A DNA stretch of 64,000 bases from Bacilli bacterium (GCA_036653735.1 JAVVTI010000001.1:8881-72880); one strand, 5' to 3'. Counted from the stretch's first letter, positions 1 to 64,000 are shown. The notes: generated from the sequence alone by a model not told the origin. Numbers and translations: made by a program.

Positions 1-540
1 TAAAAAATAATATTAAGATAAATATATTTAAACTACAATATATTTCTGTTTGCATAGATATATACGGAAAAATTTTAAGTTAAATTTACCAATCATCTCA
101 ATAAAATTTTATATTTATCTAACCATTTATATTTTAATTTTGGCAAACAAATAAATATAAATTATAGTTAAATTAAAAAAACGTGGAGAATATTTATTTA
201 TTCATAAAATAAAAAGTATTATAAAAATATTCCACCACAAAAAACAATATCGGCAATTACCCTTTTAATCAAATAATTTAATACTTGATTATATTGAAAT
301 TTAGCACGTTAAAGTGTTAAAAGCTATAATTATTTGAATTGTTTTAATTGTTCCAACAATTCAAATTCAATATAAAAATATGAATGTATATGCTTTTGAC
401 ATTTTATTTATCCCAGAATCATAGATGGAGTAAACCAAGCCGTACAAGCCTATCCTAACTATGCCAGCTATACCGTGCGACATTAGTCATGTTAGACATG
501 ACCTATACCTAACGTCGCACAGTCTTTTTGTTGTTACACT

Positions 541-566
541 AAAAAAAAAGATGCAAAAGCGCATCT
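541..566 (-). terminator. Rho-independent terminator after minus-strand gene 566..991
   Basis: Hairpin AGATGC-aaaagc-GCATCT (549-566) followed by a T9 run on the minus strand (A9 at 541-549 on +). Overlaps the stop codon of 566..991. Confidence 0.6.
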
Positions 567-991
567 TAAATTTTTTTTATAAACTGAAAACCATTAGCTT
601 TAGTGCTTTTTTTTGTGCCATCTTTGCGAAAAAACCATGACCCTACGATGTCCCCGACCTCTGTATGGACGGTTGAGGTTGGATGCTTTCTGCTGCCGCC
701 CCAAACTAAAAAAGAACACTCCCAAACTTCCATATCCTTTTTCGTCGCAGGTTGAACACCCTCTTTTTTCTCGCACAGTTCGGCCATCTCGGTAGGATTC
801 ATCGACTCCGCTTTGCACAGATTTACAGAAAAGAAATCAGTGCGGTTGAACCGGGAACTTGTATGATGCCAGGAAGATTTTATCAGCAAAGCATTTTTCA
901 AGCCTTTTGCGGGGATTTTAGAAAGCAACGTGGTATCTATCCCCTCCCTTATTAATTCGTCTAAGATGGCTTGTTTAGTCCATTTTGACAT
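566..991 (-). CDS. Hypothetical protein on a GC-rich island, unlike the flanking AT-rich DNA
   Basis: 141-aa ORF. Local GC is clearly higher than the surrounding sequence. GGAGGGGG RBS upstream and a terminator downstream. No family recognised. Confidence 0.4.
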   Translation of the reverse strand: MSKWTKQAILDELIREGIDTTLLSKIPAKGLKNALLIKSSWHHTSSRFNRTDFFSVNLCKAESMNPTEMAELCEKKEGVQPATKKDMEVWECSFLVWGGSRKHPTSTVHTEVGDIVGSWFFRKDGTKKSTKANGFQFIKKI

Positions 992-1093
992 GGGTTTTCC
1001 CCCTCCTGGTACGCGTTTACAGCATTATTTGACATCGAAAAATTATGATAACCACTCATTTTTTTGACCTCCTTTTTTTATTTTGAAAAGCTA

Positions 1094-1116
1094 AAAAGGG
1101 GAATCGAACCCCTTTT
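1094..1116. terminator. Bidirectional intrinsic terminator hairpin, AAAAGGGG-aatcgaa-CCCCTTTT
   Basis: Perfect 8-bp stem flanked by an A-run and a T-run. Lies directly after the stop of the minus ORF 1131..1313. The minus-strand reading GGGGTTCGATTCCCC mimics a tRNA T-arm, but no D-arm or anticodon arm is present. Confidence 0.45.
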
Positions 1117-1415
1117 AAACACCAGCTTAGCTATTTTTTTTTGATAATAACAGCCATATTAAAACCATCTGCCCCACTCCATTTATGCGACCCTACGATA
1201 TAAGATACCTCATGATTAGGGTGACTTATACGTGCGTCCTGCAATGTATGATATAGGTCGCTTCTCGGGTTTTCTGGGGCAATTTGCCCGTAAATTAAAC
1301 ACTTGTTCTCCACTCAAATTGTTATCTAAAATAATATCAAGGATTAAAGCTGCATTAAATAGACATTCTTTTTCTTCTTCCATTTTAAGCCTCTTTTCTT
1401 TTTTTTTAATTAAAT

Positions 1416-1715
1416 TTAGTCAAAATTAGCTTGCATATGAGCCTCAACTAGAGCGACCACTAATTTTTGTTCAATTTTTCCTAATTTTGATTGAGCTAAA
1501 TTTTCAATCAAAAAATCCACATCAAGAGGGTAATCTTTTGTAACATCTTTTGTATAGATAAACTCACCGTTACCGCCATAGGTAGATAAGTATTCTTTTT
1601 TGCTCTTAGCAGGTGTGATGGTCTTAAATACACTTTTCCCATCGTCGATTACGCTTTTAAATAATTTCATTTTTACGCCTCCTCTTTTTAATAAAAAACT
1701 AGTAAGTTTTCGCAC
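1416..1715 (-). CDS. Hypothetical protein
   Basis: 99-aa ORF. No motif recognised. Confidence 0.3.
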   Translation of the reverse strand: MRKLTSFLLKRGGVKMKLFKSVIDDGKSVFKTITPAKSKKEYLSTYGGNGEFIYTKDVTKDYPLDVDFLIENLAQSKLGKIEQKLVVALVEAHMQANFD

Positions 1716-2679
1716 TTTTTCCTTTTTTGTTCCTTTATTGTCTGTAATTTTTAAGACACAAAGTCCATTAATGTCTTTTAGTTTTTTTTTCTACCGTCTC
1801 ATTCATATTATTATTCTCCTTTCTTATTTTAAAAAAAACTAGAATATCTTTGCGGTAGCCGATTGGCTACCCACTGAATCACTAACTTATCAACTTGACA
1901 CTATCTTACCATATAAATTTTATCTTGCATATAGTAATATTGCACAAAGATTATAATAAAAACTGTACAATATTACTATAATCGGGTTTCTTCCATATAA
2001 AGGGATATAAATATAAATTCATGGATAACCCAATATATAGTTATCAGATAACGGCTTAAATTGCACCTCTCATATGTGATATAAGTCCAAAACAACTTGC
2101 CCTATACATTGTGCCATAAACGACTAAGACAGCTGCAAAGACCCTTTAAACACTTTATAAGGGCATGATATATAATAGTAATCATTCTTATTATCATCAA
2201 TAAATATACAATTAAAATAATTTAATATATAATCAAATAATATATAAAAATAGCTAAAAACAATTAGAATAATATATTTAATAAGCACAGATAGTAATGG
2301 GATATATATTACTTAGTATTTAATACTATGTGATAGAATTTAATAAGAAAAGAAATAGTATTGATAACTACATGGCAAGCTAAGGATTACTATATAGTGG
2401 AGTGTGCTGTTGGGGTTTTGTTACTATTAAAAAAAAGCATCTACATTACCTTTTTTCTTTTTTATCAAATTATGTCATTTTTCAGATTTTTTTTAAGTCT
2501 TACAAAAAGAACAAATGTTCAAAAAAAATATATAAGAAACATCGAACATATGTTCTATATTAAAAAAAACACTAAAATTGTTATTTTAGTGTTTTTTTTA
2601 ACATATAAAAATTTTTTTTGATTAAAATACCTTCCTTTTTTGCTTTTGTGCCAAGGGAGGGGGGTATTTTTCAAAAATA

Positions 2680-2691
2680 GAACACTTGTTC
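2680..2691. promoter_or_regulatory. Candidate LexA (Cheo / SOS) box, GAACACTTGTTC
   Basis: Perfect GAAC-N4-GTTC dyad matching the Firmicute LexA consensus. The same 12-mer (one mismatch) recurs at 1297-1308, and its reverse complement at 13084-13095. Confidence 0.35.
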
Positions 2692-3146
2692 TAGTATCGT
2701 TTAGGCTTGAGCACTCCAATTTTCCCATCGTTTGTTATTTTTACCACATCAAACCCTTATATTATATACGTTTTATATTTTATGATGAATATTTATCCTC
2801 ATTCATTACATCTATTTAATCAAGTTTTTTATTTTTCCTCTTATCATATCTGTAAAACCTATATTATGATGTTTATCCATCATCTTTATATAACAAAACC
2901 TAATCATTCTATGTAAACATGTTACCGTTATACCTAATTGGTATTAAAATGTCTATTTGCCCCTTTTAAATGCGTTGTATGATAATGTAAACTAATAAAA
3001 CCCTACACATTTTTTGTATAAGATTTTATTTTTATTATATATTAATTTTATTTTACTTTTGTGCTTATCTTTTTATCTAAAATATTTATAAATTTTCGAT
3101 ATTTTATTAATTGTAATTGTAATAGACATTTTTTATCTCTTCTTTT

Positions 3147-3485
3147 TCAGTTTGTTTTATTGTGTGGATTTGACCTAATATAATAAATTGCGATAATTTT
3201 AGTCGCTTTATTATCCTCACAATTTATTTCAGCATTTTCATATTTATATTTTATTCTTTTATGTTTAATTGAGTATTCTCCAAATAACATAATATCAGAA
3301 TATATAAAATCATCTTTAATATATTTATCTTTTCCTAATACTTTACCAATTAGAATTTCTTTTCCATTTTTATTAGTTGAAATAATTGGAACATCATAAA
3401 TCATATCGATTAAATTTTGGGGATTTTTTAATTCAATGTTAGAATTTTTTAATGGAATAATTTTCATATCTTTAAATATTTTCAT
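3147..3485 (-). CDS. Hypothetical protein
   Basis: 112-aa ORF at the distal end of the leftward block. Confidence 0.45.
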   Translation of the reverse strand: MKIFKDMKIIPLKNSNIELKNPQNLIDMIYDVPIISTNKNGKEILIGKVLGKDKYIKDDFIYSDIMLFGEYSIKHKRIKYKYENAEINCEDNKATKIIAIYYIRSNPHNKTN

Positions 3486-3566
3486 TTTATTATATCTCCT
3501 TTTAAATATGCCGATTTTTCACCATTTTTTGCTTAAAGTTATATAAAATAAGGGTTAGGGGATTTT

Positions 3567-3620
3567 GAAAGTAAAGATACTCCTTAATATGTACTTATAA
3601 TACAGAGTATCTTTACTTTC
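3567..3620. repeat. Palindromic element, copy A: 16-bp perfect stem, 22-nt conserved loop
   Basis: GAAAGTAAAGATACTC ... GAGTATCTTTACTTTC with loop cttaatatgtacttataataca. Core is about 39/40 identical to 15290-15328, including the loop. Confidence 0.7.
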
Positions 3621-3623
3621 AGA

Positions 3624-4616
3624 TTATTCAATGAATTGTTTGTGAATTAGACACAATATTAAATCTTCAACAAATCTTTCCCTTAAAGCTTGATTCATAC
3701 ATTCCAATTCTTTCGTTGTTAATAATTTATATTGCATATTTGAATTAACGAGTTTTTTGTTTTGTGATAAGATTCTTTTTGCTTCGTGTTTGATACCGTT
3801 TTCTCCATACTCAATATTCCATGCATTAGCATAAATTGGACAATTATATAATTCATCACAATCTTTTAATCTGTCGGACAAAACTTTAAAATAGTCGGTT
3901 CTTATTTCTTTTGATAAATAAATAATATCTTGCAATTTTTTAATGCCGTATTCTTTCATTGTTTTTTTGCGAATATCTAAAAAGATAGAACGTTGATGCT
4001 CATTACAGATATATTCTTTCTGTATATATTTTTTTAAGGTTTCGTTATATTCCATTTTATATAATTTGAATGTGTCGCTATATAAAATTAGGGAACGTTG
4101 CTTTAATGATTTCAATGCGTTGTTCACAATTTCTTTAATTATCTTATCTGTGACATTAAAGAAAATTCCTATGTCACGATATTTATCATTTTCTGAATCT
4201 TCTTTTGTGTAATAAGTAGTCGATTTTGTCGGGATATTATTAATATATTCCCATCTTTTATTATTCTTTGTTTCATAGTAAGTGTTATTGACCATATAGA
4301 AATATTTTGCCATTTCTGAATAAGTCATTGTAACTTTGTGTGTGTTATCTTTTGATAAATGTAAAATTAATAAATCTTCAATATACTCTGTAAATTTTGC
4401 CCTATGTTCTAAAAAAAGTAATTCCTTTTCGTCATATATATTTGTAATTGTTATTTTCCCATAAGACGGAATGATATTCATAAAATTATTTAATATTTTT
4501 AATTGAGCAGTTTTACTACCTTTTTCCAATATAGGTTCTTTTGTGATTTCGCAAAATTCCTCATAAGTTATTGTTTTACCTACATAATCTTGCAAATAGT
4601 TATATGGATTTATCAT
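3624..4616 (-). CDS. Hypothetical protein
   Basis: 330-aa ORF, no family recognised. Tightly packed with the downstream gene. Confidence 0.55.
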   Translation of the reverse strand: MINPYNYLQDYVGKTITYEEFCEITKEPILEKGSKTAQLKILNNFMNIIPSYGKITITNIYDEKELLFLEHRAKFTEYIEDLLILHLSKDNTHKVTMTYSEMAKYFYMVNNTYYETKNNKRWEYINNIPTKSTTYYTKEDSENDKYRDIGIFFNVTDKIIKEIVNNALKSLKQRSLILYSDTFKLYKMEYNETLKKYIQKEYICNEHQRSIFLDIRKKTMKEYGIKKLQDIIYLSKEIRTDYFKVLSDRLKDCDELYNCPIYANAWNIEYGENGIKHEAKRILSQNKKLVNSNMQYKLLTTKELECMNQALRERFVEDLILCLIHKQFIE

Positions 4617-4651
4617 TTTTCTCCTTTTCTATAACATAGTTTTACATTGTT

Positions 4652-5593
4652 TTAAAATAATTTACAACCTTGTTCTTTAAATTTTTCAACTTGTTCTATC
4701 CAATCTTCTTTCGACCAACTAAGTTCTTCCATTAAACATTTTTTACACTTAAATTTATTAATTCCTCTTCCATACATTTTTAAATTCATTGCGACTACAT
4801 CTTTATGATAAACTGACTTTCCACAATAAACACATTTCTTTTTGAAATATTGTTCAGCCAGTTCCTTGTCTTCTAACCCCTTATATTCCATGAATTCTTT
4901 AATCGTTTCAGTGTTTGGAATATCTCTGAGTATTCCTCCGTTCCAATTTGAATGATATTCTGTACAAGTACAATTCATTCTACACCATTTTTCTTCTTGT
5001 TTAAATCCATCTTCTAATATTTTGTGGAATCTATCATATTGTTTAGGATAATAATAACTATCTAAAATCCATGTTGATTTAGTATAGTATGGGCAAGCGA
5101 TATGGCAACCTACCCTTGAATATCCATTTAAATATTTTTTATTAATTGGTATTTTATTATGAATTGTATATAGCCATAATTCTAACTCTGTCCATTTTCG
5201 TATAGGTAGGCAACCTATCCATGATTTATCTTCCCATTGAGGATTTCTGCAAATAGACCCATAATTTGAACGTGTTGAGGATTCTTCATTCCTCATTCCC
5301 ATAATAAAGAGTAAATTATTTATATTTTCAAATCTTTGTAAAGTTCCATTTTCTTTAAAAGTTGAGCAACACCATCGACGAAATCTTAAAGGAGTTCCAT
5401 GTATTTTAATCATATTATAGAAACTTTTATTCTTACCATTATTATCTTTTACTGTTACGATTTCAATATCATTTCTAGCTTTAACTTCTTTATACACATC
5501 TGAACTATCCAGTGTTGTATTATTAAAAATTGGCTTATAATTATTCGTTATTTTTTGCAATAAATATTCTGATAATTTACTATCTTTACCCAT
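4652..5593 (-). CDS. PP-loop ATPase / PAPS-reductase-family domain (DndC/CysH-like). The frame is open about 35 codons upstream with no ATG.
   Basis: PP-loop-like SMGKDS motif right at the annotated start; the upstream in-frame extension reads ...ILTTSMGKDS. Cys-rich C-terminus (CVYCGK ... CKKC). The frame stays open through the (CT)9 repeat into ORF 5646..5975. Confidence 0.55.
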   Translation of the reverse strand: MGKDSKLSEYLLQKITNNYKPIFNNTTLDSSDVYKEVKARNDIEIVTVKDNNGKNKSFYNMIKIHGTPLRFRRWCCSTFKENGTLQRFENINNLLFIMGMRNEESSTRSNYGSICRNPQWEDKSWIGCLPIRKWTELELWLYTIHNKIPINKKYLNGYSRVGCHIACPYYTKSTWILDSYYYPKQYDRFHKILEDGFKQEEKWCRMNCTCTEYHSNWNGGILRDIPNTETIKEFMEYKGLEDKELAEQYFKKKCVYCGKSVYHKDVVAMNLKMYGRGINKFKCKKCLMEELSWSKEDWIEQVEKFKEQGCKLF

Positions 5594-5645
5594 TGATGTT
5601 GTTAAAATACATTGGTAACCTTTTTGAAGAACATAATAATTATAT

Positions 5646-5975
5646 TTAATTTCTAAGACAGAAAGGCTCTCTCTCTCTCTCTCTAATAGATTTCTTTAAT
5701 CTTTGATAGGTTTCTTCCCAAGTTTCCAAATCTTTATTATCAGGTATATCAATTTCTTTATTTTTGTTATGTGTTTTATAATAATAAGAGTGTTCATAAG
5801 TCAAATTATTATATTCTCCAATAACTTTTAATCTACAAATTTTAATTTGTTTTCCATCTTTAGAAAACCCTTTTATAATCATTCTATCTATCCATAGTTT
5901 ATCTTCATCATAATTAGATAAATCTATTCCAAAACTTTTTAACATATTTCTATATGGTTTAAATATCGGTAGCAT
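5646..5975 (-). CDS. N-terminal fragment ORF ending in RERERE, encoded by a (GA)n repeat. Probably the 5' part of the PAPS-reductase-like gene, separated by a frameshift.
   Basis: 109-aa ORF. It stops just past the (CT)9 tract. The downstream ORF's frame is +1 relative to it and lacks its own start. Confidence 0.45.
   Translation of the reverse strand: MLPIFKPYRNMLKSFGIDLSNYDEDKLWIDRMIIKGFSKDGKQIKICRLKVIGEYNNLTYEHSYYYKTHNKNKEIDIPDNKDLETWEETYQRLKKSIREREREPFCLRN
5667..5684. repeat. (CT)9 dinucleotide simple-sequence repeat inside coding sequence
   Basis: ctctctctctctctctct counted directly in the sequence. Adding one CT unit would fuse ORFs 5646..5975 and 4652..5593 in frame. Confidence 0.9.
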
Positions 5976-6015
5976 TTTTCTCCTTTTCTATTCTAATTTC
6001 ATTTTTATACAAATT

Positions 6016-6219
6016 CTAAAAACCGAGTTCGTCTAATGTATTTTTAATTATCTCTATAAATCGTGATTTATATCCCAACTCATTTAGGGTTGCTTCAATT
6101 TCAAAATTATTTTTAATACGTTCATAAATATATTTTGAAAGACCATTTGTATCATAACCATCAATTTTTGTATCCATTGATAACAATTGTAACTTTCCAT
6201 CTTCAATATGATGAGCCAT
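6016..6219 (-). CDS. Hypothetical small protein
   Basis: 67-aa ORF. Upstream, 6220-6471 holds broken in-phase fragments, suggesting a degraded longer gene. Confidence 0.35.
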   Translation of the reverse strand: MAHHIEDGKLQLLSMDTKIDGYDTNGLSKYIYERIKNNFEIEATLNELGYKSRFIEIIKNTLDELGF

Positions 6220-6633
6220 TTATGGAGACAGTACGATAGATTCTTTAACAACTTTAGCATCATGCTCTATGCACGGTGTATAATGTTCTACGTCTGTTTC
6301 TGCTAAAAAATTCCCTTTAAAGACCCAGTATTGAGTAACTTCACGTACTAGGTCTTTTCTGTTCCAAATCCACGCAATGATTTTGTTTTAATAAACTGTA
6401 TTAACCTAGCACCTAATAATCTCGCTAATGGAGATAATAACTTTTCTGCATCTTTTTCTGTATCTACCATAATTTTAATTTACCTTTCTATTTTATCGTT
6501 TAGAGCCATTTAAGCCATTTTAATTCATTAAGCTACAATTTACCGATAGTATCTTTAAAACGGCTGTATAAGGCTCTAAACGTTATGCATTGATGCTCTA
6601 TTATTACTTAATATATTCTTTTTATTTGATAAG

Positions 6634-6918
6634 CTATTTCTTTAAATCTATTTCGTCTATTCTATAATGAAATTTTATTAACCAAATAGGTGATTTATTT
6701 TTGCAAAAATCTTTATTTTCACTTACCTTAAACTTTTCACAAGGTTTATTATCACCCCCCCCATAAATACATTTTTCGCAAATAGCTTTTTCTAATTCTT
6801 TGTTTTTACTTATTATTTCTAGTCTTTCAATTTCTTTTTCTGCTTTTATTCTTTCATAATATGCATATGAAATACGTTCACCATAGGCATTAAATTCTAC
6901 TATCAGATAAATTTTCAT
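6634..6918 (-). CDS. Hypothetical Cys-containing small protein
   Basis: 94-aa ORF. Confidence 0.4.
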   Translation of the reverse strand: MKIYLIVEFNAYGERISYAYYERIKAEKEIERLEIISKNKELEKAICEKCIYGGGDNKPCEKFKVSENKDFCKNKSPIWLIKFHYRIDEIDLKK

Positions 6919-7042
6919 TAAATATTCTCCTTTTGTTTTATTTGTTAATATGATTATATCACTATAAATATCATTTGTCGACTATTATTTTTTTATAAAA
7001 GCAGAATAAGTTATTATAACTTTATTCTGCTTTTAATATAAA

Positions 7043-7567
7043 TTATTTAATGTTTAAATTCAAATTTTCTTGCAATTTAACCCCATTAACTGTTTCTTCA
7101 CTATGCAATTTTAAATAATTTTTAATTTCTGTTTTCATTACATCAGTTTCTTTAATTTTTCTTGTTTTTATAAACTCACTAGGAACTTTTCCAATATCTG
7201 TAACTTCCACTGTAGAAGATTTTCGATAAGATAATTTACATCTGGCATCTTCAAATTTATATTTACCAATTTCTTTCGTGGTACTTTTTAAATAAGTGTC
7301 GAGATAATTTTTTAATCTTGCCGATTTATTTTCATTCACTTTCTGACGTTGTTCTAAAATTAATTTTTCTTGTTTGATTGCGGCTGCATCTGAATTTAAG
7401 TTTTTAATAAAACAAGCAATATTAGAAATTTTCTTATCTAATTCCATTTCAACTTCATCTAGCCGATTTTCTAATTCTTTTCCCTCTAATATTTCTCCGT
7501 CTTCTGTATCAAAGAATCCATCTACTAATGTTTCAAATCTTTCATCAATTTTATATAAGCTTGCCAT
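7043..7567 (-). CDS. Siphovirus Gp157-family protein
   Basis: N-terminal LYKIDERFETL, then IKQEKLILEQR ... RLKNYLDTYL ... KLSYRKSSTVEV. This matches my recollection of the Gp157 family pattern. Confidence 0.55.
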   Translation of the reverse strand: MASLYKIDERFETLVDGFFDTEDGEILEGKELENRLDEVEMELDKKISNIACFIKNLNSDAAAIKQEKLILEQRQKVNENKSARLKNYLDTYLKSTTKEIGKYKFEDARCKLSYRKSSTVEVTDIGKVPSEFIKTRKIKETDVMKTEIKNYLKLHSEETVNGVKLQENLNLNIK

Positions 7568-7570
7568 TTT

Positions 7571-7762
7571 TTATTCTCCTTTTATTTTTTTTAATTCAAT
7601 TTTAGTTAAATTGTTTGTTAAGCTTAATAAACCACAAGGGGATATATCCTCCGTTAAGTCTCTCATTTTATTAGCAAAATCTTTACAATATTCTACGTGT
7701 TCACACTTATAACAACCCATATTATTTTTTTTCTGTGCAATACAAACACAATTCTTTAACAT
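7571..7762 (-). CDS. Small Cys-rich protein, 63 aa, downstream of nrdG
   Basis: CxC ... CxxC ... C pattern. Co-oriented and tightly linked to nrdDG. Confidence 0.35.
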   Translation of the reverse strand: MLKNCVCIAQKKNNMGCYKCEHVEYCKDFANKMRDLTEDISPCGLLSLTNNLTKIELKKIKGE

Positions 7763-7766
7763 TCAT

Positions 7767-8240
7767 TTAGTTCACCCTTTCTGCATATTGATTTTTACTT
7801 GCTAATTTTACCCCTAACAATTTGTTATAAACATTTTTTTCGTTCGGTATATATCTTCCATATTTTATGATTATATTTTTATATGTTCCCAATTCTTTTA
7901 TTTTATCTTCAATTTCTTTTTTATAATAACCTGTATATATGACAATATCATTATCTGTTTTTTGTCTAAATACTTGAATTAAATTATATAAATCATTCCA
8001 TGAATCAAATGGTTCTAACCCACCACAGACAATCGCACTTGTTAAATTATTTTCTAAATATCTATTTACAATTTTATCAGTTGATATTTCAATGTTTGGA
8101 GAGGTTGCCAATTCCCCATTTTGGCAAACCTTTTCTCCACAATCTTTTTCACATTTAAAACTACAATATGGAAAAGCTATAAACATTGATGGTTTTTTGT
8201 AATTACTGAAATCTTCATCAACTAAATTTTTAATTATCAT
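7767..8240 (-). CDS. nrdG: Anaerobic ribonucleotide reductase activating protein (radical SAM)
   Basis: Cys cluster FPYCSFKCEKDCGEKVCQN resembling the NrdG radical-SAM cluster. Size 157 aa. Start overlaps the end of nrdD. Confidence 0.75.
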   Translation of the reverse strand: MIIKNLVDEDFSNYKKPSMFIAFPYCSFKCEKDCGEKVCQNGELATSPNIEISTDKIVNRYLENNLTSAIVCGGLEPFDSWNDLYNLIQVFRQKTDNDIVIYTGYYKKEIEDKIKELGTYKNIIIKYGRYIPNEKNVYNKLLGVKLASKNQYAERVN

Positions 8241-10149
8241 TTTTCATACCGGCATAAGAATACCACTGTCTTGTATTAAATTCTTTTTTCCTATCTTTTG
8301 AATATGAACGTACAGGCTCTAAAAATCCTACAATTCTTTGGTAAGTATCCATTACGTCACCACCACAAGTTGGACAAATATCTGTTCCCACAAATCCATG
8401 GTGGTTTGAACATTCATTAATTTTTGTGTTGAAAGCAAAATAAATAACTCCCGATTCTGCTATTTTATTTAACATTTCCCAAGCAACTTCTTCATTCGGG
8501 AAATTTTGTTCAATATTAATATGAGCAATTGCACCGCCTGAACATTTTTTATCTAAAATTGACGCAGTTCTAAGCTTTTCTTTAATCGTACAATTTTCTG
8601 ATAGTGGAATCCACTGGTTAGAATAAATGAATTTATCATTTTTTTCGTATAGCAAATTATCTTTTTGGCATAATATGACTGCGGCTCGTTCAGCTGGAAC
8701 ACTTTCAATATTTAATGAATATTTATCTGTAAAATTGTCTTTAATATTATTTAAAACATCAAATATATCACTAGCAAAATTCATACCATCTTCTGTATAA
8801 TATACATTTCCAAATTCATCTTTTTCAGTAAAACCAAAAGATTCAACAACTTCATACAATCCTAAAATTCCAATTGTATTATATTGCTTACTAAGTTCAA
8901 CACCTCCGTCACAATAATTTGGCAACAATCCTTTTTCAATATTTCTTGTAATAATTCCTCGAATAATATCTAATGTTTTACAACATAATATAGTTCTCTT
9001 TTTTAATAAAGCTAAATATTTATTTCTATCAAAATTTGTTTCATATCCAATTCTCATTAAATTGATAGTATTGACTTTAATTGAACCAATAGACAAAGCC
9101 GTACCACCGATAGAATTAATAAATCCGTCTAGTTTGTCGAACCCTGATAACAAACGACAACAATTTGATAATACACCAACATTATCACTCATAAAGAAGT
9201 TGCTATCATTCCATTTCATATTATGTTTAGAACACCATCTAGCAAAATCTTCATCTACAAATTTCCCACCTTTATATAATAAACTATACGTTAAAACAGG
9301 AAATGTAAATAAATTGCTACTTCTAATATCCGATACAACTTCCATAAACACTTTTTGGATTTCTATAATTTCGTCAATATAGTCTAATGCAAAAGTGCCA
9401 TCGGGAAATTCAGTTGAACCGAATAATGATTCTAAATATTCTCTGTCAAAAATTGAAACATTTACAAAAGCAGATTGGTCAATTCTAATAAATGGTTGAT
9501 TTAGTCTAAAAATAAACTTTTGAAAACTTTGTTTTAAGTAATAATCATTATTTTTGATTACATCGCCATTTTCACAATCTTTCTTCCAAAAATAAAAACT
9601 CCATAATAATACGTTTGGTAAACCACAAGCACCCGAACTTCGATTACTCATAAATGAAATAAATTCAATTACATCATCAAAGAATGTGGTTAAATGTTTT
9701 GGAGGTTGCTTATTATAATCATCTAAGAAGAATAACCCCTCTTTTGCTAATCGAGTTAAGTCGAACGCATAGCAATATGGTAAATAAGAACTTGTAGGTG
9801 CATCATGTAAATAAAACCCACCATTATATTCTGTTTCTAACCATTCCTTTGAAGTTTTTAACCCATACTTTTTCTTCATTTCATAAAATATTTTATTAAA
9901 CGCAAACAACTTATCTTCTGACTTTCCTTTTTCTGATATCATACTTCTGATATCTTTGTGTTTTGCGTTTGCGTTTGAATCAATCGTTGAATCAGCAACA
10001 TTCTTATCAACAAATCCTTCTATAAAATCTGAAAAATTTAATTGTGATTCATGGAAACCATTTAATATCTCAAAATCTTCCCCATACTTATTGCTAACTG
10101 TTTCAAAAGCTTTTTCAAAATCCTTGTTCATTTTAATTGGTATTAACAT
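8230..10149 (-). CDS. nrdD: Anaerobic (class III) ribonucleoside-triphosphate reductase
   Basis: 639 aa. C-terminal glycyl-radical region QRIVGFL and Zn-ribbon CPTCGGD, as typical of NrdD. Confidence 0.85.
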   Translation of the reverse strand: MLIPIKMNKDFEKAFETVSNKYGEDFEILNGFHESQLNFSDFIEGFVDKNVADSTIDSNANAKHKDIRSMISEKGKSEDKLFAFNKIFYEMKKKYGLKTSKEWLETEYNGGFYLHDAPTSSYLPYCYAFDLTRLAKEGLFFLDDYNKQPPKHLTTFFDDVIEFISFMSNRSSGACGLPNVLLWSFYFWKKDCENGDVIKNNDYYLKQSFQKFIFRLNQPFIRIDQSAFVNVSIFDREYLESLFGSTEFPDGTFALDYIDEIIEIQKVFMEVVSDIRSSNLFTFPVLTYSLLYKGGKFVDEDFARWCSKHNMKWNDSNFFMSDNVGVLSNCCRLLSGFDKLDGFINSIGGTALSIGSIKVNTINLMRIGYETNFDRNKYLALLKKRTILCCKTLDIIRGIITRNIEKGLLPNYCDGGVELSKQYNTIGILGLYEVVESFGFTEKDEFGNVYYTEDGMNFASDIFDVLNNIKDNFTDKYSLNIESVPAERAAVILCQKDNLLYEKNDKFIYSNQWIPLSENCTIKEKLRTASILDKKCSGGAIAHINIEQNFPNEEVAWEMLNKIAESGVIYFAFNTKINECSNHHGFVGTDICPTCGGDVMDTYQRIVGFLEPVRSYSKDRKKEFNTRQWYSYAGMKNDN

Positions 10150-10366
10150 TTTTTTTCCTTTCCATAATGTATTTTACAATTTCTGACCTGTCTAATATTT
10201 TTCCATCAATTTCAGCAAATGGGGCTGACATAATTTTATTCTCTTTTGCAACTTTCAAAATAATTTGTTCGTCTGTAATTAATTCAAAATCAATTGATTC
10301 TTTTTTTAGCATTTTTTCTAAAACAATACAACTTGGACAATGTGTACTATAAAATTTCATTTTCAT
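10133..10366 (-). CDS. Glutaredoxin-like protein (NrdH-like redoxin)
   Basis: MKMKFYSTHCPSC ... contains a CPSC thioredoxin-fold motif. AGGAGGTG RBS 5 nt before this ATG; the ORF-track start at 10429 is probably too long. First gene of the operon with nrdD and nrdG. Confidence 0.65.
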   Translation of the reverse strand: MKMKFYSTHCPSCIVLEKMLKKESIDFELITDEQIILKVAKENKIMSAPFAEIDGKILDRSEIVKYIMERKKNVNTN

Positions 10367-10400
10367 ATTTTCACCTCCTAACATTGTTATATCAAAACTA

Positions 10401-10429
10401 ATTATATCATAGCATTTTAATATTGTCAA
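10401..10429 (-). promoter_or_regulatory. Consensus sigma-A-type promoter, TTGACA-N17-TGaTATAAT, for the grx-nrdD-nrdG operon
   Basis: Minus strand reads TTGACA atattaaaatgctatga TATAAT. -35 at 10429-10424, -10 at 10406-10401, about 35 nt upstream of the RBS. Confidence 0.6.
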
Positions 10430-10564
10430 GATATTTATGTTATTTGTATTAGTCGATTTAAGCTACGTTTTAGTTATAGTGGCACAATTTATTACCTATG
10501 TACTTTAAGTATCTTAAAATGGCTAGAAATGCGTCACACAGTGTTCTAAATGCTATCTTCTAAC

Positions 10565-10747
10565 CTAACAAAACAACTTCTTAACTAAAACACCATATTT
10601 AATCAAAGAAAATAATAATATCAGTAAAATTAGAACAATTGGAATTATAATGGAAAACATTATAAATATAAATTTATTCATAAAATTATTCTTTTTCTTT
10701 TTTAACTTCATTTTTTTATAACCTCTTTTTGCTTCACAAATATGCAT
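10565..10747 (-). CDS. Small hydrophobic (membrane) protein
   Basis: 60 aa with a long hydrophobic stretch, IIIPIVLILLILLFSLI. Confidence 0.3.
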   Translation of the reverse strand: MHICEAKRGYKKMKLKKKKNNFMNKFIFIMFSIIIPIVLILLILLFSLIKYGVLVKKLFC

Positions 10748-10917
10748 TTTAGAAAATGTATTTCATCTTCTAAATCAAAACTTCCAAAACTTGTAAAATA
10801 ATCATTCTGAATTTCATATAAACCATAACATAAATTATCTTCTTTGCATTCATTTATTTCATAGGCTTTATCTACAGTAAATAGTTTGTTATCTGATTCT
10901 GTACAAATATATTTCAT
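10708..10917 (-). CDS. Hypothetical protein
   Basis: 69-aa ORF, co-oriented with the block. Confidence 0.35.
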   Translation of the reverse strand: MKYICTESDNKLFTVDKAYEINECKEDNLCYGLYEIQNDYFTSFGSFDLEDEIHFLKCIFVKQKEVIKK

Positions 10918-10933
10918 TTTTCCCCTTTATATA

Positions 10934-11500
10934 TTAATAAATAATTTCTTCCAAACTTCGTGGTGTATAATCCATATAATCTAACATACACCCAACGTTA
11001 TATAACTGTCCTTGATTATATCTATCTTTTGAATATGATTTTAAATCCTTTATCTGTTCAACAAAATATTGTATTAGCTGAGATTCATATCTTTCATGTA
11101 CATGACCATATAACATATAAGTATTTTTACTAGAACTATGATTATAAAACAAAATAGGATAATGACTCATTATGATTTTGTTCCCATTTTCTTTAATCAT
11201 TTTATAATCTGTTATTTCAATAAACTTCTCTGATAATTTTTTTGACATTTTAACAATATCATGATTTCCTCTAATTAAAACTTTCTTGCCATTCAATTTA
11301 TCCAAAATTTCAATCCATACTTTTTCATCTCGACTTAAACTAAAATCTCCTAAAATATAAACAGTATCTTTGTTATTAACTTTTTTATTCCAATTATTAA
11401 TTATTTTGGCTTCCATTTCTTGGACTGTCTGAAAAGGTCTGTTATCAAAACTTAAGATATTCTCATGGCGGAAATGTAAATCTGAAATAAAATAATTCAT
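10934..11500 (-). CDS. Calcineurin-like metallophosphoesterase
   Basis: Motifs DLHF, GDF, GNHD and GHVHE in canonical order. Confidence 0.7.
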   Translation of the reverse strand: MNYFISDLHFRHENILSFDNRPFQTVQEMEAKIINNWNKKVNNKDTVYILGDFSLSRDEKVWIEILDKLNGKKVLIRGNHDIVKMSKKLSEKFIEITDYKMIKENGNKIIMSHYPILFYNHSSSKNTYMLYGHVHERYESQLIQYFVEQIKDLKSYSKDRYNQGQLYNVGCMLDYMDYTPRSLEEIIY

Positions 11501-11519
11501 ATTCGCTCCTTCTTTTTTA

Positions 11520-12221
11520 TTATTTATAAAATTTGTGACCTACGCTATCTGTGAAAATGTATTCTAAATTATTTTCATGCCATTCACTTTCATTACTATA
11601 AAAATAAGTTGCACCACTAGTAGTATCACCTAGTTTGAATACATATTCCAAAGCAAATTTAGTATCTTCGGATATTTCATCTCTAAAATATTCAAACTGA
11701 TTTTTTTCTGTAATTACAGAAATAGGATTATTTGGAAATGTATTATTATCAAGTCTGTTTAGTATAACAGATGCAATATTACATTTTGCGCTAAAATTAG
11801 TTTGGTATGTTTCGGTTTCTATACATTTTTGCATATATAATATTTCTAAATTTGAATAAGAATTATATAGTTCTTTTGTTTCTATTATGTTGTCATATTT
11901 TTCAGATAAACTATTGTATTTTTTCAAGTATTCTATTTTATCAAAATTTTTTAATGGTTCTATTAAAGTTTTTTCATATTCAATTTGTGAACTTATAATT
12001 TCTGTGTTTGTTTTATTTAACAATTCATTTACAGATAATAATGACATATTTTCGTTTTCTAAATCAATTCTGTTATTTTCTAATACCATAATATTATTTG
12101 ATAATTTATTATTTGTATTATTTATATTATTTAATTCATCTAATAAATTTTGACATTTACAAGAAAAAAGTAATACAATAGAAAATTCTATCAGTATAGT
12201 TATTTCTTTAACTCTTTTCAT
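11520..12221 (-). CDS. Exported SleB-like cell-wall hydrolase: signal / lipobox-like N-terminus, coiled coil, Hydrolase_2 C-domain
   Basis: C-terminal NIASVILNRLDNNTFPNNPISVITEKNQFEY ... GATYFY resembles the SleB / CwlJ hydrolase domain. N-terminal hydrophobic segment ending LLFSCKC. Confidence 0.55.
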   Translation of the reverse strand: MKRVKEITILIEFSIVLLFSCKCQNLLDELNNINNTNNKLSNNIMVLENNRIDLENENMSLLSVNELLNKTNTEIISSQIEYEKTLIEPLKNFDKIEYLKKYNSLSEKYDNIIETKELYNSYSNLEILYMQKCIETETYQTNFSAKCNIASVILNRLDNNTFPNNPISVITEKNQFEYFRDEISEDTKFALEYVFKLGDTTSGATYFYSNESEWHENNLEYIFTDSVGHKFYK

Positions 12222-12269
12222 AAACTCCTCCTTTCTTTCTTCTTTTAATTTTTATTCACCCCCTTTAAA

Positions 12270-12297
12270 ATATTATATCAAATACTTTTAATCTTGT
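12270..12297 (-). promoter_or_regulatory. Consensus promoter, TTGACA-N16-TATAAT, upstream of the SleB-like gene
   Basis: Minus strand reads GTTGACA agattaaagtatttga TATAAT. Confidence 0.5.
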
Positions 12298-12548
12298 CAA
12301 CTTAATTATTTTTTTAGTTTATTATTACTGTAATTTTTTTTTATTTAAAATATAAATATTTTTTTACTTATTTAAAATTTACAATTTATTTTGGGGTAAC
12401 CATTAGAGTAATTACAATCTCCATCATGACTACTCTTTACCCTCTCACGTCCATTCTACCACTCAAAATATGCATCATAGGTAAGAATTAGGCATTCTAA
12501 CCCACTACCCCTACAATTGTTAGCCTAACCGCATATATATCTATAATT

Positions 12549-12767
12549 TTACCTATGCTCTCTAATTAGTTTATCAAGTGTTGGTCTGCTTATATTCAAT
12601 TCATGAGCCATATCAACTTTGCTTATCTCTCTATTCATATATTTATTGTAAAAGACGATACAAAACGTATCACATTGTGTAATTATGTAATTATAATTCT
12701 GCATTATCAAATTCATGATGTATAAATCTGTAAAATATAGATTCCGTTTCCGCTTTGTCATATACAA
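12549..12767 (-). CDS. Small HTH DNA-binding protein (C-terminal HTH); possible phage regulator
   Basis: C-terminal ISKVDMAHELNISRPTLDKLIREHR is helix-turn-helix-like. The N-terminal part looks like a low-complexity read-through. It overlaps ORF 12691..12876 out of frame. Confidence 0.35.
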   Translation of the reverse strand: MYMTKRKRNLYFTDLYIMNLIMQNYNYIITQCDTFCIVFYNKYMNREISKVDMAHELNISRPTLDKLIREHR

Positions 12768-12876
12768 ATACTAATTTTCCTTTGAATCCTATTTCAATTC
12801 TAATTGGCTGATATCCATATGTTAAATATACTTTTACTTGTTTAAAATTTACAATTTTGATTTCATTTTCTTTCAT
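12691..12876 (-). CDS. Hypothetical small protein; may be the N-terminal part of a frameshifted regulator
   Basis: 61-aa ORF overlapping the HTH ORF by 77 nt in another frame. Confidence 0.35.
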   Translation of the reverse strand: MKENEIKIVNFKQVKVYLTYGYQPIRIEIGFKGKLVFVYDKAETESIFYRFIHHEFDNAEL

Positions 12877-13083
12877 GTTTTTTGCTCCTATTCTAGCGTC
12901 TATATTCTAATATACATAAGTTGTAGGCTACCCTCTATAAAGTGTCTGCATCAGCTTGTAAACGTGCCTCACAAGGTTATAAACTTTAATTACAGATGAT
13001 ACAAATAATTATTTCATCTTCTTTCTTTTTAATTTTATCATTTATTGGTTCTTTTTATTTTTTAAATTTCACGTAACTAAAAG

Positions 13084-13095
13084 GAACAAGTGTTC
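13084..13095. promoter_or_regulatory. Candidate LexA (Cheo) box, GAACAAGTGTTC
   Basis: Perfect GAAC-N4-GTTC. Reverse complement of the 12-mer at 2680-2691. Lies in the leader region upstream of the regulator genes. Confidence 0.4.
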
Positions 13096-13300
13096 TTATA
13101 TTAACAAATAAATAATATTATTATTGCTAAAATAATTTTTTTAGTTTTATATTTTCCTTTATATTTTATATTTTTTTATAACAAATTCATAATCTAACCA
13201 CATAATTAACCATACATCTTGACAATTATATATTCTAGGTTTTAATTTTGAAAATTTCATATTTTACCTCCTTTTTACTTCCTTTCTATTATTTAATAAC

Positions 13301-13329
13301 ATTATATCACAACATTTTGATATTGTCAA
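13301..13329 (-). promoter_or_regulatory. Consensus promoter, TTGACA-N17-TGaTATAAT, near-identical to the nrd promoter
   Basis: Minus strand reads TTTGACA atatcaaaatgttgtga TATAAT. Followed by AAGGAGG and a 34-aa ORF starting MKFSKLKPR. Confidence 0.5.
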
Positions 13330-13671
13330 ATTATTAAATTATTATTAGTATTAATTATTAGACGATTATAGCCACTTTAGTGCTACAATGGACAATTTAC
13401 CATAGAACCATTTTAAACCGTCAAATCAGCCTAATAAAGATATCTATCAAAGTATTAATAAGCTTTATCTATGTCATTATAATATTTGTATGTAAATATT
13501 CAACTCGTTTTCTAATTAGACTATATGTATTTACTTATTTCTTATCCTCCTTAATCTGTTTGTTTATTTCATATAGTATAATTTAAACTGGGTTAGTATC
13601 ACGTAATTTTTTTTATATCACCATAATCCATTAAGTTACAAATCATTATATAATTATTTTCTAAAAATTCT

Positions 13672-13947
13672 TTAGTTTCTTTCTTTAATATCATAATTTA
13701 TCTCCTTCTTAGTGAAATTATATTCTTTGCATTCTATCCCATTATCATTTAACCATTTTGAAACCAATTGTCTATGACAAAATTTTGATGGTTTTTCATA
13801 ACACATCAAACAAATATTAATATTTTCTACATGAAGAATCCCAATTAAATCATATAACACATCTTTAACAGAAAGATTATTTAAGATATTTTCATTATAA
13901 TTTTTAATATAAGATTCTATGTCATTATTTTCTTTATATGACATCAA
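13672..13947 (-). CDS. Hypothetical protein, possibly a DUF488-like CHR-motif protein
   Basis: 91 aa with CYEKPSKFCHRQLVSKWL. First gene leftwards from the divergent control region. Confidence 0.4.
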   Translation of the reverse strand: MMSYKENNDIESYIKNYNENILNNLSVKDVLYDLIGILHVENINICLMCYEKPSKFCHRQLVSKWLNDNGIECKEYNFTKKEINYDIKERN

Positions 13948-14339
13948 TATTTTATAAGTCGGTGCTAATTTATACTACAATCCATTAAACCAATTCGGTG
14001 TTTTAACACATATAGATATTGGTATAAAATTTTTAGGTAGTTTATTCGCCATTGCAAAGTAACTTATGTAAATCATATTTGTTCCTCCTTTTATTTTTAT
14101 GCATATTTAATTATAATTATTTTTTATATATTTGACTATATAGTATCATTGTGAATATGATTAATCCCTCCTTGTTAATATTCATTTAATGTGGCTTAGT
14201 GATTAAATAACTTACTCTGATTTTTATTATTTCAATACCACCTTTATATATTATAACATATTATATTATATATGTCAAATTATATTATATAAATAATTAA
14301 TAAGTATATAATCATATATAATAATAATATATGCCAGTC

Positions 14340-14670
14340 GGCAGAATTAGGTTAGTAGGGAATGCTTACGGAATGGCTTACACCATTGCCTACACCATTG
14401 GGGGATTTTTGAGTATTTTTTATTCAAAATAATTAATAATTGATTGATATGTAAAAAGGATACATAATCATTTTCATATAGAGTATATAACTAATAAAAA
14501 ATGATTATGTATCCTTTTTACATTATGTGTATTATAATATAATATTATTAAAATTATATGGTATCATTTTATACAAGCTAATCATGTGTATTCAGAATCC
14601 CTTGACCTTAAAAATGGCGTAAGCCATTCAAATGCGTAAGCATTCTCTACTAACCCTACTAACCATTTTA
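14340..14670. repeat. Large imperfect palindrome (arms about 14350-14388 and 14601-14665) enclosing a perfect 25-bp inverted repeat, 14450-14474 / 14498-14522
   Basis: Inner IR TGTAAAAAGGATACATAATCATTTT matches its reverse complement AAAATGATTATGTATCCTTTTTACA exactly. Outer arms share GGTTAGTAGGG, AATGCTTACG and GAATGGCTTAC blocks. Confidence 0.7.
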
Positions 14671-14729
14671 CAATAATGAAAAATAGATTATATAGTATTT
14701 TTATATTATTATATATTATAATATATTAT

Positions 14730-15168
14730 TAAATAGTTATACTTAATAAATAGTTATATTTAATAATATATTATAACTAACTTATATACTTAATATAATA
14801 TATAATACTTGTAGTTTTAATTAAGTTCAAGTTCGCTGACGTAATAAAATAAATTATATGGGTATATCTCAATCCTGCTACGCAGTCTTTCGATATAAAC
14901 ACCCATATAATTTATTTTATTTTTGTCCTGAAATGTTTTTTCATTTTTATAAATAAGTACACTCAAATGCCACCTTACGGTGTCCTTTTCGTAGACGTAC
15001 TTATTTATAAAAATTAAAAAAATTCCAGTTTATTCCAGTTTATTATTATTATTATAATATATAGTTATATCTTATTATTATTATTATATGTTTATTATAA
15101 TATATTACATAGTTATATGAATTTATTTATTATTATAATAATATATAACTATTTAATATAACTATTTA
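14730..15168. repeat. Iteron-like 12-mer TAAATAGTTATA: two direct copies at 14730-14758, two inverted copies at 15144-15168, extra ATAGTTATA copies at 15061 and 15111. Region also holds 17-21-bp inverted repeats (14842-14920, 14944-15013) and tandem CCAGTTTATT x2
   Basis: Read directly from the sequence. The repeats flank palindromes in a 1.2-kb non-coding region between divergent operons. Confidence 0.6.
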
Positions 15169-15286
15169 AAGTAATTAAGATAAAAAAGATAAAAATAAAA
15201 TTATAATTTATATAATATTAAAATACCCGTTTTTTTAGATAAATTGACTCAAACCTATATAAATCAATGGGTACAGAGTTTTTGAA

Positions 15287-15334
15287 TATAAAGATACTCC
15301 TTAATATGTATTTATAATACAGAGTATCGTTATA
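15287..15334. repeat. Palindromic element, copy B (paralog of 3567-3620)
   Basis: AAAGATACTC cttaatatgtatttataataca GAGTATC. Same stem and a near-identical 22-nt loop. Sits about 85 bp upstream of the rightward consensus promoter. Confidence 0.7.
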
Positions 15335-15414
15335 TTCAGACAATTTAGCTAATTGTGTATGAAATACAAACAATTTAAAAAATAAAAAGAAATATGAATT
15401 ATTGTATTATATTA

Positions 15415-15443
15415 TTGACAAGAAAAATAAATTGTGATATAAT
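15415..15443 (+). promoter_or_regulatory. Consensus promoter, TTGACA-N17-TGaTATAAT, for the rightward operon
   Basis: TTGACA at 15415-15420, 17-nt spacer, TGaTATAAT with TATAAT at 15438-15443. An RBS and ATG follow at 15486. Confidence 0.6.
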
Positions 15444-15485
15444 AATTTTAAGTTTAATAATAGACAAAGAAAAGGAGAATAAAAT

Positions 15486-15845
15486 ATGAGTGAATTATTA
15501 AAAGTGTTAAAAATAGATTTTGAAGAACAAACTGTATCGGCTAGAGAGTTGTATGAAGAAATAAATAATGGGAAAGAACGATTTAGTAAATGGTTTGACA
15601 GACAATTAAAATTTGGATTTGTAGATGGTGAAGATTTTACAAGTGTACTAAAAAGTACGGTTGTAAATAATGGTGCAAATAAACCGTTACAGGATTATAA
15701 TTTATCTATTGATATGGCAAAACAAATTTGCATGGTTCAGAAAACTGATAAGGCAAGAAATATTAGGCAACAGCTTATTGATTTAGAAAAGTCATGGAAT
15801 ACTCCTGAACAAGTAATGGCACGAGCATTAAAAAATGGCAGATAA
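15486..15845 (+). CDS. AntA / AntB-type antirepressor N-terminal domain protein
   Basis: TVSARELYEEI ... RFSKWFDRQLKFGFVDGEDF matches the AntA-domain pattern. The RBS AAGGAGAA precedes it. Confidence 0.55.
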   Translation: MSELLKVLKIDFEEQTVSARELYEEINNGKERFSKWFDRQLKFGFVDGEDFTSVLKSTVVNNGANKPLQDYNLSIDMAKQICMVQKTDKARNIRQQLIDLEKSWNTPEQVMARALKNGR

Positions 15846-16194
15846 AACAATAAATTCATTAAAACTAGAAATTGAAGGACAAAAACCTATGGTTGCTTTT
15901 GTAAATATGGTAGTTAATGCATCTAATGCAATTGATATGGGTGAAATGGCTAAATTATGTGCTAAAGATGGAATTAAAATTGGAAGAAATAGATTATTTG
16001 AAATTTTAAGAGAAAAGGGGGTATTAATGAGTAATAATATTCCGTATCAAAGACAAATTGATAATGGCATATTTAAAGTTGTTGAAACAATAAAAAGCAA
16101 TTTTTATGGTGACCAAGTATTTTGTAAAACATTAGTAACTGGAAAAGGACAAATTAAAATTGTTGAGTTGTTACGTAAAGAATTTGACAAATAA
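15835..16194 (+). CDS. KilA-C (phage antirepressor C-terminal) domain protein
   Basis: IGRNRLFEILREKGVLM ... IPYQRQIDNGIFKVVET ... TLVTGKGQ is KilAC-like. Start overlaps the upstream ORF by 11 nt in the +1 frame, next to an A6 run. Confidence 0.6.
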   Translation: MADKTINSLKLEIEGQKPMVAFVNMVVNASNAIDMGEMAKLCAKDGIKIGRNRLFEILREKGVLMSNNIPYQRQIDNGIFKVVETIKSNFYGDQVFCKTLVTGKGQIKIVELLRKEFDK

Positions 16195-16418
16195 TTTTTT
16201 GTGTGATATAATTAAGTCATACTTAGAAAGGAGGTATATAAGGTGAAAGATGAACTATACAGTTGGAATAAATATGATAGACAATTTAAGTCTATTGGTG
16301 ATAGATTAAATTATGAAAAGTATGACGAAAGAGATTCTGAATATGATTATAATGATTGTGAAGAAACAGAAGAAGATTATTAAAATTTATTCAATATTAT
16401 GTGTAAGGGGGTGAATAA

Positions 16419-19133
16419 TTGGGTAAATATGGACTAGAGATAAAGAATATTAAAGCTGGAACTTTATATGGATATAATAATGGTGTTAGAACGAGATATG
16501 AAAGTAACCGAGCAATGTTTAATAATAGCTTGTTTAATAATTATATTTGTAAAAATGGATTGAGTGTATATAAAGATAAATCAACTAGGGATATTATTTG
16601 TTTAGATTTTGATTTCGGCTCATTCTCTTACGAAGAAGAAAAAGATAGATTAGAAGAAAAATTAAATTATGCTGATGATGAATCTAAACAACGTATTATA
16701 GATTTATTAGAAAAGATTGATATAAACAAAGATAAATATATTAAAAAGTCAAAAGAAGAAATTCGAGATGATTATTACGAAAATGGTGTGACAATAAGAT
16801 ATCAACAAAAAGACAAATTGGAAAATATTGTAAAAGAAGATGATATTGATTATAAAATGTTATATCGTAGTCCTGCTAAGGCAAAATTAGGGCAAGCAAT
16901 TTTTATTAATAAAAAATTATATAATAAGGCTTATAATTGGCTTACTATGGGATTAGGAAATAAAATGCCAAAGGATAATGCAAAAATTGTGGAAATGTCG
17001 GCATATGCACCTTTAACAACTAGTACCATTGTTGATACAATTCATATTCCGATTGAAGATATTGTAATATTAAAAGACCAAGAATCAATATTCAAAACTT
17101 TAGCGAATGTTGTAAAAGCTGAAATTGTAAATGGTAATAAAAAATGTGTTGTGGCGAAAGAAGAAACAAGTGTTGTAAATACAATGTGGGACGGAATGGC
17201 TTTGATTGAAGAATCTTATATTCCAAAAAATATTGAAATGAATGGAATGCTTTTAGTTCGTAATCATTTTTTTAAGTCATGTGGAGTTAAGTCTAAAATA
17301 CAATTATTCTTAAGAGATTGGTGTCGCAATAATAACATTGATTTTGATACATTTGAAATTGAGGATATGTTCGGAATTAAACATAAGGCAAAAGATATTA
17401 AAATGGTTACCACGGATAATTCAATTAAGTGGAAAAAGTTTTCTAATTTAATGGGAAATAATGATTTAGAAGCATATCAGTATTGGTGTAATAAAATTAA
17501 CGAGGACGGAAGTATTTTTGGAATTGTTAAAACAGACCATTCAAGTAAAATGGGGAATAGTCAACAAATGAGTTATCAGATGGTTAATACTTTGCCTTGC
17601 ACATTTGAAGAAGTCGGTGATATTGCCAAACAAAGTATTGATTATGTGGAATTAATTAAATCAGATGATGATGAATTTGAAAAGTTTCTTAGAGATAATA
17701 AAAACGAAATCAACCACTATGAAATGTTAGCAGATTTATATAAGCAAAATAAATTATTTGCAAAATGTGAATGGTTCAGAGTTGAAAAAAAGAAAATAAT
17801 TTTTGCTTACGTGGAAAGGTTAAGAAAAGGGAAAATATTTGTAAGAGGGGATAATTTAACAATTTTTGGGAATCCATATGGTTTGTTATTACATTGTGTC
17901 GGGGAAAATTATGAAAATGATAAAACTTTACAACAAGAAAATGATTGTATACAGTGTTATACTAAACAGTTTAAAGATGGTGAATATTTAAGTGCATTTA
18001 GAAATCCACATAATTCCCCTAATAATATTGCCTATTTACATAATGTTTATTCTGATGAAATGGAAAAATATTTTTCTTTCAGTGATAATATTATAGCTGT
18101 AAATTGTATCCATACGGATATACAAGATAGGGCAAACTCAATGGATTTTGATAGTGATTTTATGTTTGTTACGAACCAAAAAACAACAGTAAAATGTGCA
18201 AAGGAGTGCTATAAAGATTATCCAACTATTGTAAATGCTTTAAAAGAAAGTGGTGTGACTTATCATAATACTAAAAAATCTTATTCAGATATGGATAATA
18301 AATTTTCAAATTCTAGGATAGGAATAGGAGTTTCAAGTAATCAGGCACAATTGGCATTAACTTATTATTGGACTGAATTAAGCAAACAAAACCCAAATAA
18401 AGAAATTTTGAAAGAGTTAAACGATAATTTTGTAATTTTGTCAGTTTTAGCACAAGTGATTATTGATGGGTGTAAAAGAGAATATGAAATTGATGCATTA
18501 AAAGAAATTGAAAGAATACAAAATATGAGATGTATGCAGATTAAAAAAACTACAAAATTAAAATGCGGAAAATCAAAAACGATAAATTATAATTTACCAA
18601 ACTTTATGAAATACACGAAAGAAATTAAATATACAAAAAATGGAAAAGATATCGAGATAGAAAAAATTCAATCTGATAAAAAGAGGATAACCGATAGAAT
18701 AAATCCTAGTTTAATATGTCCTATGAATTATTTAGAAAAACATTTGGATTCAATTAAGCAGATGGATAAAACAGATTGTTTAGAAACGAAAGATTTTTTT
18801 ATTAAAATGAGTGGTGATGGGAATAGGAGACAAATATCAAATATAGTGCGTTTAATAAATGAATATGATAGTGCTACAAAACACCTTATTATTTCCGATA
18901 AAATGATTGAAGGAGAAATAGTCGGGAAAACGGAAGAATTAATTAACGAGGTTTCTAAAATAAAAATAGGGAATATTATTACTATTAATAGATTAATTGA
19001 AACCGCTTTAAATTTAGAATTAAAAAATAATAGTGGCAAAAATAACTCAAAGTATTGCCGAAAATTATTGAACATTTTATACCGAACAAACAAAGAAAAG
19101 TTCTTAATTTGTTTTAAAATAGGCGAAAATTGA
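16419..19133 (+). CDS. Large (904 aa) protein of unknown function with DxD (ICLDFDFGS) and DFDSD motifs
   Basis: Long uninterrupted ORF with an RBS. No family recognised with confidence. Confidence 0.6.
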   Translation: MGKYGLEIKNIKAGTLYGYNNGVRTRYESNRAMFNNSLFNNYICKNGLSVYKDKSTRDIICLDFDFGSFSYEEEKDRLEEKLNYADDESKQRIIDLLEKIDINKDKYIKKSKEEIRDDYYENGVTIRYQQKDKLENIVKEDDIDYKMLYRSPAKAKLGQAIFINKKLYNKAYNWLTMGLGNKMPKDNAKIVEMSAYAPLTTSTIVDTIHIPIEDIVILKDQESIFKTLANVVKAEIVNGNKKCVVAKEETSVVNTMWDGMALIEESYIPKNIEMNGMLLVRNHFFKSCGVKSKIQLFLRDWCRNNNIDFDTFEIEDMFGIKHKAKDIKMVTTDNSIKWKKFSNLMGNNDLEAYQYWCNKINEDGSIFGIVKTDHSSKMGNSQQMSYQMVNTLPCTFEEVGDIAKQSIDYVELIKSDDDEFEKFLRDNKNEINHYEMLADLYKQNKLFAKCEWFRVEKKKIIFAYVERLRKGKIFVRGDNLTIFGNPYGLLLHCVGENYENDKTLQQENDCIQCYTKQFKDGEYLSAFRNPHNSPNNIAYLHNVYSDEMEKYFSFSDNIIAVNCIHTDIQDRANSMDFDSDFMFVTNQKTTVKCAKECYKDYPTIVNALKESGVTYHNTKKSYSDMDNKFSNSRIGIGVSSNQAQLALTYYWTELSKQNPNKEILKELNDNFVILSVLAQVIIDGCKREYEIDALKEIERIQNMRCMQIKKTTKLKCGKSKTINYNLPNFMKYTKEIKYTKNGKDIEIEKIQSDKKRITDRINPSLICPMNYLEKHLDSIKQMDKTDCLETKDFFIKMSGDGNRRQISNIVRLINEYDSATKHLIISDKMIEGEIVGKTEELINEVSKIKIGNIITINRLIETALNLELKNNSGKNNSKYCRKLLNILYRTNKEKFLICFKIGEN

Positions 19134-19364
19134 CCAAAAACTGCACGGTAACTCAACCTCAAAAACCCTGTAACCCTTGCTACTACTAGGTTTGCGAGCA
19201 AAAAGTATCGTCCCTAATAAGGGAGAGAAAGCAAAAATTTTGTTAGTATCACCATTCGCTATTGCCGATGCGATAAATAAATAAGGAATTGCAATCAAGA
19301 TAGCCCGACCATAGGCTTTGTATGTGGTCTATATATAAATAATAAAATGAAAGGAATGATATAA

Positions 19365-19766
19365 TTGGCAAGACCAAGTTATGATAGAAGAAATAGAAAG
19401 CAAACACAAGAGTTGATTGGTGAAAGAGATTTATATCGTGCGATTAAACAACATAAAGAAGTCGCAGACTATAATCTTACCATGGAACAAATTAGAGGTG
19501 TTTTTAGAGCATATGCCGACATTGTACATAGAGGTTTAATTAATAGTATTAGAATTACTTTACCATATATGGGAGAATTTTTCAAAGCAAAGCAAGAAGG
19601 ATTTAAAGGTGGTATGATAAAAATTCCAGATAAAGGAATGGAGTTTAAAAAAGGGTGTACATTTCATGAAGAATATTTTCCACCAACACCAGATTATGGC
19701 ATTATGAGATTTGAAGTAAGAAAATCTTTACAAGAAAAATTTAAAGAGGAAACGGTATTTAAATAA
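19365..19766 (+). CDS. HU / IHF-like DNA-binding domain protein (TTG start)
   Basis: LTMEQIRGVFRAYADIVHRGLINSIRITLPYMGEF resembles the HU-fold helix-arm region. Confidence 0.35.
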   Translation: MARPSYDRRNRKQTQELIGERDLYRAIKQHKEVADYNLTMEQIRGVFRAYADIVHRGLINSIRITLPYMGEFFKAKQEGFKGGMIKIPDKGMEFKKGCTFHEEYFPPTPDYGIMRFEVRKSLQEKFKEETVFK

Positions 19767-20455
19767 TGGGAAAAGCAATGTCTGATAAAGATTTTAATGA
19801 TATTATTGCTATTAAATGTGGAATATCTTCTATTACAGTAAAAAGAGTATGGAATAATATAAAAAAATTAATTGTATCAGAGTTACAAAATAACTCGTAC
19901 ATAAGAATAGAAAATTTTGGAAAATTTGAACTTATTAAAAAAGGAGGGAAAGATGAATGGTTTGAAAATCAGATGGGAATACAAGAACAGCGCTATGTTG
20001 AGCCATTTGATTTTGTAGAGTTTAGTCCAAGTGCAAATTTTATAAACTCTGTAAATAATGGACTTGTTGATTCATGGTCTAAATATAGATTTGAAAATGA
20101 TGAATTAACTACTTATGATAAAATTTTATTAGATATAGAAACAGACCTCACTGTAGATGAAGTATTATTTGATTTATTAAATAAGAAAAAAAAAAGACAA
20201 ATAAAAGAAGCTACTAGGAATAAACTTTATCAACAAGGGCAAAATTTAGGAAAAACAGAATTGACAAAAGGTAAACCGATTAGATGTGTTACGAATGGAG
20301 TTGAATATAAATCTGTTTATAGTGCATCTCAAGCTTTAAATATTAGAGCGATTAAAATGTATCAAAATTTTAATAAAGGTATTTTTTTAATAGATGGGTA
20401 TGAGTTTGAATTTATCAATGAAATAGAGGAGAAAAATAGTAATGACGAATTGTGA
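19766..20455 (+). CDS. HU-like N-terminal domain protein with a C-terminal extension
   Basis: DIIAIKCGISSITVKRVWNNIKKLIVSELQNNSYIRIENFGKFEL is HU-like. Translationally coupled to the previous gene. Confidence 0.35.
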   Translation: MGKAMSDKDFNDIIAIKCGISSITVKRVWNNIKKLIVSELQNNSYIRIENFGKFELIKKGGKDEWFENQMGIQEQRYVEPFDFVEFSPSANFINSVNNGLVDSWSKYRFENDELTTYDKILLDIETDLTVDEVLFDLLNKKKKRQIKEATRNKLYQQGQNLGKTELTKGKPIRCVTNGVEYKSVYSASQALNIRAIKMYQNFNKGIFLIDGYEFEFINEIEEKNSNDEL

Positions 20456-20624
20456 TAAAGAATTTTTAACAATTGACAAAACAGGTGTTCTCGATGAAAA
20501 TGAAAACGGAGAATTAATATTGTATATTGAATTGAAAGATGTTAGAAAAGAATACAATGTTGTGGAACTATTAAAAAGAATGTTAGGTTCAACGGTTCAG
20601 ATTAAATCTGTAAATGAGGGATAA
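20442..20624 (+). CDS. Hypothetical small protein
   Basis: 60-aa ORF overlapping the previous stop. Confidence 0.3.
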   Translation: MTNCDKEFLTIDKTGVLDENENGELILYIELKDVRKEYNVVELLKRMLGSTVQIKSVNEG

Positions 20625-20769
20625 TCCATGACAGATTATAAAAAATTTGAAAATGAAAGTGATGAAGAACTAATTTACCGAATTTGTTCAGAAAAGGATA
20701 TTATCGGTTCATGGCAAGATGTGGGTGATATTTTAAAGAGGTTCAAAGCAGAAATCCTCTAGGTCTTTA

Positions 20770-22390
20770 GCCTATATAAGAAAGAGTTACCAAAACATTA
20801 TTGGACAGAGAATACTTTCTTTACAGATGGATATTTTGTATTAACAATTGGAGAAGTAAGTAGTAAAATGTTGAAAAGTATATAGAAAATCAAGGATAAA
20901 AGAGAAAATTAATAGCTAGGAAGGAAGTGATTGCAGATGCTAATAGCATATAAATACAGATTATATCCAAATAAGTCTCAACAAGAATATTTCTCAAAGT
21001 GTTTCGGTTGTGTGCGTTTCATCTATAATCATATGCTTTCAGATAAGATTGACTATTATAAAGAAACAAAACAAAAACTCAATAACACACCTGCTCAATA
21101 TAAAAAGGATTTTGAGTGGTTAAAAGAAGTAGATTCTCTCGCTCTTGCAAATACACAGATGAATTTACAAACTGCTTATAATAATTTCTTCAAACGTCCA
21201 GATGTGGGATTTCCGAAATTTAAAAGTAAGAAGAATAATCATTTGTCTTACACTACGAATAATCAAGGTGGGAATATCTATGTTTCAGACAGGTACATAA
21301 AACTTCCTAAAATTGGATTAGTTAAAGTTAAGAAACACAGAGATTTCAATGGTATTATCAAGTCTGTAACTGTTTCTAAGAATCCATCTGGTAAATATTT
21401 TGTATCAGTTCTAGTAGACCAAGAAGAAAAAGTGAAACTGCCTACTACTGATTCTAAAATTGGAATTGATTTAGGAATTAAAGAGTTCTGCATAACCTCC
21501 AATGGAGAAATGATTAAGAACCAAAAGTATCTTCGTAAATCTGAAAAGAGATTAAGTAAGTCGCAAAAGGATTTGTCTCGTGCAGTAAAAGGAAGTAATA
21601 ACAGAAATAAAGCAAGAATTAAAATTGCTAAAAAGCACGAAAAGATTGTGAATCAACGCAAAGATTTCTTAAACAAATTGTCTATAAGTATGATTCGTGA
21701 GAACCAAACAATTGCCTTAGAGACATTAAAAGTTAAGAATATGATGAGTAATCATAAACTAGCAAAATCTATAGCAGATGTATCTTGGAGTGAGTTTGTT
21801 CGGCAATTAGAGTACAAATCTAAATGGTATGGGCGAGAAATCGTAAAAATTGATACATGGTATCCAAGTTCACAAATTTGTTCTAACTGTGGGCATAAAG
21901 ATGGGAAAAAAGCATTGTCGATTAGAGAATGGACTTGCTCTAAATGTGGCACACATCACGAAAGAGATATAAACGCTGCAATAAATATATTAAACGAAGG
22001 ACTAAGGCAACTTATAGACTAAGGAGTAAGTAAGAAGTGTTGGAGCAACACGGATAGCCTGTGTAAACTTGTGCAGTTATGCATATTGAGCAGGAAACAA
22101 GCAAGTCTTTAGCTTGGTTGCGGTTCACATTAAATATTTCAGCCCTAATTGGTTAAAGGTTAAACCCAATGGTTATTGAATAGCACTTATCCACAATTAA
22201 AATAAATAGTGCTATAAACCACACGTTTTTACAGTATTGTGTGTTAAAAAATTAAAATTTACTGTTTGATTAAGTCTTTTACTGATGACAAAGGAAGAGT
22301 GAGATATCAATCCTAGTAAAATGATGGGATAGGATATCAAGATTTGTGGAGTTGGCTAAAGGATAAGTACCAATTGTCAAAAATCCTTAT
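20770..22390 (+). mobile_element. TnpB-only (IS1341-like) insertion element; boundaries approximate; structured right-end / omega-RNA region at 22023-22390
   Basis: TnpB ORF. A 370-bp GC-richer non-coding right end. The 9-mer GTCTTTAGC occurs near both flanks (20763, 22089). A 44-aa ORF (20627-20761) ends abruptly at the left flank. Confidence 0.4.
20931..22022 (+). CDS. tnpB: IS200/IS605-family accessory protein TnpB (OrfB, RuvC-like plus Zn finger)
   Basis: N-terminal [15 protein letters not shown] ..., a central RuvC-like region, and C-terminal CSNCGH ... CSKCG Zn finger. 363 aa. No tnpA adjacent. Confidence 0.9.
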
Positions 22391-22392
22391 AA

Positions 22393-22463
22393 TGGGAATT
22401 AGTATAATGGTAGTACACCACCTTTTGACGGTGATAGTAGCGGTTCAAATCCACTATTCCTAG
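22393..22463 (+). tRNA. tRNA-Gln-like, anticodon TTG (71 nt)
   Basis: Manual fold: acceptor TGGGAAT / ATTCCTA; D-arm GTAT-AATGGTA-GTAC; anticodon stem CCACC / GGTGA; loop TTTTGAC; T-arm AGCGG-TTCAAAT-CCACT. A few mismatches remain. Confidence 0.5.
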
Positions 22464-22488
22464 CTAAATAAAAGAAAGGACAAATAAT

Positions 22489-22788
22489 ATGAATCAGGTA
22501 TATCAAAATGGAAATTTTAAAATATATCATTCAAAAAACGGATATATTGTACATAATAGCGAAATGAAAAATTTTGCTCACTCTCATATTAAAAATTTTT
22601 CAGCTTGTAAAATGCTTATTAGTCTATCTTTGATGAAAAAAGTTCCTAATAACTTAAATGAATATTTTTTAATTAGTTTATTAAAAATAAATGATAATAA
22701 AGAATATTCACAAAAAATAAAAGAATTGTTATTGTCAAGAAGTAATAAAAAAAAGAAAAATATTATAGTTCTAAGAAAGGAAGAATAA
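22489..22788 (+). CDS. Hypothetical protein
   Basis: 99-aa ORF with an RBS immediately after the tRNA. Confidence 0.4.
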   Translation: MNQVYQNGNFKIYHSKNGYIVHNSEMKNFAHSHIKNFSACKMLISLSLMKKVPNNLNEYFLISLLKINDNKEYSQKIKELLLSRSNKKKKNIIVLRKEE

Positions 22789-22792
22789 ATTA

Positions 22793-22978
22793 GTGACCTC
22801 AAGTGAAATAAAAAGTTTCATACAAGTTAGAAAAGGTGAATTATGTAGTGACGAAATTTTAAGTATAATAGATATAAAAAAGAATCCTCAAATAAATCAT
22901 ATTATTTATGAAAATAATAAATATACAATGTGGGATTATGAAGGAAATGAATTTAATTTTATGTTTCGTAATTGGTAA
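22793..22978 (+). CDS. Hypothetical small protein
   Basis: 61-aa ORF. Confidence 0.3.
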   Translation: MTSSEIKSFIQVRKGELCSDEILSIIDIKKNPQINHIIYENNKYTMWDYEGNEFNFMFRNW

Positions 22979-23367
22979 AATTTAAAGTAAAAAAGTTTGT
23001 CAGATAATTAGTTTAACTTTTATATTATTTAATAAGGATATAGCCTATAATATATCCTTATTTTTTTTAATATAAAAGTTAAAAAATATCCTTTATACTT
23101 TAGAAAAAGTGATTGTATTTTAAAAAAAATAAACGTTTTTAAAGAATTTATTGTTTTTACTTGTAAATATAGAAAGAAAATTTATTTTCATAAAACATGA
23201 TACATTACAAAAATGCAAACCAAAGTATAAAAATTTATCATATAGTAAGACATTTATAATAAAAAAAAGAGTTGTATGAATTATAAGAGAATTTATTATA
23301 TGAATTATGGTATTAGGATTATTAAAATCTTGGAATTTAGCATGTTATGTAGAAACAAGGATAAGGA

Positions 23368-24312
23368 GTGATATTTATCGAAGAACAAAAAATAACTAAA
23401 GAAGGAGTTAGGATAAAAAAAGAGAGAGTTTCTCATTGTATTGATTGTATGAGAGATTATCCCATAAGTAATTTTTATCCATCAAAAGGTTTTTTTTTAG
23501 GAAATGCAAAAGTAATACCTTATTGTAAAAGTTGTTGTGAACAAATATTGAGAGAAAATTTAAAACGTTGTGGTACTTTAGAATCTGCATTATGGATAAC
23601 TTGTTCTAAATTAGATGTGCCCTTTATAAAACGCGTCTTTGAATCAACTGTTAAATATAAAAATAATTATCAAGAAACAAGTGGAAAAGATGATTCAGAC
23701 TATAATATTTTTGGTTATTACTATATGTTTTTATGGGGAACTAAAAGTATGCAAAAGAAAGGGGAAGAATGGAATGATTTTAAAGCTACTGATGTTGCCA
23801 TGGGAGAAATACAAGTTTTAAAAAAAAGTGAAGATGCTTTAAAATTAGAAATGGAAAAGTTTTCTCTTGATTGGGGTCATCGAGCAGATATTGAAGATTA
23901 TCAATATTTAGAATATGAATTTGATAGATTGACAAAAGATAAACCATTAAAACCACAAGAAGAAACATTATATAGAAAACTTTGTATTATTGAATTAGTA
24001 ATGCGTAAAAAAGAGGAAACAAATGAATCTACCAATGTAGAGCAATCTCAAATGTTAAATTTAATGAAAACTTTAAAAATAGATAATTTTTCAGAAGATA
24101 AGGACTTGTCTTTAGTAGAGAGAATGTTAGAAAATCAAATAGCAATTATTGAAAAAGAAAAACCATGTTTTCATTATAAAGATTTAAAAAAAAATGCTGA
24201 TTTTGTAGGAAGAGGGAGATATTGGGAAGACCACGTTATTAGACCTCTAAGAAATTTATTATGTAATACTAAAGAATATAAAATAAAAAGAGATAACCAA
24301 GAGGAAATATGA
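23368..24312 (+). CDS. Zn-finger protein immediately upstream of terL; putative terminase small subunit by position
   Basis: N-terminal CIDC ... CKSCC Zn ribbon. 314 aa. Translationally coupled to the large terminase. Confidence 0.3.
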   Translation: MIFIEEQKITKEGVRIKKERVSHCIDCMRDYPISNFYPSKGFFLGNAKVIPYCKSCCEQILRENLKRCGTLESALWITCSKLDVPFIKRVFESTVKYKNNYQETSGKDDSDYNIFGYYYMFLWGTKSMQKKGEEWNDFKATDVAMGEIQVLKKSEDALKLEMEKFSLDWGHRADIEDYQYLEYEFDRLTKDKPLKPQEETLYRKLCIIELVMRKKEETNESTNVEQSQMLNLMKTLKIDNFSEDKDLSLVERMLENQIAIIEKEKPCFHYKDLKKNADFVGRGRYWEDHVIRPLRNLLCNTKEYKIKRDNQEEI

Positions 24313-24313
24313 T

Positions 24314-26173
24314 ATGGTTACTTTAAAAGAATTAATTGAAGCTAGACGAAAAAAAGAAAATAAACGTAAAAAACCCTTAACGAAAGAACAACATGAAGAA
24401 CAAATCATTGATTGGTGTGATTTTTATAGGAAAAACTGGGATATTTATGCAGAACAAGATTTAGGAATAACAGCTCTTCACCCATTTCAAAGTATTGTAT
24501 TATATTTAGCTGGAATATCACAAGTGTTTTATTTTATGTGTAGCAGAGGAATGTCAAAATCGTTCCTATCTGCTTTAATTTCTTTTATTATATGTTTATT
24601 ATATCCAAATTCAGAAATAGTAATAACAGCAACAACCATGAAAACAGCAAAAAAAATGGTTAAAAATAAAATGCAAAAAGAATTATGTGGAGATTATTCA
24701 CCTAAATTAAAATATCTATATGAACATGATTTAATACATTTTACGATAGGTGATGAAGATATAAGAGTTGATTTTAAAATGAATAATTCATGGATATTAG
24801 TTTTACCGGAAACAGATAGTTCAAGAGGTGAACGTGTAACTGGTCTTATATTTGAAGAATATCGACAATCAAAACCAAGTATTGTAAATTCAGTGTTTAT
24901 CCCAATGAGAAGAGCGAGAAGAGCCGCATATCTATTTAAAGAAGAATTTAAAGAAGATAAAAGACTAATTGAAAATGCGCGGATTATTTATCTTACATCA
25001 ACAGGTTATAAATTTGAACATTTTTGGGAAACTTGGAAAACAGTAATAGATAAAATGTTTGACAAAAATAGTAAAACAAAATATATTGGATTTGCGGGTG
25101 ACATTGTTACATCAGTGTATCATAATCTAGTCACAGAAGAGGACTTTGAATTAGTAAAGAATGACCAATCCATTTCTGAAATGGAAATAGAAATGGAATA
25201 TTATAATGTTCCACAAGGCGAAATAGAAGGTTCTTATTATTCTATGAAACAGTTTAAAGACAATAGTGTTATAGAAAATGGATTTATTCCCCCTACGTAT
25301 GAAGAATTTGTAGAAAAATATGACAGAGGAAATATTCCGTATTTTAGGGAAAAAAAAGATGATGAAATAAGAATTATTTATGTTGATTTTGCATTTTCAG
25401 ATACTGTAATAAAGAATCAAGATAATGATAATACTGTAATTGGTTGTATGAGTGGATATCCAAACGAAGAAAGAGTAAGAATATTAAGAAATGTGGACTA
25501 TATGGAAACATACAGTGGAGGAGATAAAGAGAAGTCTTTAAAGAGGATTAGAGAATTATTCTATCTTTATTGTGCTGATTATTTTATTTATGATAACTTA
25601 AACGGAGGGCAGGATAGATTTGTTGATTTATCTAAGCCATATTATCATGAAGAACTAGGTATTGAAATGAATGGATTTGGTATAAGTACTGAAACTAATA
25701 TTACAGATGGTTTCTGTGAAGAAAATAAAGTTGCTAATTTATCAAATGGAGTGATAGATTCTAATTCAATACCAGTGTCAATTCCAGTTGTAGGGAGTTC
25801 AGAGCGAAATAATAATTATCATATTGTCATGAAAAATTCATTGAAAAATAATACAATTCGATTTCTTATGGACGAAATAGAATTAAAGAAAAAATTATTA
25901 AATGATAAAGAATTTATGTTTATGGATAGTTATTCAAAATCTAGGAGATTAATTGGACATGTTCAAATAGACTTAATGATTAATGAAGCCATAAAATTAG
26001 AAAAAAAAATAGTTAAGGGTTATATTAAATTAGAAGAACCTAGGACTGGAACAAAAGATAGAATAGTTGCCACTGAATATGGTAATTATTTTTTCTATTT
26101 AAAAGAGTTAGAAATGGTAAAAAAAGAACAAGAAAATACAACGGATTTAGAAGATATACAATTAGTATATTAA
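24314..26173 (+). CDS. terL: Terminase large subunit
   Basis: 619 aa. N-terminal ATPase with a Walker-A-like CSRGMSKSF. C-terminal nuclease-like region (IYVDFAFSDT). Position is before the portal. Confidence 0.7.
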   Translation: MVTLKELIEARRKKENKRKKPLTKEQHEEQIIDWCDFYRKNWDIYAEQDLGITALHPFQSIVLYLAGISQVFYFMCSRGMSKSFLSALISFIICLLYPNSEIVITATTMKTAKKMVKNKMQKELCGDYSPKLKYLYEHDLIHFTIGDEDIRVDFKMNNSWILVLPETDSSRGERVTGLIFEEYRQSKPSIVNSVFIPMRRARRAAYLFKEEFKEDKRLIENARIIYLTSTGYKFEHFWETWKTVIDKMFDKNSKTKYIGFAGDIVTSVYHNLVTEEDFELVKNDQSISEMEIEMEYYNVPQGEIEGSYYSMKQFKDNSVIENGFIPPTYEEFVEKYDRGNIPYFREKKDDEIRIIYVDFAFSDTVIKNQDNDNTVIGCMSGYPNEERVRILRNVDYMETYSGGDKEKSLKRIRELFYLYCADYFIYDNLNGGQDRFVDLSKPYYHEELGIEMNGFGISTETNITDGFCEENKVANLSNGVIDSNSIPVSIPVVGSSERNNNYHIVMKNSLKNNTIRFLMDEIELKKKLLNDKEFMFMDSYSKSRRLIGHVQIDLMINEAIKLEKKIVKGYIKLEEPRTGTKDRIVATEYGNYFFYLKELEMVKKEQENTTDLEDIQLVY

Positions 26174-26196
26174 AAAATGAGAAAGGAGGAAAAATT

Positions 26197-27822
26197 TTGG
26201 AAGAAAAAGAAATAAATAAAATGTCAGAGCAAGAAGTTATTGATGTGGTATCAATGGCAAATAATATATATTCAAATTATACAAATGGTAATTTTTTTGG
26301 CTTATTTACTCCAGATTTATTAAACCAAAATTTGAACTCTTTAAATAATAATCCATCTATTCCAACTAAAATAACTTTGAATAATGCCCTAAAGAATTAT
26401 AAGTATCAAGCAAATGAACTAAAAGCATTTTCTGAATATGCGGAAGTTTATGATTCTTTGTTCGGTAAAATATTAAATTATTATGCAAATTTACTTTCTT
26501 TTGATTTACATATCACTTGCAAAAATGCTTATCTAGGTGAATTAGATTATCAAAGTGAAGAATTTAAAAAAGATAAAAAAATAGTATATAAATTTTTAGA
26601 TAATTTTAATGATAAAGATGAATTTTTAAAAGTAGTAAAGGAATTAATTAGGAGTGAAATTTATTATACATGGTTTAGAGATTCACAAGGAACATTTGAA
26701 AATACTGGTAATATTGAAATTGAATCCATTAAAAAACTATCTTCATACACTCTCCAAATTATGCCACAAGATAGATGTAAAGTAACAGGAATGTGGGAAA
26801 ATGGGTTATTATATGATTTTGATATGACATATTTTTTAATGGCTGGTGTTGATATAAATTCTTATGACCCATGTTTTAAAAAATATTTTGCAAATACTTT
26901 TGGCGATAATGTAACACCAAAATACAATCCGACTTCTAGCTTGAACAATAGAAATGGTACGTATGCTATGTGGACACAAACAAGTCCTGATGATTCTGCA
27001 TGGGCATTTAAGTTTGATATGTCAAATATGAATGCTGCCCCTTTTCTTTCTAGTATGATTAAACAAGTTTTATCAACTGATGAAGTTGCAAAATTACAAA
27101 TTGATTCAAATATGTTATCTGCTAGAGGTATTTTAGCTGGTCAAATTCCAATGTTGGATAAACAAAAAAGCGGACAAACAAAAAATGCTATGGCATGGGA
27201 AACAAAAACTTTGGAAAAATTCATGCGATTAGTAAAAATGGGATTAACAAATAATTTAAACGCTGTTGCAATGCCAACAGAAACAAATGATTTTTATCAA
27301 TTTGAAAACAAGAATCCTGATATGCTTGGCAAACAAATGAAGATTTTTAGTGGAAATGGTGTAAGCGCTAGTAGATTGATTTATAGTGAAGATAAAATGA
27401 GTGAAGCAGAAATTCAAAATGCAATTGTAACAGATTATAATTTAATGAAACGATTATATCCTCAATTTGAAAAGTTTTTAGGATTTTTTATTAATAAAAA
27501 AACTAGAAAATATAAATTTGATTTTCATTATGACGGTTGTACTTATCCATTCATGAGAGAAAAAGCAAATAAAGCCTTGTTTGATTTAGCTGATAGAGGT
27601 ATGGTATTAGATTCTAGTATATATTCAAAATGTGTTGATATGAAACCACAAGAATTTGATAGAGCATTAGAAGAAGGTAAATATAGTAAATGGACTGAAA
27701 ACTTATTATCTCAACTTTTAAGTATTCACACACAAAGTGGAAAAGAAGAAACTGTTGGTGCACCTAAGAAAGAGAGCAGTGATTTAAAAGAGAGTGGTAG
27801 TGTTGCTAGGGAATATGATTAA
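26197..27822 (+). CDS. Putative portal protein
   Basis: 541 aa, immediately after terL. Size and position typical of a portal. Confidence 0.45.
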   Translation: MEEKEINKMSEQEVIDVVSMANNIYSNYTNGNFFGLFTPDLLNQNLNSLNNNPSIPTKITLNNALKNYKYQANELKAFSEYAEVYDSLFGKILNYYANLLSFDLHITCKNAYLGELDYQSEEFKKDKKIVYKFLDNFNDKDEFLKVVKELIRSEIYYTWFRDSQGTFENTGNIEIESIKKLSSYTLQIMPQDRCKVTGMWENGLLYDFDMTYFLMAGVDINSYDPCFKKYFANTFGDNVTPKYNPTSSLNNRNGTYAMWTQTSPDDSAWAFKFDMSNMNAAPFLSSMIKQVLSTDEVAKLQIDSNMLSARGILAGQIPMLDKQKSGQTKNAMAWETKTLEKFMRLVKMGLTNNLNAVAMPTETNDFYQFENKNPDMLGKQMKIFSGNGVSASRLIYSEDKMSEAEIQNAIVTDYNLMKRLYPQFEKFLGFFINKKTRKYKFDFHYDGCTYPFMREKANKALFDLADRGMVLDSSIYSKCVDMKPQEFDRALEEGKYSKWTENLLSQLLSIHTQSGKEETVGAPKKESSDLKESGSVAREYD

Positions 27823-27848
27823 ATTATAGAGAGGGAGTGATTTATTAA

Positions 27849-28370
27849 ATGTTAATTAGTAACGAAACAAGCGAAGCATTAGACATTTTGTATAACCAAT
27901 ACTTCAACTTAAATTCATTATGTGATAATGCTGTTAGTTTTATGTTAAATAAATGGGCAATGGTGCAAGCAAATGATGTTATTCATCATAAATTATGTCA
28001 TTGGTATCCGTTGGGCGCTGATGAAATTTCTGAAATCAAAGATAATTATGATTTGAAGTCAATTCGTTCAGAACTACCAAAACATTCAGAAGAATATACT
28101 GATTTAAGGGAATTATTCGATAGAATTTACATTGAACATGAAAGAACTTATGAAATGATTAAAATGGTAAACAAAATAGCAATAGATAATAATGACTTAA
28201 ATGTACAGTATGCATTAGTTAAAGTGGTAAAGCATTTTAATATTATTATCGGGCAAATAATTACTCTTATGAATAAAGCATATCAAATGCCAACCGATTT
28301 TGATACATTTGATAGGCATATTTCAAGTTGGGGTATTATCGGTTTAGACAATTGCAAGGAGTGTGATTAA
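27849..28370 (+). CDS. Hypothetical head-morphogenesis-region protein
   Basis: 173 aa. Confidence 0.45.
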   Translation: MLISNETSEALDILYNQYFNLNSLCDNAVSFMLNKWAMVQANDVIHHKLCHWYPLGADEISEIKDNYDLKSIRSELPKHSEEYTDLRELFDRIYIEHERTYEMIKMVNKIAIDNNDLNVQYALVKVVKHFNIIIGQIITLMNKAYQMPTDFDTFDRHISSWGIIGLDNCKECD

Positions 28371-28541
28371 ATGGTAATTCGGGCAACTCCTAAAGATACC
28401 TCAAATTATGTAATAGCTGATTCTGAATTAGCTGATATACTACAACGAAATGGATTCCACCCAAAATACATGGATATGGAATATTTGTACTTTGTGAGAA
28501 CAATAGAAATTGAAAAATTCATGATGGGTGGTGAAAAATAA
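28371..28541 (+). CDS. Hypothetical small protein (56 aa, not in the ORF track)
   Basis: ATG overlaps the upstream stop (TAAATGG). Ends at TAA 28539-28541, just before the TTG start of the next gene. Confidence 0.3.
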   Translation: MVIRATPKDTSNYVIADSELADILQRNGFHPKYMDMEYLYFVRTIEIEKFMMGGEK

Positions 28542-30065
28542 TTGAAAGATGTTAAAAAATTTAGTATTGATATAATTAATGATATTCCTGACAACGAAGA
28601 TTTAGAATTTTCCATCGTTCGTATCAATGGTTTGTCTTGTGGTTATAATTCTCATGAGATGGAAATTTCAGAAGAGATTTTAAGAAGAGATGCTCAAAGT
28701 GTTTTAGGAAAGCCAATTGTTGTTAAATTAGAAAAAAACTGGATTGGGAAATTAGATGCTACTGACCATAATAAAGGTGAAATTGTTGTCGGATATGTTC
28801 CAAAAGATGCTGAAATTAGATTTGTAGAAAGTGATAACGGAATATTTTGGCAAGTTGATGGAGTAATATTCAAACTTTATAGCAATGGAATGATTGATGT
28901 ATTTCGTAGAGATGGGAAAAAATATGTGTCGGCTGAATTTACATGTACCTATGAAGATGAAGAAGAATCTATTATAAAATCCTATAATATTTGTGGCATA
29001 ACGATTTTAGGAAGTGGAATAAATCCATCTTGTATTGGTGCTGATGCTGAAATAATTAAATTTTCTGAAAAAAAAGCAGAAGAGTTCTATCATAAAAATA
29101 GCTCTATTATTGAATTGAGAAAGTTTGCCGAAATTTCAAAAGAGGGTAAAACATACAAAGTCAATAAAACAGAATTAAAAACAACTCCATGGAGTGAAAT
29201 TGATAAAACAAAATTAAGAAATACAATTATGAAAGCTAAGAATAAAGCAAAATTAGTAAAAGATGTATATGCATTAGTTGAGGAAGATTGGGAAGATAAA
29301 CCTAGCAAATCTTTAAAATATCCAATAATGCAATTAATTGACGATACTTTTTATTATAACGAAAATGGACTAAGTTCTGCTCTAGGTTATGCTAAGGCTG
29401 AAAATGAAACAGAAGTTATAAGTAAAGTTGAAAAAATATATAAAAGTTTGAACATAAATAGTGAGGAGGAAAGCAATAAAATGGTAGAAAACAAAGATTC
29501 AAAAATCAAAGAAGATAAGAATGAAACTCCAAAAGAAGAGATTGCTGAAAAAGATAAGCTCAAAAACGAAAAATTATCAGACGATGATGATGATGAAACT
29601 GGTGATAATGATGAGGAAGAACCCGAAGATGAAAAGAAAGAAAAATTATCGTCTGATGCAAATGTAGATTCAAGTGCTTATGCCGAAATGTTAGAGATTG
29701 AAGCAAAAAAGAACGAAGTATTAGCAAAACAGCTTGAAGATAAAGACAATGTGATTATGAAATATGAAACAGAATTGTCTAGTTTAAGAAAGTTTAAAGA
29801 CGATACCGAGGAAGAATTAAAAATGGCAGAAGTTACTAGTATGTTGTCAAAGGCAAAAGGTAAAATGGAAGAATCTGAATATGCTAAATGTGAAAAAGAG
29901 GGAAAAGAATGTAAATTTTCTAAGATTGATGCATGGAAGAATATGGTTTTTGCAAAAATTGGACAGACAACTCTAAAATTCAGTTCAAATGAATCAAAAG
30001 AAACTCATATGAGAATGAACTTATTCCAAGATGAATCAAAAGATAATGAAAGTCTTTGGAATTAA
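28542..30065 (+). CDS. Putative prohead protease - scaffold fusion: S78 / HK97-like N-domain, acidic coiled-coil C-domain
   Basis: N-terminal DATDHNKGEIVVGY ... ITILGSGINPS resembles prohead protease motifs. C-terminal 200 aa is strongly acidic and coiled-coil (DDDDDETGDNDEEEPEDE). Confidence 0.4.
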   Translation: MKDVKKFSIDIINDIPDNEDLEFSIVRINGLSCGYNSHEMEISEEILRRDAQSVLGKPIVVKLEKNWIGKLDATDHNKGEIVVGYVPKDAEIRFVESDNGIFWQVDGVIFKLYSNGMIDVFRRDGKKYVSAEFTCTYEDEEESIIKSYNICGITILGSGINPSCIGADAEIIKFSEKKAEEFYHKNSSIIELRKFAEISKEGKTYKVNKTELKTTPWSEIDKTKLRNTIMKAKNKAKLVKDVYALVEEDWEDKPSKSLKYPIMQLIDDTFYYNENGLSSALGYAKAENETEVISKVEKIYKSLNINSEEESNKMVENKDSKIKEDKNETPKEEIAEKDKLKNEKLSDDDDDETGDNDEEEPEDEKKEKLSSDANVDSSAYAEMLEIEAKKNEVLAKQLEDKDNVIMKYETELSSLRKFKDDTEEELKMAEVTSMLSKAKGKMEESEYAKCEKEGKECKFSKIDAWKNMVFAKIGQTTLKFSSNESKETHMRMNLFQDESKDNESLWN

Positions 30066-30099
30066 TAATAATAAAAAATAAAAGGAGATGTAAAAAATT

Positions 30100-30639
30100 A
30101 TGGCAAATACAGTAATGATTACAACAAGATGCGCAAATGAAAATGTAGATTCTTACAATAGAAAGGCAAAATCAGTAACTGATGTAATGAACGGAGCACC
30201 ATTAACACTAACTTTCCCAAAAATCAGAGGAGATGAGGTTTTTACTGCAACCACTGCCGCCGCTGGTGCTAAAAACGTGTACTTAGCTTATTCACCAGAA
30301 GTGAATAAATTAGTAGTTGGACAAGTATGGGGTGGGGAAGACCCAAGAAATTTCACAAATTTGAAAGAAATTCCGTTTGATTGCTTTAAGCCACAAGTAG
30401 GAGATATTATTCAAGTAAGCAAAGAGTTCTTTATTAGTGCTAAAGACCCTGATACCGTAACAAATTCTACAGTTGTTGAGTTAGTTTCGGGAGGATTTGA
30501 AAGCAAAGTATCTGCTACGGCTAGTTATGGTGGTATTAGCTTTAATATTGGAAGAAAAGAACCAATTGTAATTGCAAGTAAAAATGTTCTTACAAATGAA
30601 CAAAATGACGCTTATTTACTTGAATGTACTCAAAACTAA
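30100..30639 (+). CDS. Hypothetical head protein (decoration?)
   Basis: 179 aa between the protease-scaffold and the capsid gene. Confidence 0.35.
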   Translation: MANTVMITTRCANENVDSYNRKAKSVTDVMNGAPLTLTFPKIRGDEVFTATTAAAGAKNVYLAYSPEVNKLVVGQVWGGEDPRNFTNLKEIPFDCFKPQVGDIIQVSKEFFISAKDPDTVTNSTVVELVSGGFESKVSATASYGGISFNIGRKEPIVIASKNVLTNEQNDAYLLECTQN

Positions 30640-30660
30640 TTAGAAAAGGAGAGAATAAAA

Positions 30661-31755
30661 ATGATAAAATTACCTATGAACGTAATTAATTTTTCGGGTG
30701 GGGAGACAAAACCATACGAACAAATGAAAGATTACTTTTTTCACTATATGAGTGAAGTTGCTAATAAAAATTTAGGAACTTATGAAAAGGGAGTATCTCT
30801 TTCTACCAAAGAGGACAATATGAATACTGTTTTATTGTCTGAAATTAACAGAATTTCTGGACAAACTATGCCAGAGGGAGTATCTTTTGAAGCATGGTCT
30901 AAAAATCCAATGATTGTATGGGCATCTTTTCAGACCGTAGGAATGATGATTGACGCAATTTTGCCAGAAACAATTATTCGGTCTATTGGAATTTATACTG
31001 ATTTAAAACCAGTAGATTATGGCGAAACCGCTACATTTGATATTATGCCGAACTCTTTATTTACAGTTTCAAAATCCTCTAATGCACAGAGAACTGCATT
31101 TAGACAGAAACAATTTAAGACTTCTGCAACTCTTACACCAGAAAATCATGCTATGACGGTTATGGTTTCTTTGTATAAAGTATTGAGTAAAAAGGAATCT
31201 TTAGCTGAATTTGTAAGAAAAGCCGTAATCAGTATGGAAACAGAAATGACAAAAGATGCTTATGGTGCTTTGACCACTCTTGTTTCAAACGCATCTTTCC
31301 CTAAAGAACTACAGAAAACTGGATATACACAAGATGCTTTATTGAATCTTTGCGAAATCACAACTTCGTATAATCAAGGTCAAAAAGCAACTATTGTTGG
31401 AACAACAACTGCTGTAAGTAAGGTTCTACCGTCTGCAGCAAATGGCTATAGAATTGTTACTCAATCTGAAAATATGGGCATTCAGCTAATCAAGAATTTC
31501 TTTGATTATGATATCCTTGTATTACCACAGGTTGCAACAGGTATTAATTATGGTCTAGCACTTGATGATACTAAACTTTATACTATTTCTACCTCTACGG
31601 ATAAAATTATTAAGGGCGCATTAGAGGGCAATTCTATTACAAATACTAATGATTTCTATGATAATGCTGATTTAACATCTAACGCAACAATTAACAAGAG
31701 ATGGAAATTTGAAGCAATTAGTAACTCTAAAATGGGTGTCATGAAATTACAGTAA
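30661..31755 (+). CDS. Putative major capsid protein
   Basis: 364 aa, strong RBS, followed by a stable stem-loop. Position after protease-scaffold. Confidence 0.5.
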   Translation: MIKLPMNVINFSGGETKPYEQMKDYFFHYMSEVANKNLGTYEKGVSLSTKEDNMNTVLLSEINRISGQTMPEGVSFEAWSKNPMIVWASFQTVGMMIDAILPETIIRSIGIYTDLKPVDYGETATFDIMPNSLFTVSKSSNAQRTAFRQKQFKTSATLTPENHAMTVMVSLYKVLSKKESLAEFVRKAVISMETEMTKDAYGALTTLVSNASFPKELQKTGYTQDALLNLCEITTSYNQGQKATIVGTTTAVSKVLPSAANGYRIVTQSENMGIQLIKNFFDYDILVLPQVATGINYGLALDDTKLYTISTSTDKIIKGALEGNSITNTNDFYDNADLTSNATINKRWKFEAISNSKMGVMKLQ

Positions 31756-31765
31756 GTTACTTTTT

Positions 31766-31792
31766 CAGGGGAATCTAAAAAGGTTTCCCCTG
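31766..31792 (+). terminator. Stem-loop, CAGGGGAA - 11 nt - TTCCCCTG, after the capsid gene (no clear U-tract)
   Basis: 8-bp GC-rich stem read directly. Could be a terminator or RNA-stability element. Confidence 0.4.
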
Positions 31793-31825
31793 ATTACATA
31801 AATTGAAAGGAATCTAAAATAAAAA

Positions 31826-32464
31826 ATGGAAGAAACAGTAAAAACAGTAAAAACAAAGAAAACCGTACCAAAAGAAAAAGAAGTTGCAAAAACAGATGAC
31901 CTCAATAGTGATAAGATTAAAAAATTGGAAAAGCAACTTGCCGATTTGATGACACAACTCTCTCAACCAAATGTTGAACCATCAAAAATTGAAAAGCATA
32001 ATTCAGACGATGAAATTACTATTATTAGTCAGTGTTTAGGAGAGTTGAATTTAATTTTTGGTGATATTAAATCTCCTAATAACGACCACATTACATTGGA
32101 AAATTTTGGTGATATGGAGGTTATTTCTTTCGCTGAATTAAAAGATATTGTAAAATATAATAAGTCTTTTGTAGAAAAAGGATATTTTTATATTGTAGAT
32201 GAATTGGCAGTAAAACAGTTAAGGCTTGAAAGATATTATAATAGATTGTTGAGTGTAGAAGATATGTCAAATTTATTTAACAATGACGCAAAATCAACTA
32301 TTGAACTTTATAAATTAGCAAATGATGGACAAAAAGAAATTATTATTGACCTTATTTCAAATAGGATTTTAAACAAAGAAAAACTAGACGCAAATGTATT
32401 GGTTGAATTAGGGAAATTAAGTGGAAAAGACTTAATGAAAATGATTGAAGATTATTCAGAATAA
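31826..32464 (+). CDS. Hypothetical structural protein
   Basis: 212 aa with a Lys-rich N-terminus. Confidence 0.4.
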   Translation: MEETVKTVKTKKTVPKEKEVAKTDDLNSDKIKKLEKQLADLMTQLSQPNVEPSKIEKHNSDDEITIISQCLGELNLIFGDIKSPNNDHITLENFGDMEVISFAELKDIVKYNKSFVEKGYFYIVDELAVKQLRLERYYNRLLSVEDMSNLFNNDAKSTIELYKLANDGQKEIIIDLISNRILNKEKLDANVLVELGKLSGKDLMKMIEDYSE

Positions 32465-32530
32465 TACTTAAAGGGTTTAGTTCAAAATTCTCGTGTCTTT
32501 AGTTATACGAGGTTAATAGGAGGGGAAATA

Positions 32531-33004
32531 GTGGGAACTGATTTTGAAGAAATATATAATCTTGCTTTAATTACAATTCGTGATTATAAGATTGATAAGT
32601 GGGCGACTACGGATTATAACATATTTTTAAATCATATGCAAGGAATTTTAATTCGTTCAATCCCAAGATTTACAGGATGTTTGAAAAGTTTGAACTATAA
32701 ATTAGATGTTGTGGTAGTTATAGAGGGCATTCCCACTATTAAATCTTTTTTTGACAATGAACTAACAAATTTAGAAAAATCAATTTTGGCTGATTCAATG
32801 GTCAATACGTGGTTTTTTGCTGATATCAATGATATTACAGAAATAAATTTAAGTTTACAAGGCAGGGATAAAAAAACTCATAGTGAAAGTTCAAATTTAA
32901 AAGAAAAATCAGAATATTATGATAGATTGAATGAAAGACTTTCACAGAGTATCAATGATTACCAATTAGAGGGGGATAATTTTGATGTTATCTTTGGCAT
33001 CTAA
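32531..33004 (+). CDS. Hypothetical structural protein (head-tail connector region)
   Basis: 157 aa. Confidence 0.4.
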   Translation: MGTDFEEIYNLALITIRDYKIDKWATTDYNIFLNHMQGILIRSIPRFTGCLKSLNYKLDVVVVIEGIPTIKSFFDNELTNLEKSILADSMVNTWFFADINDITEINLSLQGRDKKTHSESSNLKEKSEYYDRLNERLSQSINDYQLEGDNFDVIFGI

Positions 33005-33021
33005 TTATTTTTGGTGAATAT

Positions 33022-34269
33022 ATGAATTGGTATAAAAATTACTTAGGACATTTTGCTCAAACTCCTGATGAAAAATATCGTGATGGAACACAAGCTTTTA
33101 TTGATTCTACTTGGGAAGATACTACGCTGATAAAAAATATAGAGGAAGAAACTTTTATAGGTTCTAATATGTATGTATCATTGCAAGTTCTTAAAAACAG
33201 TATTAGTGAATTTTTTGTAAATACTACAAAAGATGCAAAAGATTTTAGGAGAATTATGTTTAAAGAAGTTTATCATAAAAGTGGTAGAGGAATAAAATAT
33301 AGATTTGATAATAATTATTGGTTAGTTTATGAAGAAACCACTGAGGAAGAGCCTTATCCTGAAATCAGTGTGAGGAGATGTAACAATATTGCAAAATGGA
33401 TTGATAAAAAAAATGGGAATATTATTGAAGAACCTTGTATTTTAGATTATACTTTATCAAGTCCCAATGTTCAAGTCACAAAAGATGTAAGTGTAGCTAA
33501 TTCTAAAGTCACATTGATATTACAGGGAAATGAAAATACACATAAGTTAAGGAAAAATCAGAGATTTATTTTTAATGGTGTACCGTATTCTTTTAAATCA
33601 TACAATAATTATATGCAAAATGATTATGTAACAAAAAATGTTCCTTTATTATTTTTAGATTGTTATTTAGACACAGAACAACCTAGTGATGATTTAATAG
33701 ACAATATTGCAAATCGGTTTGATTACAAATATTCTATTTTAATCAATCAAGGAAATATTGAACAAATAACCGGATTTAAAGGAAAACTAACAAGCACTGT
33801 ATTATTTAATGGAGAAATTGTTAAGGAGATAGGTATTAAATGGTCTACAAGTGATTCTAAGACAGTTAGTATAGATAGTCAGGGGAATTATCACCTATTA
33901 GGTTTAAGTGGTTCTATAGCTGTATTAAGAGCCTATATAGACGGCAATGAAAATGTATTCAGTGAAATAACAGTAAACATAATTGAAACGGTAATTGCCG
34001 ATAAAATTTTAATTATCACTCCTAAAATTACAGAATTATTACAGTATGAAACGATTACAATTAATGGTGATATATATAGTAATGGAATAAAAGAACCCGA
34101 TATTGTTACTTGTACCGCAAATTGGGAAAATAATAATTACACTCTAACTCTTATTGATAAAAATGAATGGGATTTAACTAATAACAATATGACAAAATTG
34201 CCACTAGAACTAACTTTTACCAATGGTGTATTGATTGAAAAAATGACAATTAAATTAAAATCAGCATAA
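33022..34269 (+). CDS. Structural protein with a bacterial Ig-like (Big_2-like) domain
   Basis: SIDSQGNYHLLGLSGSIAVLRAYIDGNENVFSEITVNIIE is Ig-like. Confidence 0.4.
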   Translation: MNWYKNYLGHFAQTPDEKYRDGTQAFIDSTWEDTTLIKNIEEETFIGSNMYVSLQVLKNSISEFFVNTTKDAKDFRRIMFKEVYHKSGRGIKYRFDNNYWLVYEETTEEEPYPEISVRRCNNIAKWIDKKNGNIIEEPCILDYTLSSPNVQVTKDVSVANSKVTLILQGNENTHKLRKNQRFIFNGVPYSFKSYNNYMQNDYVTKNVPLLFLDCYLDTEQPSDDLIDNIANRFDYKYSILINQGNIEQITGFKGKLTSTVLFNGEIVKEIGIKWSTSDSKTVSIDSQGNYHLLGLSGSIAVLRAYIDGNENVFSEITVNIIETVIADKILIITPKITELLQYETITINGDIYSNGIKEPDIVTCTANWENNNYTLTLIDKNEWDLTNNNMTKLPLELTFTNGVLIEKMTIKLKSA

Positions 34270-34278
34270 GGAGATTAT

Positions 34279-34860
34279 ATGGGAAGAATGATAGCAAATG
34301 ATTTTACAAATACACCATATGTTCCTTATAATATTTTTATTTATTTATTAGAAAACAATGAAAACATATGGAAAATATTAAAATATAATACAGTAGACTG
34401 TTTGTCTAAGCCTAATTTAACAAAACGAGAAAAATCAAAATTGTTATGGAGAGGAGAAGCACAAGAAACAGATTATAAAGTATTTTTAAAACCTTTAGTT
34501 GGTGATGAAATGATTGCAGATACAACACAAATGAGAATAAATAAAGTAGAAATGAATCCTACTAATTTATATTTATCAATTAATACTTACGAGTTTATGT
34601 TTTTAATTGGCAAAAGTATTGCGATGATAGAATATAATGATATCCCTTGTCCTCGTATTGATGTATTAGAAACAGAAATATTAAAAACATTAAACGGTGT
34701 TTATGAAATTGGAACAGCTGGTACATTTCAATTTAATAATGAAATGTCAAGGAATTGTCGAGCAAGATTAAATATTAATAATGGCAAGAATTACTTTGGC
34801 GGAGTTTTATATTTAAGTGGTAAATGGGGAAATTTGAATTGGAGAGAAGAATGTGGATAA
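34279..34860 (+). CDS. Hypothetical structural protein
   Basis: 193 aa. Confidence 0.4.
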   Translation: MGRMIANDFTNTPYVPYNIFIYLLENNENIWKILKYNTVDCLSKPNLTKREKSKLLWRGEAQETDYKVFLKPLVGDEMIADTTQMRINKVEMNPTNLYLSINTYEFMFLIGKSIAMIEYNDIPCPRIDVLETEILKTLNGVYEIGTAGTFQFNNEMSRNCRARLNINNGKNYFGGVLYLSGKWGNLNWREECG

Positions 34861-35632
34861 AAAAGAAATAAAATTATATGAGTTATCATATTTTCAGAAT
34901 GGATATGATGTTCCATACTCTTTAACAAAAGGAGGAAATATTTTAATTAAACCAATTTTAGTTAAAGACTATCCTGTATATGAATTTTCCCATACCGTTC
35001 TAAACATAAAAAAAAATGATACTGATAATATTGAAATAATTCAAATGTCTTATTTAGAATTTTTAATAAATGAAATCTTAAATGGAAAAGAAGATTATTC
35101 AATTCAACTTTCAACTATATTTGATTTGTGTTTAGACGAAAAAAAAATAAAAATAGGAATGGACAAAGGAAAAAAATGTTTAATAATCTGTGATGAAAAA
35201 GATAATATAAAAATGGTTATTCATAAAAAAGAATTTGATGATATTAGAAAAATTATTCTATACCAAAATGATATAAAATATGATGATAGAGAAATATCTT
35301 CTGAAATAATTAAAATAACAAATGAATATTATTCAATTAAATATAAAAATACAGAAATACCATCATTAGAAAAAAGAAAAGCCTTTGTTTCTAGCAAAAC
35401 AGGCATATCTCTTAAAGAAATAAATGATATGAATTATCGGTTCTTTGATTTAGTGTATGATTCTAGTGTTAACAGTGAATTGTATTTTGCTCAAAAAATA
35501 ATTCAAGCTAGTCCAAAATATGACATTGGAAAAGATGTTAGTTACCCTTTATATACAAAAGAAAGGGATAAATATGAAGTAGCCTTCATAGATGAAAGTA
35601 CTTATAAAGGTAAAGTAAGTACTATAAATTAA
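34853..35632 (+). CDS. Hypothetical structural protein
   Basis: 259 aa, overlaps the previous stop. Confidence 0.4.
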   Translation: MDKKEIKLYELSYFQNGYDVPYSLTKGGNILIKPILVKDYPVYEFSHTVLNIKKNDTDNIEIIQMSYLEFLINEILNGKEDYSIQLSTIFDLCLDEKKIKIGMDKGKKCLIICDEKDNIKMVIHKKEFDDIRKIILYQNDIKYDDREISSEIIKITNEYYSIKYKNTEIPSLEKRKAFVSSKTGISLKEINDMNYRFFDLVYDSSVNSELYFAQKIIQASPKYDIGKDVSYPLYTKERDKYEVAFIDESTYKGKVSTIN

Positions 35633-35707
35633 CATATAAAAGTGTAAAAATTTAAGCAGAAACAGAACAAAAATAACCGTAAATAACAAAAAATGGAGGA
35701 ATAAAAT

Positions 35708-36769
35708 ATGTCAAAAAGAGTTCTAGCAGGTGTTGCCCCAGTAGAGTTTTACGACCCTTCTGATATGTCTTATATAGCGTCAAGTAATACGCTTACAGAT
35801 GAAGGATTACAAACAGCTTCGGAGGAAGATAGAATAGCAGGTGGGCCAGCTAATCAATTAATTTCAAAATATTATTTTAATTCTAGTTTGAAATTAAAAA
35901 TAATTGACCCTTTGTTTTCATTAGAATATTTAGCTATGAAACTAGGTCAACAAATCACAATGGGTTCTGATATTGAATATGGTGAAACGATTATAACAAC
36001 TGTAGCAAATCAAATCACTGTAACAAATATACCAGTGGCTTTTCCTTCGACAAACTTAGTAGTAGGCGCTTATAAAAAAGTGTCTGATAAATCAGATTCT
36101 TATGTGACAGTTGCTTTCAATGGTAAGGTAGCACAGGTTTCAAATCTTCCAGTTGGTTCAGAAATTTGTGTTAAATATTTTAGAACAGAGGAGAGTGCAA
36201 GAAGTTTTAAAATTTCTTCAAATATTATACCAAGTATTGTATATGCTGTTATAAAAATTCCACAATTTAATGCGGGGACAGAAGAAAGTTCTTTTACATC
36301 AAGTTCACAAGTTGGAACTTTGCAAACAATCATTCCACAGTTCATGTTTGACCCAAATATGGAATTAGCTGTAACATCTAGTGGACATGCAACAACAGAT
36401 TTATCTGGTGAAGCTCTAGTTAATTATTCTAGTGACTGTGATGGTGGTGGCTATTATGCAATTCTTTCAGAAACAACTGTTGGTGGAAAGGAATTTGAAT
36501 CAGTAAAATCAATTATTATTGAAGATAGTGATATCCAACTAACCGTAAATGACACACAAAAAATGTCTGTATTCGCTTTTTATGGTGGTCTGACAAAAGC
36601 AAAATATATTGATAATTCAAAATTAACGTTTGTATCTAAAACAGCGTCAACAGCTACGATAAGTGCACAAGGTGTTATAACAGCAATAGCGAAGGGGTCT
36701 AGTATTATTGAAGTATCTGTAACAGATAAACCTGCTTTAATTGCAAAATGTGAAGTAGTAGTATCTTAA
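35708..36769 (+). CDS. Putative major tail protein with a C-terminal Big_2 Ig-like domain
   Basis: C-terminal ISAQGVITAIAKGSSIIEVSVTDKPALIAKCEVVV is Big_2-like. A strong intrinsic terminator follows, suggesting high expression. Confidence 0.45.
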   Translation: MSKRVLAGVAPVEFYDPSDMSYIASSNTLTDEGLQTASEEDRIAGGPANQLISKYYFNSSLKLKIIDPLFSLEYLAMKLGQQITMGSDIEYGETIITTVANQITVTNIPVAFPSTNLVVGAYKKVSDKSDSYVTVAFNGKVAQVSNLPVGSEICVKYFRTEESARSFKISSNIIPSIVYAVIKIPQFNAGTEESSFTSSSQVGTLQTIIPQFMFDPNMELAVTSSGHATTDLSGEALVNYSSDCDGGGYYAILSETTVGGKEFESVKSIIIEDSDIQLTVNDTQKMSVFAFYGGLTKAKYIDNSKLTFVSKTASTATISAQGVITAIAKGSSIIEVSVTDKPALIAKCEVVVS

Positions 36770-36782
36770 TATAGCGTTTTAA

Positions 36783-36812
36783 AAAATGGGAGTTTAATTC
36801 TCCCATTTTTTT
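36783..36812 (+). terminator. Rho-independent terminator, AAAATGGGAG-tttaatt-CTCCCATTTTTTT
   Basis: 10-bp stem plus a T-run. Confidence 0.7.
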
Positions 36813-36825
36813 ACATACTAAAATT

Positions 36826-37230
36826 ATGAGAAAGGTGTCTATGGGAAATTGTAAATTTTCATATACTAAAAAAGAGGTAATTACGAAAAGAGAATATTTA
36901 TATTGCTCAAAAAATGACAAAATTTGTCCTTATGTAAGATTTTGTAATGATTTGAACAAAATTGTAAATGTTAATAATTATAAAATTTGTAAAGACTTTA
37001 ATATAATGGATATTCCATTAGGTAAAAATAAAGTAAGGTTTATAAAAAATGAAAAATTGATTGTAGAATTATATGACAAAACAGGAAATGTATTATCGTG
37101 TGTTGAAGTTGATAATCCATTTAATAAATTTATCAAATATGTTGAATTAATTGAGTTGAACGGTATATATTATGTAAAAGGATATGAACCAAAAGTTTCT
37201 ATTAAAAAAAAGAGAGGAGTAATTGAATAA
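36826..37230 (+). CDS. Hypothetical protein
   Basis: 134 aa, Cys-containing N-terminus. Confidence 0.4.
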   Translation: MRKVSMGNCKFSYTKKEVITKREYLYCSKNDKICPYVRFCNDLNKIVNVNNYKICKDFNIMDIPLGKNKVRFIKNEKLIVELYDKTGNVLSCVEVDNPFNKFIKYVELIELNGIYYVKGYEPKVSIKKKRGVIE

Positions 37231-46677: not shown

Positions 46678-49600
46678 ATGAACGATGGTATTAAAGATTT
46701 AATAGAAGGCATAAAATTTTATGTTGATAACAGAATTGATAATGCCCCTAAAGATATTACTATAACAGGTCAGATAGTATCAATACACCAAATTCAAGGA
46801 ATACATGGACTTGAATACACTTATGACGTTAGAGTAAATAATGTCTTATATAAGGGAATAAGGGCAGTAGGAGGAACTTGTTTAGGTAATCAAAGCGTCA
46901 GAGTTGTAATTCCCGAAAGTCAGTATTCAAATATGTTTATTCTTGCTACTTCAAAACAAGGAGGAACAGCAGGAGTAACCAGTGTAAATGGGGAAACTGG
47001 TGATGTTATTTTAGATATTCCTAACAAGACAAGTCAGTTAACAAATGATAGTGGATTCATAACATCTATTCCACTTGAATATGTAACTGATACTGAAATG
47101 ATAGATTATGCTCAACCAAAAGGGAACTATGCAAGCAACAATGTTGTGACAACTACTGAAAATGGATTAATGTCTTTTCAAGATAAAAATAAATTAAACG
47201 GAGTAGAAGATGGCGCAAATAAAACAATTGTAGATGATGTTTTATCTTCAATTAGTTTGAATCCAGTACAGAATAAAGTTATTGATTCTGTTTTAAAAAA
47301 TATAATTTCAAATTTATTTTCTCATACAAATGACAAAAATAATCCTCATAATGTTACAAAGGTTCAAGTCGGATTAGAAAATGTTGATAATACATCAGAT
47401 ATAAACAAACCGATATCTAATCTAGTACAAGATGTTTTGAATACAAAATTATCACTTAGTGGCGGAGTTATGAATGGCAATATTAGTATGAACTCTAATT
47501 ATATCAATGACGTTGCGCCTGCTATAAATGCTAATCAAGCGGTTACTTTTAAACAATTGAATGACGCTATTAGTGGAATAGGAACGGTATTTGATTTAAA
47601 AGGTTCAAAACTTACAGTTTCTGATTTACCTAGTACTGGAAGTAAAATAGGAGATGTTTGGTATGTAGAATCAGAAAGTGTTGGATATATATGGTTGCAA
47701 GATAGTAAAGGTATATTAAAATGGGAAAAGTTTGGGCAAGAAATAGATTTAAGTGGATATTTAACCAAAACCGATTTATTACAAACTGTTGGACAAATAA
47801 CTGATAATACAATGTCGCAAAAAGCAATTACCGACCAGTTATCTTTAAAAACTAATAAAACAGATTTAGTTACAACCACTACAAATGGTTTAATGATAAG
47901 TCAAGATAAAGTTAAGTTAAATGGTATTCAAAATGGAGCACAAGTTAATAGTGTATTAGGTGTAAAAGGAAGTAGCGAATCTATTTATAGAATTGGTAAT
48001 ATAAGTTTATCTAAAAGTGATATTGGTCTTGGAAATGTGGATAATACTTCTGATATAAATAAACCAATTTCTAATTTAGTTCAAACTGAATTAAATAAAA
48101 AAGCAAATAGTGCAACTTTAGCAAAAGTAGCAACGAGTGGGAGTTATAATGATTTAGTAAATAAACCTACAATTCCAAATAAAACAAGTCAATTGACAAA
48201 TGATAATAATTTTGTGTCAGATGCTAATTATGTCCATACAGATAATAATTTTACAAGTGGATATTTGAATAAACTAAATGGTATTCAAAATGGTGCAGAG
48301 GTCAATGTAAATTCTGATTGGAACGCTACGAGCGGTGATGCTTTTATCTTAAATAAACCTACTTCATTGCCAGCAAGCGGAGGAAATGCAGATACATTAG
48401 ATGGACTAAATTCTACTGCTTTTGCGAGGAAAAGGTCGATAAGCTTAGATGAATTAAATAATCCAAATTTAAACAGTGGTATTTACAACATCCAAGATGT
48501 TAGTTTGGCACCGGTAGGATTACCGAATTCCTTTGCTCATGTGTTTGTCGGTGGCGAGTATACCGGTGGAGGGTTTGGCTCACAGATAGCTGTCCCTTAT
48601 TACGGTGGACAAATGCTAGGGGTATGGTATCGGACTGCTGCTGGTGCAAACTATCCTGTGTTTCGACGCATTGACGATTATAATAATATTATAAACAAAC
48701 CTACATCTATGCCAGCATCGGATGTTCCAGGCTGGGCAAAGCAACCAAATAAGCCATCTTATAGTGCTAGTGAGATTGGACTTGGGAATGTCGCAAATGA
48801 AAGGCAATATAGCGCAAATAACCCGCAGGTCAATATCAGTGGGACTGCTAATTCAGCAAATAGATTAAATATAATAGACGGCAATGAAGTGGTTTTTGGA
48901 AATGGTTTTGTCGGTGGCGAAATGCAGGTAAATTATAAAGGAAGTTCTGCCCCCATTACACGGTATGTATTCTATAATGGTGCATCAAATCACGGTCTAG
49001 CGAAGATAAGAGCAGCAGAATTTGTGGGAAATCTAGACGGAACTGCTATAGCTGCTACAAATGTAAATGGTGGATATGTTTATTCAAATTCAATAGGAAA
49101 TGATTATTCCCTATTACAGGTTGGTGGTGGAACTTTCGTGACAGGTCAAAGCAATTTTACTGGCTATTTGAAAATCACATTACCTGTTTCGTGGACAAAT
49201 ACGCTGATTAAAATGGAAATCAATATCTACGACTATCAAGTACAAGGCGCTTCTACTTATTACGTAGGAGGATATAATTACAATAATAACGCTAGATGGT
49301 ACTCTACTTTTGCGTACTCAATAGGCGGTTATAGCAGTGGAAGGACGGTACGGTTTGGTCACGATGGTTCAAAGTGTTGCATTTATATAGGTGAAGCAAA
49401 TACAGTATGGAATTATCCTCAAATTTCTATCAATAATGTCTTAACAGGACACAGTGGGGCAAATTATCAAACGTGGAATAAAAACTGGCAGATAGGATTT
49501 ACGACAAGTTTGGGGACAATTACAAGTACGGAAAGTGGGGAATTACTTGTACCTAAATCTATTAAATCTATTGGTGATGAAGATGGAAATAATATTAAAA

Positions 49601-49713
49601 AATCTTACGGCTCTTATTTAACAGTAAATGGTCAAACAGTTTCTTTAATGTCAAAAAGTGGTCAAAAATTGTCTAGTATAACTGTTCAAACTGGAGTTAT
49701 AACATGGCAATAA
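46678..49713 (+). CDS. Tail fibre / receptor-binding protein with internal repeats
   Basis: 1011 aa. Repeated modules: TSQLTNDSGF / TSQLTNDNNF, GLENVDNTSDINKPISNLVQ twice, LNG(V/I)(E/Q)(D/N)GA three times, and VTSVNGETGDVIL. Confidence 0.6.
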   Translation: MNDGIKDLIEGIKFYVDNRIDNAPKDITITGQIVSIHQIQGIHGLEYTYDVRVNNVLYKGIRAVGGTCLGNQSVRVVIPESQYSNMFILATSKQGGTAGVTSVNGETGDVILDIPNKTSQLTNDSGFITSIPLEYVTDTEMIDYAQPKGNYASNNVVTTTENGLMSFQDKNKLNGVEDGANKTIVDDVLSSISLNPVQNKVIDSVLKNIISNLFSHTNDKNNPHNVTKVQVGLENVDNTSDINKPISNLVQDVLNTKLSLSGGVMNGNISMNSNYINDVAPAINANQAVTFKQLNDAISGIGTVFDLKGSKLTVSDLPSTGSKIGDVWYVESESVGYIWLQDSKGILKWEKFGQEIDLSGYLTKTDLLQTVGQITDNTMSQKAITDQLSLKTNKTDLVTTTTNGLMISQDKVKLNGIQNGAQVNSVLGVKGSSESIYRIGNISLSKSDIGLGNVDNTSDINKPISNLVQTELNKKANSATLAKVATSGSYNDLVNKPTIPNKTSQLTNDNNFVSDANYVHTDNNFTSGYLNKLNGIQNGAEVNVNSDWNATSGDAFILNKPTSLPASGGNADTLDGLNSTAFARKRSISLDELNNPNLNSGIYNIQDVSLAPVGLPNSFAHVFVGGEYTGGGFGSQIAVPYYGGQMLGVWYRTAAGANYPVFRRIDDYNNIINKPTSMPASDVPGWAKQPNKPSYSASEIGLGNVANERQYSANNPQVNISGTANSANRLNIIDGNEVVFGNGFVGGEMQVNYKGSSAPITRYVFYNGASNHGLAKIRAAEFVGNLDGTAIAATNVNGGYVYSNSIGNDYSLLQVGGGTFVTGQSNFTGYLKITLPVSWTNTLIKMEINIYDYQVQGASTYYVGGYNYNNNARWYSTFAYSIGGYSSGRTVRFGHDGSKCCIYIGEANTVWNYPQISINNVLTGHSGANYQTWNKNWQIGFTTSLGTITSTESGELLVPKSIKSIGDEDGNNIKKSYGSYLTVNGQTVSLMSKSGQKLSSITVQTGVITWQ

Positions 49714-49746
49714 AAAAATAAAATATTCTTAAGAAAGGAGGATTTT

Positions 49747-51876
49747 ATGTCTTTACGAACACCGATAATACTAGATATCCCTGCTTTTGATGCGAATAAT
49801 CCAATGGTTATTAAATTCAATGTTTTTGGAGGTGACCAAGTTGTAGCGAATGAATTGACTATTTTTAAAAGTGATGGTGGAGCACCAATTTATCAAAATA
49901 AAATTACATCTTATAGATTTGAACAAACTATTCCTGCTAATTTATTAACGAATGGATTTAGTTATCGTTGTTTTTTTACAACATTTAATGTAGCAGGAGA
50001 ACAATCTCGTAGTAATTATGTTCTTTTTTATTGTTATAGTACACCTACAATTGTTTTCACGAACATTCCTTATAGTGGAGTGATTGATAATACCTTTTAT
50101 GAATTTAATGCACAATATTTACAACAACAAGGAGAACCGATTAAATCTGTTTATTTTTATTTATATGATGAATCGCATAATCTAATAGAAACAAGTAAGG
50201 TATTAAGTTCTTTATTCAATTATACTTTTAACAACTTTATAAATGGAAATACTTATTACATTCAAGCTAAAGGAATTACGATTTATAACACAGAATTTTT
50301 TAGTAATTTAGAAAAATTTCATATAGAATATCAATATAATGGCATTTTTGCAGAGGTGAAATTAAAAAACAATTGTACAAAAGGATATGTTGAAGTAAGG
50401 AATGAATTAATTACAATTGATGGAATTTCAAATCCATCACCTCCTATTTATTTAGATAATAATATCAAGATTGATTTAAGTTCAGACGCCTCATATGTAG
50501 AATGGAAACAAGGTTTTTCTTTTAGTGAAAAAGGATTTATTATTTCAGAATGGCTTAAACCTGCTTTATGGGGCAATATTTTATATCTATATTCAGAAAG
50601 AAGAAATGACAGAATAGAAATTGCCTTAAGAAGAGGTATTCCACAAGGAGAAATAATTCCTAAAGATTACTATGAAATGATTGGTTATCATAATGATATA
50701 GAATATTTTTATCAAAGGTCAAATTATATTGAAGTAATAAATAATAATACAGATATTATAGAATGGTCAAAAAAAAATATAGGTGCTTTTGATTTAATCT
50801 TAAAAACGATAACAGGAGTTGGAACAAAAATTATATGGAATGGAGAATCTAATGCTCAATATAACATTAGAACTTCTTTATCGTGGGTAGGAGAAAGTCT
50901 TACGTCTGTAAACAATGTTATAGAGTGGAATGGAAATTCTAACGTTGAATTTAACAAAATAACTGATATATTTTGGATAGATGAAATAAAAGCACCAACA
51001 ATCACAAGAAAAACATATTACACAGATGATACATATTTTGCAGAATTTACAGATGTTGTATTAGAAAATAGCGTTGTAGAACATTTTAATATTACTAAAG
51101 ATATTAATAAAATATACAGTGAAGAAAAACCAATATGGGATTTTTCTACTATTATTGATTGTGACTTTAATGGAAATATAAATGGGGGAAATTTAATTGT
51201 TTTATTAAATCAATTGGACAATTTAAGAATTAAACGTAGGCGATATGGAACTTTTAATTGGACAATTATTGGAAATATACCAATAAATACTGTACAAGAC
51301 TTAATTACTGCTCGGTTTGAAGATAGCTATGCTCCTAGTGGTATTGAATTTGAATATGCGATAGCGCCTACCATGAAAGGATTAGAATCCTCTTTGTATA
51401 AGGCTCAAATTAAAACATTTTTTGATGGAATATTTTTATCAGATATTACAGGAAATATATTAAAATTATATAGTGGAACAATGTATCCTAATTATGGTAC
51501 AAATAGAGCCATTAGTTCTTTAAAAGCGATTGGTTCAAAATATCCTGTAATTATAGAAAATTCTGCTATAAATTATCAAACAATGGGAGTGGTTGGGAAT
51601 ATATTAGGAATTGATTTTGAACAAACAAGAAAAATAGACCGAAATAAAATAGTGGAGCAGAGAGAACATTATTCAGATATTCTAAATAATGGCAAAGCTA
51701 AAATTTTAAAAGATTGGAATGGGAATATTCTTCTTTGTAGAGTAACAACAGCACCTACTTTTTCTTATAATGGGAATTATGGAATGGCTGTTCCATCAAT
51801 AAATTTTGAAGTAACAGAACAAGGAAAGTATGATAATCAAGAGGATTTATATGAAACAGGTTTAGTAAAAAGGTAA
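49747..51876 (+). CDS. Tail / baseplate protein
   Basis: 709 aa, between the fibre and the next tail protein. Confidence 0.45.
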   Translation: MSLRTPIILDIPAFDANNPMVIKFNVFGGDQVVANELTIFKSDGGAPIYQNKITSYRFEQTIPANLLTNGFSYRCFFTTFNVAGEQSRSNYVLFYCYSTPTIVFTNIPYSGVIDNTFYEFNAQYLQQQGEPIKSVYFYLYDESHNLIETSKVLSSLFNYTFNNFINGNTYYIQAKGITIYNTEFFSNLEKFHIEYQYNGIFAEVKLKNNCTKGYVEVRNELITIDGISNPSPPIYLDNNIKIDLSSDASYVEWKQGFSFSEKGFIISEWLKPALWGNILYLYSERRNDRIEIALRRGIPQGEIIPKDYYEMIGYHNDIEYFYQRSNYIEVINNNTDIIEWSKKNIGAFDLILKTITGVGTKIIWNGESNAQYNIRTSLSWVGESLTSVNNVIEWNGNSNVEFNKITDIFWIDEIKAPTITRKTYYTDDTYFAEFTDVVLENSVVEHFNITKDINKIYSEEKPIWDFSTIIDCDFNGNINGGNLIVLLNQLDNLRIKRRRYGTFNWTIIGNIPINTVQDLITARFEDSYAPSGIEFEYAIAPTMKGLESSLYKAQIKTFFDGIFLSDITGNILKLYSGTMYPNYGTNRAISSLKAIGSKYPVIIENSAINYQTMGVVGNILGIDFEQTRKIDRNKIVEQREHYSDILNNGKAKILKDWNGNILLCRVTTAPTFSYNGNYGMAVPSINFEVTEQGKYDNQEDLYETGLVKR

Positions 51877-51888
51877 AGGAGATATATA

Positions 51889-53349
51889 ATGCCGACGCAA
51901 TTAGAATATAATGTTACCAAACAGAAGTTTAGGGAAATATATGCTAAAATATATCTTTTAGGTACTTCTGAACAAATAGTTGATGAACTAAGTGGGGTAG
52001 TTATAGGTGAACCTAGTTTTTCGGTTGATGCGGATAGTGACATAAGAAGAACTTTAAACATTTCCTTATATCCAAAAGATAGTAGTTTTGATGTAAAAAA
52101 AGGTAATAAAATATGGTTAGATAAAGCCATTGATGTTAGATTAGGGATTAAAGATATACAAACAGGAGAAATTGCATGGACTAGAATGGGTATATATATG
52201 GTCAATAATCCTACAAGAATATATAGTTCAACAGATAATACTATTACTTTAGATTGTGTTGACTTAATGGCAAATCTAAACGGTATAAGGAATGGACAAT
52301 TAGAATATAGTCCGTATGTTATTAAACAAGGCGAAAATATAGCAAGTGTCATTGAAAATGTTTATAGAAACTATGGGTTTTTTCTTTTTGCAAAATCTGA
52401 TATATCTGAATGTATGGTATATTCTGACACAGAAGGTAAAAATATAATCTTAAATACACCTAATGAAATAAGAGTGGGAGGAAACAGTACCGCTTATGAT
52501 ATTTTAAAAGAATTAAGGGATATAATGCCTAATTATCAAATGTATTTTGATATAGATGGTACATTCCGATATAATTTAATTCCAAATGGCACTGATGAAA
52601 CTGCTATGATTGATGATGATATTTGGGAAAAATGCCTTATTGATTATAACGTCTTTAATGATTTTTCGGAAGTGGCTAATTCAGTAATAGTCTATGGAGG
52701 AGTTTGTAATGATTTTATTTATATAGAAAAATATAGTATAGTTGGTGATGTTTGTAATTTAATTTTACCATTTCCAGTAGAACAATTGTTAACAGGACAA
52801 AGATTATTATTAAACCTTTCCTTTCCTACCGGACAAGAAACAGTAATTAAAACTATAAGTATTGGTACAAGAGCATATCCTTTAAGAGATATTTATAAAA
52901 ACAATTATGCTTTTTTTAAAAATGGGGAAGGATATATTATAGAATACAATTTCGATTTTTTCTTGTTTATGGGAAAAATTATTCCTATGGCAGTATTACA
53001 TGAAACAAATCCAGATAGTCCATTTTATGTTGATGATTATAATACCCCAATAATTAGAAAGGTTTTTCAAGGTGGCGAATATAATAATATTCATATAGAT
53101 GCGTTAGCAATGGAAAGAGCAAAATTTGAATTATATACGCATTGTAGATTACAAGATACGGTTACTTTGACTTGTATACCTATATATTGGTTAGATGTAA
53201 ATTGGGTAATAGAATTAACTCTTCCTAACAAACAAGGTATAACGGAAACAAATAAATATATTATAAAAAAAATAAATACTAGCGGTGGAATAAACGGAAC
53301 CCAAACAATTACACTTATGAGATATTATCCATTTTACCCGCCAATTTAA
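51889..53349 (+). CDS. Tail / baseplate protein
   Basis: 486 aa. Confidence 0.45.
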   Translation: MPTQLEYNVTKQKFREIYAKIYLLGTSEQIVDELSGVVIGEPSFSVDADSDIRRTLNISLYPKDSSFDVKKGNKIWLDKAIDVRLGIKDIQTGEIAWTRMGIYMVNNPTRIYSSTDNTITLDCVDLMANLNGIRNGQLEYSPYVIKQGENIASVIENVYRNYGFFLFAKSDISECMVYSDTEGKNIILNTPNEIRVGGNSTAYDILKELRDIMPNYQMYFDIDGTFRYNLIPNGTDETAMIDDDIWEKCLIDYNVFNDFSEVANSVIVYGGVCNDFIYIEKYSIVGDVCNLILPFPVEQLLTGQRLLLNLSFPTGQETVIKTISIGTRAYPLRDIYKNNYAFFKNGEGYIIEYNFDFFLFMGKIIPMAVLHETNPDSPFYVDDYNTPIIRKVFQGGEYNNIHIDALAMERAKFELYTHCRLQDTVTLTCIPIYWLDVNWVIELTLPNKQGITETNKYIIKKINTSGGINGTQTITLMRYYPFYPPI

Positions 53350-53372
53350 CATATAAGAAGGAGAAAATAAAA

Positions 53373-53849
53373 ATGGCAACAGTATTATTTAAAAGAAAAA
53401 CAGCTGCGGAAGTAGCTTCTTTACCAGTTGAAGATGGTAGTGTTATTTTTAATACAACAGATAAAAGTATCTTGATGGATAACGGAACTCAAAGAGAAAG
53501 ATATGCAGGAGGTAATCTTAGTACCACAGATATCGTAAATACATTAGCAGAAGCAATTACAGTAACTTCACCAACTGTTCCAGTCGGGTGCGGAGTTATC
53601 AAGTCGTTAAATACAGATTTAACGAACAAACCGAATATTATTTATGAAACCGTCAGAGCCACTTTAACAGGTGATTACTGTTTTGTAAGAAAAGAAGGAT
53701 ATGCATTATTAGCAGCATATGTAATTAGAAATGACTCTGGTTTTTTTGTAAAAGGTATTCAAAAACAATCAGCTGATTGGTTATATACTATTTTAATAGA
53801 AAATGGAAAAGGTGGGGATATTGCCTTATATCTCATATGGACTAAATAA
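53373..53849 (+). CDS. Small tail-tip / host-specificity protein. Residues 1-77 are constant, SLNTDLTNK is the crossover motif, and cassette 1 forms the C-terminus.
   Basis: 158 aa. The internal LNTDLTNK is encoded by the 27-bp site that is repeated, inverted, at the N-termini of two downstream minus-strand ORFs. Confidence 0.45.
   Translation: MATVLFKRKTAAEVASLPVEDGSVIFNTTDKSILMDNGTQRERYAGGNLSTTDIVNTLAEAITVTSPTVPVGCGVIKSLNTDLTNKPNIIYETVRATLTGDYCFVRKEGYALLAAYVIRNDSGFFVKGIQKQSADWLYTILIENGKGGDIALYLIWTK
53605..53631 (+). repeat. Putative inversion crossover site, copy 1 (27 bp, contains dyad TTAAAT-acag-ATTTAA)
   Basis: CGTTAAATACAGATTTAACGAACAAAC. Its exact reverse complement lies at 54145-54171. 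A 19-bp core recurs at 54489-54507. Confidence 0.8.
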
Positions 53850-53875
53850 TTTATTAAATTTTAATATAAGAGCAT

Positions 53876-54184
53876 TTATTGGTCTAAAAGACATGTGAAC
53901 CTAACTTGAAATCCACTATATGAAGCTGGACTATCTTTCGCAACTAATAATTGCTTATCATTAACGTTAATCTGAATAAATTTTGAAAGAGTTCTCATAT
54001 CACTCCATACATCTTTATTTAATTGTATTTGAGCCGACAATAAATATGGAATTTTCCCTGATAATATTGTAGGTAAATTAAATATTTGTAGAGTAGAGGT
54101 ATTGTCTAAGATACCATTGAATTTTATGATATCATTCCTATTCAGTTTGTTCGTTAAATCTGTATTTAACGTTTTAACAGACAA
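53876..54184 (-). CDS. Alternative C-terminal cassette 2 (inverted orientation; TTG start in its current context)
   Basis: Starts M-SVK-TLNTDLTNK, then a unique 90-aa tail. The shared site is at its 5' end. Confidence 0.45.
   Translation of the reverse strand: MSVKTLNTDLTNKLNRNDIIKFNGILDNTSTLQIFNLPTILSGKIPYLLSAQIQLNKDVWSDMRTLSKFIQINVNDKQLLVAKDSPASYSGFQVRFTCLLDQ
54145..54171 (-). repeat. Putative inversion crossover site, copy 2 (perfect inverted copy of 53605-53631)
   Basis: 27/27 identity in inverted orientation. Confidence 0.8.
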
Positions 54185-54195
54185 TCTATATAATA

Positions 54196-54519
54196 TTATT
54201 TAAGTTGCCAACTTGTTATCACTGTTCCATCTGTTTTTTGCGCCATTGTATAAAATTGTCCATTTACAAGTGTTAAGATTTTAATAATATGACCATGGAT
54301 ATATCGGATTGTTTCTAAATATCCTACATAGTTAGAAATGGGTAGTCCGATTTCAGTTCCTTTTATATTATATATCCCAAAGGTATAACAGCCATATATC
54401 ACATTACTATCTGCATCACCAAGTAAGCGTAAGGCAGAACCATTTTCATTATGTACAGAATTAAGAACGTTTATTTTTGAAGTATTGCTCGTTAAATCTG
54501 TATTTAATGAACTAAACAA
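54196..54519 (-). CDS. Alternative C-terminal cassette 3 (inverted orientation)
   Basis: Starts MFS-SLNTDLTSN, then a unique tail. Shared 19-23-bp site at its 5' end. Confidence 0.45.
   Translation of the reverse strand: MFSSLNTDLTSNTSKINVLNSVHNENGSALRLLGDADSNVIYGCYTFGIYNIKGTEIGLPISNYVGYLETIRYIHGHIIKILTLVNGQFYTMAQKTDGTVITSWQLK
54485..54507 (-). repeat. Putative inversion crossover site, copy 3 (19-bp identical core, 22/23 with the flank)
   Basis: TTGCTCGTTAAATCTGTATTTAA on the + strand. Core TCGTTAAATCTGTATTTAA is identical to copy 2. Confidence 0.75.
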
Positions 54520-54560
54520 ACATTCTTATAAACGAACAAATTTAAAAAGGAGAAATAAAT

Positions 54561-54824
54561 ATGAATTTAGAAATTTTAGCTAGTTATATTATTCCAATGG
54601 TAACCGCAGATTGTTTAATCATAGGTTATCTTATTAAAAAGTCATTAGATTTTATACCAAACAAATATATACCGCTTATTTTAGCTATATTTGGAGCAAT
54701 TATAAACTGTATACTAAATAGTTCAATAGATGTTAATTTAGTGGCTTGTGGCGCATTTAGTGGTCTTGCAAGCACAGGATTACATCAAGCTTTTACTAAA
54801 ATCATAGAAAGAGAAGAGGTTTAA
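54561..54824 (+). CDS. Holin
   Basis: 87 aa with two hydrophobic segments and a charged C-terminus (KIIEREEV). Immediately upstream of the endolysin. Confidence 0.55.
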   Translation: MNLEILASYIIPMVTADCLIIGYLIKKSLDFIPNKYIPLILAIFGAIINCILNSSIDVNLVACGAFSGLASTGLHQAFTKIIEREEV

Positions 54825-54828
54825 TATT

Positions 54829-55722
54829 ATGGGAAGAAATATATCAGAATTACACCCTGTTTTACAAACAAGATTAGAACAATTAAAAGAAATATGCAAT
54901 CAGCAAGGTTTAAATATAGGAATAGGAGAATGTTTCCGCACAGTGGCGGAACAGGACGCACTATATGCACAAGGACGTACAACGCAAGGGAAGAAAGTAA
55001 CTAACGCAAAAGGAAGTACCTATAGTTCACAACACCAGTGGGGAATCGCTTTTGACTTTTTTGAAAACGTTAAAGGACATGAATTTGAAAATATTTCATT
55101 TTTCAACCAAGTAGGAAATATCGCAAAGGATATTGGATTAGGTTGGGGGGGTGATTGGAAAAATCCAGTAGATAAACCGCACTTGTATCTTTCTGATTGG
55201 GGAAATACCACAAGTCAATTAAAAACACAGTACGGAACAATAGACACATTTAGGAATACTTGGAATAATAATCCAACAAAAGAAGAAATATCACAAGACC
55301 AAAATATTGGAATAAGTATAAATGAAACAATAAAAAATGGGCAAATTCATTCTAACAATTTTGCTAATTGTAATATCAAAGCAGATGGGATTTATGGAAA
55401 TCAGACTAAAAAAGCAGGTATTAAAGTATTACAACAAGGTCTTAATTTAGACTATAATTCTAATATTGCAGTAGACGGTATTTTTGGAAATGGAACACGT
55501 AATTCTTTAGGTAATCATAGTGTCAGATATGGTGAAAAGCAGTACATGGTTACCACACTTGAGATTTTGCTTATGCTGAAAGGATATAATCCTAACGGCG
55601 TAGAGTGCCCTGGTGTGTTCGGTAGAGGGTTAGAATCAACCGTGAGAAGATATCAATCAGCCCATGGACTTTCAGCAGATGGAATTGCAGGCGTAAATAC
55701 TTTCAAATCTTTAATTGAATAA
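54829..55722 (+). CDS. Endolysin: peptidase M15 (VanY / L-Ala-D-Glu peptidase-like) plus two PG_binding_1 repeats
   Basis: SQHQWGIAFDF and VDKPHLY are M15 Zn-binding motifs. C-terminal DGIYGNQTKKAGIKVLQQ and ADGIAGVNTFKSL are PG-binding repeats. Confidence 0.8.
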   Translation: MGRNISELHPVLQTRLEQLKEICNQQGLNIGIGECFRTVAEQDALYAQGRTTQGKKVTNAKGSTYSSQHQWGIAFDFFENVKGHEFENISFFNQVGNIAKDIGLGWGGDWKNPVDKPHLYLSDWGNTTSQLKTQYGTIDTFRNTWNNNPTKEEISQDQNIGISINETIKNGQIHSNNFANCNIKADGIYGNQTKKAGIKVLQQGLNLDYNSNIAVDGIFGNGTRNSLGNHSVRYGEKQYMVTTLEILLMLKGYNPNGVECPGVFGRGLESTVRRYQSAHGLSADGIAGVNTFKSLIE

Positions 55723-55729
55723 AAAAAAG

Positions 55730-55764
55730 GATATAGTCTATATTTCGACTATATCCTTTTTTTC
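55730..55764. terminator. Bidirectional rho-independent terminator between convergent genes
   Basis: GGATATAGTC-tatatttc-GACTATATCC, 10-bp perfect stem, A8 upstream and a T-run downstream. Confidence 0.75.
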
Positions 55765-55772
55765 GTTTTTTT

Positions 55773-56321
55773 TTAATATATAAATTGATTTAATAAGTTA
55801 GATAGCCATCTGAAATTTATTACTCTCAAACCATTCCAATCTTTATTCCATTCACATATATTATAGGGGTTATTTTCAAATAATATTTTTATACTAGCAT
55901 TTGATTCTTTTAAATTTTTAGATGCATCGTCTATAAATAAATTATTTTTCATATCAATACAACTTTTTGATTTATTTAATGGCAATCCGATAAACTTAAT
56001 ATCACCTAAGCCATTATCTTCTAGCCATTCACCTTTTTGGACTAAATTCAATTCACCTCCTTTAGTGATAACGGTGATATCATCTATATTTTCTAATATA
56101 AATTCTTTTGCTCCATCTTTAAACTTTACCACTTCAAAGAATTGAGGACTATTAAATATTTCTTCAATGCTTTCATTCGTTTCATCTTTAAATATATTAG
56201 AAAAATTCCATGATGTAATATCTTCTTTCTTTGCATTCATACCATATTTTTTATTCAATATCTTCACAACTGTTTCAATAGAACCAATCATTACTTCGTC
56301 CATGTCTAAGTAAATTTTCAT
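55773..56321 (-). CDS. HAD-family 5'(3')-deoxyribonucleotidase-like protein
   Basis: N-terminal MKIYLDMDEVM (DxD HAD motif I). 182 aa. Typical of the NT5C family. Confidence 0.55.
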   Translation of the reverse strand: MKIYLDMDEVMIGSIETVVKILNKKYGMNAKKEDITSWNFSNIFKDETNESIEEIFNSPQFFEVVKFKDGAKEFILENIDDITVITKGGELNLVQKGEWLEDNGLGDIKFIGLPLNKSKSCIDMKNNLFIDDASKNLKESNASIKILFENNPYNICEWNKDWNGLRVINFRWLSNLLNQFIY

Positions 56322-56373
56322 TTTATATCTCCTTTGGTTTAACTGTATTTGTGTTTATCAATTTTAGCTTTGG

Positions 56374-56928
56374 TTAGGTTATCTTTAACTTATCAATTTT
56401 AATTTTGGTGAGATTATCTTTAGAAAAAGCTATTTCATCATCAATTGCTCTTCTATCAAATTCTGTTTTATCATAATCTCCTCTAACCTTACATCTTTCT
56501 AATCTTATCTCTAATGGAGCATTTAATAATATTGTATATACATTCTCTTTACCATAATAGTCTTGTAAGTCTTTACAACCATCTATGTCCATTATAACAA
56601 CGCTACTATGTCTTTCTAAGTCAATGCCATTGGAATACTTATTTAATCCATAATACCATGTGCTAGGAACATCATTTATCAATGTATTATAGGTTCGATA
56701 TTCTAACATTCTGTTATATTTAATCATTAACTTAAATTCTTCATCAGATACAAAATAATATTCTCTACCGTCCACTTCTCCTTTTCTCATAGGTCTTGTT
56801 GTGCAAGAAATAACTGGATAAATATTATGATACATTTCATCATTGCTCTCTAATATACATTGCATTAAAGTATCTTTGCCACTACACGATTTTCCTATAA
56901 TACAGATGATTCTATTTCCATTTCCCAT
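56374..56928 (-). CDS. Guanylate kinase-like nucleoside monophosphate kinase
   Basis: P-loop GKSCSGKDT. TTRPMRKGEVDGREYYFVSDEEF matches the guanylate kinase signature TTRxxRxGExxGxxYxFV. Confidence 0.7.
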   Translation of the reverse strand: MGNGNRIICIIGKSCSGKDTLMQCILESNDEMYHNIYPVISCTTRPMRKGEVDGREYYFVSDEEFKLMIKYNRMLEYRTYNTLINDVPSTWYYGLNKYSNGIDLERHSSVVIMDIDGCKDLQDYYGKENVYTILLNAPLEIRLERCKVRGDYDKTEFDRRAIDDEIAFSKDNLTKIKIDKLKIT

Positions 56929-57089
56929 TGTGTTTTATTCTCCTTTTCTATCATTTCATATTCAATATTTCTTTTATGGTATAATCTTTTCAATTTTAGA
57001 TTATTTTCAAATTCTTCATTTTCTAGTTCTAGTTCTTCTTCCATATATCTTCCTTTCTCTAATATAAGAACATTATATTACTATCAAGT

Positions 57090-59324
57090 TTAGTTGTCAA
57101 TACAATTTGGTATTAATTTTTGCAATAGACCTAGCAACCATGTTTTACGTAGCTTATTTTCATTTATCTTCAAAGCGTCTATAAAAGTTCCAATATCTCC
57201 AATATCTGTATGTGCTATCCTACATCTTGTATCAGCTACATATAATAGTTCTTTTGATAACATTCTAATATGTTGGTTAGATACAATGGATATACAATAA
57301 TCTACACTTGAACCTTGTGATGAATGAGTTGAGATAGCATATCCTAGTAATAGTCGATTCATTTTTAATTTATTAAAGTATAATAATTCTTCATCAAATT
57401 TTATGATTAAACCATCTTTTAAAACTTCCATAATTGTTCCAACTTGCCCATTTAACACGATTGAGGTTTCAACATCATCTTCTGATAAATAATCTTCTTC
57501 TTGCATTTTTTTATATCCATCATAAGTGGCGATAGAGTAATCATTCTTTTTATTAACAACTAAATCATTTACTCTGAACACAATTCCAATATTATTAATT
57601 TTTCGACTATGACAAACATCACCTTTTTTTGGTGGATTTATTTCTCCTTGTATCGCATTATTTAACGCATATGTACCACTATCCCCAACATTGAATGGTG
57701 ATAATATTAAAATATCATCACGATTTATTCCCTTATTTAACAGTCTTTTATATTCTGCTAAGGTTGTGTCAAAAACTTCATCTGTATTTATGAATTTGTA
57801 GTTATTTTGAATGGAATAATTATTCTCATTTTTGACTACCATTGAATTATCATCAAAGAAGTTAATACCTTTTCTAATATTGGTTGCGACAAATAAAGAA
57901 CCGTCACTTGTATATCTAAATATTTCGTCTAAAATGGTTTTTGGAACTCTATCAGATTCAATTAAATCAGTAAATATCTTACTCAATCCTATTGCAGATA
58001 ATTGTGCATGGTCACCAACTAATACGATTCTTACGTTTTTATTTATGATTGAATTTAATAACATTATAAATACATCTAAAGAACACATACTAGATTCATC
58101 AAGGATAACACAATCTGTGTCAATATCTCCGTTATAGCAACGTTTATGGACTGTACTAGCATCTCTATTCGTTGCTTGGCTTAATACTCTACTTGCCTTG
58201 CCTGTGGTTGACAATAAGGTATACGATAGTCCATTATCTTCCATTAAATTAACCAACCCTTTTACACTTGCACTTTTGCCACTTCCACTATAACCACATA
58301 ATATGCTAAAATTATACTTACAAAAATTTTCCAATGCGTTAAGTTGTAAATCTGTCATTTCAAAATCACCTAAGTTACCATACTTTTTATAGTCGATATC
58401 TAATACATTAGAGTTTTTTAACCTTTCTTCTATAAAATCAGCAATTCTGTATTCAGCGTTATAAGTTGACATTTTAGCTAAATCTTTTGATTCTTTGTCA
58501 AAATAAATTAGTTCGCTATTTTCTGCAACGTCTTTTACTTGTTTTAATAATTCGTCCATTCCATATTCATGTGCATAATAATATAAATCAGAACCATTCA
58601 TTCTTGATGAACCATCAATTTCATTTCGTCCTAGTATATCTAATTCCATAGATTCTATCCGTTGGAAACTATCTTTTAAGTCAGGTCTTATTCCTAATAA
58701 CATTTTATCAACTTTATCAAAAGAACGATTTAATACTTGTGCTAAAATATAATATGGACGGTCTTTAAAATTCTTTTCAATTCCATTATCATCAATAAAA
58801 TTTGTATAGAGTGTTTTACAATCAGTGACATTAATCTCATATTCTTTATATTGTTTAATTAAATAAAAATATTTATACTTTTCAAGTAAAATTCTTGCAT
58901 AACATTTGGCTCTAAATTCACCGACATTATATATTTTACTAAGGTCGATTTCTTCTAAACGATTATCTAATACCATTCTAACAAAATTAGGACAACCATC
59001 ATTCACATATTTTGCTTGAGTAGTGGTGGTTACAGATTGGAGAATACCTAATTCATCTTCTTCTTTAATATCCTCCAAACATTCAAGTGTAGGGCAATCT
59101 ATAATTTTATAAGACGTACCATACTTTGAAGTTTCTAGTTCTTCTACTACCAACTCGTATTCTTGTCCAATTGTAACCCAGCTTAATTCACCTTTACAAC
59201 TGAAATTAAAATATTGATTTACTTTTAATTCTCTATAAGTTCCGATAGGCACAAAAGTAATGATATAAAAATCGTTGTTGTGATACATCTCCCTCATTGC
59301 TTTAGCTTTAATCTTTAATGGCAT
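57090..59324 (-). CDS. RecD-like SF1 DNA helicase
   Basis: Walker A GYSGSGKS; DESSM; LVGDHAQL; STHSSQGSSVD helicase motifs. Confidence 0.75.
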   Translation of the reverse strand: MPLKIKAKAMREMYHNNDFYIITFVPIGTYRELKVNQYFNFSCKGELSWVTIGQEYELVVEELETSKYGTSYKIIDCPTLECLEDIKEEDELGILQSVTTTTQAKYVNDGCPNFVRMVLDNRLEEIDLSKIYNVGEFRAKCYARILLEKYKYFYLIKQYKEYEINVTDCKTLYTNFIDDNGIEKNFKDRPYYILAQVLNRSFDKVDKMLLGIRPDLKDSFQRIESMELDILGRNEIDGSSRMNGSDLYYYAHEYGMDELLKQVKDVAENSELIYFDKESKDLAKMSTYNAEYRIADFIEERLKNSNVLDIDYKKYGNLGDFEMTDLQLNALENFCKYNFSILCGYSGSGKSASVKGLVNLMEDNGLSYTLLSTTGKASRVLSQATNRDASTVHKRCYNGDIDTDCVILDESSMCSLDVFIMLLNSIINKNVRIVLVGDHAQLSAIGLSKIFTDLIESDRVPKTILDEIFRYTSDGSLFVATNIRKGINFFDDNSMVVKNENNYSIQNNYKFINTDEVFDTTLAEYKRLLNKGINRDDILILSPFNVGDSGTYALNNAIQGEINPPKKGDVCHSRKINNIGIVFRVNDLVVNKKNDYSIATYDGYKKMQEEDYLSEDDVETSIVLNGQVGTIMEVLKDGLIIKFDEELLYFNKLKMNRLLLGYAISTHSSQGSSVDYCISIVSNQHIRMLSKELLYVADTRCRIAHTDIGDIGTFIDALKINENKLRKTWLLGLLQKLIPNCIDN

Positions 59325-59429
59325 TTAATTTCCTCCTTATTCCAGTTTTGTACAAAACAAAACCACTCTTTTAATCTGATAAATAGATTATATCATGTAA
59401 GAGTGGTTCAGTCAATGATTATTTTATTT

Positions 59430-60143
59430 TTATTTTGTCCATTGTTCAGCCATGGCTTTGGCAATGCCAGGGAACGTTTTACTTCTAATCAACGCTCTTT
59501 CTTGTGGTGTTTTAGCATTTACTAGAGCGTCAAAGAACCATAACGGTTGACGTTTAATTTTACCAGTTTTCTTATCTGTCCATTCTTTAAATTCTCCTTT
59601 CCCAACTATATCTGTAGGAATTAAATTAGGTAAACCTTTTAACCAAAGACACGTTGACTTTTCAAATTCATCTCCAAATTCCCAAGGGTGAATTATTTGA
59701 CTAGATTTAATTGGGAATGAATATTTTTCTTGTAAATCTGGAAAATGCTTTGCTATATAATTCCCACTAATAATTCCAATTGGATTCTCAATTGCTATTT
59801 TATCACAATCAGCATTAATAAAGTTCATAAAAAATTCGATACCTTCTCTTTGCCTACCATCTTTCCGTTTCTTTTCAAAATGAGCCGCCCCACTTACTGC
59901 TAAATGAGTACATGGTGGAAATGCAATAATCATATCCCATTTCCCATTAATTTTATGTGAAGTTCCGTCAACTGTATTAAAACTACAATTTCCGTTTAGT
60001 AATGGTAGTACATTTTGTTTAATGTGCCATTCTTGCCCCCCCCCACTCTCATTGATTAAATCACATGAATAAGCTTTATGCCCTAGTTTTCTTAATTCTT
60101 TTGTTACCGCTTGACTTTCTTCACACGCAACTAATATTCTCAT
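59430..60143 (-). CDS. Divergent DNA (cytosine-5)-methyltransferase-like protein lacking canonical motif I. Likely true start MRILVACEESQ at 60143.
   Basis: FPPCTHLAVSG (PC catalytic-Cys motif IV-like) and IENPIGI (ENV-like motif VI). No FxGxGG SAM motif. Translationally coupled to the upstream Dcm gene. Confidence 0.4.
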   Translation of the reverse strand: MRILVACEESQAVTKELRKLGHKAYSCDLINESGGGQEWHIKQNVLPLLNGNCSFNTVDGTSHKINGKWDMIIAFPPCTHLAVSGAAHFEKKRKDGRQREGIEFFMNFINADCDKIAIENPIGIISGNYIAKHFPDLQEKYSFPIKSSQIIHPWEFGDEFEKSTCLWLKGLPNLIPTDIVGKGEFKEWTDKKTGKIKRQPLWFFDALVNAKTPQERALIRSKTFPGIAKAMAEQWTK

Positions 60144-61048
60144 TTTTTTATATCTCCTTTTATATTTTTTAAAATATGTGATATTATATCTACAGTCCAA
60201 CCGTTCCCAATTGCAGAATATCGCCTAGAATCTGACACATTATCAGTATAATTATCTGGCAATGTTTGTAATCTTTCATATTCTATTGGCATAAGTTTTC
60301 TAATTTTATTGTTTTGGAATATTTTTTTTACAAGATTCCCTCCATTCCCATCACACAATAAAGTATTACATTTATGATTTAATCCGTAGACTTCTTTTGT
60401 CTGTCTGTGTCCACTTAAATGGATTGTTGCTTTTACTTTTACGTCACCATCATGTATCGTTATTGGATATTTTGTATACCAATATTTTTTAGGCACATTT
60501 TCTTCTGGTTCAACAATATCTTTGAGTAAAATCCCTTGGTCAATGGGTTGTATTACATTTGGAATATTAGTCCAATATAATCGTTTTCTTTCTGCTGCAC
60601 AAACCAAAGACGAATTAATCATAATTGGCTCAACCCCAACTATTTCAGTTATTAAATTTTTCCATTTATTTTCCATGCTTGCCACATTTTCTAATAAAAA
60701 ATATTTTGGTTTCACATATTTTAATATTCTTATATAGTCATAGAATAAACCACTTTTTTCTCCGTTTAGACCGATTACTTCACCTCTATCATATTTATAA
60801 TTACTTAAATCTTGACAAGGACTTCCGCCTATAATAATATCTATTGGCATGATTTTATTTAAAGTTTCTTCTGTAATATTTCTTATATCTCCGAGTTGGA
60901 TTATATTAGGATAATTCTTTTTGCTAATTTTTATTGAATATTCATCAATTTCGCTTGCATAATAATTATCAATTTCATCTCTCTTTCTCTCTCTCTCTAA
61001 TGCAACCATTCCACAACTTATTCCATCAAACAAACTTAATACATTCAT
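60140..61048 (-). CDS. dcm: DNA (cytosine-5)-methyltransferase
   Basis: Motif I LSLFDGISCG; IV GGSPCQDLS; VI LLENV; X GNGWTVDII. Confidence 0.85.
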   Translation of the reverse strand: MNVLSLFDGISCGMVALERERKRDEIDNYYASEIDEYSIKISKKNYPNIIQLGDIRNITEETLNKIMPIDIIIGGSPCQDLSNYKYDRGEVIGLNGEKSGLFYDYIRILKYVKPKYFLLENVASMENKWKNLITEIVGVEPIMINSSLVCAAERKRLYWTNIPNVIQPIDQGILLKDIVEPEENVPKKYWYTKYPITIHDGDVKVKATIHLSGHRQTKEVYGLNHKCNTLLCDGNGGNLVKKIFQNNKIRKLMPIEYERLQTLPDNYTDNVSDSRRYSAIGNGWTVDIISHILKNIKGDIKK

Positions 61049-61160
61049 TTTATATCTCCTTTTCAGCCTATTCTAGCCACTTTATCTCTATACCCTTACA
61101 ACTTTACCTAACCACGTTTATAATGGCTAGATAAGGCTGTTATGAGGTGTAGCGAGTGTG

Positions 61161-64000
61161 TTAATCTATTATAGAATACAATTTTAATATAGTTTCATAT
61201 TCTCCTGTATTTATCCAGTTTTCTTCTATCTTTTTTCTTTTTTCTTTAAACTCAAAAGCACAGTCCAATATATCTCCTTGTTTACATGGATAATCAGCAT
61301 ACCATTTCTTCGATACTTTATATGTATGGACATATCCAGTCCTAATTTCATATAAGGTTAAGAATGTATTTCCCCATTGATTCTTTTCTAATGATGCTAC
61401 TCCAAAATAATTGCAATCAGAATCTATGATATTAGTATAGCCCAATAGAATTAATTCATATTTAATTTTATCAATAGTTGTTGTCGGTTCAATTTTAGCA
61501 ACATCATACAACCTATTAATTAATTTGATATTGTCAATTTTTGTAAATGTTTTTTCTGTTTCATTATCAGAACATTTTCTGACAATATAATTCTCCATTT
61601 GAGATAATTTTTCTTTTTTTAATTGTTTTGATTTATAATACTTATTGTATAATTCTGTTAAGCATAATATATTATTTATCTCGCCAAATTCAGAAAAGTA
61701 ATTTAATCTTATTAAAATTCCGATACTTGTTGCATTCAATTCTGTATTTGATATTGTATCAATTAATTCTAATAATGATTCAAATTTTTTATCTTTTAAA
61801 TCATATAAAATATTAGGGGCGATTTTTTGGATATCTTTAATACTACTCATGTTTGGATATATAATTTTATTAGTTTCATTTACATTTACTTTTCTATTAT
61901 CATCTCGGAATTTATATTGCCCTATCTCATATCCATAGAACTCATTTGCTTCTTTTATTAATGAATCAATTTTGAGTTTATTATTTTTTAATTGGTAATG
62001 ATTAATAGCTACTTCATAAAATTTTGAAGTATAATGAGATTTGAACCATGCTAGATAAGCAGAATCACCTGCCATTGATAAAGCATGAGGGGCATTAAAT
62101 GAATACCTTGCAGACGATTCTATCACGTTCCATACCTTACTAAAATTATCTAAATTACCAATTTTTTCTAACCACCCTTTATTTAATTGCTCTTGTAATT
62201 TTTCTTTCTTTTCACCTTTTAATTTTTTCTTTGAAATTGATTTAATTACATCATATGTAGACCCCATTAACATACCTAAAAATCCTAATACTTTCATTAT
62301 TCCCTCTTGATATAATAAGAAGTGTTGGGAATCTTCTAATAATAAATCAATTGAAATTTCTCCTGTAGTATAAGTTTCTCTGTTCAAAAATACAGATAAT
62401 AATGTTGAAAAGCCCGGTCTTATTCCAGCTATAAAAGCAGATAATTCAGCTAAATTTTTAGGTTTATATTTTTTTACTTTATTAGTAGTTGATTCTTTTT
62501 CACATTGATTAATACAACAAGTGATTCCCTTTTCATAGACTCTCCATGTTAAAGAATCATTATTCACCATTTCTCTTAATTCATCAAAGGTTGGAACTTT
62601 TTTACCAATACTAGAAAAGCATTCTTCGATTAAGGAAACTGAATCTACAATTAAAAAATCATTCTTTACCATTTTAAAATCATCTAAATAAGAACCCTCA
62701 ATGCAAGCACATAATGTTCTTTTTTTAGTAGTTTCAGAAACGGCACTAATTAAACCCACTTTTCTTCTTATATCCCCTTCCATTAATAAATGACCACAAG
62801 TATGGCATTTTAAATTAATAATAATGCTTTGATATTCGATACTTTCTTTATATAATTGAATATATTCTGATGGAATAAAATCCTCTATAACAATGAATTC
62901 TTTATCTTCTTCATCAGCATACATTTTTTTATCATTATATGAATCAATACACTTTGAAATTTCATTAGAAATATCTACACTAATTCCTTTTGCTCCCGAG
63001 TATAATTGCCATGCCGATTTTTCTTTTAATTTCTCTATAGCCATAAGGGGATAACAACTTTCTTCCCCTATTACAATTCTTGATGCTTTCAAGAATGGTT
63101 CTTGCTTTGCTATATTAAAATCACAATCAGGCATTTGCCCAGACTGTATTCTTTCTTTAGTTAAAAATCTTTCGGGATAAATTGGTATTTCTGAATTAAA
63201 TCTGTCAATTGTCGTAAACCCTAATAATTTATTAATGTAGAAGGATGACATACTCCCTCTCGATGTTGTTGTCAAAATCCCACCTTGATTTTCGATTGCT
63301 TCCTTTAATATCTTTCTATTAGTCAAAAAGTAATCTACTACTCCACTATCAACGATTTGAGTTACTTCATATATAATTCCATTCTTTCTTTCTTCATTCC
63401 GAATTGGTTCTTTTCTATATTCTTCATTTAATATATCTTTAAATATTTTTACTCGTTCATCATAGGTAGTTTTCGGATAAGCAATTGGAATTTTAAATTC
63501 TTTATCAAATACAATATTATTGCATTCTGTCACAAATATATTAGTATTCATCATTGAAGTCAAAATTTCTTTATCGGATAGAACACCTTGTTTTTTGAAT
63601 CTATTATAAATTTCTTTACTGTTCGGATAATCTAAATACCACCCATTTTCATCTGCATATTCAATTTTTTTATACTTCAATATTTGGTTTCTTTTTATAT
63701 CATCTAATTCATAACTTATATAATGGCTATCTAATCCACATATAATTTGAATATCATTCTCTTTAGATAATTGTAGAATATGTTTGTTTAATTCTTTTTG
63801 TTTATCTGTATTATGGTTCTGTACCTCAAAGAAAAAATGATTCCCAAAATAACTTGCTATTTTTAGCCATATATCATCTGCATCTTCATATTTCCAACCA
63901 GCTATACAAGCAGATGTAATTATTATTTCTTTTGGGTTCAAGGTAAATAACAACTCTAAATCAATTCTTGGTTTATAATAATATCCATCAATATTAGCCA
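61161..64000 (-). CDS. dnaE: DNA polymerase III alpha subunit (DnaE-type), N-terminally truncated by the window edge
   Basis: FNAPHALSMAGDSAYLAWFKSHY resembles the DnaE signature FNKSHSAAYAL..AYLKAHYP. PHP-like N-region. The frame stays open upstream of 63953 to the window end. Confidence 0.8.
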   Translation of the reverse strand, partial: ANIDGYYYKPRIDLELLFTLNPKEIIITSACIAGWKYEDADDIWLKIASYFGNHFFFEVQNHNTDKQKELNKHILQLSKENDIQIICGLDSHYISYELDDIKRNQILKYKKIEYADENGWYLDYPNSKEIYNRFKKQGVLSDKEILTSMMNTNIFVTECNNIVFDKEFKIPIAYPKTTYDERVKIFKDILNEEYRKEPIRNEERKNGIIYEVTQIVDSGVVDYFLTNRKILKEAIENQGGILTTTSRGSMSSFYINKLLGFTTIDRFNSEIPIYPERFLTKERIQSGQMPDCDFNIAKQEPFLKASRIVIGEESCYPLMAIEKLKEKSAWQLYSGAKGISVDISNEISKCIDSYNDKKMYADEEDKEFIVIEDFIPSEYIQLYKESIEYQSIIINLKCHTCGHLLMEGDIRRKVGLISAVSETTKKRTLCACIEGSYLDDFKMVKNDFLIVDSVSLIEECFSSIGKKVPTFDELREMVNNDSLTWRVYEKGITCCINQCEKESTTNKVKKYKPKNLAELSAFIAGIRPGFSTLLSVFLNRETYTTGEISIDLLLEDSQHFLLYQEGIMKVLGFLGMLMGSTYDVIKSISKKKLKGEKKEKLQEQLNKGWLEKIGNLDNFSKVWNVIESSARYSFNAPHALSMAGDSAYLAWFKSHYTSKFYEVAINHYQLKNNKLKIDSLIKEANEFYGYEIGQYKFRDDNRKVNVNETNKIIYPNMSSIKDIQKIAPNILYDLKDKKFESLLELIDTISNTELNATSIGILIRLNYFSEFGEINNILCLTELYNKYYKSKQLKKEKLSQMENYIVRKCSDNETEKTFTKIDNIKLINRLYDVAKIEPTTTIDKIKYELILLGYTNIIDSDCNYFGVASLEKNQWGNTFLTLYEIRTGYVHTYKVSKKWYADYPCKQGDILDCAFEFKEKRKKIEENWINTGEYETILKLYSIID

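Follow-up and report, generated by a model that had tools for sequence, protein, structure and literature searches.

The DNA that we analysed (the window, 64 kb in length) is part of a 92,864-bp source contig and belongs to an uncultured phage of a low-GC gut bacterium, with a genome of approximately 93 kb and a GC content of 28%. In the late operon of this phage, a small fibre / receptor-binding gene lies 3' of the baseplate and tail genes and 5' of the holin gene (Table 1). The gene consists of a constant 5' part, a repeat (IR1) and a C-terminal tail (cassette A). Two further cassettes, B and C, lie inverted and convergent inside the operon, with the fibre gene on one side and the holin and endolysin genes on the other, and each is preceded by another copy of the repeat (IR2 and IR3, respectively). 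The ORFs with B and C are the sole coding candidates within this 710-nt stretch. No recombinase gene adjoins the cassettes, and no terminator-like site was found between positions 53000 and 55000.

Table 1. Features of the fibre locus, with coordinates counted in the window.
Feature	Coordinates	Strand	Remarks
DUF5048 protein, PHROG 'tail protein'	51889-53349		upstream of fibre gene; baseplate/tail context
Fibre / receptor-binding gene, 158 aa	53373-53849	+	ORF as earlier described
Constant 5' part, aa 1-77	53373..53604	+	strong RBS AAGGAG, ATG start
IR1, proposed crossover site	53605-53637	+	codons 78-87 of fibre gene; encodes S-LNTDLTNK
Cassette A, 72-aa C-terminal tail and stop, currently expressed	53632..53849	+	ORF
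ORF with cassette B	53876-54184	-	IR2 at 5' end; open 102 codons
Cassette B, silent inverted 89-aa tail	53876..54144	-	predicted const+B fusion 175 aa
IR2, reverse complement of IR1	54139-54171	-	33 nt, 1 mismatch; dyad at 54152-54171
ORF with cassette C	54196-54519	-	IR3 at 5' end; open 107 codons
Cassette C, silent inverted 95-aa tail	54196..54484	-	predicted const+C fusion 181 aa
IR3, diverged copy	54485-54510	-	26 nt, 92% to IR1
Possible remnant half-site AACGAACAAATTTAA	54531..54545	+	10 nt identical to IR1 cassette-side flank
Holin	54561-54824	+	RBS AAGGAG and ATG
M15 / PG-binding endolysin	54829-55722	+	adjoins holin downstream

An earlier note on this DNA had placed a 27-bp repeat within the 158-aa gene, its exact reverse complement (27/27) at the 5' end of the ORF with cassette B, and a shorter copy at the 5' end of the ORF with cassette C. 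We confirmed the coordinates of the first pair, in which IR1 and IR2 agree over 33 nt at 97% identity and over 27 nt exactly (53605-53631 and 54145-54171). The third copy was also found as described: IR1 (53604-53629) and IR3 share 26 nt at 92% identity, 19 nt of which are exact (53607-53625 and 54489-54507). No exact inverted repeat in the window with copies up to 2 kb apart was longer than the 27-nt pair, and the maxima in 30 simulated Markov-1 windows were 14-19 nt. When the 18-nt core was searched for with up to three mismatches, it occurred at only three places in the 64 kb, which were IR1, IR2 and IR3 themselves (0.48 expected by chance). In the present state of the locus one site is forward and two are reverse, so that IR2 and IR3 are direct repeats of each other; three sites are enough for multi-step shuffling, yet are the minimum for it.

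The core with dyad symmetry that had been pointed out earlier, TTAAAT-ACAG-ATTTAA, was present with an identical spacer in all three sites, and proved to extend even further, to an 8-4-8 arrangement, in IR1 (53605-53624) and IR2 (CGTTAAAT-ACAG-ATTTAACG). The left arm differs in IR3 (CATTAAAT-ACAG-ATTTAACG), which has diverged at one dyad position and at several positions of the flank. Beyond the dyad, conservation was confined to the cassette side (AACAAAC.GAATA), and the outer flanks were unrelated. Inverted arms, a spacer of 4-8 nt identical across partner sites and one-sided conservation, all of which were found here, are what is expected of a tyrosine-shufflon site. The possible remnant half-site AACGAACAAATTTAA lies 20 nt outside IR3, and a match of this kind is near chance level.

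The reading frame is the same for the three copies, with the codons TTA AAT ACA GAT TTA ACG encoding LNTDLT, in agreement with the codon reading given previously. Rare codons recur among the copies (Thr-ACG, 7.3% of Thr; Ser-TCG, 3.5%; Asn-AAC, 16%), with ACG present in every copy of LNTDLT. Given the same peptide, the probability of finding the same eight codons in the second copy was 0.0015, and that of finding the same six codons in the third copy was 0.0105. The 'CG' that precedes TTAAAT and completes the left dyad arm was kept in both IR1 and IR2 despite a different amino acid being encoded there (TCG for Ser and ACG for Thr, respectively). This pattern of codon use indicates that the constraint on the sites acts on the DNA, beyond the peptide alone.

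The same note had described the three repeats as being followed by unrelated tails of about 90 aa, which describes B (89 aa) and C (95 aa) well but not A, which has only 72 aa. Cassettes B and C had neither a Shine-Dalgarno (SD) sequence nor an ATG codon; their frames begin no more than 4-5 codons ahead of the site, and the TTG starts assigned to them are merely mechanical. Homologues of B (45-48% identity) were found as the C-terminal end of fibre proteins that have four different N-terminal scaffolds, and the B-like tails in these proteins are preceded by L(N/S)TNLGNKFDK or LNTNLNLK. Cassette B was modelled as a neck helix and a seven-strand beta-sandwich (pLDDT 84). For cassette C, an exhaustive HMMER search gave 48 homologues, and in every longer one the C-like domain occupied the extreme C-terminus, after motifs of the Phage_fiber_rpt type. 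Both cassettes retain the conserved residues of their own families. Furthermore, a protein with a B-like tail (P0005) and one with a C-like tail (P0009) share one common N-terminal scaffold, which suggests that B-like and C-like domains serve as alternative tips elsewhere too. Taken from their homologues and conserved residues, these observations indicate that B and C are genuine fibre-tip domains. Cassette A had no homologues in a protein collection of 5.8 billion clusters, and the AlphaFold model of the constant part joined to A was of low confidence (pLDDT 49) and unusable. The locus has a constant 5' part with inverted, start-less 3' parts, repeats at the junctions that keep the frame, and variable parts that appear to be fibre tips.

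We also examined how the junction behaves in relatives of this gene. The constant domain was found in just three other proteins (P0002-P0004, 49-78% identity), and they carry other tails. Two of the three come from two samples of one study, on contigs (L005 and L006) that are 100% identical over 461 nt and then continue into unrelated tails right after IKELN. The site on these contigs, TTAAAC-AGTA-GTTTAA, shows compensating arm changes relative to TTAAAT-ACAG-ATTTAA of the window. We considered whether L005 and L006 might be two states of one switch; an extra 21 nt precedes the 16-mer that they share, and a single crossover at this 16-mer therefore does not fit, so the pair was used solely as evidence for exchange at the junction. 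In the family of P0005, five fibres with N-termini 84-93% identical have five unrelated tails directly after LNTNL. These comparisons indicate that the homologous LNTxL junction is a point of cassette exchange in the relatives. The earlier statement that the LNTDLT family is unrecognised needs to be qualified, as LNT(N/D)L is commonly found at the hinge of Bacillota phage fibres, and for this reason part of the similarity of sites between phages could be due to coding constraint.

Beyond these relatives, three other phage loci resembled the one described here. L035 (ERR13245399) has the layout of the window, with a fibre gene, one inverted cassette at an inverted repeat (core TAAACACGAATTT), a holin and a lysin, and an integrase located 3.4 kb beyond these is the sole recombinase visible. 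In L028, a 29-nt inverted repeat (core GCTAAACACGAATTTA) is accompanied by a downstream cassette that is inverted; the inverted-repeat cores of L035 and L028 are 13-16 nt in length. The third locus, L027, is from an uncultured phage (Logan SRR10605906), and its fibre region includes a B-like cassette (P0006, 48% identical to B) as well as at least six sites, which occur in both orientations. L027 is the only comparator with a visible recombinase, as the gene of an Xer-like tyrosine recombinase (229.7 bits with the XerA model; Phage_integrase, 5.6e-36) is located inside the locus. The site at the expressed copy of L027 (CTAAAT-GAGA-ATTTAG-GC) and that of L028 (CTAAAC-ACGA-ATTTAG-GC) differ almost only in the spacer, and the sites conform to a common design, YWAAAY-N4-RTTTRR, into which the window arms TTAAAT and ATTTAA fit. 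Searches of GenBank phages gave nothing useful by tblastn with the fibre, B and C, and by blastn only distant matches to Enterocloster phage, in the baseplate gene. In IMG/VR, GTDB genomes and JGI metagenomes, which were queried with the fibre, the constant-domain alignment and the B alignment, no close relatives were found, and the distant ones had no cassettes. From these searches, the phage appears to represent a lineage without close relatives in GenBank phages, IMG/VR and GTDB genomes.

The earlier observation that no recombinase is encoded in the window was confirmed when every ORF of 120 aa or more was scanned against Pfam and when six-frame phmmer searches were run. The phmmer queries were Gin, Hin, XerD and the L027 recombinase, and the searches covered the window together with approximately 3 kb to its left (L008) and 1.2 kb to its right (L029), or about 4 kb of flanking DNA in all. 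Across the window and these flanks, neither a tyrosine nor a serine recombinase was detected. For serine recombinases, neither the Pfam scans nor phmmer with the Gin and Hin sequences gave any match, and six-frame phmmer found no Xer-like, armless tyrosine recombinase in the window. We rejected a weak phmmer match to the L027 enzyme at 37223-37555 (E = 0.0077), in which the catalytic positions (HxxR, H and Y) had no counterparts. The only transposase-like gene found in the window and flanks was a solo tnpB (20931-22022), which we also rejected as a recombinase gene, as TnpB is an RNA-guided nuclease and had no TnpA partner here.

The orientation of the segment was the same in all of the assemblies that span it. 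These six assemblies (the source contig, the NCBI MAG contig L033 at 99.84% identity, and the Logan contigs L001-L004) were in the A-expressed state and colinear with the window, and neither a const+B nor a const+C fusion protein was found in the collection of 5.8 billion protein clusters. The samples come from adjacent run numbers (SRR258203xx) and are probably not independent, and an assembly reports the majority state only; as negative evidence, the absence of an inverted arrangement is therefore weak. Inside IR2, at 54152 and 54156, lay the ends of two Logan contigs that belong to different runs, which is unlikely by chance. We compared these ends with the branch points expected in a k=31 graph for an IR1xIR2 inversion or an IR2xIR3 deletion, and as they did not match, they were not counted as evidence of inversion.

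We consider it fairly probable that this locus is a three-cassette inversion switch of the shufflon type for the C-terminal tip of a small fibre / receptor-binding protein. According to this model, the late operon would express aa 1-77 fused to whichever cassette is next downstream of IR1, which at present is A, giving the 158-aa protein. B and C lie inverted and would have no promoter, RBS or ATG of their own, and the site at the beginning of each, common to all the cassettes and in the same frame, would encode a short neck helix (LNTDLT). Pairing of IR1 with IR2 for recombination would invert the segment from 53.6 to 54.17 kb and create an in-frame fusion of the constant part to B (175 aa), while recombination between IR1 and IR3 would invert 53.6-54.51 kb and create the corresponding fusion to C (181 aa). 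After inversion, A would turn into a silent cassette and the receptor specificity would be predicted to change. Deletion between IR2 and IR3 would have to be disfavoured, as it is in other shufflons. We infer that such inversion does occur in this phage.

The enzyme acting on these sites would be an Xer-like 'armless' tyrosine recombinase that recognises arms of the type YTAAAY/RTTTAR around a short spacer. Its gene would be located outside the window, either in the part of the source contig beyond the DNA analysed here (approximately 25 of 92.9 kb) or in the host. Of the inversion logic proposed in the earlier note, the architecture with its start-less, in-frame cassettes was borne out, but the analogy with serine invertases of the Min/Gin type found no support, as both L027 and Rin, the invertase of a published bifidophage shufflon, use tyrosine enzymes. 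On the basis of the one-sided conservation of the sites, the arm design held in common with L027, and the published Rin system (PMC6109161), a tyrosine recombinase is more likely here than a serine invertase.

Some of the same observations would be expected if the locus were instead the fossil of a switch, in which an array built by inversion has lost its recombinase, or never carried one, and is frozen with A on and with B and C as silent passengers. The lack of a recombinase in the 64 kb and its flanks, the single orientation of every assembly that spans the segment, and the partial divergence of IR3 all agree with such a history, which we nevertheless regard as unlikely. IR1 and IR2 are still identical at 27 of 27 positions, rare codons included. 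Cassettes that are never expressed and have no start should decay, so the intact state of B and C, which remain open for 102 and 107 codons at 28% GC and have kept the residues of their families, counts against a frozen array. Moreover, the search for a recombinase leaves approximately 25 kb of the phage genome and the whole host as possible sources of the enzyme. That enzyme would not be needed at all if the 27-nt homology were used by general or phage homologous recombination, of the single-strand annealing type, to produce rare inversions. Exact identity over 27 nt is about the minimum for recombination driven by homology, and the window does contain, in addition to having no adjoining invertase gene, a Sipho_Gp157 gene (7043-7567), of a kind often found in phage recombination modules. 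However, the IR3 core has 19 nt and those of L035 and L028 have 13-16 nt, lengths that are too short for efficient homologous exchange and make switching by this route improbable, more so than the fossil. The site is also a dyad with an asymmetric spacer, which resembles the site of a recombinase, and its arm design is that of L027, which has a dedicated tyrosine recombinase.

The explanation to which we assign the least probability, and which we think very improbable, is that there is no switch, and that B and C are small genes in their own right on the minus strand, or remnants of a past horizontal replacement of modules, with the repeat reflecting only a conserved LNTDL peptide at the start of paralogous domains. 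Although LNT(N/D)L is indeed a widespread fibre hinge motif, and gene callers annotated B and C in one NCBI MAG, the conservation of the DNA extends to flanking bases at synonymous and even at non-synonymous positions. Nor do B and C resemble independent genes, as they have no SD sequence, start mechanically at TTG codons 4-5 codons before the site, and are convergent to the late operon, and the B-like and C-like domains of their homologues occur at the C-terminal end of longer fibres and not as proteins by themselves.

A tip switch operated by inversion, the reading that we favour for this locus, has several known counterparts. In the Mu G, P1 C and p15B Min systems, as in the window, the constant part of the fibre lies outside the invertible segment and the alternative 3' parts lie inside it, with crossover taking place within coding sequence, and Min likewise has multiple sites and multiple cassettes. 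Gin, Cin and Min are serine invertases encoded beside their segments, which act on sites of approximately 26 bp with a 2-bp crossover and depend on a Fis-bound enhancer. These systems differ from the window in having hosts among the Proteobacteria, and in possessing the serine recombinase that the window does not encode; to our knowledge, the site of the window bears no resemblance to gix or hix. The shufflon of R64 and other IncI plasmids (Rci, pilV) is also a multi-cassette inversion system for the C-terminal end of an adhesin. Its sites are asymmetric, with an arm conserved on one side only, and the conserved extension of the sites in the window is similarly found only on the cassette side. 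In contrast to the window, the R64 shufflon concerns a plasmid-encoded pilus tip adhesin, has an adjacent rci gene and uses sites of unrelated sequence. The L027 locus described above is like the window in its B-like cassette, in its sites within an SLNxxL hinge with arms YWAAAT-N4-ATTTNN, and in having cassettes in both orientations, and is unlike it in having at least six sites, a recombinase inside the locus, the spacer GAGA in place of ACAG, and another constant domain.

Among systems in Gram-positive hosts, the Rin shufflon of Bifidobacterium prophages, in which a tyrosine invertase rearranges RBP cassettes (Mavrich et al. 2018, PMC6109161), resembles the window in belonging to a Gram-positive phage with a constant RBP N-terminus, variable C-terminal cassettes and short repeated sites. 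Its cassettes occur in both orientations, and its enzyme was proposed to be of the Xer-like armless tyrosine type, the same as we predict for the window. However, the rin gene directly flanks the cassettes and the rix sites are asymmetric and 11 bp long (TTCCCTAACCC), whereas the window has no nearby recombinase, a 20-nt dyad extended on one side, and unrelated proteins. A second inverted locus of bifidophages has an 8-bp repeat and no flanking recombinase, and an invertase acting in trans was suggested for it (PMC6109161). The tail-fibre shufflon of a BV01-like Phocaeicola phage, for which read data showed all configurations (PMC13596623), is likewise from a gut phage and has three non-homologous cassettes with short directional motifs and extensions of 14-18 bp; it differs from the window in its flanking recombinase, its Bacteroidota host and its demonstrated activity. 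Tail-fibre genes were significantly enriched among programmed inversions in a bacteria-wide survey (PMC9881135). Fibre-tip inversion switches are thus well known, and the window, if it is active, adds an example from the Bacillota to those of Mu, P1, p15B, Rin and BV01.

More speculatively, the loci compared here might form a family of fibre-tip switches that extends across unrelated Bacillota phages, with the site in the LNT(N/D)L neck, no dedicated invertase alongside, a recombinase supplied in trans, and the hinge site serving as a universal docking point for the exchange of tips between phages. We hold this broader proposal to be doubtful. Its members would include the phage of approximately 93 kb to which the window belongs, the small temperate lineage of L035 and L028, and L005/L006, and the recombinase supplied in trans could be a host Xer-like enzyme, the integrase of the phage itself or the product of a distant phage gene.

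If the switch is active, one large phage would be able to present three receptor-binding tips, a form of bet-hedging against variable host surfaces. Comparison of these loci suggests that a conserved hinge of the fibre harbours a reusable crossover site, and the occurrence of at least two lineages without an adjacent invertase bears on phase variation by recombinases acting in trans, a matter raised but left unresolved for the bifidophages (PMC6109161). For the annotation of phage genomes, the locus suggests that where small 'hypothetical' ORFs separate a fibre gene from a holin gene and run in the opposite direction, they can be silent cassettes for receptor binding.

Two Logan contigs that match the window and come from separate sequencing runs, L003 and L034, reached the dyad of the proposed inversion site IR2 from opposite sides and ended 3 nt apart within it (54152-54156). 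The exact IR2 repeat is 27 nt long, which is shorter than k=31, and the positions of these two contig ends did not match the branch points that a simple inversion or deletion would give. We also observed the sequence AACGAACAAATTTAA on the plus strand at 54531-54545, 20 nt outside the third proposed site, IR3, with 10 nt the same as in the cassette-side flank of the site within the fibre gene, IR1. This sequence may be a remnant half-site, at a match that is close to chance level.

Fibre-tip cassette loci comparable to that of the window were observed in other phages. Positions 1-6900 of L027 (Logan SRR10605906), from a phage unrelated to that of the window, hold a multi-cassette tail-fibre shufflon that is apparently complete and comprises an expressed fibre gene, a gene for an Xer-like tyrosine recombinase, and at least five alternative tip cassettes distributed to either side of the recombinase gene. 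At least six sites with the core AAAATGAGAAT are present in this locus, in both orientations. A lineage of small temperate phages, represented by L035 10001-10964 (Logan ERR13245399) and L028 286-972, has the same layout as the window, in which the fibre gene is followed by an inverted cassette and then by the holin. The inverted repeat of this lineage encodes LNTNL, and near-identical N-termini are joined to five different tails in public data (proteins P0005, P0057 and P0059-P0061).

Three short ORFs from the public protein collection (P0020, P0026 and P0038) carry a tip domain resembling that of silent cassette C, immediately preceded by a common motif, YNN(S/D)L, and have N-termini that look like nonsense. 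These ORFs may be silent cassettes of a further site family; the single contig inspected for them was only 501 nt long. In L005 (ENA contig NODE_98841, ERZ12298788), which comes from a relative sharing the fibre constant domain, the 3' terminus at positions 795-909 holds Illumina adapter sequence (AGATCGGAAGAGCGTCGTGTAGGGAAAGAGTGT...), so that this end is an artefact.

Features of the L027 shufflon and of the TnpB region of the window
Feature	Sequence	Position	Strand	Remark
Xer-like tyrosine recombinase gene	L027	1234-2247		337 aa
Expressed fibre gene	L027	3314-3952	-	
HU-like gene	window	19766-20455		upstream of TnpB
TnpB, IS200/IS605-family	window	20931-22022	+	full-length; NCBIfam NF038281, 506 bits
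tRNA-Gln(UUG)	window	22393-22464	+	370 nt downstream of TnpB

Elsewhere in the window, the phage genome carries an RNA-guided endonuclease, TnpB, and no TnpA gene adjoins it. Exact hairpin-type inverted repeats of 26, 21, 20 and 18 nt, with spacers of 20-40 nt, are closely clustered at 14449-15014. This cluster, a possible origin of replication or regulatory region, falls in a long interval with few genes that separates the early block on the minus strand (ending at 12221) from the plus-strand block (starting at 16419). Inside the structural module, an open stretch at 37223-37555 and an ORF at 37559-38584, both on the plus strand, share one frame and are separated by a single stop codon, an arrangement that may represent either two adjacent genes or a site of read-through or recoding.
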